From Catajapyx aquilonaris (lineage: Eukaryota), in the NCBI GenBank assembly GCA_000934665.2, contig JYFJ02000540.1:1-64000 (forward strand): 64,000 nucleotides of DNA. The letters are read 5' to 3'. The first letter of the stretch is position 1. Every line of letters starts with the position of its first letter. Under the pieces are notes generated by a model. That model made no database searches and had not been told where the DNA came from. It was given only the letters and a program-made list of their open reading frames with translations. Both the position numbers and the translations under genes were made by a program. Below, one piece after another: positions 1 to 64,000 of the stretch.

Positions 1-1940
1 TTTCTGGAAGTATTTGATCACCGTTCGCAGCTCGATTTTGTCAATGTCGGAGACTAATCCGCACTTTCACGCCTGCAAGTGCCAGTATCTCCTGATAAAA
101 TGATGCAATCGGGGTGAGGTTTGGGGGTTGTTGCTCTAATGAGTGTCACTACCTTCAGGTGGAAGGACATCATTATCAGATCACGCCATCTACCTTAGGC
201 TCAGAACTTATTGGACGACCCTCGTATAGCCCAAAGTTAGCGTAGATCACCCTAAATGCGCCTGCTTTATTTCAGCTCACGTCGCAACATCGTGCGAATC
301 CGCTTCTGCAGATATGAGACTTTATGAACACTGCACACAAGTAAATCTCCATATCTCAGTTTTTCTTTTTATCAGCTCCGCTCTAAAAAGAATAAGTGTA
401 TAGCCAGCCAGCCACCATTAATTTAGTCTCAACACGTTGTACAGCCCTCCCCCATCGTCTTTCCAAAGATTGGATTTTCTGCTCGAGATCATACATTAGG
501 AGGGGGCGAGAAAGGGTCCCTGGACTTCTTAATCAGCCCCGGCTATACACAGCAGCAGGGAAATGGCCCAAAGGGGGTAAAGTGTATTTTGCGGCCGCAT
601 TATGAAGCAGCTGCAAGCACTTTATTCAGCTAAAACCGGCCGGATAATAATTAACGCCCAGGCCCAAAAGGGAAAGAAAAAGAGCCTTATATATACACCT
701 CCATGCAGATAATGATCCTCTCCGTTGCAGTGAGAAAGATGGTGTCGTGCTTCGCATATCGCTTTAAAGACATTGCTTGCGAATTTTTGATTTATAATGC
801 AGACTGCTGGAATGTTTGCCTGTATTGTGAGACACCTTTTAGGGTAATTTAGTCTGGAAAGACTCTTGATAGGTACAGCATTGAGCTTCATCCAGCTGCC
901 AGAAATCCTTCAGGAACAAAGAGCTGTTAATTACAATCTTAAAGTCAATCAGCTGTTGTGGTAGCACCCTACAGCGCAAGCGAAACTTCGCCTGGTTTTT
1001 TTTTGGAGCATGGGCTTTTAATTAGTGCAAAATACTAATTATACTGGACTTTTTGAAGCGGGAGGATGCTGGGAGGGCTGGTCCTGACTGTACACCTGGC
1101 GAAGATTGGAAACGAGTACCCCTAGAGTTGCAAGTCCTTTCGTTAACGATTTAGAGCAAGATGAGGGTTCACTAATCACCAGTTGGGCACATGCCAGACT
1201 GGCGACGTCGTCGTTGCGACGACGCTCCTTTTTATCAAGGCTCCGACGAGTTAGGAGAAAACGAGGCTTTGCATCCTGGTTATCTACGGCTTAGGTCTTC
1301 CCACCCTAGAAATTCACTCATCATACCGAGGTAAACAGGGTGTTTCCGGGCCACTTTTAATGCTGCAAAAGGCGTCTCTCTGCCGGCGGTTTGTCCAACT
1401 GCGAACAAATCGCAGGGCTTTGTGTTGACGGACGCAAACTTTCCGCCAAACTAAAGCAAACACTAACCTGCTTAGGGGCCGAGACCCCAAGTGACAAAAC
1501 GCGGCGGGTTGTGTCACGCACCCTAAAATGGTGGCCTTCGTTTTGCATTAATTATATGAGCCTGAGGGTCGCGTTCCTCACAGTCACCTCCCGTGTGACT
1601 TTCTCAATTAAACTGGCTTCCCGGAAATTAACTAATGAATCATTTCTGTGGTCTACCGTTGGTGTCACTGACCCCCCCTTCCTCCTTAATTGGACTTTGC
1701 CTATTCTCCTTACAGACTTTAAGTTAGTGACAATGTGTCAAGGCGATTGTCGACCGGACCATAATGCCTCTTAATGGGAACATCCTGGTCCGATATCTGG
1801 TCCTGTGTGACTCTCCAAACATTAATTTCTCCTGTGGGACTAGACAGCTCGTTATGGATACAAAATGTGCTGGAGGAATTTTCGCATCCAGCATCTGACT
1901 CATCAAAATTTATTTTAACTTCTGTATTATGACGAGAGTG

Positions 1941-2096
1941 AACCCGTTGTCAAAAATTAGCAACACTTCCCGCCCCTCCTCTTTTGGACTTAGTGCAAAA
2001 TTCCACTACCAGGTGGCGCACATGCTCTGCACACTACTGCCGCTCTCAGGGGGACAGTAGTACTACATGCACGTTGGTGATTAGTCATCGCGGACA
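1941..2096 (+). repeat. Dispersed repeat, copy 1 (inverted partner at ~17035-17197)
   Basis: ...CTCTGCACACT(A/C)CTGCC..CTCAGGGGGA..TAGTACTAC(A/G)TGCACGTTGGTGAT(T/G)AGTCA..GCGGACA matches the reverse complement of 17035-17197. Confidence 0.8.
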
Positions 2097-5000
2097 TACA
2101 CAGTCGCACCTAGCCAGTTCTGTATACAGGATGATTTAAAACGGTTTTACAAACTGCAGAAGTAGAATTCTGGGTCAGAAGCACCAGATGCTTCCTTTCA
2201 TAACGTTCTTGGTCTGCCAGAAAACTATCTGAGGGTGTGTATACAGCCAGATCGATAGTTCTCTCCAAACCATCAGTCATCCCACGGGTGACATTCAGTA
2301 GACGTTAGGTCGCCAGCCACGCTCAGATCGAGATTCAAGTGTGAGCATCCTATTAAAGTTCGAAAAACCATCAAAAGTTTGGCTTATAGGATAGCATCTC
2401 TCTGGCTCTTTCCACTTTGAAAAGCCGAGGGTCAATTAATCCCTCCCCCTTTTACAAGTGGGGACTTGACCTGTTCTACTCCGCCAACTTTCCAATAAGC
2501 AAGCCCAAGATAAACTTTTCAGCCTGGGCTGGAAAGTTTGATTAGAACCCGAGGATAGTGGAATAAGAGAAACCCTCCACAGACACCCCCCCCCCCCCTA
2601 AAAAAAAAAAGGAAGAGAGCAACTATTTGTGAATTCAGCTCGCGAGAAGAATCTGTTAAAAGGGAGAGGAGGCCACCCCCAAACAGTTAGAGATTCTACT
2701 CCACACCATCTCACAATAAGAAAGGAATGAAAACTGGAAGCTTTAATATCAAGCCTGGATTACAAAAAAATGCTGATTTATGCCACCGCATCGGCCATTG
2801 TGTGAACCACACTTTTTTTTAATATTCGGGCGGGACAAAAAACCGTCCCCTTTAAAATGTGTTCGGACAGCACCTAGCGAATTGTCCCGCCCGGAGGCGG
2901 CGTCTGTGTCCATCACGTTTCCCTTTCAAGGCTCGTCAGGAAGCGGCCAATATTTATGCAAAAAACCCTCCTTTGCTAGAGAGTTACGTGTCCCTGCGGC
3001 TACAACCAGGCCGGAATGAGAGGCCCCTGAAGGTGTCCCCAGGGCACACTACTTGTGTGGGGGGGACGCCGATCTTTCAAGTTGAAGAAGAAGAAAAAAA
3101 GAGTGTATAGTCCGAAGGCCCCAGAATCGACCTGGATCCGAATGGACTCCATTTACGAACCGGAGGTTGTTTCGTTCCTATTCTTTCGGAGGCTGGATGG
3201 GAAGCCATTGTGGTGCGATCTTAATCAACTACCGGTTCCTCTCTGGGAAAGGAAAAGTCACATATACAGGGTGTGCTGAAAGTCTGGGCACAATGGACAC
3301 GTAGAATAGACAGCTCATATTATGTACAACAGAGATTGAACTACAATATAGTAATTGCTTGAATCTGACGATTTGCAAAAGAAGAAATGAGGGCTTGCGA
3401 TTTTTCCATATTTAATATCGCGGACAATTCAAATGCTATAGTTTTAGGAATGCGGTGTGGAGGTGTTTGTTGCGAGCAGCACAGGCCATTTTTTTGGCAA
3501 GCAGATTATGAAAAGGGTTCTCTCCTCTGGGTTGCACGGTGGATAATATTCGTGCTGGTTTTTAATTACTTGGGAAACATTATTTTTTGAGCGAAAGTTT
3601 TATGGCACTTTTCTGGCAAGGCTAAAAAGCAGCATTACGCCCCGGTTTTATAATAAACGGCTTTTGAAAATTCCGTTACTGTAATAAAATTTTTGCACAC
3701 TCTGCCGGAGAAATACTATAAGGGGTGAGTATTGGGCAAGTGCTGGGTCCAGCAATGGGCAGGGAAAAGTTGCAGATTGTTGAATCACCAACCCTGGTAG
3801 GTAAACGTGAACTTGGTTGTTTCTTCTGTGTGCTTTTTGCAAAAATACAAAATCATACAAGGAAATGAGAATATGCAAAAATATGTTTAGGCCATGTTTG
3901 CTTGTAACATATTTCTGGATTTATTTGTAGTTATGGCAATATCATCTCTCCCCTCTGATAGTAAATAAGTAAATAAATAATAGATAATGATTTAGTAATT
4001 CGCACTCTAATACTATGCAGACAGTGGCTCCCTTCCTTCCACACAACATTGTGAGCGCACTTTGGCAACCTCTGAAAGCTAACTTTCCGTGGAATGAATA
4101 TTGCATGCCATTTTTCCCCCTCTCCGAAACCCGTCTCCCTATTGTACGGAGTTGGGTCCGGTGCGAAAAAGAATGGCAGTTAGGATTTTGCAGATTCCAG
4201 GTCTGTGTTCCCCGCGCCGCTAACTCTGCCCCGAGACCGCAATGCGCCGAGAGAGAGCTAGATCCTAAACCCTCTCCTCTCAAAAGCCGGTCCCAGCACT
4301 TTGAGGTAACTTTCGCAATTACAAACGTCAGACCCGATTCGAGTGAACGGCAGGGAATACCCTGCGATTTAATGGCATAATTAATTACTACCCGCCTCAC
4401 CTCCTCTCCCCCCCCCCCTCAAACTTACGTACGCCACGCACGTGTACGGAGGTTTGTGTTTCCAAAGGAAGCTTCTGGGAAACTATGACAAGTTTCCAAT
4501 GGTTTTGGGGAGAAACCTAGGCTAAGTTTGAAACCGCAACTTTATGCTTGGTGACAGATACAGAGATTCCTTTTGCATATTAGAAGTGTTTTCGGAGTGG
4601 TCCTCGACACTCTCAGAGTCGAAAATTGAAGGACAAGTTTTAAAAGGGCGGGAGGCTTGCCACTTCTATACCATGCTGTGTATAGTATATATATGTACCG
4701 AAGGCAGACTAAAAGCATTTTGACATTTCCCTGGGGGCAGAAACGCTTGCGGCTTTCACGGGGCAGAGGCATTTCTTATGAACACAATGCTTTTACGAGT
4801 GCGGGAGTAATGCACACTACCTGCATAATTTAAAACGCAGGTAAAAGGTTACTGGTGTCGCAAAGTCCGACTGTTACGGCCCTCTTGTGCATTGAGAATT
4901 GAAGAGTTCAAGATGTCGGTCGGTTTGCTGCTGCTGGGGTCGTATTATGCATGCAGTGAGTGCTTGTGGGATTGTTGACCTCTGCGGTTTACTAGTACCT

Positions 5001-8000
5001 GCAGTACAGTGACATAAACTCAAAGTGCATGATATTATTCAAAAAAAAGGTGCTCACAATTTCCCAAAAGACTGTTCTGATATGTGTGAGTGTACAGTAC
5101 AGGTGCTTTAAGTGACTGTTTTTTAAAACTAACCGCACCCTAATTAACCATCCTAGTTGCGAAATGAGCATCTGGCAATAGCATAACGAGGTGATTTAAG
5201 ATAGGCTTACCACTCCCGGTTTTTTTTTTTTTTTGCACGAGCTCCCAGATAGTTTGCCTTAGACATACCAATTTTATGCATATTCAGCAAGGTTTCCAGA
5301 AGGTTACCCTGCCGGCAATCACGGGCTCTGGAATCCTCCCAGCAAAGCCTCTGAGTGTAAATTTCTCCTGGCATTTTCGGAGGAAAGGGCCGCCCCCTTT
5401 TTTAGTAAAAAGAAAAAAGGAAGAAGAAAAAAAGATGCTGATACCGTGGTTTTCTTTGGCACACAAAAATCAATGAGTGGCGGCAAGAAAAGGGAGATCA
5501 GGCAAAAAAAACTTACGGATTTCGAAAGGTGGATAAACGAAGAAAAATTCCAGGGTGCACATGTCCAATCATCTGGTGCTGACCTGACCTTAAACATCGG
5601 CTCTCTTAACTCTTCCAAGAAAACGGACAGAATAAAAAAAATAAAAGAAGCTGCTTCCACTCGATGATTATATGTTTCGCAATTTCCAGCACGTATGTGC
5701 CGTTCGTAAAGTCGGATCGGAATTACTCAGCAGGCCCCACCGGGAGCAATAAATAGCTCATGAGAAATACATGGACCATTTTTCAGTCTGCACCAGGGAG
5801 AGAACTTTGCTATAGAAAAAAAAGAGAGGGCCTCCAACCAACTGCAATTGATCGCTACCCTGTCGTGTTGAGTAATCTGAAATCAAAATCTGCGAGCTGC
5901 TCGCATAGCAGCCAGGCACATCTCCCTACTAAGCTATTAGTCTTCTCTGGTTGCTTTTTTCTACAGGAGAAAATACGGCATTTCCACTCTGAATGTCGTC
6001 CCATCCAACCCTCACCTTCATCGAGGATGCGCCCACATCAAAAGAAGGGATCACAGCTCCTCCCCAAACCCTTATCGACCATCTGGCCCCAAAATCCTAT
6101 CCCCCCCAAAGCACAAGCTTCCCATCTCAGTGCTAGAAATTTGCTCTATTCTCAACTCACTACTGAGAGATAATAACTCGGGTCTTAATAACACCCTGGG
6201 TTACTATCAATTAAGCCACACCATACCCCCTACTGGTTTGTGTCCTATTCCCCACACTTATGATATCCCCCAAACTGTAGGGGAATTATTAGAGACAAAG
6301 CTGGGTTTATCCAACAATGTCCTGATTATATTTTATGGGTGATAGGTGTGTAGAGTTATTGGTGTTAAAGTGTCTAAACTACACCATACTACAGTAGAAT
6401 ATGGCTGAGGTTTGTAGAGCCAGGATATATTTTTAGAAACAGCAATACAATGTACAATATAACCAGAAACTTACAAAAAAATGAAAAAAAGTAGGGAGAA
6501 CGGGAATGGTTATATCAATATTTAACTATTGGGTCGTTTCGACTTCGTGTTTCTACAGTTCCTAGGTACACATTGCATACCTTTTACTTTTTTGATTTGA
6601 GGGCCCCCCCGGCTAGAAATGATGGGAATTGGTCGTACTCCTGCTTCGCTGCTGCAGCCCCCCGATCTCTTTAATGATCCCTCGGAGAATCGCGTTTGAA
6701 TAGCCCCATTTCCCAGCACTTAAAAAAAATAAAATCAGTATAAATCAGGAAAGACAGTTGAACGAGAGAGGGAGAAAAAAATGGTCCTGATCCCAGTCGC
6801 CACATGATGTGCCCTCTGAGACCAATTCCTTCACAAATTATTACAATTGCTCGGGGGCTTCACTCTCATACTAACGTTATAGTTATCAACAGTAGCGAAT
6901 GCAAAATTACTATTTGCTTATTTGTGCAGGACTCTCTGTACTTAAATTTTTATATATATTTAGTTATGCCCATGACCGGTTTCAGCCAGATTCAATTATT
7001 GCGTTGACTCCATCAAATATGAAACCTTTCAATTATGGAGTCCTTGAATGGTCTGGAAGCCTGACTATGCTTGTTCCTATATAAAAGAAACGTGATTATT
7101 TGCTACGGCCTTGTATTCCCATGCGGTACCTGCATATAGACAAAAATCCAGCTGTAGCCCCTTTTTTTGTCCCAGAACTTCGTGCACAAGTGCCAGAATC
7201 AATGGAGTGCAAGGCCACAATTTTCTCGTGGCCGAGGAAATGAAGCTTGTTTAACGCTCCGTTCCCTCTTCTCTTTTTTTCCATTTTCTCTACTTTTTTT
7301 CCCCCAGCTATTTCCAACCCCATGCCCCTCTAAAACCCTGGCAGTGTTTGAGTTAATGCTCCTCTTTTTTTCCCCCACAGAGTTTGGTTCGTCTCAATTG
7401 AAATAAAATCAAGCAGCCAACGGAGGTTCCTTTTTTTCTTCTGCTCTCCTCCAGCTGCACGCAGATGCCTTTTACTAACTTTTTTTCTTTTCCTTTTCAA
7501 CAACCGATACCAAACTTGTGTCTCTTGTTTTTTTTGCTTCCTCTTCCAGCATGATAACGTGCTTGGGAAGACACGAAACGTTATATGGTATCGGAGGATG
7601 TTGCCAAATAGTTCCTTTCACACGCCAGCGAGAACAATGTTCCCATCGGAGTTCTGCTGGAATACAACTATACAGGGCTGGGTAACAAAATAAAGCGCAA
7701 CACTTGCTAGTGTCGCCGCATTTATAATTAATGGAAGTAGCGAGCTTGTGCTTTTTTTTAAAAGGGCTACATTATGTTTTATCACGGGCCTTGTGAAAAT
7801 AAATAAACAATGCGGGAGGACTGTACAGCGCATGCAATGATCATCACCCACGTAATTAATCCGCCAATTTAAATTAAACAACGAGACGCATGCGAATTAA
7901 TTGTTAACACTGTACTATACGTTCAACGCAAACAAGCATATTATTATTAGGTAAAATAGTGTCTCTCTGCCCCCTGCTGTCTCTCCAAACACTTCAAAAT

Positions 8001-9879
8001 GGAGTATGTTTAGAATGTGTATTATTTTATAGGGATTCATAAACCTAAACTAGGCACCAACTTGCCAAATTTTTGATTTTTTTTGGCAAAATTGAGAAAG
8101 TGGAGAGGGAGAGAGAGACGCGGACCAGGCAGCGACATCCGACGGCGAAGTACCGAAGTAAGACGGTGCGGAGGTAGCGCCCGCGGCCGGAACGACGTTT
8201 GTGGGAACTCCGTGGTGGTTGGTTTTTTAGGCGGTCTGCGTTTTTTTGCGTTTTGTAAATTCCTTGGACACTATTTCCAAAAAAACAAAAGTTTATTGCA
8301 AATATAGGACACGCGGGCTAAATTTTGACACCACTTCCTATGCTGTAGACCGTACGCAGCGGGAGGAATCGCCATCACAGTAGCGTATTAAAAATATTGA
8401 TAATTAAATAAGTGTACATATCATTTCAGTGCAAAAATATTTGCATGCCAACACCTTTTCTCTAGTTACTACTCACAATATTTTGGCATCGGCCTACTTT
8501 AATTTTCATTCGAAATTAATTAACACAAGCAACGTTGTTATTACATTTCAGCATGGATATAATTCGATTTTATTTCTTCATACTATTGAAAGTGGTTCTT
8601 TTTTTGCAATTTCCTTCCTACGTTGTTATCCATACCAGTTAAAGTGATATACTCCTCACCACCTGCAATTTCAAATTCAAGTCTTAATTCCTTGCACCAA
8701 ACTTCGTCAATAGCACCTGTGTGTCCGATGATGTGAATAGAGTCCACTGACTGCTTTTTCTTTCCTATACACGTATACACATACACACACATCATCCAGC
8801 AGCAGCTGAGTGGCGGAAGAAATGAATCCGTCGGCTTTAATTCCAATTTGTCTGGTTGCGGGTGCAGTAGTGGGTCCCAGGAAGCCAGCTGGAAAGAGGG
8901 ACACAAAAGGGCCCACAGCTCACATCCACGTCTGGCCCCGCGCTTGGAGTTGTCGCAATGAAGCGCTCCTGATCCGATTTTATTAATTAATGAATTTATC
9001 CGAGTGCGATTCTCATTTCCCCCCGTTAAGCCACCGAGGGGCTGATCCTCTCTCCTCTCTCCCCACGTGCAGATTGCTCACTATGACATAGAAACGCACT
9101 CGCAAAAACCATCCTCGCCAGTAGATGGAAATCTCCTCGAGTGAAAAACACTATCAATTGAAAAGCCCACTAAAACCTATATGACACGCTCGGTACTGTA
9201 TATTTTCCAAACCCGGAGGTATTTTTTTTTTTTCGATGATTCGATTTCCACCAATGGGAAACGAGGCTGGGCTTAATTTTTCGGGACTTGCACTTTACAT
9301 TTTGTACAACTGTAGAGCAGCAGCAGCAGGCTTTTATATCAGCTCCAACAGAAACGGCAATCAGGTCGAAATGGATTTGCAAATAGGCAGACATCCACAA
9401 TGTTGCCACACGGAAAAGGGTATATGGCTTCGAGTAACAAGTGACGCGAATAGTGGTATACATTAGCAATTATTTCTGATGCACTTCATATAAATAAATA
9501 AAATATTTGGCAGCTCCAAATTTTCAGGTACTGATAAAGTTTAGTTCACACATTCCAAAAGCATCAAAAAATGATACAGCAGTTATTAATTTTTAAGAGA
9601 TTGAAATATTGTACGATTTACTATACAATATGTGATTTCACATTATACTGTAATGTAATAGATTTTACTCTAAATATTAGAACTCAACTTTAAGAAGGCA
9701 TTAATGGTTTAAAATGATAAACATTGCAGTATGATTTTATGTTTAAATTATGAAATTGCACATTCACCAGGAGTAATTATTGTGAAATGATTTCTAAAAA
9801 TACGAAACTGATTAATATTAATAAATAAATTAATAATACCAACAATGAATTGTTTTAAAAATAATGACAAAATTATCGA

Positions 9880-10000
9880 GGTATAATTAAAAATAATCAA
9901 ATGAAAATTAGAAATTATGGAATAATGAAATGAAAATTAAAAATAATCAAATAATCAAATGAAAATTAAAAATTATAAAATTATAGAGCAAAAATTATGA
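9880..10000. repeat. AT-rich degenerate tandem repeat
   Basis: Recurring AAATGAAAATTAAAAATAATC-like units. Confidence 0.6.
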
Positions 10001-13000
10001 AACCGTCAATCAATTTTATTTAGCCTCAGTGCTTGAATACACTGTCTCCGTACAGTATTAAAGCATTTATAATTAGCATTATATTTTTTAAAGAAAACAG
10101 GGGAAAGGAGGAGTAAATTTTCAAGTATCGTATAATATTATGTTCTTATCAGCTTATAATATTATAAAGCATCGAAATTTATAGTATCAATTGCTTATTT
10201 TAGCTGCTAAATTCATCAATATCTACTAATTCGCAGCTACCAGATATGCAACAAGCAACGCAGCCTGGTTGTGCCAAAATTTGTGTATTTAAAAAAAAAG
10301 CTCCGTGTAGGAATTAATTTCCTGGCGTAAATCCCCCTAATGACTACTTGAGTGGTTCCCAGGCCGATTTGAGGCTTAATCCGGTTGGGTGCACATATGC
10401 CTGGACTCATGAGCGATAACGAGGTGGCAACCCTCGGTTTTAACAGCTGTGGGCAAGGCCTTGCTCTCATGTGTTCATTTTCCTTGCGGCTCGACCCGAG
10501 CATAGGGGTTGCACCCAGCATTTAACGGCTTGGGCCCCAAAAGAGCTAGGCGAAATGTCCATTAGCCGTAATGGAACCCAGGCAAAAGGCCCATTCGCAA
10601 AACCGTGGGCTCCCCCAACCCTCCCCTCAGGAAAAGCACCTATTGGCTTATCACTCGCTATCAAGTCAGACTCTCCTTTACTTCCAAAGTGGACTTCCGG
10701 CCGGAGATATAACGGGCTCCCCCACTATTATATGACTGCTCGTTACAATGCTCGTTGCCACAACATATGCCCGTTATTACTTGTTTCACGGGAGCGGACC
10801 GCACCCTCTAAACACTCCATTTTGGCAGCCTTGCGCACACTCTTTTAGCCAATGGCACAGCAGGATTGGGAAGGAGCGCCAACATTTGCTTCAAGGTCAT
10901 GCGACATTTTGCTTCACTTTGTGGTAAAGCCTGATATTACGGTAATGTCACCTGCAAATAACATTTATCTCAAGTGGCATTTGGGTGCTCAGTATATTTT
11001 CCAATAATAGCCCCACTCTTTCCACGTTCAGGTCTCTCTCTGCCAGTATTCAACCCCATATTCATTTCCTCTGGAAAAGCAACTCTGCCTGCTGATGCGA
11101 CTGCAACATACGATGGGAATGACACTCACACATGACACGCGTCACGCCCGGAATTATACTGCTCTGGGGGGGGGGGGAAAAAAGGTTAGCTCCCCACCCA
11201 CCATGTCATTAGGCTCACACCGCACGTATGTGTCCGGAAAGCACGATTTCACCACTCCGACGACACATAACAAGCAGTGATTTTTTGACCACGTGTCGCT
11301 CTAATTAACATCGTCCCGAACCGATTGTCAGGCCATCGACACACACAAAAATAGGTGCACACAATTCCAACCTTCGCCTTAAACTTTTTTATGCACTATT
11401 TTGAAGTCGATATGGCAAGTTCCTCTAGGGACAGACTTGACTTTCAGATGAAGGCTGTGGCATTTTCTTGTCTCCTTCTATACCCTTTTGCCCGTTACAC
11501 CTTCCGCTCCTGTTTTCCGCATCTTGAAAAGTGCAAAAGGCAATATATGCCAGCAGTATATAGCTTGGATATCATCCCGGGTCCAAATCATTATAGTTTC
11601 CCCTGGAGAGCTTCGCTTCCTGGCTGGAGGAAACAAGTAAGCACCACTTCGATTGCCGCTGCTCGTGTAAATAATAAAACAGTGAAATGGACTAAAATAC
11701 GATGCCTGGAGGACTGGAAAGCGGCCCCCGCCATCTTTCCTCTTCATTTCCGCCAGTCCGGAGAGGACAATAAATTTTTTTTGAGCCTCCAGGTACTTGT
11801 GCACGTCCCCAAAAAATCCAGCTCTGGACAACTTGCCTTCAAAAAGACACACACCAGACAAGGTCAATCTCTGAAGCCTTCAGGTCTTGCGGAAGTCTTG
11901 GAGGAAGTTCAGGAACATACAAAAAAAAATCATTTGCTAGTGGGCCCAGTGAGCAAATAGTGCAGATAATTAGTTTAGCAATATGTATTATAATTTCACG
12001 GGTATATTGATGGAAAAGCTAAATATATATTTCATAAATGTGCTGATTGGCTGATTTACGTATAGTTCCCGGCAATGTTGCTGAAATATAAACGAGCCCT
12101 GCATATAGGCAAGAGTAAAATAATAATATTCTTTAATAACTTATTATTAATTAGGACAGCCAAATTGCACTGAAAAAAATATTTCATTAGACAATGTCGG
12201 ACTTTTTCCGGCTCTTTAAATATGACATAACGTGGCACAAATAATTATGAAAATGCAAGTGACAAACAGCGTGTTAAAAAAAGACCTGCAAACCTTTGCA
12301 GAATTATGCATTAGAATATAACACGATCACAATATGTTATAATTAATTACTGACGTGTGCCTGTACCGGCAGCAACAGTGAATCCCCGGTGTTAAAAGCA
12401 CGTTAATGATGTTAAATACACCGTATCGTGTGCTAATTAAGCTTGCAGCATCTATATATACATGCAACAATGTGTGTATTGCCCCCCCCCACCCCCACTA
12501 TTTTTAGGGGGGGGGGGGGTGGTTAAAAATCCGGTTAACGCAAACACGAAACCCTTCCTGTATATTTTATCATAATGCAGCAGAGGTCCGAGTTTATTAT
12601 TTCCAGATATCATCCAGCCGATGCGTATTCTCATTAACCTTTACAATGAACTGAACGGTCGAGCTATCATGGCTCTCATTAGGCGATGGGAGTGTCGTAG
12701 GCTGTATCCAGCGGTATCCAGATGTGTTTGAAAGCGTTCCTCTCTTATCTCAGTACACCTTGTATTAATGATCATACCAACAGAAGGTGTGCTTCAATGC
12801 AATGCCTCTGAACACAAACCGAGCGTGTTTTGCTCTGATGCTTGCGTGTGATGCATACTCCCGGAAGACCAGTCCACACGCACACTTTTACGCAAATGAA
12901 AATACCACTGGGGTCACGGCCCGGATATTATTTTCGGGTGCATGCCCTCCCCTTTTGATGGCCCCACCACTCTTGTTATTTTTGCATGCCAAATTGGTTC

Positions 13001-27595: not shown

Positions 27596-30500
27596 CAAGT
27601 AGGAGACCTGGAAATCCCTCTCCTTCCAAGCCAGACCAATGCTTAGATAAGGAAAGTGTCACGCCTCAAGCTTATCAGTCATGCCAATTTCGAAGGACTT
27701 AGAAAGAGTTTAACGTCTGAAAACATCATTATTCGGTATGTGCATATAAAAGTTCGTAAAATAACACAAAATAACTTCTATTAATGAATCATTAACTTAC
27801 AAGTGTGTAGCACCTAATCGGGCCGTGAGTAATTTAATGGTTTAGCCTTTTAAAATGGTATAATTAGCAGCATGTGAATGAATTCTCTGAGGCATGTATC
27901 GCCTCTGGTTATGATGAGGCCCCGGGTGTCCGAATCGTCATTAGCGTGATGCCAATTAGCACGAAAAAAGAGGAAATCCTAATACCGTATTTTGTCATTT
28001 AGCAATTCAACATCGCGCAATGTCAGGCATGTCTGGTGGATTCACAATTCGTACTGATAATTTGCCTGACAATGCGATATTGCTTACAAGTACAAGGTTT
28101 ATCAGGTAAATTAGCAACGGGTAATGTAAAATTGATCGATCATTACCTCTTCACTTCCTTGGTGAAAATTTTGGCGTTGGCAAAATTCACATTACTATGT
28201 CAACTAGATGTCACTACATAAAGGAAAATTATCACTGCCCTCTTCTCCATTTCTTGCATATTCGTACACATGGAACATTACATACTGTACGCGTACTCTC
28301 TGTACCTCTGAAACTCTCTGAAAGAAATTCCACTTGATAATTTTGTTTCACAATGTGTTAACAACACATACTGCATGTCTCAGTGAAATGCATTGAAATG
28401 TTCATATTTACCGGCATTGTTCGAGTTTGCCCTAACGCGTGCTAGCTGATTCTGCTATGCGTACAATGTAAAGTGTTGTTTTCATGCTCATAAATATTAA
28501 GCGGGTTTATGGCCGTGGGGATGGAGTCTAGTTATCACAATTCTAGCAGGTAAACACTATTCACATTCATATTCCATTGTTGCTCTTCATTACTTATTTT
28601 TGCCACTAAATAAACCGAACACCCAGCCTACATAATAATTACGAGCTTCGGTTTAGGTATGGTGGTTTTAATTATAATTTCTATTAATATTGCACTGATT
28701 GGTAGCCTACACCGAACAAATATGTGCCCATTCCTTTTTTAGACAGGCCTTACTCTTACAAGCCAACCTTTCATCAGTGCAAACCGGATATTGAAAAATA
28801 CGTACCATTTAGTCACCTCCCATCCTGAATCATCCATCCTGAAAACTACTGCAAAAAAAATAGCAACACATGCAAATATGTTTGGCAGCCTGGGTTGCGC
28901 CACACGATCTAATCTTCCAGCTACAACTCTGATGCCAAGGTTTCGCAATCGATCGGAATATTTCCACCGCAAATAATCGACAGCCCTTTCCCATTTGACA
29001 CGAGGCCTACCCCGAAAAAGGGAACAAACACTTGACAAAGGCAGGCGATACCAGAGACATCCGAAATTAGACGACTCCCTTCTTTCTTTTCACACCCCCT
29101 CCATATATGAAAGGAAAAGTGGGTCGGAGGATCCGAGTTGAGTTTATTGGTATAGGATCCCATAAAGTCGACGTCACACTGGGATGTGCCCTTTTTGGTA
29201 GGCACTTCGTTACCTTGTCACATAGGGCGAAAAACGGGGGTGTGCCTGAAAAGCTGTCGCCCGGTCGTCACCCGAAATGCTGACTGGGTCCATCACAAAG
29301 GACTGCCGCCGCCCCCAACCCTTTAGATATAAGATTACACTAGCTTTTGGGGGAGGCCTTCTAGGCAATGGTAATTTAGAGGAAAGAGGCAGGGCAAGGT
29401 GGAGAAGAGTCGTCAAGTGCAGCTTCCAGGAGGTCCTGGATCGCTTCTTCGCCGTCTCCGGGGATGGATTCAATCTAAAAGGAGGGCTTCCTTCCGGATC
29501 TTATCGGCTTCCTAGACGGCCAATTAAATGGGAAGAACACTTGGGAAACGCCCCGATGATTTACCGGACTCTAAACCCCGGGCTCCTTACTGACTGATTA
29601 TTGAAACATCGATCGCAACAAAAAGTATGACACTGAGCTCATGCACAACAGTAAACCGTCATGAATAAACTTCAAGGACATTATGTTAAGCCAGTGACGC
29701 TCTCGACAGATGGAGTTGCCAAACTGATCCGCCATCTTTGTTCCACTTTTCTGATATTATTTGGAGGAATATCTTCACTTGCTGGTGTCCACATAAGGGT
29801 AGATAAATGTGGCATTGTACAACTAATAGCTGTACTTATCTACACCATTGCAAGAAAATTCTTAATCAATGTTCAACCGTCAGAGGCACCCGTCATACGT
29901 AGGATACACTCACACGTTGTACAACGTCTGGCACACCCAATCCTCTTTACAGGTACCGGCTAATTAGCCGGCGGGTGCAAATCCGAACCAGTAAAGGAAA
30001 ACTACGGTGCATTAATATTAATGTGCCATTAATATTCGGCGAATGTTCGGCCGGATTACGCGGCCCGCATTTTTGCTGCCAGTATGTTTCCGCATTCATA
30101 CGCGCTGCACTGTGCACAGCTCTTTTTGAAGCTGCCAAGCCGCCATTTTCTTTGAACCTTAGCTGGTGGCGGGTCCTAGAAAATGACAGAAAGCGTCGTG
30201 TGTGCGGGTACTTGGCGCGGAGATAACGTTTGAGGCCGCGCTTCATCAGGCTTCCTATTCAGCCCAGCCAGTTTAATGAGCGAGTGTGGCCATCCTGATT
30301 ACACGCTCTCCCAAATGTACTCCGGGGGACACCAGGCTGAGGGAGGAAAAAATGTCCTAAAGTTTTCTTCTCTAAGCCACACCCACCCCTTAATGAAAGG
30401 GAATCAGCCCCTAGCAATTATGGTAATTGAGGGCCCCCCAGAATTTGCATGCGCGTTTTACTAGGACAGGGCGAAAATCGTCTGCTCTTTGGAAGCAATG

Positions 30501-32389
30501 TGGCAGAAATGGACAACGGCGTTCTTGAGGAAAACGATCTGGGTCTCTCTTTCGAGCCATTAGTTTCCATTCTAATCCCGTGTGACTCGCAGATTGAAAG
30601 AGGCAGCGGGACGCCGCCCAAATCAGACCCACAGCAGCTTACATCGAGCGAGAACGAGCAGCGGGCGATGGAATTTGTGGCACTTTTCCCAGCCAGTTCC
30701 ACCAATTTCGATCCGGTTCTTGTTAGGACCCCCTACTCGCTAGAGAGGACTATACAAGACAGACACACCTCGCGTGATGCAGGCCTCTTTTTTTCCCCGG
30801 GCAGTACTTAGTCTCCTGAGCCTTGTAACGGCCCATTATGCTCTGGGGCTGATTTATCGCGGGGATTCTTTTCCTCCATATCTCCCGCGCAACTGGCCAT
30901 TGAATTCGGATTACAGCGAAGGGAATGGCCACTTGGACGAAACTGCGATGTCAGCTTATCTGCCTACTGTTTGACGCTCTTGTAGATCACTGAACATGGA
31001 TGAGACAGTTCATATTGACACCTACAAATGAATAAGCCTGCCAAAATCTCATAGCAGTATATATGCCTGTACCTACATTATTATTTACAAAAATCATATT
31101 TAAGATACCAACAGACATGCCGAGTGTACTAGTACATTACCTGCGGACGAGTCGGCTGCACTGAAATCCTATTAGACAAAAAAGGGGCAAGAGAGGGATT
31201 CAAGTTTGACTAAAACTCATACACTTGCAGCAGTAAATTTTCAAAAGCCCTCACGGGCTTTAATTAGTCCTGGTATGAATTTTTTATATATATACAATGG
31301 AATTAGGAATCCGCCGCACAGGACACATTCACACAGTACACAAGGGGTGTTTGAAGTTCCGGTTCGTTGGCTTCACGAGCCTTAGCTTAAAAATTTGTGA
31401 AACACAACAAACAACGAGTTGCAGGTCCCGAAAAATTGTGTCGTCTGGTACGTAGATACGTGTCCGAGTGCTCCATCTATATACAAGTGTGTTGTGAAGG
31501 TGTGTGTGTTTGGTGTTTTCTCGTCCCCCCTTATAGATAATCCGATCACTATAAACCTCCCAACAAATAGCACCTGTCCCCTTAACCCATTGGTGCCTAC
31601 AAAGGCACGTGTGTGTGAAGATGGGGAGCAAGTCACAGGGCATGAATGGGTCAAGGGGACCGGATAATAATAATAAAATAAACCATAGAACCGCCGTGAT
31701 TAAAGGTATCTGCAAGTTAGCACCTGTCTACAACATTGTCTCGATTCTTCGCACTAGCACCAGTTCTCATTCCGGGAAATTTTTATCGCTAATTGTGGCT
31801 TAGACAGCCAATTAACAACTGAATTTTTGCGCGGTCTTATACGCACATCTACAATCAGTGTGTTTTCCTATCCGATTTTCTTTTTCAGTGCAGAAAACTA
31901 TATAAAAAAACACGAACACGATCCAAAAAACGGGGGCATCTTCTTCATCCAAGCATCATCCAGCTCTCACTCCTGGAGCAGCACTCTGAGTAAGAAGAGG
32001 GGCTCCATTTGTTGAAGCTGATGAAGCAGCCAGCCGATCATGTGCAGCTAGACGTGAATAGTATAGTCTTGCTTTTCTCGGTCCCTCTCTTGTCGATACC
32101 TGGAATGGGCCAGGGCGACTATCTAATGCACTTTCCCAGCTTACAGCAGGCAAAGGGGGATCGGACACGGGCCAATGGATCCAACAGGGATCGTATGTCT
32201 CCCCACTCCCCGGATAACCCCCCACCTCACTTTACCCTGGAAATTCCGGATGGCTTTTGGCTCCGTGCCTGCCAAATTACACGATAAATATCCAGTGGAT
32301 GGTGTCCGTTCCAAGAATTTCCATGCGTTTGACACTCCCTTTTTTCCGAAAGAGGGATCCATGCGTTTTCACAACACACATGCAATTAT

Positions 32390-32629
32390 AGGTAAGGTAT
32401 GATAACATTAAAATAATCATTCGAATCAGTTAGGTAAGGGCTAGGTAAGGTTAGAGAGAGATTAGGTACGTTATGTAGGCTAGTTAGGTTAGCTAGGTTG
32501 GGTAGGTTAGCTAGGTTGGGTAGGTTAGCTAGGTTGGGTAGGTTAGGTACGATTTGTAGGTTAGGTATTGTACGTTAGGTACGTTAGCTAGGTAAGGTAA
32601 GGTAAGGTAAGGTAAGGTAAGGTAAGGTT
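32390..32629 (+). repeat. Degenerate TTAGG/TAAGG-type repeat tract
   Basis: Mixed TTAGG/CTAGG/GTAGG units, three copies of GGTTAGCTAGGTTGGGTA and seven of GGTAA. Confidence 0.85.
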
Positions 32630-33523
32630 TCAATCTCAAGCCATCCCCCCAAAAAAAACTTTTCGTCTTTCTCAGCCTGTGTTGATATGATTTTTTTTGA
32701 CGCAGCAACGGACATCGAAGGCAGACTTTGAGATCAGGTGGCAGGGGGAAAAAAAACTCTCTCGGCATCTCCAATTTCCTCTCACTTCTTTACCTTTGGA
32801 CTGGAAAAGACGCCTGAAGCCACAAACCGGAAAGGTTGACACAGCATCGCGTTTCTTTTATCATCCTGTCCTCCCGGAATATTCGTCGCTTCCGTATACT
32901 CTCCAGTAAAGGAGACGGAAAAAAAATTGGTGTCTCCATCCCCAAACTCTAGATAAATTTTCATCAAAATTGGAAACGTTGGAAAGTGGCACAGATTGAG
33001 CTGTCAACTCTCTCTAGCAGCCCAAAATTTTCCAGACTTTCATATACAGCGAACCTCACCATGCATAATTAACGCACCGCCCCATGCTCATGTGTCTTAT
33101 TTAAAACCCTAACAAGGATAGATTTCCCAGAGTTAAAAGGTCACGTGATGACCTCGTTTTGTGCCTTCGACAGGTTGTGCTGGGGCACACAAAAAAATAG
33201 CAGGCCCGGTTTTTTTGTGTGTGGTCACATGCGGCCCCAGGCATTAACTATTGATCAACTGCCAGGACACAAGGCTCGCGAAAATCAGCATTAGTAACAG
33301 TGATTTGCCGCTCCAGCGAAATATATTGGATGGAGAATTACCGCTAGTACCGACTCTTTTGCATACGCTATCCGGCTCAAACCAGTATTTATGAGACTTT
33401 ATGATGGGGGAGGCCTCGGAAAAAGTTTTGAACTGCGAGGGCTGGAGGGATTTATGCGTTTGTTTTCGGGATGTGTTTGGGGGAGGTCATGCCTTTGAAT
33501 CATTAAGTGCAAGGCAGGTATGG

Positions 33524-33545
33524 TCACAGAGCGTGCACAAAATAT
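33524..33545 (-). CDS. Dscam: Candidate terminal Dscam coding exon (R-YFVHAL-stop)
   Basis: Long pyrimidine tract and acceptor ttttttactactttacag| 109 nt after the previous donor. Phase 2 gives ...IKRYFVHAL*. No independent homology support. Confidence 0.45.
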
Positions 33546-33654
33546 CTGTAAAGTAGTAAAAAATATGAAATAAATAAAATAACTAAATATGCAATTTACA
33601 TGAGATCATGCTGATCTATGTGGTTGTAAGAAGTGGTTTTCAAGTCCTATTTAC

Positions 33655-33897
33655 CTTTTGATGAGTGCTGAAAGTTCTTGTTCCAACTCCTCGTGTCGGA
33701 AGAGAGGAAGATGTCTTAGATCACGGCGGGCATCTCGGTCGCACTCGGCTTCGGACAGTTCTCGACTGTCCGAGAAGCCTGTGGGCGGCCGCAGTCCAGC
33801 GCTACTGTGGGGACGGCCAACTGCCCGCAAGCTCTGCTGCTCTTCCTCACCAACAACCAGCACACCTGATGCAGAAGGGCTCTCGGGACTCTCCGTT
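33655..33897 (-). CDS. Dscam: Dscam exon, near C-terminal cytoplasmic (PPTGFSD...ELSEAECDRD)
   Basis: RTESPESPSASG...LRPPTGFSDSRELSEAECDRDARRD...EQELSALIKR. SEAECD is a conserved Dscam tail motif. Acceptor ttttgtcag| (phase 2) fits the upstream exon across an 8-kb intron. Donor AAG|gtaaat. Confidence 0.88.
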
Positions 33898-36388
33898 CTG
33901 ACAAAAGTAGTCCCCACACCAAATTGTATTAGTCAAATCAATCTCAATCAGTGGCAAAAAAAATCATCTAGCATAAATATTATAATAGGTTGTAAGAACC
34001 CAGCAAAAAAATGCATGCCACGATGAGAAACAAAATGGCGATAATAGTTAGCTATACTCTCATCAGATGCTGAGAGCACTTCAAATGGCAGGTTTAAATG
34101 CTGAACGGTCCAAACATGAATAGAGAATTGGCCAGTGTTCAACCTTCACCAACCTTGCTTGCATGATGACCACCGCCAACAATACTGTCATTGAAACCTG
34201 GCCGGCTCTGCGGGAGACCATTTTGACAAAACTGCACTCCAGTATAGTAGGTCCTACTGTTCTCTAACAAACTTTTTCGACACCGCACCGCTCGGAACCA
34301 AGGTTTTTTTTTGAACGGTGACAGCATGACAGCCCCTGATGAACTTCAATTCCAATCGCGTCACACATCATCGGGAACAATGTGGAAAATTAATGTAATA
34401 TTATGCGCCGTAAAGTGAGCCCTCAGTTTTGAAACACCGAATTTATAGTTTGACACACAGCCGCTAACAGGATCAACATGTACACAGGTTGGTCACCCGC
34501 CCAAAATCGGTAAAGAAAGTATATGATCCAGCGACTGTTTCGCCTGATTCTTCCAACTCTATAAAATATAATTCCCGCGGGTCCAAAAATTGTGTGTACC
34601 CCACCCTCTAAAGACCTCTCTGCAAGTTTCGACTCACTTCCCACGGCGATACAGACGCAAGAAGCAAAGTTGGCGAGAAACTTGAGCATTAACTCCGGCG
34701 GAATACTGCTCACATAACCGATCGTGTCGGAGAGGAACTCCCCAGCTAAGAGACTGCTGGGCCTTCCAGAAAACGGGAAATTGGGAAGGAAACACTGACA
34801 ATGGATGTCTTACTTTCCACCTGAAATCGATAAGTTGAGAGAACTTTCCAACAGTTGCATGTCACTGAATCGGAACTCTCTCTCCCTCTTCTCTTCTCAG
34901 ACACAACCCAACCTTCCCTTCTATTCGACCCACAGCCTCCTTTGTGAGTCCGCTGCTCCTTCCATTTCCAAGAAATTAATCTCTTGCCGGGAACAAAAGA
35001 AGAAGTAATCTCGACGGGACTTATTGTCCCCCTCATTCTCTCTTTTTTGTGTGTCTCTAGCCATAAGAGAAAAAGTTCTGCGGCAACCTCCATTTTCGGC
35101 TACAGGGTGATCTAAGGATCAGTACCAATAAATTGGCACACGTTCCCAGTTCAATAGCTGACATCACAGCAAGTGCGAAAAAAGTAGCAATAATTGCCTT
35201 AAATTAAATGCTGCCCTGATATGCTACAAGACAATCATTTGCTTACTATACAAATTTGCGACTTAATTAACTGCTAATTTAGGCATATTTATTACTTTAT
35301 TTATTAATTTATTGGCATGGGAGTAGGACCCGTTCTTCGCACAGAGATTGATAAATGAAAGAAGTTTGTAAAAAAGAGTTTGAAAAAATATCATCAGCAG
35401 ATGAATACCAAAGTTCGTATAAAAACAGATAAATCCTAAATTTGAGCATTTAGACTAAAAAAAAGTGTCGTTTCGGACTTGTCCCTGAATCAGAGGCACT
35501 TGACATCGGTGTGCCAAGTTTCAGCACTCTCAGTGCTCCGGAAAGGGGTTAAATGGCCTTGACACACATATGGACAAACGTTATGTTTTATATCATGTAA
35601 GATTAATTTGCTATTGACTGCAGCTGCTAATTTTATTCCCATGATCGTTATTGTTTTCCAATTAAGGGTCAGCCGTGTTTCGTAAAATTTATTGGAGAGA
35701 GGTCAAGCTAATTATCCAAGTTTAGGTGCTCATTAACACCAGTAGGTTAAACTGGTTCCTTCTCCCTCTCTCCACTCCTGACTTGGGCCAGTGCACCACC
35801 TTTCTCTATACCTCTTGATGGCTTAGCGGGCAAGGCACCTGGGGCTAATCAATAGGGGTGATCAGGCCAATAAATTGCAGTCGGTGGACAGGGCAGGGAG
35901 GGAGGGAAAAGTGGTGGGGAGGGGTGGTGGGGAAGGTCGAGCTATAGCCTGGTAGGGATCACTATGGAGCCACAATTCGGATTTAACCGCTCTTTAACCC
36001 CCAAAGGTACCAGGTGGAGCAAAAACCGATCTTTTGCTCAAACATTTGTGGCCTGTTTAAACAATGGAGACCCCGGCCCCGGTTGGGTGAGGCTAAATAT
36101 ACATTGCATCGGTGGCTGGAGGCATATCGAACTGCAAATTCATGTGACATTTCGCTCCAATTGCGATTCGGCCGATGCTTTTGTGGCGATCACATTGTTG
36201 AGATTACGCAGTCTGGTGTTGCCAGAATGTGCTTAATCACAATGTATTATACGTGAAATCACATATTTTGTCGTGGAGAAGGAGATGTGACAGAGTCACG
36301 GTTTGGTGACTCTGGGGAGGCGTGACACTCTCCTTATCTAAGCATTGGTCTGGCTTGGAAGGAGAGGGATTTCCAGGTCTCCTACTTG

Positions 36389-36460
36389 GCCGTGATCGTA
36401 TAGTGGTTAGTACATTGCGTTGTGGCCGCAATAACCCAGGTTCGAATCCTGGTCACGGCA
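36389..36460 (+). tRNA. tRNA-His-GTG: tRNA-His (GTG), copy B (inside a Dscam intron, antisense to Dscam)
   Basis: Identical to copy A. T7 terminator at about 36496. Confidence 0.96.
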
Positions 36461-37132
36461 GCTTATAACACAAGCTGTTACGGCAAGGAGACCGCTTTTT
36501 TTCTCTCAATTCCTGTTTTTACTTATAAATTATCATGACATAATATGTGAAAGATGTTTACTTATAACTCCACGATATTATTTTATTTACGTCGAGTGGG
36601 TTACATCATTAAAGACCTCGGGAGAAGAACAATCAAGGTCCCCTGTGTTTTTTCAAAAATGAGCTACGTATCTCAGAAGATAGTTCCACTAGCGTAGGAT
36701 ATGATGGGATGGTCGTGGTTGTACAGTACAGTAGCCTAATGATCGTAGGTCAAAACAGTGGGGTTTACAATGGAGCCTTATATGGACCATCGAAATTTTA
36801 AATTAGAATATCTCAGTTTCACCTGAGGTGGACCCTGTTCCTTCTTCCCCCGAGGTCGTCAATATATTGGTGTCTCATATTCCGAATTTTCACCCATGCT
36901 GCCTTATTTTAAGGAAGTGTAGTTGCTTTCGGACCAATTGGACGGATATTGTTGGAGGGGTTATTAAAATATTTGCTTCTGGTAATGACTACAAGCAACA
37001 TTACAGAGTCTGAACTGTAATAAATTTCCGAGAGTGGAATGACCTACGATAACCGACGATAAGCACTATCTGCATGTCATTTTAGATTGCAAAGGTTAAA
37101 ATGACGCTTTCATTCCTCCTAATACATGCGAG

Positions 37133-37133
37133 A

Positions 37134-37170
<37 letters not shown>

Positions 37171-37177
37171 GTAGTAG

Positions 37178-37241
<64 letters not shown>
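37133..37241. repeat. (TAT)n / (TAG)n microsatellite
   Basis: About 110 nt of ATT repeats interrupted by AGT. Confidence 0.95.
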
Positions 37242-37440
37242 GATAGTGTCTAACAATATATAAATAAAATAATACTTTAAAGACTGGAAATAATACGAAA
37301 AAATGGTCTCCTTGCTATGCCAGCTGAGTAACGCAGGAAGAGACCACACTAAAATTTTGTTTGTATCGTGACTTATTTCAAAAACGGGAAATGAGATTCA
37401 AAAAAGCGGTCTCCTTGCCGTAACAGCTTGTGTTATAAGC

Positions 37441-37512
37441 TGCCGTGACCAGGATTCGAACCTGGGTTATTGCGGCCACAACGCAAGGTACTAACCACTA
37501 TACGATCACGGC
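37441..37512 (-). tRNA. tRNA-His-GTG: tRNA-His (GTG), copy C (inside a Dscam intron, same strand as Dscam)
   Basis: As copy A except A>C at the D/anticodon-stem junction (window position 37487). Confidence 0.95.
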
Positions 37513-40389
37513 CAAGTAGGAGACCTGGAAATCCCTCTCCTTCCAAGCCAGACCAATGCTTAGTTGTCAAGGAAAGTGACTTTGCCTCACTCGCGTCACA
37601 ATATCCATGACCGTGTTGGCCTGTGGTCTCAGTGGCCAACCGTGTCTTCAGGCCTTGCTCAGACTGACACTAAAAAATGGAACTTCACACAAATTAAACT
37701 ACTGGCAGAAAATGAAAGTCGTGCACATCGTCGCTACTTTTGTTGATTATTATTGTTGTCAGCAATAATTATCCCATACTTTCTATACAGCGTAAGTTTT
37801 TCGTGGCGGAGTTGCAATTATTATGCAGGCTTTTCCGGCTGTATGAGTGTGGCTGGTCGTCACACACACTACCACTATATATTTACGCCTCAGTTGACAA
37901 ACCTGGCTTGCCACCTGGTCGACATCCGAGTCAACAAAACTCAGTCCCCCAACTTTATGAATGTGGTGTTGAAAATAGCATTTCCTGAGAGCCCACGACA
38001 CTGACTAAAAAGGCGCCTTCCTTCCCTCCCCCAAAACTCTCTCTGCAATCCTCCTGATACCGGTATCCGCAGGAGATTTATTCATCATAATGAATCAGGC
38101 AGTGAAAGTTAGATCCGGATGTTGAATTACACAATCTCGGCAGCTTGGGTTTGCTGGCTGAGGCTGCAAGGCCTCCCGCATTAGCATCCGGAGGGAAGGT
38201 AAATCACCTGAGGGGGCCCTACCAAAATCTCTTCTTTTTTTCCCTCCAACGCCTGTCCTTTTGGAGCCCTTTTCTTCCAGGAGACTTTATGCATGCATCA
38301 CTTGTCTACACGGACGCCTCCATCGCGAAGCCAAGCTCATATATTTAAAGTCACTTCCTCACTTCCCAACTTACTCATTTCGAGTCCTGGGATGTATATA
38401 CGACATGGCCATCTGGTTAATTTAAAGTTGCGAGACGCTAAGAAGAGGCCGTAAACTTTGGGAGGAAGAATCGTATCATTCGTATGGCGTGATGTTGATG
38501 GCGGTACATTTTTATGTATAGGCAAGACTCTGGGGACATGGATCAAAATTGTTGGCTCCACGACAACCAAAAATGTAACATTATACAGGGTGTACCACTC
38601 ATTGGGTATATCTGGCAGTGTAAAGCACCTAGTCCTTACTCCCCTGTGGTGTTGTTGACACATTCCTGGCCTGATAGTTTGTGCCTGAGCAGAATAGAGG
38701 GGAGAGGATGAGACTAGGAGACGCATCAGGGAGGCTTGAATGGCCCCGAGCAATGTGGATGAGTGCAGTGGAAGTTTGCCTTCTCGGAAATGGAAGCCCA
38801 GGGTTCATAATGCAACGCGCATTCACTTTGTTGGGGTTCGTTAGCAAGCGCGCAAGGGGTGGGTTAGAGAGTGGGGAGGGTCCCTCCCGGTCCTCTATAC
38901 CTGGTGCTCCTACCCTATTCATTAACGGCCCAGGATGAGCCCCACGTAGGGCCTTACAAAGGCTGGAAAAAGAGAGAGAGAAGCTCATAGAAGGGAGACC
39001 CTAGCAAGAACTAGCCCATTAGCCATGCCGTTTCTTTGCTCCCTACATGCTGATGCCACCCCAGCTCAAACACGAGTCAAAACCTCAGCTATGCCCAAGT
39101 TATACCGTGTGGTTGGGTGATCACAGACCCCCAAAAGCCAGAGGGTTTGACCCTCCCCATGGCTGCGTAAATAATTCCAGGCACACCTCGCAAACATGAC
39201 CTCACATTACAACGAGCTACGAATTTTATCGTACAAAAAAACAAGTCCAAGTTTTTACTGTAATAATCCAGATATTTACAAAAAAAAAAAATATGTCATA
39301 TCCTCAACCCCGACCGTGTGTGTGTTTGATCCGGCTTGATCGTACCGATTCAACAAGTGCAGATTGGGTCAGACCTGGACGACACAAATGAATCGGTAAT
39401 ATGCACCGCACCTGCTTGCAAGCCCTGAAGTCACTTGTGTTTGCCAATCGCGATAAAAGCACTCGCTTTTTTTTTTCCCACTTTGGGGCCGCCCTCGATG
39501 TTTGCCTTTGCCCGGTCGCAAGTCCACTGTTATTGCACCCCGTTCGGCTGGAACCGGTTTTTTTCAGAGCTGTGGGATTTGAAGCGCGTATGGATGAGCA
39601 GATTATACGCGATGAGTACCGACCGTAAATGAGTCAAAAATCAGTCTGCCCTGCTGCATGCCATACATCCCAAAAAAATAATACCGAGAATAAATGGTCG
39701 CAAGTTACATGAACCTAACTATGGAATTAGGTCGGACCTTTTTTTTAAAAAAAAAAATCCGAAGACAATGGCGTTTCTTCCCGGTTGAACGGACGTCTTC
39801 AGAACCAGTCGAGAGTGAAAGCAGATTCCAATCTCCTTTCTCATGCAAGCCTTCTCTTCTTCTTTTTTTTCATTTTGGCAAAAACCTTCAAATGAACATG
39901 ACCTCACACTCCAACCAATATCTGAGTGACTTGCCATGTTGTTCCTAACAGCTGGCCCGCGAATAATCGGATTTGCAGCTTAAGTCGGACGCCAAACCTT
40001 TTATTTAATTTCCCGCCAGGATAGATCCAATTTTCACTCCCCCCCAGAAGCCCTCATTTTACCCCCCCCCCCCACCCCCGCAGTCCACTTTCTGATTAAT
40101 TTGACCCTCTCCGGATGGTCACATGTGATCCGGATTTCGCTATACGGTCAGATATCGATCTTTAATTTTCATGGAATCCCCCTCCGTTTTACGGGTTCTC
40201 CTGCCATCTACCGGGGGGTTAGATCGACACTAGACAGGCTTTTTGGACTAATCTGCGAAATGGGGTCAAGAAAAAGGGCGAGAGAGAGATACACGGTTGG
40301 TCAATCCCTCAATGCTTGAGGCGTGACACTTTCCTTATCTAAGCATTGGTCTGGCTTGGAAGGAGAGGGATTTCCAGGTCTCCTACTTG

Positions 40390-40461
40390 GCCGTGATCGT
40401 ATAGTGGTTAGTACATTGCGTTGTGGCCGCAATAACCCAGGTTCGAATCCTGGTCACGGCA
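40390..40461 (+). tRNA. tRNA-His-GTG: tRNA-His (GTG), copy D (inside a Dscam intron, antisense to Dscam)
   Basis: Identical to copy A. T-run terminator at about 40497. Confidence 0.96.
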
Positions 40462-40918
40462 GCTTATAACACAAGCTGTTACGGCAAGGAGACCGCTTTT
40501 TTTGTCTCATTTCCCGTTTTTTGAAATAAGTCATGATATACTCGTATTTATAAAATTTTAGTTTGGCCACTATTCTCCAAAAATTATTTTATTATCTGGG
40601 TTGATATACAGACTGATTCGCATTTTTGGGCTGGCAGTATGTGACGGTGTGGGTGATTTATTTAGGCGCTGATAATATAAGTACGATATGAGCCATATGA
40701 TAGTTGCATATTTTAATAATCATTATGATAAGGTCTAGTTTTCTAACCTTAAAAATACATAAATTCGCCAATTTGATCTAATGGCTTTTCCCGAACCTCT
40801 AGTAATACGTATTCAAGAAGCTCGCCCTATCACGGGGTTGCATAAATAATAATTTAAAACAAAATATTAAAGAAGTTTGTATTTATTTATTTTTTTGCAA
40901 ACGGCCGGAAATCAACTA

Positions 40919-41210
40919 CTCTCTAAAAAAAAATAAGAGTTAAATTAACTCTTTTAAACCTTGAAAGAGGTCATTACCAAAAATGAATTATAATAACTCT
41001 TTGCTGGAGTTCAAACAACTCTTTTAGTTCATTTCATCCTCCGAAAGAGTTAATGAATAACTCTTTCGGAGGATGAAATGAACTGAAAGAGTTGTTTTAA
41101 CTCCAGCGAAAGAGTTATTATAACTCATTTTTGGTAATGACCACTTTCAAGGTTAAAAGAGTTAAAAAGAACCCAACTTGAGTTTTTTTAACTCTATTTT
41201 TTTTAGAGAG
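40919..41210. mobile_element. Palindromic MITE flanked by TA
   Basis: TA|CTCTCTAAAAAAA...TTTTTTTAGAGAG|TA. The whole element is an inverted repeat centred near 41055, with recurring AACTCTT/AAGAGTT sub-repeats. Confidence 0.82.
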
Positions 41211-41948
41211 TAAAGTCATTTACTTGATAGGCAAATAATTATGGGCGCCAACTGTGGAAGAACATTTCAACCGCAGCATATACGTATAGCATTATATTGT
41301 GCAAAATTGTCCCGCATTTAAAAGTATCAGTGGCTTTACATCTGCTTTCTCACAATTAGTACACATGTGCCATTTAGTACAATACCAACGGATAAAATGA
41401 CAACTTAATCCATCTCTTAATTTTACTTCGATATTTTTTTCCAACGCAGAAGGGAGCATGCAGATCATAACCACCTAACACCCTGGTAATAACCGCAACT
41501 TTCCTTGTACTCCATGCAGCTCAACATTTTTTTGAGTGAATAATCCGGCTGAGTGTACCGGCGCACATAGATATGATATTCGCTGCAGCAATCAAGTCTG
41601 GATGAGCTTGTCCTGCACAGTTAGCCGAAGTAATTACACAGCGCGAAAGCGATGTTCCCAGACCCCTTTTCACGTGTCACATTATGCTCGTAAGTCCAAT
41701 TAGTGAGCGGCTAACACGCATGTGGAGCATTCCTGTCCAATCAGGCGTCTCCTGTGTTAGGAGTGAGGGACCAGCATGCTTATATTCAGTAGACGTGTGA
41801 CCTCCCGAGAAAAACAAAGGGTACTAGATGTACAGTATGCGTATGTATAATGTATATAAAAAAAGAGTAAGTACAGCAGGCGAACACGTATACGAGCGAG
41901 CATAAGCAAGCAGGCACCAGTCTAGAAAAGTAACATACTTGTCACTAC

Positions 41949-42090
41949 CTGGCGGGGGCGCCCATGCTGTGCTGAGACGCCCTCTTGCGCGGGCTGGAGT
42001 GACGCCCGCGACGCCCGCGAGGCTGGCGTCGGCTCAGTACAGGAGACGCCTCGTTCGACTCCGTGCTCGAGTCCATCACGTACGTCGAAT
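41949..42090 (-). CDS. Dscam: Dscam exon, cytoplasmic
   Basis: DSTYVMDSSTESNEASPVLSRRQPRGRRGRHSSPRKRASQHSMGAPA. This frame is not in the ORF track. Acceptor gtccagcag| (NAGNAG), donor CAG|gtagtg (phase 2) matches the next exon. Confidence 0.8.
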
Positions 42091-42208
42091 CTGCTGGACG
42101 ACACAAGGACACTTTACGTCATTCTCATTGCTAACGTCAGATGTCAAAATTATAATGTGTAAAGGACTCTTCATTGCCAGGTATTTTGATTTGAATGAGA
42201 TGCCCCAC

Positions 42209-42574
42209 CTCTGGCCAATCTGAGGGGCACTTGGTACTGGAGATGCGACGCCGATTCAGTGAGAGGACTCTCGCTGGTGTCCTCCGAGTCTGACCCGCAT
42301 CCTCCTCCGGCTCCCCCGCTGGCCCCTCCCCTGCCCCCCATGGGACAGCTGGTGGGTCTGGAGGCGAAGGGTGTGGAACCAGGTTCGTGCTGGTGGTGCT
42401 GGTGGGACTGGTGGGACTGGTGGTGCTGGTGCGGAGGCGGCTGGTGGTGCTGGTGCTGGTGCTGGGAGGCCCTCCCACCGTGGCTGCTTCGAGGGTGACC
42501 TCCGTGGTGGCTGCCTGGGGTCGCCGACGCAGCAGACACTGGAAGTGTTTGCTGGCTCGAAATGCACGAGATTT
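42209..42574 (-). CDS. Dscam: Dscam exon, cytoplasmic, His/Gln/Gly-rich
   Basis: EISCISSQQTLP...HQHQHHQPPPHQHHQSHQSHQHHQH...GSDSEDTSESP...YQVPLRLAR. GC-rich and coding-like. Acceptor ttttccag| continues the phase-1 frame, donor GAG|gtgggg. Confidence 0.82.
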
Positions 42575-42699
42575 CTGGAAAAGCATGACTCTCACTCAAC
42601 CCGAGTTTAAAGGAGAAATTACTCCTAGGTATTGCGTCTCTGATTGTACTGTACGTATGATACTACATACCCTTAAATTAATAATTGTAGATTTTCGAA

Positions 42700-42880
42700 C
42701 ATATTCTGCACAATTTGTGAAAACTGCCGCAGACGAGGAATGACATTTAATCCTACAATCACAATCGGAGATTATGATAGGTTATTATCATCATCTTATA
42801 TCTGAACAATAATTAATATTTCAAATATTTCAAATAATAATATAACATACAAAATAAACATTTCGCATAATGTCGTATGG
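42700..42880 (+). repeat. Diverged direct repeat, copy 1 (partner at 44755-44935)
   Basis: CATATTCTGCACAATTTGTGAAAACT(G/A)CCGCAGACGAG...CAATCGGAGATT...GATAGGTTATTAT is shared by both copies. Confidence 0.85.
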
Positions 42881-43122
42881 AAATTAATGGATATCCCACC
42901 ATATTCATCTCCGTTTTCAGGATGTCGTCATACAGTTGGCAATGTCACTTGATGACATGAAGACATGATTCACAAAATTATGTACGCAGAGCTCAGCATG
43001 GCTCAAGTTTTAGGGGGAGGGGGGCGGAATACGTGTAGAGTAAATGTGAAAATTGTACTGCAATTCGTGTCCAATTTAAGAGGGGAAAAAGTGTCCAACT
43101 TCCAAGATAGAGAGGTGTCCAA

Positions 43123-43267
43123 TAGGGTGGAGCGAAAAAAACGAAAGTTGTCCTATTAAATCGCACGGGGTGTCAAAAGTTATGTATGGACAATAATTAC
43201 AACACTCATTTGTGATTGTTCTGTATGATCTTGTAAGGGAAGCCTTCCTCAAGGGCGCGAGCCCAAG

Positions 43268-43346
<79 letters not shown>

Positions 43347-44605
43347 TACAGCATTGGTGAATTTTTTAGAATTTTTGTACTTCATCTTCATTTGTCGCCA
43401 GAGCCTTCAAGTTTCGCCATTTTTGCGAGAACAATAACACATATTACATTATGCAACACGATTTTTGTCCAGGGAAATTCATCGCTATTTCCATGTTGCT
43501 TAGGTCACTGGTAACTCATAATTGAGCATTCATTTTGTCTGGTATTTGTTTTTGACCTTGGGGCAGTTGCAGTCAAAAAACCAAATTCCTGGAAATAGTG
43601 CATATGGGTCATTTCGAATCAAGTAGCCGAAATGTTGCTAGACCATCTCGAAATTTGCTGAAAAATATCACCGATGTATACATGACTATGCCATAACAGG
43701 TCATGTCTAGTTTCAGGCAAATTACGCAATACCGTTGGGAGGGAAAAAAATCTCGAAATTTAGGAAAATAGTGAAAATCAGGCCCTTTTGGATAATTTTT
43801 TCGGTTAGTGGAAGTGGTTACACACCAATAAGCATTACATCAAATGAAAGAGGATGACGAGGGGAATGCGTCTATCGAATTAGTTCTCCTCTCAAATGTA
43901 ACCAGAAAATTTCAAAATTCTCGGACATGTGACCGAACACGTGACCGATGGAATGCCACGCACATTTTTTTGGTTACACTTTAGAGGAAAACTAATTGCA
44001 TAGTCGCATTCCCTTCGTGATCCTCTTCCGTATTGCGTATTGGGGTTTGACCACTTCTCCGAATGGAAAAAAATTACCCGAAAGGGCCTGATTTTCACTA
44101 TTTTCCTAAATTTGGCGATTTTTTCCCCCTCCCAACGTATTGCGTGTATTGCGTAATTTGCCTGAAACTAGACATGACGTGTTATGGCATAGTCATGTAT
44201 ACATCGGTGATATTTTTCAGCAAATTTCGAGATGGTCTAGCAACATTTCGGCTACTTGATTCGAAATGACCCATATGCACTATTTCCAGGAATTTGGTTT
44301 TTTGACTGCAACTGCCCCAAGGTCAAAAACAAATACCAGACAAAATGAATGCTCAATTATGAGTTACCAGTGACCTAAGCAACATGGAAATAGCGATAAA
44401 TTTCCCTGGACAAAAATCTTGTTGCATAATGTAATACGTGTTATTGTTCTCGCAAAAATTGCGAAACTTGAAGGCTCTGGCGACAAATGAAGATGAAGTT
44501 CGAAAAATCTAAAAAAAAATCACCGGTGTTATACTTGTCCATACACAACTTTTGACATCCCGTACGATTTAATCGGACAACTTTCGCTTCTTTCGCTCCA
44601 CCCAA
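43123..44605. mobile_element. Non-autonomous hAT-like foldback DNA transposon (near-complete palindrome)
   Basis: Termini TAGGGTGGAGCGAAA...TTTCGCTCCACCCAA flanked by an exact 8-bp direct repeat GTGTCCAA (43115-43122 and 44606-44613). The arms are inverted copies almost to the centre (~43910/43965). No transposase ORF. Confidence 0.85.
43205..43340 (+). mobile_element. 5'-truncated non-LTR retroelement (LINE/SINE) 3' end with (TAA)n tail
   Basis: ~65 nt of unique sequence plus an (AAT)n tail, flanked by AATAATTACA(A/G)CA direct repeats (43192-43204 and 43341-43353). Absent from the matching position of the opposite arm of the foldback. Confidence 0.78.
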
Positions 44606-44613
44606 GTGTCCAA

Positions 44614-44724
44614 CTTAGCAACATAGCAAGAGATAGGCTTTTTTTTGCTGTTCCAAAAATAATGTCCAACATAGGGAGGTGATCAGCTTTTATTAAGGTG
44701 TCCTACTTGACAGGTTTCAGTGTA
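44614..44724. mobile_element. Remnant of an older Tc1/pogo-like MITE (the host into which the hAT-like element inserted)
   Basis: Repeated (G)TGTCCAAC motifs on both sides of the hAT-like insertion (43067-43122 and 44606-44710), ending GACAGGTTTCAGTGTA. The matching left TIR was not found. Confidence 0.4.
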
Positions 44725-44754
44725 GATTCTTGGCTGTTTTTGGAGCCTTCCGAT

Positions 44755-44935
44755 CATATTCTGCACAATTTGTGAAAACTACCGCAGACGAGTCGTGACT
44801 CTTCATTCCACAAGCGCAATCGGAGATTTCGATAGGTTATTATTATCGTCTAAGAGACTTGAATATAAAATTTTCAAATAATCATATTAATTATAACATA
44901 ACATAAAATAAATATTTCGTCCAGTGCCATCATAA
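44755..44935 (+). repeat. Diverged direct repeat, copy 2
   Basis: Same shared blocks as the copy at 42700-42880. Confidence 0.85.
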
Positions 44936-45160
44936 ATAACATTCCACACGGGTGCGGATGGTACCATGGAAACTGCATGGAAACAATGGCCAACTTTACA
45001 GGATCTACGTAAAAGGAAGAGTTTCTTGGCGGATTGTTTTGTCGTCCGTTGAAGTTGCCGGGTGACCATCGCAACCTATTGCGTAAACGCATGTTTTTCC
45101 CTCTACAGTACAGTAGAAAGGACCATATATCCAACAGAGAGAGAGAGTTTGTGAGTTTAC

Positions 45161-45481
45161 CTAAACTGAGTCCATCTGGAGGGCTTTTGGAAGTACCCGG
45201 CACTTTGTACTCGGCCCTGGAGCCTCCTCCTTCGCTGCGACGGTGCACCTTGGCGTAGTAGTCCTTGGCTGTCTTGAAGGGCGTCGGGGCCGACACTGCC
45301 GACGCCGCTGCCGAGGCGGAGGAGGAGGAGGGGCCGGAGGGGCCAGGGGGCTTGCGCTGACCCGCGTAGCACTCCTGGTGGCCGAAGGTCTGGAACTGCA
45401 CCGAGTAGTCCATGGTGCCGTGCCCAGCTGCGTTGCCCGGAAGACTAAACGTAGCGTACGGACATATTTCGTACTGCTGGT
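45161..45481 (-). CDS. Dscam: Dscam exon, cytoplasmic (YEICPYATF motif)
   Basis: DQQYEICPYATFSLPG...DYSVQFQTFG...KSPPDGLSL. EICPYATF is a conserved Dscam cytoplasmic motif. Acceptor gttgcag|, donor TAG|gtaaac. Confidence 0.92.
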   Translation of the reverse strand, partial: TSSTKYVRTLRLVFRATQLGTAPWTTRCSSRPSATRSATRVSASPLAPPAPPPPPPRQRRRQCRPRRPSRQPRTTTPRCTVAAKEEAPGPSTKCRVLPKALQMDSV

Positions 45482-45708
45482 CTGCAACGAAGACCACGAT
45501 GTAGCACACTGTCTCATCAACACAAACTCAGCTCCCATCAATGACAAATGACAAATAACAATGTAAAGTGACAGGCCGTGAGAATAACTGGCTTATATAG
45601 TGCACAATAAATAGTAATTCTTGTGACAGGCGCACTCCACTCTCTCCTGCCCATCGGGATCTACCGGTGGGAATGCGCATGCGGGAGAGTAGTGAGTGAG
45701 ATAAGCAC

Positions 45709-45893
45709 CTGAGGTGGTGTCGCTGCTGCCCTTCTGCCCACTGAGGGAAGAATCGGCCTTTCTTCCAGGAGACGGAGAGTAGATCTGAGCCTCCGCCCTC
45801 TCGGCCTGGTGCTGGTCGTTCCTTCTGTTGTCCAGCTCGGCCATGGCCTTGGCTGCGTAGGCCGCATCGCCCTGCTTATAGCCTTGGTATCGC
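45709..45893 (-). CDS. Dscam: Dscam exon, juxtamembrane cytoplasmic
   Basis: RYQGYKQGDAAYAAKAMAELDNRRNDQHQAERAEAQIYSPSPGRK...SSDTTS. Acceptor cgtaacccccacag|, donor CAG|gtgctt. Confidence 0.85.
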
Positions 45894-45977
45894 CTGTGGG
45901 GGTTACGAACAGAAGAGGGTCCAAGACAGGGCAGGCGGGATTGGCTCAGCCTCGACTCTGGACTCAGTATGACCAAC

Positions 45978-46122
45978 CTCCTTTTCAGGATGATGACCAC
46001 GCACACCATGGCAGCCAGGGTGCAGATTATCCCCGAGGTTATCGGAACTATTATGTGCAGGTCCTTGTAGAAGGGCTCCCTCTGGAGGGTCTTGTCCAGG
46101 ATAGACTCTGGAGCGATAGTGG
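45978..46122 (-). CDS. Dscam: Dscam exon, transmembrane segment
   Basis: ATIAPESILDKTLQREPFYKDLHIIVPITSGIICTLAAMVCVVIILKRR, a hydrophobic helix followed by a basic stop-transfer motif. Acceptor tttccag|, probable donor GAG|gttggt (phase 2). Confidence 0.88.
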
Positions 46123-46220
46123 CTGGAAATTAAAGCAGGTCATGTCTCCATCCAGACACAAGTTTATCCAATTGGGCTCTAATTAGCATCAGAGGTGTGC
46201 TAATGGCCCGTTTGTCTCAC

Positions 46221-46514
46221 CTCCATTGAAGGCCCTGGTGGCAAAGTCAAAGTTGTCGGCGACAGCTCCAGCCGAGTTTCTGGCCGTCACTCGGAGGCTG
46301 TACCACGTCTGAGGCAACAGGTCAGGAATGACCAGCTCTTCGTCCTGGGGAGGAATGTCCCTTCCGACCACGCTCCACATGGACGTCCCCCTGACCCTGT
46401 ATTCAACTCCATAGGCCAGGACGGGGCAGCCTCCGTTCGGCCAAGTGTAGAGATGCAGGGCCAAGGATGTTGCGTTCACTTCCACCAGCTCATCTCGGCG
46501 TGGCATCCTGGGAG
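46221..46514 (-). CDS. Dscam: Dscam exon, FNIII-6
   Basis: APRMPRRDELVEVNATSLALHLYTWPNGGCPVLAYGVEYR...DLLPQTWYSLRVTARNSAG. Acceptor cttctag|, donor GAG|gtgaga. Confidence 0.93.
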
Positions 46515-46855
46515 CTAGAAGATCAATCATATCATTAGTAAAACATGATTAAAAATCAACATAGTTAGCATTAATTCAATGAATAGTAGTCTGGAATTAA
46601 CACTCGTTCGCTGATATAATCGCCATGATTGTCAACTAAATTGCAGAAAATGGCAATTTAATCAAAATAACTGAAATGCAGAGCTTCATTTGACTGATTT
46701 AGAGATCTCACATTTCTTAATCTGAATTATGATTTGAATTTTGCAGATTGCCTTACACTCTATTTGTGACAAATTTCTTGAACATTAATTTTGGGCTCTG
46801 TAATTTCCCCATCCGAAAATTGACTTGAGCGTCAATGAGCTTTTGTCCCACTTAC

Positions 46856-47731
46856 CACCACCTTTGGTGGAGGCAGCAATAGTTTTGCTCCTCTTTCCCT
46901 CTCCGACCATGTTGACTGCACTTAGGTACAGCTGGTAGGTGGACCCGCACTGGAGATTCTCCAGCACGTAGTTGTTCTTGTCCGGATCCAACTTGACCTG
47001 TTGCCAGTCATCGCCACCTCTCTGGTAACCCAAGATGTATCCGGTGACCGGACTTCCTCCAGCCTCCGGAAGCCGCCACTCGAGAGCCACCGATCTGGCA
47101 GAAGAAGCGACCACCCTCAGCTCCGGTGCAGCTGGTGGCACCTGCACCACCACCTCGTACACCACCTCGTCCTTTCCAAACACGTTCTCGGAGTGACACG
47201 AGTAGTTGGCCGCGTCTCCAGCTTGAACCGAGCTCAGTCGGAGGGATCCGTCAGGAAGGAGTTGGACCCTGCCCGACCCGTTTTCCGGCTGGGTCACTGC
47301 GGCCATCACCAGCTGACCCCGTGCCCTCCAGGTCCTCTCCGGGGTTGGGATTCCCACCACTGGGCAGGCCAGAGACACAGCAGTCTGCCAGGGCACCACC
47401 AAGCGCCTGGAGAAGGCCGCTATCCTAGAGGGCACTCGAGACGTCGGAGTCTGAGACACTATCTGACCCGGAGGACCTTCTCCGACCGCGGTTGAAGCCG
47501 TGACCCAGAACTCGTAGTGCTGGAACTCGCGGAGACCACGCGCCTCTAGAAGTCTCTCCTGGTGACCCAGCACCACTTCCTTCTGGGCCTCCTTTGAACT
47601 CTGCTCCAGCGCACGCTTGTACACCGTGTACTTCAGGATGTTGCCGTTGGTCTCCTTTGGAGGCAGCCAGGTCACTAAGATGGAGTCGGAAGTCATCACA
47701 AGCGCTTTTAACTTCTCAGGTGGGCCTGGGA
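46856..47731 (-). CDS. Dscam: Dscam exon, FNIII-4 + Ig10 + FNIII-5
   Basis: VPGPPEKLKALVMTSDSILVTWLPP...YEFWVTASTAVGEG...DAANYSCHSENVFGKDEVVY...LQCGSTYQLYLSAVNMVGEG, matching the Dscam FN4-Ig10-FN5 order. Acceptor tttacag|, donor GTG|gtaagt. Confidence 0.95.
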
Positions 47732-48520
47732 CTGTAAAAAACAATGGAACATTATTATGACATAGAGACATGTCGTAAACCTAAAATCATTAACAACAAA
47801 TTTCTGTGGCGTTATGTTAGAAGTAAACATTTTTTTTGTCCAGACAAATCGTGTTCAGGTCAGTTTATGTCTAATAAAATCTGATTCGACCTAATCGGCT
47901 GATTATTGTTTATCATATTAAATTCTGTTATTAGAATCAAAGGCGACGTTCCAGTTACAATCATTAAGTAAATTAATTGTTTGTTGTGGATTCTTGAATA
48001 CATAACAATAAATCAATAAATACCGGTAATTTTTAATTTAATACTAATTGAGCAATGGTGCTTTACAGTACACTTGGTTAACTACCTCGTCTTTCAAATT
48101 GCTAAGATCAATTACGCCCAATATTACCACTGCATTGCAGGCAAGATTGCAGGTATGCGATCAGAGAGATGTTGTAACCTCGCCTCCCCAACAAAACCAC
48201 ATCAAACATTTCCGGCATCAATAAACTTAACAGACTATGAGACGCGTAAGTAGGCCTACTCTGTCGGCGGTCTTACTTCCGTTATGCAACCGGTGCTTTA
48301 ATCAGACAGTACAATAACATCCCGGAAATAACATCTGCAGATATAACCGTTCCCACTATGCATCCAGGCGATATTCATCCTGCTGATTAACAGTAGGGAA
48401 GGAAGGAATAAACTGGCCGTATATCATTCGCCTGAAGTGGTGCAACCGGCCTTTAATTCATTTTCCACACCGGTTCTTTTCCATCCCACTTATTAAGGGG
48501 AGGTCGATACCAGCACGTAC

Positions 48521-48823
48521 CGTCTTCCTCCGTCCGGCAGTAGATGGCAGGGCTCCTGACTCCATCTCCAGCCCCAGTGTAGGCCAGCACCCTCACGCTG
48601 TAATTGGTGAACTTGGCCAGCCCGTGAAGGTTGGTCTCCAAGTTGGTCGTCTTCTTCACCTCAGTGGTCAGCCGCTCCACAGTCGGGTCCACCAGTCTGT
48701 AGAACACCTTGTATCCTTGTAGTATCCCGTTTCTTTTAGAAGGCTCTGGAGGTTCCCATCTAACTCTCAGGCTTTGAGACGAGAGTGCCGAGCAATAAAC
48801 GTCCATCGGAGGGCCTTCGGGAA
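48521..48823 (-). CDS. Dscam: Dscam exon, FNIII-3
   Basis: VPEGPPMDVYCSALSSQSLRVRWEPP...LAKFTNYSVRVLAYTGAGDGVRSPAIYCRTEED. Acceptor tcacag|, donor ACG|gtacgt. Confidence 0.94.
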
Positions 48824-49078
48824 CTGTGATCGGAAAGAACGTTGTAAAAGACAACACTTACAGGGAACAGACGGACACAACAGCAGTCGTCATTGTCGCA
48901 CCCACACTTTCCAATATTATTTTGTTACAGTCAAAGATGATTTTCTATATGTTGGATGGATGCGACAAGGGCAGTCCTGCATGGTATTGACATAGGTTAG
49001 AGTGAAAAAGAAGCCCATCCCAGCGACCACCTGCGGCGGAGCAGGGAGTGGAAGATGGCGGAGGGCATATTTACCTAC

Positions 49079-49310
49079 CACCCTCGAGAGTGGACACGGT
49101 GAGTCTTGGAGCAGCCGGACCAGCTCCAACCTCGTTGAAACCCTTGACCGACACCTCGTAGCGGGTAAACTGCCTCAGACCTCCCAAGATCAGCTCTCTA
49201 TGCTCCTCTCCTCTCATACTCCGGACCACGGAGTTCTCACTAGCATCCACAGCGCGGTAGCTCACGTGGTAGCCCAGAATCTTCCCGTTGGAAAGTGCTG
49301 CCAGTGGAGG
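49079..49310 (-). CDS. Dscam: Dscam exon, FNIII-2 C-terminal part
   Basis: PPLAALSNGKILGYHVSYR...GLRQFTRYEVSVKGFNEVGAGP...STLEG. Acceptor ttttcag| (phase 0), donor GTG|gtaggt (phase 1). Confidence 0.9.
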
Positions 49311-49757
49311 CTGAAAATTGAGTCCCATCAGTGCAAACTGCTAAAAAGTACACGCAGCAGATGAATTTGTTACATTACATTTAAGTACTTTTAGTGAGCG
49401 CATCGCTCTATAGAGAGAACTTGGGACCGGGTCGATGCCATGTGCCTGCGCAGAAACGCGATCCGGATAAGCGCAAAGGTTTAATGAGGTGTAAAATTTC
49501 TGAAAACGATCAACCGGAGCCTTAATGGCGTACTAATTGATTTCCGGATGAGAGGACCGCTGGCTTGGAGGGGAGGAGGTAGGACACTCCCCCCGCCGAC
49601 CCCCTTTTCCCTAAAGTTTGGCTGCCGGAAAGCCTATTAGCAAGTGACGCTGCAAATGGAAAGCGCCTTGCACTCTACCAAGCAACCAAGAAAAAAAAGG
49701 GGGGGGGGGGGTTGAAGAAGGCAAGAAGAAAGAAGTTATGGCGCTCTCTCCACCTAC

Positions 49758-49828
49758 CTTCCATTTAACTTTCAAGGACTCTGCGTTGAGGGCTTCCACT
49801 CGAACGTCTTGTGGAGGCCCGCTGGGAG
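49758..49828 (-). CDS. Dscam: Dscam exon, FNIII-2 N-terminal part
   Basis: APSGPPQDVRVEALNAESLKVKWK. Acceptor ccgcag|, donor AAG|gtaggt (phase 0). Confidence 0.9.
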
Positions 49829-49928
49829 CTGCGGAACAAGAAAAGAGTGAGAGCCAGGTCATGAATCAGGAGGAGGAAGAATGGCCATTCGGATGACAGT
49901 GTCGAGAAAGAGGCTTGCTGAGTGGTAC

Positions 49929-50228
49929 CTTCAGGGGATGTGACGATTGAGGCGACGTCACTTGGACGACTTGCACCCAGCTCGTTGACCGCTAGGACTC
50001 TGAGGTGGTAAGGCGTCGCGGGGGTCAGTCCTGCTACGACGCCACCCTTTTGGGTACCATGCACGCTGACGTTTAAGGCTCGGAGGGACCAGTCCTCGCT
50101 GGCTCCTTTGTACTGGACCACATAGTGGGTCAGAGGACTGTTGCCGTCGTAAGGAGGTGACCAAGCAAGGGTCACGGCGCGGCTTCGGACTTCCTCGACT
50201 CGGACACCCACTGGCGACTCTGGCGCCT
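49929..50228 (-). CDS. Dscam: Dscam exon, FNIII-1
   Basis: EAPESPVGVRVEEVRSRAVTLAWSPPYDGNSPLTHYVVQYK...LTPATPYHLRVLAVNELGASRPS. Acceptor ttttcag|, donor AAG|gtacca. Confidence 0.93.
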
Positions 50229-50672
50229 CTGAAAAAAAAATCAGTAACCATGTACAACCCTTCAAACATCCATAAGTCTTTAAAAACTAGTGGTACAGTA
50301 CGTCCCAAGAATCTGCAGATCCTGTACACATTTCAAGAGGAAGAAGTGCATTAGACTGCAATCATTTAATCTTGTACTGTACCCGCTTCTTTTAACCACA
50401 CAGTGTGCCTTCAACTAGGTTAAGTAATTGGACAGTTCCAAGGAATTGCTGCAACTGCGGGCAAAGTGAAAGGAACTGTCGGTTACAGTACGCCCAAGCA
50501 GTTTCGAACCAACTCAGCCGTATCAACGCAGTGCAATCACAATGTATTAGATGATTGGGGTGTTCTTTATTTCACGACCCAACAGAGCGGTTCAGCCATG
50601 CTATTTCTCATCCTCTCAAAGCCTTAGAACTTGGCAGCAGAAATGCTTTCCAAAAAAAAATCCGTTCCTCAC

Positions 50673-50963
50673 CTTTGACACTGAGATGAATATTGAGCTC
50701 ATCACGTCCGAATTCATTTGACGCCATACACACGTAGCTTCCCGAATCGTGTCTGGCCACTCTGGGCAGCAGAAGCTCCGAGGTGACCCCTGTGGGCGTC
50801 CTCATCTCCTTGGGCGTCGGTCGCGTCCTGGTCACACTCGACGAACCTTCACCGCTCCAGGCAATTTGTATCGGGAAGTCTCCCTCGGCGTCGCAGATCA
50901 GCACCGCGTCCTCACCAGCAACCGCCGTCTGATTCACACTCTTGGTTCGAAAGTGCGCCGGAA
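50673..50963 (-). CDS. Dscam: Dscam exon, Ig9
   Basis: VPAHFRTKSVNQTAVAGEDAVLICDAEGDFPIQIAW...DSGSYVCMASNEFGRDELNIHLSVK. Acceptor actttag|, donor AAG|gtgagg. Confidence 0.93.
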
Positions 50964-51773
50964 CTAAAGTAATGCAAAGTTTGCTGTGTAAATGGACAGT
51001 TTTCTCGCCCCTAAAAAAGCAGGCTGTCACCTCCAGATGCAATTAAGAATTTACATCCCCTCAGCGAATCCTCTTCAAGACACAATTTGCTTTATCAAAA
51101 AAAGAAAAAGTGGGGGAAGGGCCTAGAAATTATATAGGAATGGACGTCACTTCCAGCCCCTCCATTTTTAGCCAACTTTTTGGGCCACCCACTTTATAAA
51201 AAAAAAGTTGGTGGAAGCCAAATTAGCTCGATAAGTTATCTGCGGATGGCTCCAATGACTTGGCCACACGGCACTGTAAATTAAAGGAAAGGGACGCTGA
51301 TCGGATTCCAATTTTGGGGCAGAGAATCTCGATTTACCCAAGGGGTAAACCCGGCAATCTTCCTCTAAAATTATGCCTTATCCAAGTTACTCCAGGCTAC
51401 AATGTGTTGGTGCCCAGTTCAACAGAGCCCTAATTGTGGGTTGTTTATCCAGGTAATGGAAGTAATACTCGAATGAATATCTTGACCATGGTCTGGACTA
51501 TTTCCTATTAAACGATTGGATTGTTAGTTGGAGTAAACAGCACATAACTTCTATACGTGTAATTCCCTCTCGCTGAATCCTTCTCCAAATTTATACACCG
51601 CGTGTGTACATCACAGTCTCAGGTAAGTCCCCCTCACAATTATTTCTGGGAAAAGGTAAATCTGCCTTGGCGCAACCCATTTCCTAGAAGCCCTGTCCTA
51701 ATGGCTCGAGTGAAATGCAAGTAGATGCGCATCCTAAGGGAGGGAACAAAGGGGAATAAATAAAGACACTTAC

Positions 51774-51947
51774 CGTTGACTCTGACGTAGACGACTTTGC
51801 TGCGACCAGATCCGATGCCGTTGTTTGCCTGGCAGAGGTAATACCCTTCGTCCGGTCCTTCCGCGTCGCGTACTATTAGTGACCCGTTGGCCGGTAAGGA
51901 CACTCTCCGAGAATACACTATGGGCTGGTAGTCAGCCGGCTGGGTTC
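51774..51947 (-). CDS. Dscam: Dscam exon, Ig8 C-terminal half
   Basis: GTQPADYQPIV...NGSLIVRDAEGPDEGYYLCQANNGIGSGRSKVVYVRVN. Acceptor cccttag|, donor ACG|gtaagt, phases match. Confidence 0.93.
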
Positions 51948-53410
51948 CTAAGGGACAGAGAAAAAGCCAAAAGGTCAGCTTGGTCAAAGCAGTGGTGCCA
52001 AATATCCACAAAATTCAACATATTAAAAAAATACAGAATATCGCAATGTTATAAAATGGCCTAAACAAGGCAGTCTGCAAATAGGTATATCTGTTTATTA
52101 AATAATATGAAATGATGCAAAATGTATTGGGGGGAATAACAAACGATATGGTTCGATAGTTTATTATTCAGCAGGATCATATTGGTGAATTGTCGTGTGC
52201 AAAACAAATAGCTGCACTTATACGGTACACTACCAGTGCTAATACAAATAATGTAGATGAGTTTTGCAGGCCTTCATTTTGCATAATAGTATACGCGTAG
52301 TTAGCAGTAAAATGTGGAGTTTGCACATTTTCACGTGCCAAAAATCTGTACTTCGCACGGCTTGTAAAATATTATTTTACCACTGTATTTTCATAAATCA
52401 CTCTTACTTCAAAATGAGTAAGCCAGAAAAAATAAATAAAACAACTGCACTGTACGTGTTTAATGCGCTTACGAGCTCAAAGGGGGAAAAATACTACAAA
52501 TTCATGCGCAAGTTACAGTTGTGGTTACCGCCTGAAAATTCATGCGCACCACCAGTTAGCAGCACTGTTGAAATAAAAATTTCAGGCAGCAATAAAGGTT
52601 TTGTGGGCCTTGCTAATGGCCAATTACAACCTAAGAACTTTTCCATCAACAACTAAAACCAATATATTTTTTTGTGTACCTGAAACAAAAAGTCTCATAG
52701 GCAACATAGGGGTAAAAATTTAATTATGTTGGCAAAACACCCGCTAAAAATTAATTTCCGGGTTTAACTCGCCCATTTTCAACGCGTCCAAAAAAAACCC
52801 CCACACAATATCCCCCCACCAACCATTTATACTCTTGCCTCTCTCTACACACACCGAGGGTAACAAATAGCACCCAGATACTTTCATGGCAGCTTGGCAG
52901 GTATGCCCCACCGATATTTCCCGCCGCCGCAAAAATTATCACGCAGCACAATCCCAACAATATGACCCCCGTGTAAATCTCCGCGTTTGACACCCCAGCC
53001 CAGCATGGCATCCCCCAAATAATGCCCAAATTCAATTTGAGTCCGGCAGCCCGCAGTGAACCACCAAAACAACCCAAGGGCCTAGCTCTGGCCATACCGC
53101 CGCTGCCTGTATACATATACACAGGTACAGTAGGCTACATACAGTACATTCCCTCACAAAAACATCGGTCCACCATTATTTACACTGCTTATGTATCACA
53201 TACTGTACTACAAGAGGTATGGAAATAAACAAATATTATTACAGTATGACCTGTATGTAACATATCCCTGAGATCTGCAGTTACCTGTTCAATATAAAAT
53301 GTACAGAATCATAATTAAAATTTTGCTCATTACGCAAAAAGTGCTTGTTTGTTGATGAAAAATAAATTATTGCTTGTTGACGTAAATATATTGCTATTGT
53401 TGATTACACG

Positions 53411-53535
53411 AATAAATTAATATTCGTTCATTACATGCATAAATTAATATCCGTTCATTACGGGCATAAATTAATATTAATTCATTACATAAATTAAATA
53501 TTTGTTAACGACATAAATTAAATATTTGTGAACGA
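53411..53535. repeat. Short degenerate tandem repeat (~27-nt unit)
   Basis: Recurring CATAAATTAATAT(T)CGTTCATTAC-like units. Confidence 0.65.
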
Positions 53536-54988
53536 AATAAATAATAATTGAATGATTTTGAATACAGGTGATACAGGTTTTGAATACAGGTATATAAATG
53601 AGGAGCTTCTGTTTGTTGCATGTGTAGCTGAAACATGTTAATTAGGAATAATTTCCAGTGAAAGCAGCGAGACCTGCAGTTTGTTATAGGCCTTAGCAAG
53701 TGGCACAGTACACGTGCAAGGATCGTAATTAACCCATTATTTATGACCCAGCAAGTGCCGGGCTGCTACAAATCAACTGTATACCCCCCACTTGTACTTA
53801 AGAGCACCCTCCCTTTGGTATACCCCTTTTCCTTATTATGTTTGGGCAACAGTCGAGCCCCCTGGAACATTAATCGGGCATGAAGGTAGCAGATGCAGCC
53901 CCTAAAGTCCGTTCCCCTTAACAATCGCTCCTTGGGTTTTGCCCCCCCCCCCCTCCAAACACCCCCTCGCTTTTATATAACTCATTCGGCCGGCCCTTAA
54001 TGAGCAAATTCCTCCGAGCTGTGCAGCCAAGGCATTGTTGACCCGGCCTATTATTAATGTGGGTGGGCTCGATTTTGCCACTGGCTGGATCCAACTTTAG
54101 GCCCTGGCGCCTTGTCCCATTAGGCCTGCTCATATTGCAATTTAGGGCGGTGTACTGCGGGGACTAATGAGTCATAAAGCAAGTAGTTTTTCCACCCAAA
54201 CCTTTTCGCGCACTACTCCATTTCAGCTGGGTGGGAGGGTGGTTGGCCAGTGGTGCAAAACAGCGGGCCTAAAATTGGTTTCTATTAGGACGGCGTTATT
54301 GCTGGATGCAGCTATTTGGGAAATGTGTCTCATTTGGGTCGAAAAAGCTTGCTGGCAACAATTCAGGGGGGCCCCGGCAACGACCGACCATTAATCACGG
54401 TTACATGTTGGCAGGGTGTGTGTTGCAGTGTGGGTGTAGAGAGAGAGAGGGGGGGGGGGGGTCCAAAATACATCCGTCAATCCAATCACAATATTTGTGG
54501 CTTGTTTATGCTGCGACGTGCCTTGTGTATGCAAGGTGGCGCGGGGATTTCTGGCGCGGGCAATTAAACAGTTTGGCATAGTTTAGATGTCGAGGGTGAC
54601 ACGCGAAATTGAACGGGCAAAGTCAAATCTCCCCCACCACGCTAACAAGTATTGTCAATGTGTGTTTTGTGCGCTGGGAAGGGGTCGTTTTGTTAGTTGG
54701 AATCTGTCAGGTGCTCACTTGGCAGGGAAGCTCGGAAAATAACATTTGGGGAGGTTTGAGTGACCAAATTTGGCGATTATTTCTACCTGATGGGATGGAA
54801 CGGATTAGCTTTAATTGCGGGGTATAATATTAGTGCAGGTCTCCTTGGGTGATGTAGGCTGCACACCCATTAGTTCTCTAACAAGGTAAAATTTGCGCAA
54901 AAAGAGAAACATTGTCACCTTGTAATAGTGAAAAAATTAGTGTCCAAAAATTCAAATAACCTATGCCACCAAAACATTTAAGAAAATA

Positions 54989-55175
54989 CCGTCAATTGGG
55001 GTGAGATTGTGCCAGCTCATTTTTTGGACAACAGTGCACCCTAGCGCGAATTTTAATCATCAATGCCAACCTTGACCATCCCTTAATGTAGTAAAACATG
55101 CATTAATTAGCTAGTTTACGCCTGCTGCCACTGTTGTCCAAAAATCCGTTGGCACAATCTCACCCCAATTGAAGA
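54989..55175. mobile_element. Tc1/mariner-type MITE
   Basis: TA|CCGTCAATTGGGGTGAGATTGTGCCA...TTTTTGGACAACAGTG versus CACTGTTGTCCAAAAA...TGGCACAATCTCACCCCAATTGAAGA|TA. ~50-bp TIRs and a TA target site. Confidence 0.78.
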
Positions 55176-56764
55176 TATATTAGAAAAATAGAAAATAACA
55201 TTAGAAAATTCTAATATGCATGCTTCTAGTCTGGTTATTAACATTTGACCAATTTTAATTAACGCACGACTTGGCACAAAATTGTCATGCCTGTAACTTT
55301 GATATTTTTAGTCAAGAAATTATACGCCTGACTACTCTCTCGGTTTTGTTACATATTCTACTCATTTTTAATGATACTGTACGCGCTCACATATGCCAGA
55401 GAAGCGTAAAATTCGAAACTATTTTCGGTTTCCTACATTTTACTACAATTATAAATTAACAACCCCCGCAACTTCGCTTGTTCACACATATTTTTTTTTT
55501 AACTATATGATCCTGGCGGCGTTTCTCTAAATAGAGCTCGAAATTCCTGACCCGCACTGTTAACCCTCGGAGCGTTTTGTGCTATTCATATAAACACAGC
55601 TGGCCTGTTGAGTTATGCACTGCGAGATCATTAATTAGGCAGACTTAGCAGCCTGCGGACCTCACAATAGCAGAAGTCACATCGCCCTCGGAAAAACACA
55701 AATTTTGAAAGCCCCCCCCCCCCCCCNACCACTAGTGTTATCCATGTGTCTGACTAAAACTGGTTGGCCTCCCCCTCGACATATCCCGAGTACTTCACAG
55801 GATTCCTCCCCGTGCATTTTCCAATTAGGACGACAACAGCACAACACTCTAAATGAGTGTAACATCGTCAGAGCGCGACAGTAACTGCTGTACGGGTATT
55901 ATTTCATTCCGGGGGCTATCCTCCCCCCCCCCCTTGCAAAACTATCCGGCACAGAGTGTTGCATGAAACCCCATTTTTCACGGCCGACATATCTGTAAAT
56001 AGCCGTTCTTTTGAGCCCCCTGTTTTTGGCACCCAGCTGGAATGGAAGGGTTATAATGGGGGAAGTCCCCCTATGTTCATATAACACCCAGATCGACGGT
56101 CCAGTTGGCACCGGATACCCATTTTTTATCAACCTGCCTTTGAATTTCCGCTTTTCGCTCAATATTTCCAAATTGCAATGGAGGAAATAAGTTCACAGGA
56201 GAGAGAGCACGTGTACGGAGTTATAATTAGAGTCCCAGCGAATATATATAAATCGGCTAATTAGGGGGAGGGAACGACGCTCATTTTGCGGCCTGAAACA
56301 CCATTAATCTCAGATCCTATTGTGATCATTACGGAGCATGTACAGGTTTTGGAGGCTGGGAGGAAAAAAAAAATCCAGGCATTTTCCGGGAATGAAACCA
56401 GTAAAGAAAAGTGCTCCGGATCTTCCGGTTGGAGTTTAACCCAATCGGTTTCCCAGCCAATCAGAGAGCTTGGTACTCAAACTCGGTTGAGTGCCGATCG
56501 ACGTACCCGGATCAAAATTCTTTTTTTGGGGGGGCGCTCTCTAAGAAATAAAGTTTTACTGCCAAAAACTTGAAGGAGAATGGAAAGAAACATGATCCTG
56601 TTATATACCTTGATAATGACTACAACTTTTCCGGATGGAGGGGGATGTATAGGGATAGAAAACAAAAGTTGTGTCTGCTTCTTTCCTTTGTCTCCCGATG
56701 GGTTTGGATCGCCTGAAGGAAGCGGAAACACAATGGAAAAAAAATATAGACAAAAAAAACTTAC

Positions 56765-56884
56765 CTGCTGCTTTCATCCAGGTGATGCTGGGCTGTGGAA
56801 ACCCATGGGCTTGGCAGTTCAGGTACACTGTTTCTCTGTATAGAACCGCAGTGTCTTGAGGTTCCATCAACCACGTAGGAGCCA
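56765..56884 (-). CDS. Dscam: Dscam exon, Ig8 N-terminal half
   Basis: VAPTWLMEPQDTAVLYRETVYLNCQAHGFPQPSITWMKAA. Acceptor ttacag|, donor CAG|gtaagt. A 67-nt intron separates it from the Ig7 exon. Confidence 0.93.
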
Positions 56885-56951
56885 CTGTAAAATAGGACGT
56901 ATTAAATATTTATCCGTCTGAAAGGTCGTGTGTTGTGAGTAAAATGGCCAC

Positions 56952-57233
56952 CTTTAACTAGTAGCTTGGCAGTGAAATTGGCAGTTGCAGCGTCGTTTGT
57001 GGCAATGCAGGTGTAGTATCCGTTGTGTCTGGCCGATATGTTCATGAACAGCAGGTTGCTGACAAACTTGTTGCGTTGCTCCAGCAAATCCAGGTTCTCC
57101 GGAAGGGGCCTTCCGTCCTTCAGCCAGGCAATGGTGATCGGAAAGTCACCAGAGATGATCGAGCACGAAACTTGTGCTCTCATCCCTTCACGAAGATTAG
57201 GCGGAAAGTGAAACGGTGCTATCTCCGGTGGTT
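56952..57233 (-). CDS. Dscam: Dscam-family exon, Ig7 domain (most 5' exon visible; upstream exons lie outside the window)
   Basis: Translates EPPEIAPFHFPPNLREGMRAQVSCSIISGDFPITIAWLKDG...HNGYYTCIATNDAATANFTAKLLVK, a typical Dscam Ig7 I-set domain. Acceptor tttgcag|, donor AAAG|gtggcc, phase 1-1. Confidence 0.93.
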
Positions 57234-58652
57234 CTGCAAATATTCGCAAAGAAAATGGGCTTAAATTAACACAATCTCAATTTCCATGCACGACACCGAT
57301 AACAGCATAATATGACTGACTTTTATAAAAAGAATTTGGCGCTTTGCTCTGACACTATTCAAAAAGAGACAAACATCCCCTGCACAAATGAAGATTGGTT
57401 CCCTGGGTGTCCTGGGTGCAGTTGGCGCCCGGAAGCAATTGATCATCCTTATCAAGGGACAAAACTCTAATTAATTTACGCCGCGGTGGAATGGCCGTGT
57501 AAGTACGGAGCCATCGGGATACGAGCTCGCGCACTTTTCCTGTGGGGAAACATCCTAATAATTTTAATGGCGGTTTGCGAGGGGTCGCAGGGGACACTAG
57601 GCTGCACTAATCCTATCTGGCACCTACCACCGAGGCCCATCTCTAGTGACCCACATTTTAGCGGGTATGAGGCTGGACAGTCCGGCTTGTCCCCTCAGGA
57701 ACTGCAAGGCTGGTTTCTTCATCCAAAACATTGTGGTTGGCAAAATCTGGCAGAACCATGTTCATACTGCGGACCGAGTGGTTTGTAAATTCTGGGAAGA
57801 GTTGATGGATTAGTCACTCCAATATGTTCGCAAAGAAACTAATCCATCAGCCAGATGGTCAACGTGGGCTGTATGACTGGTTTAATGCGATTAAACTCAC
57901 CTGGGTGAGAATCGTAACATAATTGGAAGCTAGGTCATTGCGAATTCTTGAAGCTTTTCTGGACCGGACTGAAACTAAAATAGAGCTGATTTTCCCTCCA
58001 TTCTTTCCCGGAGAAAACGGTTGCTCCGGCCCATTTTCTTTTAGAAATCCGACGCCTGGCCGGGAGCCTAACGAAGTTTCATCAATCGATTGATGGCACA
58101 TTCATGGGCCTCTGGGGCGAAAGAGACAAATTGGATCCCAGAGGAAAGATCCACTGCAACTCTGGAGACAAAGGTGAGGAAAGAGGGGGGAAAACCTTGA
58201 GAGAAAAGATGCCGCCCTCTCCACCTCTTCCTCCACTCTGTGCTTGCACCTAACTCTTCTTACTTCCCCAAAATTTCGACCTTCCCTTTTCCTCATCTGA
58301 CGAAGGAAAATTTAACTCACAGACGCAGTCAGCTAATTTCTTCTCAATGCCCCCCCAGAACCTATTACTGCCTAATGATATGGAGATTAAGAGCTTCATT
58401 AGTTTGGATTCTCGTTGACTGAACATTCCGAGGCGCATAAATCCGGAAACTCCGCGAAAAAAAGTTGACATCCTGGAGCTTTACGGGCTCCGGACCTGAA
58501 TAGAAAGCGGTTATTTGCACACAGGAATGTGGCATCGTGTGCTATGAAACTGAAGAAGGTTTGCCAATTGAAAGTTTATTTTTATTCTAATCAGAACCTG
58601 TAACAATTCGCGATATTGGACTTTGAAATTTGCGTCTTCCAGTTTAAGCTCT

Positions 58653-58724
58653 CGCTAGATGGCAGCAACCAAGAAGCGAACGGGGAAATAGATGGCAGCA
58701 AAACTGAATGCTGCCATCTGGTGT
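58653..58724. promoter_or_regulatory. Cluster of three CTCF-like AGATGGCAGCA motifs
   Basis: CGCTAGATGGCAGCA and AATAGATGGCAGCA on the plus strand, CACCAGATGGCAGCA on the minus strand, all within 72 bp. Confidence 0.4.
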
Positions 58725-61700
58725 CGCATAACCTTAAATGCATTGCAGTTCCAATGCAGTGTAGTTTATTTTTACAGCCTCTCCAGCTACGATCCGGCCT
58801 CCAAACACTGCAAACAAAGGAAGCCTTTCCAGCCGCAGCCCTTTCCTGGTCCGTTTTGGGTGTGGGAAATGCGGCTTTCTCTCCAAATCGATGCCTTCCA
58901 ACTTACCCTTCTCTTTTACTTCTCTGAATCCGGATAATTGCAGCGAGGACGTGCGAGATCGAACCAGCAGTACTATTACCCGCAGACTCTCCTCTCATGA
59001 TGGGAGGTAATACTTTCCTTCCCTCGATCTACAGTATCGCTGATCCCAATTGATCCGAGACTATAGGCAGGGAGAGGCTACTATCAGCTTTGAGCTCTAT
59101 CTCTGCTCTCATAACATCCTATAGACTTCACTGGATTTTCGACACCGTTGCCTGAGTTCACTTGCAGGCACCAAAGTTTATCATTTCGACTTGTCAGCCT
59201 TCTTCTTTTAGTGTCTGCCCATTAGTCCTTCTCTAATGACAAAGCTTTTTTTTACTCTGGATTAATTACTCTTCACAATGCCACTTTTTACCCTTCTTCT
59301 TTCGGCGTTTCTCCTATGCTCCTGATTTGCCTTCTCTTATCTCTGTGATGTTGCGGAATGCTGACTTGCAGAGTGCTTCTTCATTAGTACAGACGCCTTG
59401 TCCAGGAAGTTTTCAACTTTGCTCGCCGGCAACTTTATCTGATGAGCACCGGGGCGGGAAAACAGCGGGGCCTTGGACTTGTCTCTACGGAGGCGTTCAC
59501 TTCCAAGGAGCCTGCGTGTAAAACGTAAAAAGTGCCCCTCTCGGAATTGCGCTACCTGCCTATAATTTGATACAATTACTGGAGACGACGAGGCTGAAAG
59601 TTAGCATTTCATCGGTTTAACAAAGGGGTAGTAGTCGAGTAAAAAGTTATATGACTTGATACGACTGCGAACAAAGAGAAAGAACGTGATGATGTGATAA
59701 TTGCGACCTGTCTCAAGTATTTCCCTTTTACATGTTCATTTTTTAATACGGTAGGTTTACTGACTGCCTACATCTCAAGGATTGTTCCTTCTTGTAGTCC
59801 AATTTGAATAGCACACCCGGAAAATGACGAAGAGCCCCGGAAAAGCGACTCCTGTAAATCGCCTCCCAAGACTTTCCCGCTCTTGGAAACGCTGCCAGTA
59901 AATTCAGGTCGGACTTGTGGGGTCCTTGCTTCCACCCGATGTTGAGCTTGCTCCTGGGGAGTTACGACACAAGTGGGGCCGTATCTCGCCCCCAGGCTTA
60001 TCGACAGGCCTAACGGGCAATCTATTATCCTCTCGGAATCAGATGGCGGCTGCCTAAGTTTTTGGTGGTGTGAAGGGTCCAGTGTCTACAGCAAAACCCG
60101 TGCCTGTTGCCAACCCTAGCGGCTTAACTGGCCGCCCCCCTCTCAAACTCTCTGGAATTTTACTGGTGAGAGAAAGGGTAAACACACTGGAGAAGAAGCT
60201 GCTGCTTTCCCATGAGATACGTCCTAGCTACAGTAGATGGGGATAGTCTACCTTCCTTCTTATAGGACTTTTGACCGGTCGTTTCCCCTCTAGGCTCTTT
60301 ACTGCCCGATTCTATGGCTTTTACACGAGGCATTAGGCCCAATATCTTTCCAAACAGGCGGAGGTGTAGCCCGGTCATTAAACCCGGTTACGTGGGAATC
60401 ACTTTTCTTCAATGTCCGTTTTATGTATGGAGCTTACGTAGTCTCCGCCCGTTATTAGGAAGCTTCGGCGATAAAGGTACGGGAGGCGACTCCCGGATAG
60501 GAGGATACAAAACGGGTAGCCATAGTTGCTGGATCATCACTGCCGGTCCATACAAATAGGAGCCAGCATGGGGGGACGATATTGCCAAAAGTGACTCGCG
60601 GTTAGTTTTACGACAGTGGCCGGAAATCGTTAACAAACTAACAATAACTGCGAGCAGTCTTTAACAGATAAATTTATCCTGAAGCCATTTTTCAGGCTAA
60701 CAATGTTGCCAAGATTCGTAAGCATGAAATTAAAAAAAGAGTTGCAACATCTGCTTTAAAAATATGGCTGGCAGAAAAATTCAGCCGGGAGCTACATTTA
60801 CGACAGATGTATTTTCTCCTCTGGTCCTGTCAGACCGAATGCATAATAGAAGCAGCAAGAGGTCCGTTTATTTACAGGCACACCCAGCGTGTGTATCCGC
60901 CTGCAATGACAGCATGGTGTGAAATAGACTTTACTGTAGTATGCACACGAAATGACGTTTTCCAAGAGCTACTTTTGTGGGTAATATTCGCACGTTATGA
61001 CTTCCAAAAGTTGCAGCGATGTTTATCATATTAAACGATTGCTGTACCAATTTAAAATATGTAATATGTAAATTGTGAAATTATTAGCATCATCGGAAAT
61101 TACGCAAAATTAATAACCTGTCGAATCTGGATGGCACTTTGTTCTCCCCAATCTTCTATACGTCACAGGCAATGCGTATCAAAATTACGGGTATTCTGTC
61201 CTTTTTTGCGGTATCTGGATACATCTGGCTCTTTTCCCATAAAAGCTGCATGGTGGGACAGACGCTCAGAATCGATATAAAAAAAGCGGATAATAGGCAG
61301 GCAGTTGGAAGGCCTCGCACATAACCTGCCACTAGCCACATGATATCGGATGAAACCGTAATTTCCACTTTAAAAAATACGGTTTGATTCGAATCAAATG
61401 TATAATGTCACTCAGACAGCACCATTCATGTGCACAGTTTGAATCAATTTGAAACTATCCAATGGAAAGACAGCTGAGTTATTATTTAAGCTCCGGAAAT
61501 TTCATTTAGTAACGTCAAAGCGAGTTAGGACGATATAGATCTAAAATGTTCGCAAATTCTTTAATAAACATAAGTGCCCATTTGAGCCATCTATTTTCTG
61601 CGCAAAAACTCAAACTTACGTTGACGTTCAGCCAGAGCAAGAGAATCCAATGCATATTCAGTTTGGGCAACTTTACGTGAAGTTTGTATGGCCAGCGATT

Positions 61701-64000
61701 GCATAAGCACCACGGGAAATTTCAAAATATCTCCAGGCTACTCCTTAATATTCAAGAAAACCATACCTCATTAAACATAAGCTAAGTAATTGAAAGAGAA
61801 AGATACCCTTGATTATGCGAACCACCTGATTACATTTCTCCTGGAAACAACAGGTGTCCCTTGCAAGTTGGTCAACAAATGCAGAATTGAATTTTGCACA
61901 TGTCAGTTCTAATTTACACCGCACCGGAGCACAAAGGTGGTAAAATTGGGCCAGAAACATTCCGCCTCAACTAAAACAGAAGCAAAAAAGAGCATTCTTG
62001 AAAGGTGAATAATTATTTCATCGGAACGTAGGTAACATGTCAATTTTTGCAAATTTCTTCTTACTTTTCAAAATTAGTGTTTGCAATTATTGGCGTATTC
62101 ACTCGTTTGCATTATCTCTCCTGGGCAAGGTGTTAACATTTCAGGGGTCTGGTGTCCTTTTTGACCTAAACACCTAGCAACTATGCCAAAAGACATGACA
62201 AACAGTTTAGTATACTCCCAGTCCAGGTATCGTGCACGAGAGAGCCACATGGACTAGATCAAAACCAGCTTTCCCTTTAATTTGTGAAGAGAGTGCAAAC
62301 TTCAATTCGCTCTCCGGAAAAATAACACTTTTGTGGGTTATCATGTTTTTCCACCACACCCTTCATATTTTCTGTCTGTAATATGAAACGTGAGGAACTA
62401 AGGGGAAAGTTACACTGAAAATGTGCCTCATGCTCCCCCCCCTCAAAAAAATTTCACAAGCCTTTTAAGCCGACCCAAGCTCCGTCCATTTTTCGTATTA
62501 AAAAATCGCCACAACACAGCGACAGTGACCAAACAGAAAAAAAATGAACAGGCTGAGCTTGGCAGTGAGTGTTGGTGGCGACCCCCCTGCGAAAATGATA
62601 ACAATCCTTTCCTCCTGCAGTATAATCCTTCCTGAGCGCACCGGCGGCGATAAGGCGAACTATAGCTACTCTTCTCTGTCAGCATCAGGCCTAAAATGTG
62701 AAGCCGGTTCGTGTGTGTTTTTGGGGGAAGTAGCCCACAGGATCAGCAGAGCAGCAGAGACGACGGATGAATATCCCAGGACACAAGCAGCAGCCGGCTG
62801 CAGCTCTGATAAGAGCGGAGTGAATGCCACGCTTTCCACGATTAATCCGACTGCATTGTTGCATGTGGAGGACTCTCTCTCTCACTCTTTGCAGCTGGGT
62901 TTGGGTCAAGGAATGTTCCAGGTTCATATCTGGAGGGGAAAACCCCGTTTTCTGAACTTTGTCGTTCACTATGCTAATATCCACTTTATTGGAGTACTAA
63001 TCGATGGGGAGGCCATACTGTAGTTAACCGCAGTGTAATGCGATCATTAAAGGAAGGAGAAAGAGAAGAAAAAAAATATGATAAGCGGTTACTGCCTGGG
63101 GCAGATGTTTTTGTTAATAGCTGAGGCGTTAGGGTGGAGAATATTGCGATCATTGCAACGATCGTTACGAATGTGGAAAAGCAACTAGTAGCAGAAAGTG
63201 TGCAGTGTTCAGATAGCGACGAATTTAGGACCGGTTGTATGAAAATAAACGAGGTAAGATCTATTAATTATTCACAACACATAATCCGACATAATTGGAG
63301 ATTTTATGCAATTTGCGTTTATACAACCGGTATTTTGACGTTATTCATTGCCTGCGTTTATAATTCTTGAAAAAAAAAATCAACCGGTTCACATTTTAGG
63401 AAATATCATAACAATTAATCTGTTTCTCTTAAATGGGGTTGCTGGAATGACTATTCTATCGCCTTCATTGTACACTATTATACAGCTAATAATGTACCTC
63501 TCGACCACTTTCAAATTTGAATAGTTTTTAGGTACTTGTTCGTTCCAAATGAATGTACCTGTGCAATAACAGTATAAGTCAACATTCAAAAGCCTCTCAA
63601 CGTAACCTGTTTTTTTTGTAATAGACGTTTTAAATTATGCAGAAGTGTCCTTCAGTAAAAAGGTCAACATCCATGGTAACCAACACCAAATACAGCAGCT
63701 TCCGGCTGTGTTTAATTTATTTTTGGTCCAAAATAGTTTGTGCACCATGTCATGAACGGTGCATATAAATAAGCCAGACAAACGTGATGTAGTACACGGA
63801 CTTTTTGACCTTTTGTGTGTCAGTCCCGAGCAGTCATTTACCCGGAAAGTGAGAGAACTCAACTATGATTAAATATTGTATTCTTTAGTAGCCACGTTCA
63901 CAAAGGAGCAATCGAAAGTTTGACTGATTCTCACTAGATATTTTTGAATCAACTCATGATTCAAGTGATTTCGACTCATTTTCTGTTAAAAATCGTTCAC

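Follow-up and report, generated by a model that had tools for sequence, protein, structure and literature searches.

Four tRNA-His genes and their flanks

Within the window, by which we mean the whole stretch of 64,000 nucleotides analysed, ARAGORN identified four tRNA-His(GTG) genes, at 27524-27595 (minus strand), 36389-36460 (plus), 37441-37512 (minus) and 40390-40461 (plus), along with two tRNA-Val(AAC) genes. The last of the His genes, referred to here as copy 4, matches Rfam RF00005 with 65.7 bits (E = 7.7e-14, gathering score 29), and its cloverleaf, with the anticodon GUG, has standard pairs in every stem. Its 3' end reads ...CACGGCA with no encoded CCA, followed by a trailer of 35 nt that contains no run of four T, and then by a run of seven T (T7). 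Nothing but tRNA scored above threshold in an Rfam scan of 40000-41000; the sub-threshold scores for DUF805 RNA (20.7 bits) and BTH_s39 (16.1 bits) in this interval were taken as chance. Position -1 of the tRNA-His genes is a genomic G. In tRNA-His, G-1 is added post-transcriptionally by Thg1 with no template opposite A73, so that the 5' end must be remade. The four loci are best read as ordinary paralogous nuclear Pol III tRNA-His(GUG) genes of an animal genome. The tRNA-Val genes, 967 bp apart and with only 82 nt in common, end at once, as the sequence-only reading had stated, each having a trailer of 1 nt before its T-run.

The features of copy 4 and its flanks are as follows.

40339..40375, plus strand: upstream block (-51..-15), the same in all four copies, with the purine run GGAAGGAGAGGGA inside it; probably promoter-proximal, untranscribed DNA
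40376..40389, plus strand: putative 5' leader AGGTCTCCTACTTG, 14 nt, with G at -1
40377-40384, plus strand: leader strand GGTCTCCT, the 5' strand of an 8-bp terminal stem
40385-40389, plus strand: linker ACTTG, 5 nt, unpaired in all predicted folds
40390..40461, plus strand: tRNA-His(GUG), copy 4, 72 nt with discriminator A73, identified by ARAGORN, Rfam and cloverleaf pairing
40459..40479, plus strand: hairpin GCAGCTT-ATAACAC-AAGCTGT (arms 40459-40465/40473-40479), 7 bp including G71.U, part of the predicted minimum-energy fold
40462..40486, plus strand: 25-nt segment, made up of a 17-nt palindromic piece and TTACGGCA, by direct reading of the sequence
40479..40486, plus strand: mimic of the acceptor 3' strand with a mock discriminator, TTACGGCA, able to pair with G1-A7 of the tRNA
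40487..40494, plus strand: trailer strand AGGAGACC of the terminal stem (duplex -15.6 kcal/mol)
40497..40503, plus strand: T7 run, which we take to be the Pol III terminator, at the 3' edge of the unit that is identical in all copies

Three pairings had been picked out in this precursor beforehand, and all three are present. Leader and trailer form 8 Watson-Crick pairs (40377-40384 with 40487-40494), the trailer carries a decoy acceptor strand, TTACGGCA, with 6 Watson-Crick pairs and 1 G.U to G1-A7, and the CAGCTT/AAGCTG hairpin proposed to cover C72-A73 takes in G71 as well, so that in the predicted alternative fold G71, C72 and A73 are all sequestered from the acceptor end. The decoy agrees with the true acceptor strand TCACGGCA (40454-40461) at 7 of 8 positions. 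Set against a threshold of at least 6 bp of leader/trailer complementarity, the terminal stem has 8 bp, and it leaves unpaired bases at -1, by the cleavage site; it does not directly extend the acceptor stem, from whose A73 its trailer strand is separated by 25 nt. When the trailer was shuffled 20,000 times, a helix of at least 8 bp with the leader arose in 0.38% of cases and a mimic matching at 7 of 8 positions in 1.5%, while helix and mimic occurred jointly in 0 of 20,000.

A homogenised unit of 164 nucleotides

The other three copies of the unit to which these features belong are located as follows.

27482..27646, minus strand: copy 1 (tRNA 27524-27595, trailer 27489-27523)
36338..36502, plus strand: copy 2 (tRNA 36389-36460, trailer 36461-36495)
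37400..37563, minus strand: copy 3 (tRNA 37441-37512, trailer 37406-37440)

Identical leaders and trailers had been reported for the four His genes, and we find the same: the 14-nt leader agrees in 4 of 4, and a search of the window that allowed up to 3 mismatches (chance expectation 0.00 matches) returned the 35-nt trailer 4 times, each with 0 mismatches. All six pairwise comparisons of the copies show no difference from -51 to +113 (164 nt, through the T-run) save for one substitution within the tRNA of copy 3, an A to C change at linear tRNA position 26 (about 37487). Beyond these limits identity drops, to 68-100% in the interval -76..-52 and to 64-81% in +114..+160; summarised over the adjoining DNA, the copies agree at just 64-84%, and farther out at the level of unrelated sequence. 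Copy 1 and copy 4 share 100% identity across 190 nt (to 27671). The upstream extension of the identity had been overlooked previously: the 37-mer at -51..-15 has 4 matches in the window with 0 mismatches, and upstream identity is 51/51 in 6 of 6 pairs.

This profile is best explained by concerted evolution (gene conversion) keeping the 164-nt unit uniform, as opposed to selection acting base by base. Because the homogenised unit also spans 37 nt of upstream, probably untranscribed DNA, identity from copy to copy is uninformative on function, and the caveat attached to the original observation, that it could reflect duplication or conversion, is the explanation we favour. A tRNA-derived SINE or other mobile unit was considered and rejected, as boundaries vary by pair, similarity decays stepwise, and neither sharp shared edges nor target-site duplications were seen.

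The perfectly conserved upstream block could alternatively belong to a longer or different transcript, one that starts upstream of -38 and sometimes reads past the first T-run, in which a purine run GGAAGGAGAG (-37..-28) pairs with the leader or with the post-terminator CTCTCATTTCC, so that stalks nest within one another or another small RNA is made. Some 10 pairs, interrupted by a single bulge, can be drawn by hand between GGAAGGAGAG and CUCUCAUUUCC, an upstream hairpin appears in the predicted 193-nt fold, and a second T-run lies downstream in 4 of 4 copies. We nevertheless consider such a transcript very improbable: a T7 run is an efficient Pol III terminator, the downstream segment varies with no matching upstream changes, the Rfam scan holds no second RNA, and purine and pyrimidine runs pair readily by chance. 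In tRNA genes with internal promoters, moreover, transcription begins between a few and about 15 nt ahead of the tRNA (PMC6130373).

Predicted folding of the precursor

Two competing folds had been proposed for the precursor, with RNAfold suggested as a check, and the nearest-neighbour model does make it bistable. The predicted minimum-energy structure is the register-shifted fold built on the mimic (-45.4 kcal/mol, z = -3.1), compared with -44.7/-43.0 kcal/mol for the cloverleaf; with the inner arms held equal, the values are -42.4 for the mimic fold and -39.1 for the cloverleaf, and the barrier along the path between them is 5-8.5 kcal/mol. Over the ensemble the mimic helix has a probability of 0.46 and the true acceptor stem 0.11. 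As the latter ranges from 0.27 to 0.92 in 18 other families of tRNA-His genes, this gene looks prone to misfolding under an energy model that excludes tRNA tertiary contacts. Order of synthesis would work the other way, since the true acceptor strand is transcribed before the mimic, and in nascent chains of 86-95 nt the true acceptor stem is part of the predicted minimum-energy fold. The alternative fold retains the D, anticodon and T arms within a multiloop and does not form a long hairpin of the Dicer type.

The 8-bp terminal stem fits both folds. It is therefore not part of a switch, contrary to the role that the sequence-only reading had given it.

Leader/trailer complementarity is general among tRNA-His genes

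The comparison set comprised 52 fetched loci and copy 4, or 53 genes, 50 of which were usable and grouped into 26 flank families. Mononucleotide shuffling is a weak null here, given the pyrimidine-rich leaders and purine-rich trailers, and in the other families shuffled trailers often paired equally well (z mostly between -2 and +1); cognate leader-trailer duplexes were for this reason compared with non-cognate ones in the 20 of 26 families with trailers of at least 5 nt. Cognate duplexes were the stronger, with a mean rank of 0.24 that none of 20,000 permutations equalled, and the result held when the window was left out (18 unrelated metagenome families, permutation p = 5e-5). The paired part of the leader usually lies at -10..-5, and 4-5 unpaired bases adjoin +1. 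Complementarity of leader and trailer with an open linker at +1 is thus, at the level of sequence, general in tRNA-His genes of this type. The stem is not obligatory, given that trailers are only 0-3 nt long in 6 of the 26 families. In a small sample of six tRNA genes other than His from these loci there was no complementarity (mean rank 0.50), which is a weak hint that neighbouring non-His tRNA genes lack the feature.

Covariation within the largest metagenome family, examined with RNAalifold on five of its eight loci, each with a different flank, gave preference to local hairpins, and 0 of 31 pairs were compensatory. A leader/trailer helix drawn by hand in the same family was 88% paired, a value reached by 383 of 500 shuffles.

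End-to-end pairing of the precursor is an ordinary feature of an already known kind. As quoted in PMC8457004, yeast pre-tRNAs can have leader and trailer paired over more than 6 bp, with position -1 mismatched or bulged (Lee 1997), and human pre-tRNAs can have extended stems (Gogakos 2017). The precursor studied here likewise joins a helix of this length to an open RNase P site, in the form of 8 bp and a 5-nt linker; it differs from the yeast and human cases in that 25 nt, the hairpin and the mimic, separate the helix from the 3' side of the acceptor stem, and in that its leader is putative. Were transcription to start downstream of about -6, the terminal stem could not form. A further parallel is mascRNA of MALAT1, where processing by RNase P and RNase Z is influenced by pairing of the sequences on either side of a tRNA-like unit and the bulge at the junction matters (PMC8457004), although that unit is the 3' end of a vertebrate Pol II lncRNA and ours a true tRNA gene.

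These comparisons bear on the possibility that history is all there is to explain, that is, that the three pairings, the terminal stem among them, arose by accident, were passed on when the 164-nt unit was recently duplicated or converted, and have no effect on the RNA. Homogenisation is evident, the opposed base composition of leaders and trailers lets shuffled sequences pair as well in other families, and the one metagenome family tested shows no covariation. We find this account doubtful all the same, given the cognate complementarity in 18 unrelated families, the rarity of a perfect 8-bp helix among shuffled trailers and, from a small sample, the mean rank of the six non-His genes.

Occurrence and origin of the acceptor mimic

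The mimic is found in one of 19 flank families, that of the window itself. Its duplex with the acceptor 5' strand comprises 7 pairs at -10.9 kcal/mol, against -5.9 or weaker in the 18 other families. Neither the leader nor the trailer of the window occurs in any of the 50 metagenome loci, a scan of viral contigs gave 0 matches, and a scan of genome contigs gave 2 loci, both with ordinary trailers. Among the 24 sequencing runs listed, 4 contain half or more of the words; these 4 belong to a single sample and study, possibly the source of the window, and the other 20 contain 0.10. Contigs from 4 runs (4 studies) cover copy 4 only at 40387-40462, the tRNA body; missing cover of the flanks does not show that they are absent there, and such cover in run X9, labelled 'RNA?', is not evidence of expression. 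The openly accessible literature that we searched gave no account of a pre-tRNA trailer that mimics the acceptor strand. The mimic is real as a feature of the sequence and a candidate as regards function.

We infer that the 25-nt segment arose as an insertion or duplication between 8-nt imperfect direct repeats, namely TCACGGCA (40454-40461) and TTACGGCA (40479-40486). With the segment removed, the trailer would open with the stem strand, as it does in several metagenome families and in contig X6. The tRNA of this contig is identical and TG stands at -2..-1; the trailer, AGGTGGAC..., directly follows A73 and, aligned by hand, pairs with leader positions -11..-6. A transposon origin of the 17-nt palindrome was rejected, there being no second copy in the window and no tie to the nearby 371-nt inverted repeat. 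A non-canonical (bulge-helix-bulge) intron was likewise set aside: the gene needs no splicing, and animal tRNAs are not known to be spliced anywhere but at 37/38.

One foreign contig, X7 (depth 2.6), has a similar version of the mimic, TGTTATGGCA in place of the TGTTACGGCA of the window, and a hairpin drawn by hand again covers G71, C72 and A73 with different letters, which hints that the layout of mimic and hairpin may persist.

A conformational switch?

The pairings had originally been interpreted as a candidate conformational switch. On this interpretation the trailer mimic and the C72-A73 hairpin would be selected, the precursor would have two states of which the shifted one is a poor substrate for RNase P and RNase Z, and maturation, or the release of a defined trailer RNA, would be gated, for example by La or by temperature. 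Of the observations on which it was built, the three pairings and the model bistability stand, whereas the identity of the copies is accounted for by homogenisation, which reaches into the upstream DNA as well, and the leader/trailer helix is general. The near-isoenergetic folds with a low predicted barrier, the restriction of the mimic to the window among 19 families and the absence of any shuffle combining helix and mimic all suit a switch. So does contig X7, whose mimic retains pairing despite a C-to-U change (G.U) and whose hairpin over G71-A73 is spelled differently (both by hand). A precedent exists in pre-tRNA-Ile(UAU)/miR-1983, a bistable precursor in which La favours the native fold (Hasler 2016, as described in PMC8051267). 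Common to both are a flank-enabled fold that rivals the cloverleaf and a U-tail for La; the miR-1983 alternative is one long hairpin of the microRNA pathway, whereas ours would be a shift of the acceptor register that leaves the inner arms unchanged and is not Dicer-like.

Against a switch, foreign support comes from contig X7 alone, in which 18 of 23 aligned 3' positions are alike (by hand), as plain common descent would also produce, the terminal stem is down to 4 bp, and we estimate a probability of roughly one in seven that the extra hairpin pairs would arise at random. In addition, the true acceptor strand is made first and the energies leave tertiary contacts out. We therefore judge a selected switch unlikely. 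A broader version, in which an invertebrate tRNA-His-specific clamp has been extended here and in the organism of X7 by the mimic and the C72-A73 hairpin, so that the precursor alternates between a cloverleaf that can be processed and a locked form in the shifted register, strikes us as distinctly unlikely.

Interpretation and significance

The reading we prefer, with a probability of roughly 55%, is that these are ordinary tRNA-His genes in a homogenised 164-nt unit, with a terminal clamp stem and a tolerated insertion that gives rise to a competing fold. We infer that the primary transcript starts near -14; it would end in the T-run, and its ends would join in the 8-bp terminal stem while 5 leader bases stay open at the RNase P site. 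The stem may thereby hold and shield both ends and offer a loop at the cleavage site. The 25-nt insertion or duplication would supply the palindrome and the copy of the acceptor strand, and with them the near-isoenergetic rival fold, which we regard as a tolerated and probably harmless misfold, presumably resolved by the order of transcription (true strand first), by tRNA tertiary contacts and by La acting as a chaperone on the U-tail. RNase Z would then cut off the trailer, from discriminator to T-run, in one piece of about 40 nt. In this it would resemble the 3'U-tRF/tRF-1 fragments cut by RNase Z (PMC10275265). The trailer is longer and more structured than the usual ones of 5-15 nt (PMC6130373), and the same source characterises tRNA flanks as hypermutable and unconstrained.

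For clustered tRNA paralogs in general, the lesson of these loci is that identity is not evidence of function. Over unrelated tRNA-His families, the statistics show cleanly that leader and trailer are recurrently complementary while the linker next to the RNase P site stays open. Were the mimic fold functional, it would be a case of a natural nuclear pre-tRNA regulating its own end-processing by strand exchange in the acceptor stem, and this is directly testable on the 127-nt transcript. If the precursor does alternate between a processable and a locked form, this would amount to an intrinsic checkpoint for tRNA-His, the only tRNA that must have its 5' end remade, by addition of G-1.

Gene content and tRNA loci

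The window is animal DNA with few long ORFs, two of the five scanned being probable fibronectin-III/Ig exons of DSCAM type. Within 17 kb ARAGORN placed six tRNA genes, four for tRNA-His(GUG) and two for tRNA-Val(AAC). The tRNA at 40390–40461 scored 65.7 bits against Rfam tRNA, apart from which no family threshold was reached when positions 40000–41000 were compared with Rfam.

27524–27595 (−), tRNA-His copy 1
36389–36460 (+), tRNA-His copy 2
37441–37512 (−), tRNA-His copy 3
40390–40461 (+), tRNA-His copy 4
37487 (−), copy 3, A to C at linear tRNA position 26, sole substitution in the 164-nt unit around the tRNA-His genes
23869–23950 and 24836–24917, tRNA-Val(AAC) pair
46785–47771 (−) and 49765–50265 (−), open frames with fibronectin-III, Ig I-set and DSCAM C-terminal Fn3-like domains
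43362–43732 and 44146–44516, inverted repeat, arms 371 nt, 98% complementary, spacing 413 nt
37113–37271 (beside copy 3) and 43269–43358 (further downstream), long (ATT)n/(AAT)n microsatellites

The two minus-strand frames probably belong to a DSCAM-type adhesion gene as exons. The inverted repeat is flanked by additional 99-nt arms at 82% and resembles a foldback or transposon-like element. A lone N lies at 55727.

Identity among the tRNA-His copies

The sequence-only reading had described one leader and one trailer common to all tRNA-His copies. Both are indeed shared, the 14-nt leader by 4/4 copies and the 35-nt trailer with four matches and zero mismatches (0.00 expected), and the identity extends further than that reading saw: the 37-mer at −51 to −15 also gives four matches without mismatch, and positions −51 to +113 are identical in 6/6 copy pairs except for the copy 3 substitution. 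Flanking identity is 68–100% at −76 to −52 and 64–81% at +114 to +160, reaching the level of unrelated sequence beyond −76 and +160. The copies thus form an older duplicated unit of ~240 nt in which divergence runs from a fifth to a third, save for a difference-free 164-nt core, which takes in DNA upstream of any likely leader. Flanks of tRNA genes are normally hypermutable and unconstrained (PMC6130373). It is implausible that 86 flank positions were held by base-by-base selection, so gene conversion, homogenising the copies, most simply accounts for the 164-nt identity, and that identity says little about function. In every pair the core ends at the T-run on its 3' side, consistent with either a constraint bounded by the transcript or a conversion tract halted by T-run length differences (T6–T8).

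The A-to-C variant at linear position 26 also occurs in several metagenome tRNA-His loci. The tRNA-Val genes lie 967 bp apart and share 82 identical nt only (the tRNA plus a few bases), with unalignable flanks and 1-nt trailers; as had been noticed, a single base separates gene end and T-run.

A predicted leader/trailer stem across tRNA-His genes

Leader segment GGTCTCCT (40377–40384) is, as first proposed, exactly complementary to trailer segment AGGAGACC (40487–40494), and a helix of at least 8 bp with the leader arose in 0.38% of 20,000 trailer shuffles. A 39-nt query from the anticodon stem to A73 found 50 metagenome loci and 2 in prokaryote-labelled assemblies, with zero loci in the viral contigs scanned; none of the 52 has the window's flanks. 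With copy 4 these made 53 genes, 50 of them usable and grouped into 26 flank families, with trailers of 0–3 nt in 6 and at least 5 nt in 20. Using one representative per family, and comparing the cognate leader (−16 to −1) with those of other families, trailers duplexed much better with their own leader (mean rank 0.24, equalled by 0/20,000 permutations; p = 5e-5 with n = 18 after dropping the window and merging two related families). Leader/trailer complementarity is a general feature among these tRNA-His flank families. The paired leader segment is usually −10 to −5, with 4–5 bases unpaired beside +1, a pattern with which the window's paired −13 to −6 and 5-nt linker agree. Covariation was looked for in the largest metagenome family and none was demonstrable. 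It is unlikely that everything here, stem included, is accidental.

Six non-His tRNA genes on the same loci showed no excess (mean rank 0.50), a sample too small for His specificity, and the window's Val genes allow no leader/trailer pairing. The clamp belongs to an already known kind: as quoted in PMC8457004, yeast pre-tRNAs have leader/trailer extensions of >6 bp needing a mismatch at −1, and human extended stems bear −1/+1 bulges.

The window has G at −1 (40389), as do 6/6 foreign contig pieces reaching the tRNA 5' end, 5/6 of which share T at −2 with the window; 49 metagenome loci with a leader have A (46) or C (3) and in none T, which would be able to pair with A73. In one metagenome family (L022, L023, L024, L030, L046, L047), trailers of 23–24 nt open with TGGTA, copying leader −5 to −1 ((C/T)GGTA), and a downstream TACCA can pair with either copy; here too, a trailer repeats a strand close by.

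An upstream purine run, GGAAGGAGAGGGA (within 40353–40375; 4/4 copies), repeats AAGGAGA of the trailer, and CTCTCATTTCC (40504–40516; 4/4 copies) sits between the first and second downstream T-runs. By hand they form ~10 complementary pairs with one bulge; nested, this pairing requires a far-upstream start and read-through of the first T-run, and a longer transcript of this sort is highly improbable.

An acceptor mimic and a predicted bistable precursor

The proposed acceptor mimic is present: TTACGGCA (40479–40486) is a copy, with one change, of TCACGGCA (40454–40461), the 3' acceptor strand and its discriminator, and the hairpin GCAGCTT/AAGCTGT (40459–40465/40473–40479) includes G71, C72 and A73. 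A 7/8 mimic appeared in 1.5% of 20,000 trailer shuffles, and jointly with a helix of at least 8 bp in 0 of 20,000. Among 19 families the window is an outlier for this feature, its 5' acceptor strand and trailer forming a duplex of −10.9 kcal/mol (7 pairs) vs −5.9 or weaker elsewhere, and its true acceptor stem having a probability of 0.11 vs 0.27–0.92.

The register-shifted fold predicted earlier proved to be the RNAfold minimum-energy structure of the 127-nt precursor (−14 to T-run), at −45.4 kcal/mol (z = −3.1; 2/200 shuffles fold as well), in a model that leaves out tertiary contacts, Mg2+ and proteins. With the true acceptor stem imposed the energy was −44.7 kcal/mol, and with the full cloverleaf −43.0; in the ensemble the mimic helix has a probability of 0.46 and the true stem one of 0.11. 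With equal D, anticodon and T arms, the mimic state lies at −42.4 vs −39.1 for the canonical state, with path barriers of 8.5 and 5.2 kcal/mol out of each, respectively. The 8-bp terminal stem is found in both states alike and is therefore no part of any switch. In growing-chain folds, the minimum-energy structure has the true acceptor stem at 86–95 nt, the hairpin begins invading at 104–110 nt, and the mimic fold emerges after the stem strand is transcribed.

The 25 nt at 40462–40486 comprise a 17-nt palindromic piece and 8 nt that imperfectly repeat 40454–40461; going by its layout, the trailer without them would open with the stem strand, the standard arrangement. Contigs from four other studies have an identical tRNA body and different flanking letters. 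One (X6) has TG at −2 to −1 and a trailer beginning AGGTGGAC immediately after A73, which by hand pairs with leader −11 to −6 (4 Watson–Crick and 2 G.U pairs, 5-nt linker). Another (X7, a single contig of depth 2.6) reads TCGGTTGATG, TTATGGCA, TGGGACATC in order; its 10-mer TGTTATGGCA is one letter off the window's, with pairing retained as G.U, and its terminal stem is reduced to 4 bp. Its hairpin, by hand C72-A73-U-C with GAUG (plus G71.U) and a GGUU loop, appears respelled relative to the window's. X7 keeps the mimic and the respelled hairpin, and the layout is therefore present in a second organism; simple descent is also compatible with a match at 18/23 aligned positions of the 3' part, and we estimate that the additional hairpin pairs would turn up by chance roughly 1 in 7 times. 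Among precedents for a competing fold driven by flanks, pre-tRNA-Ile(UAU)/miR-1983 comes nearest; there La favours the native fold (PMC8051267). A genuine processing switch is unlikely.

We favour reading these as ordinary tRNA-His genes whose transcription unit has been homogenised and whose leader and trailer form a terminal clamp of known kind; they also carry a probable insertion, which happens to copy the acceptor strand and makes the precursor bistable on paper. The mimic would then be a tolerated by-product (probability about 0.55).
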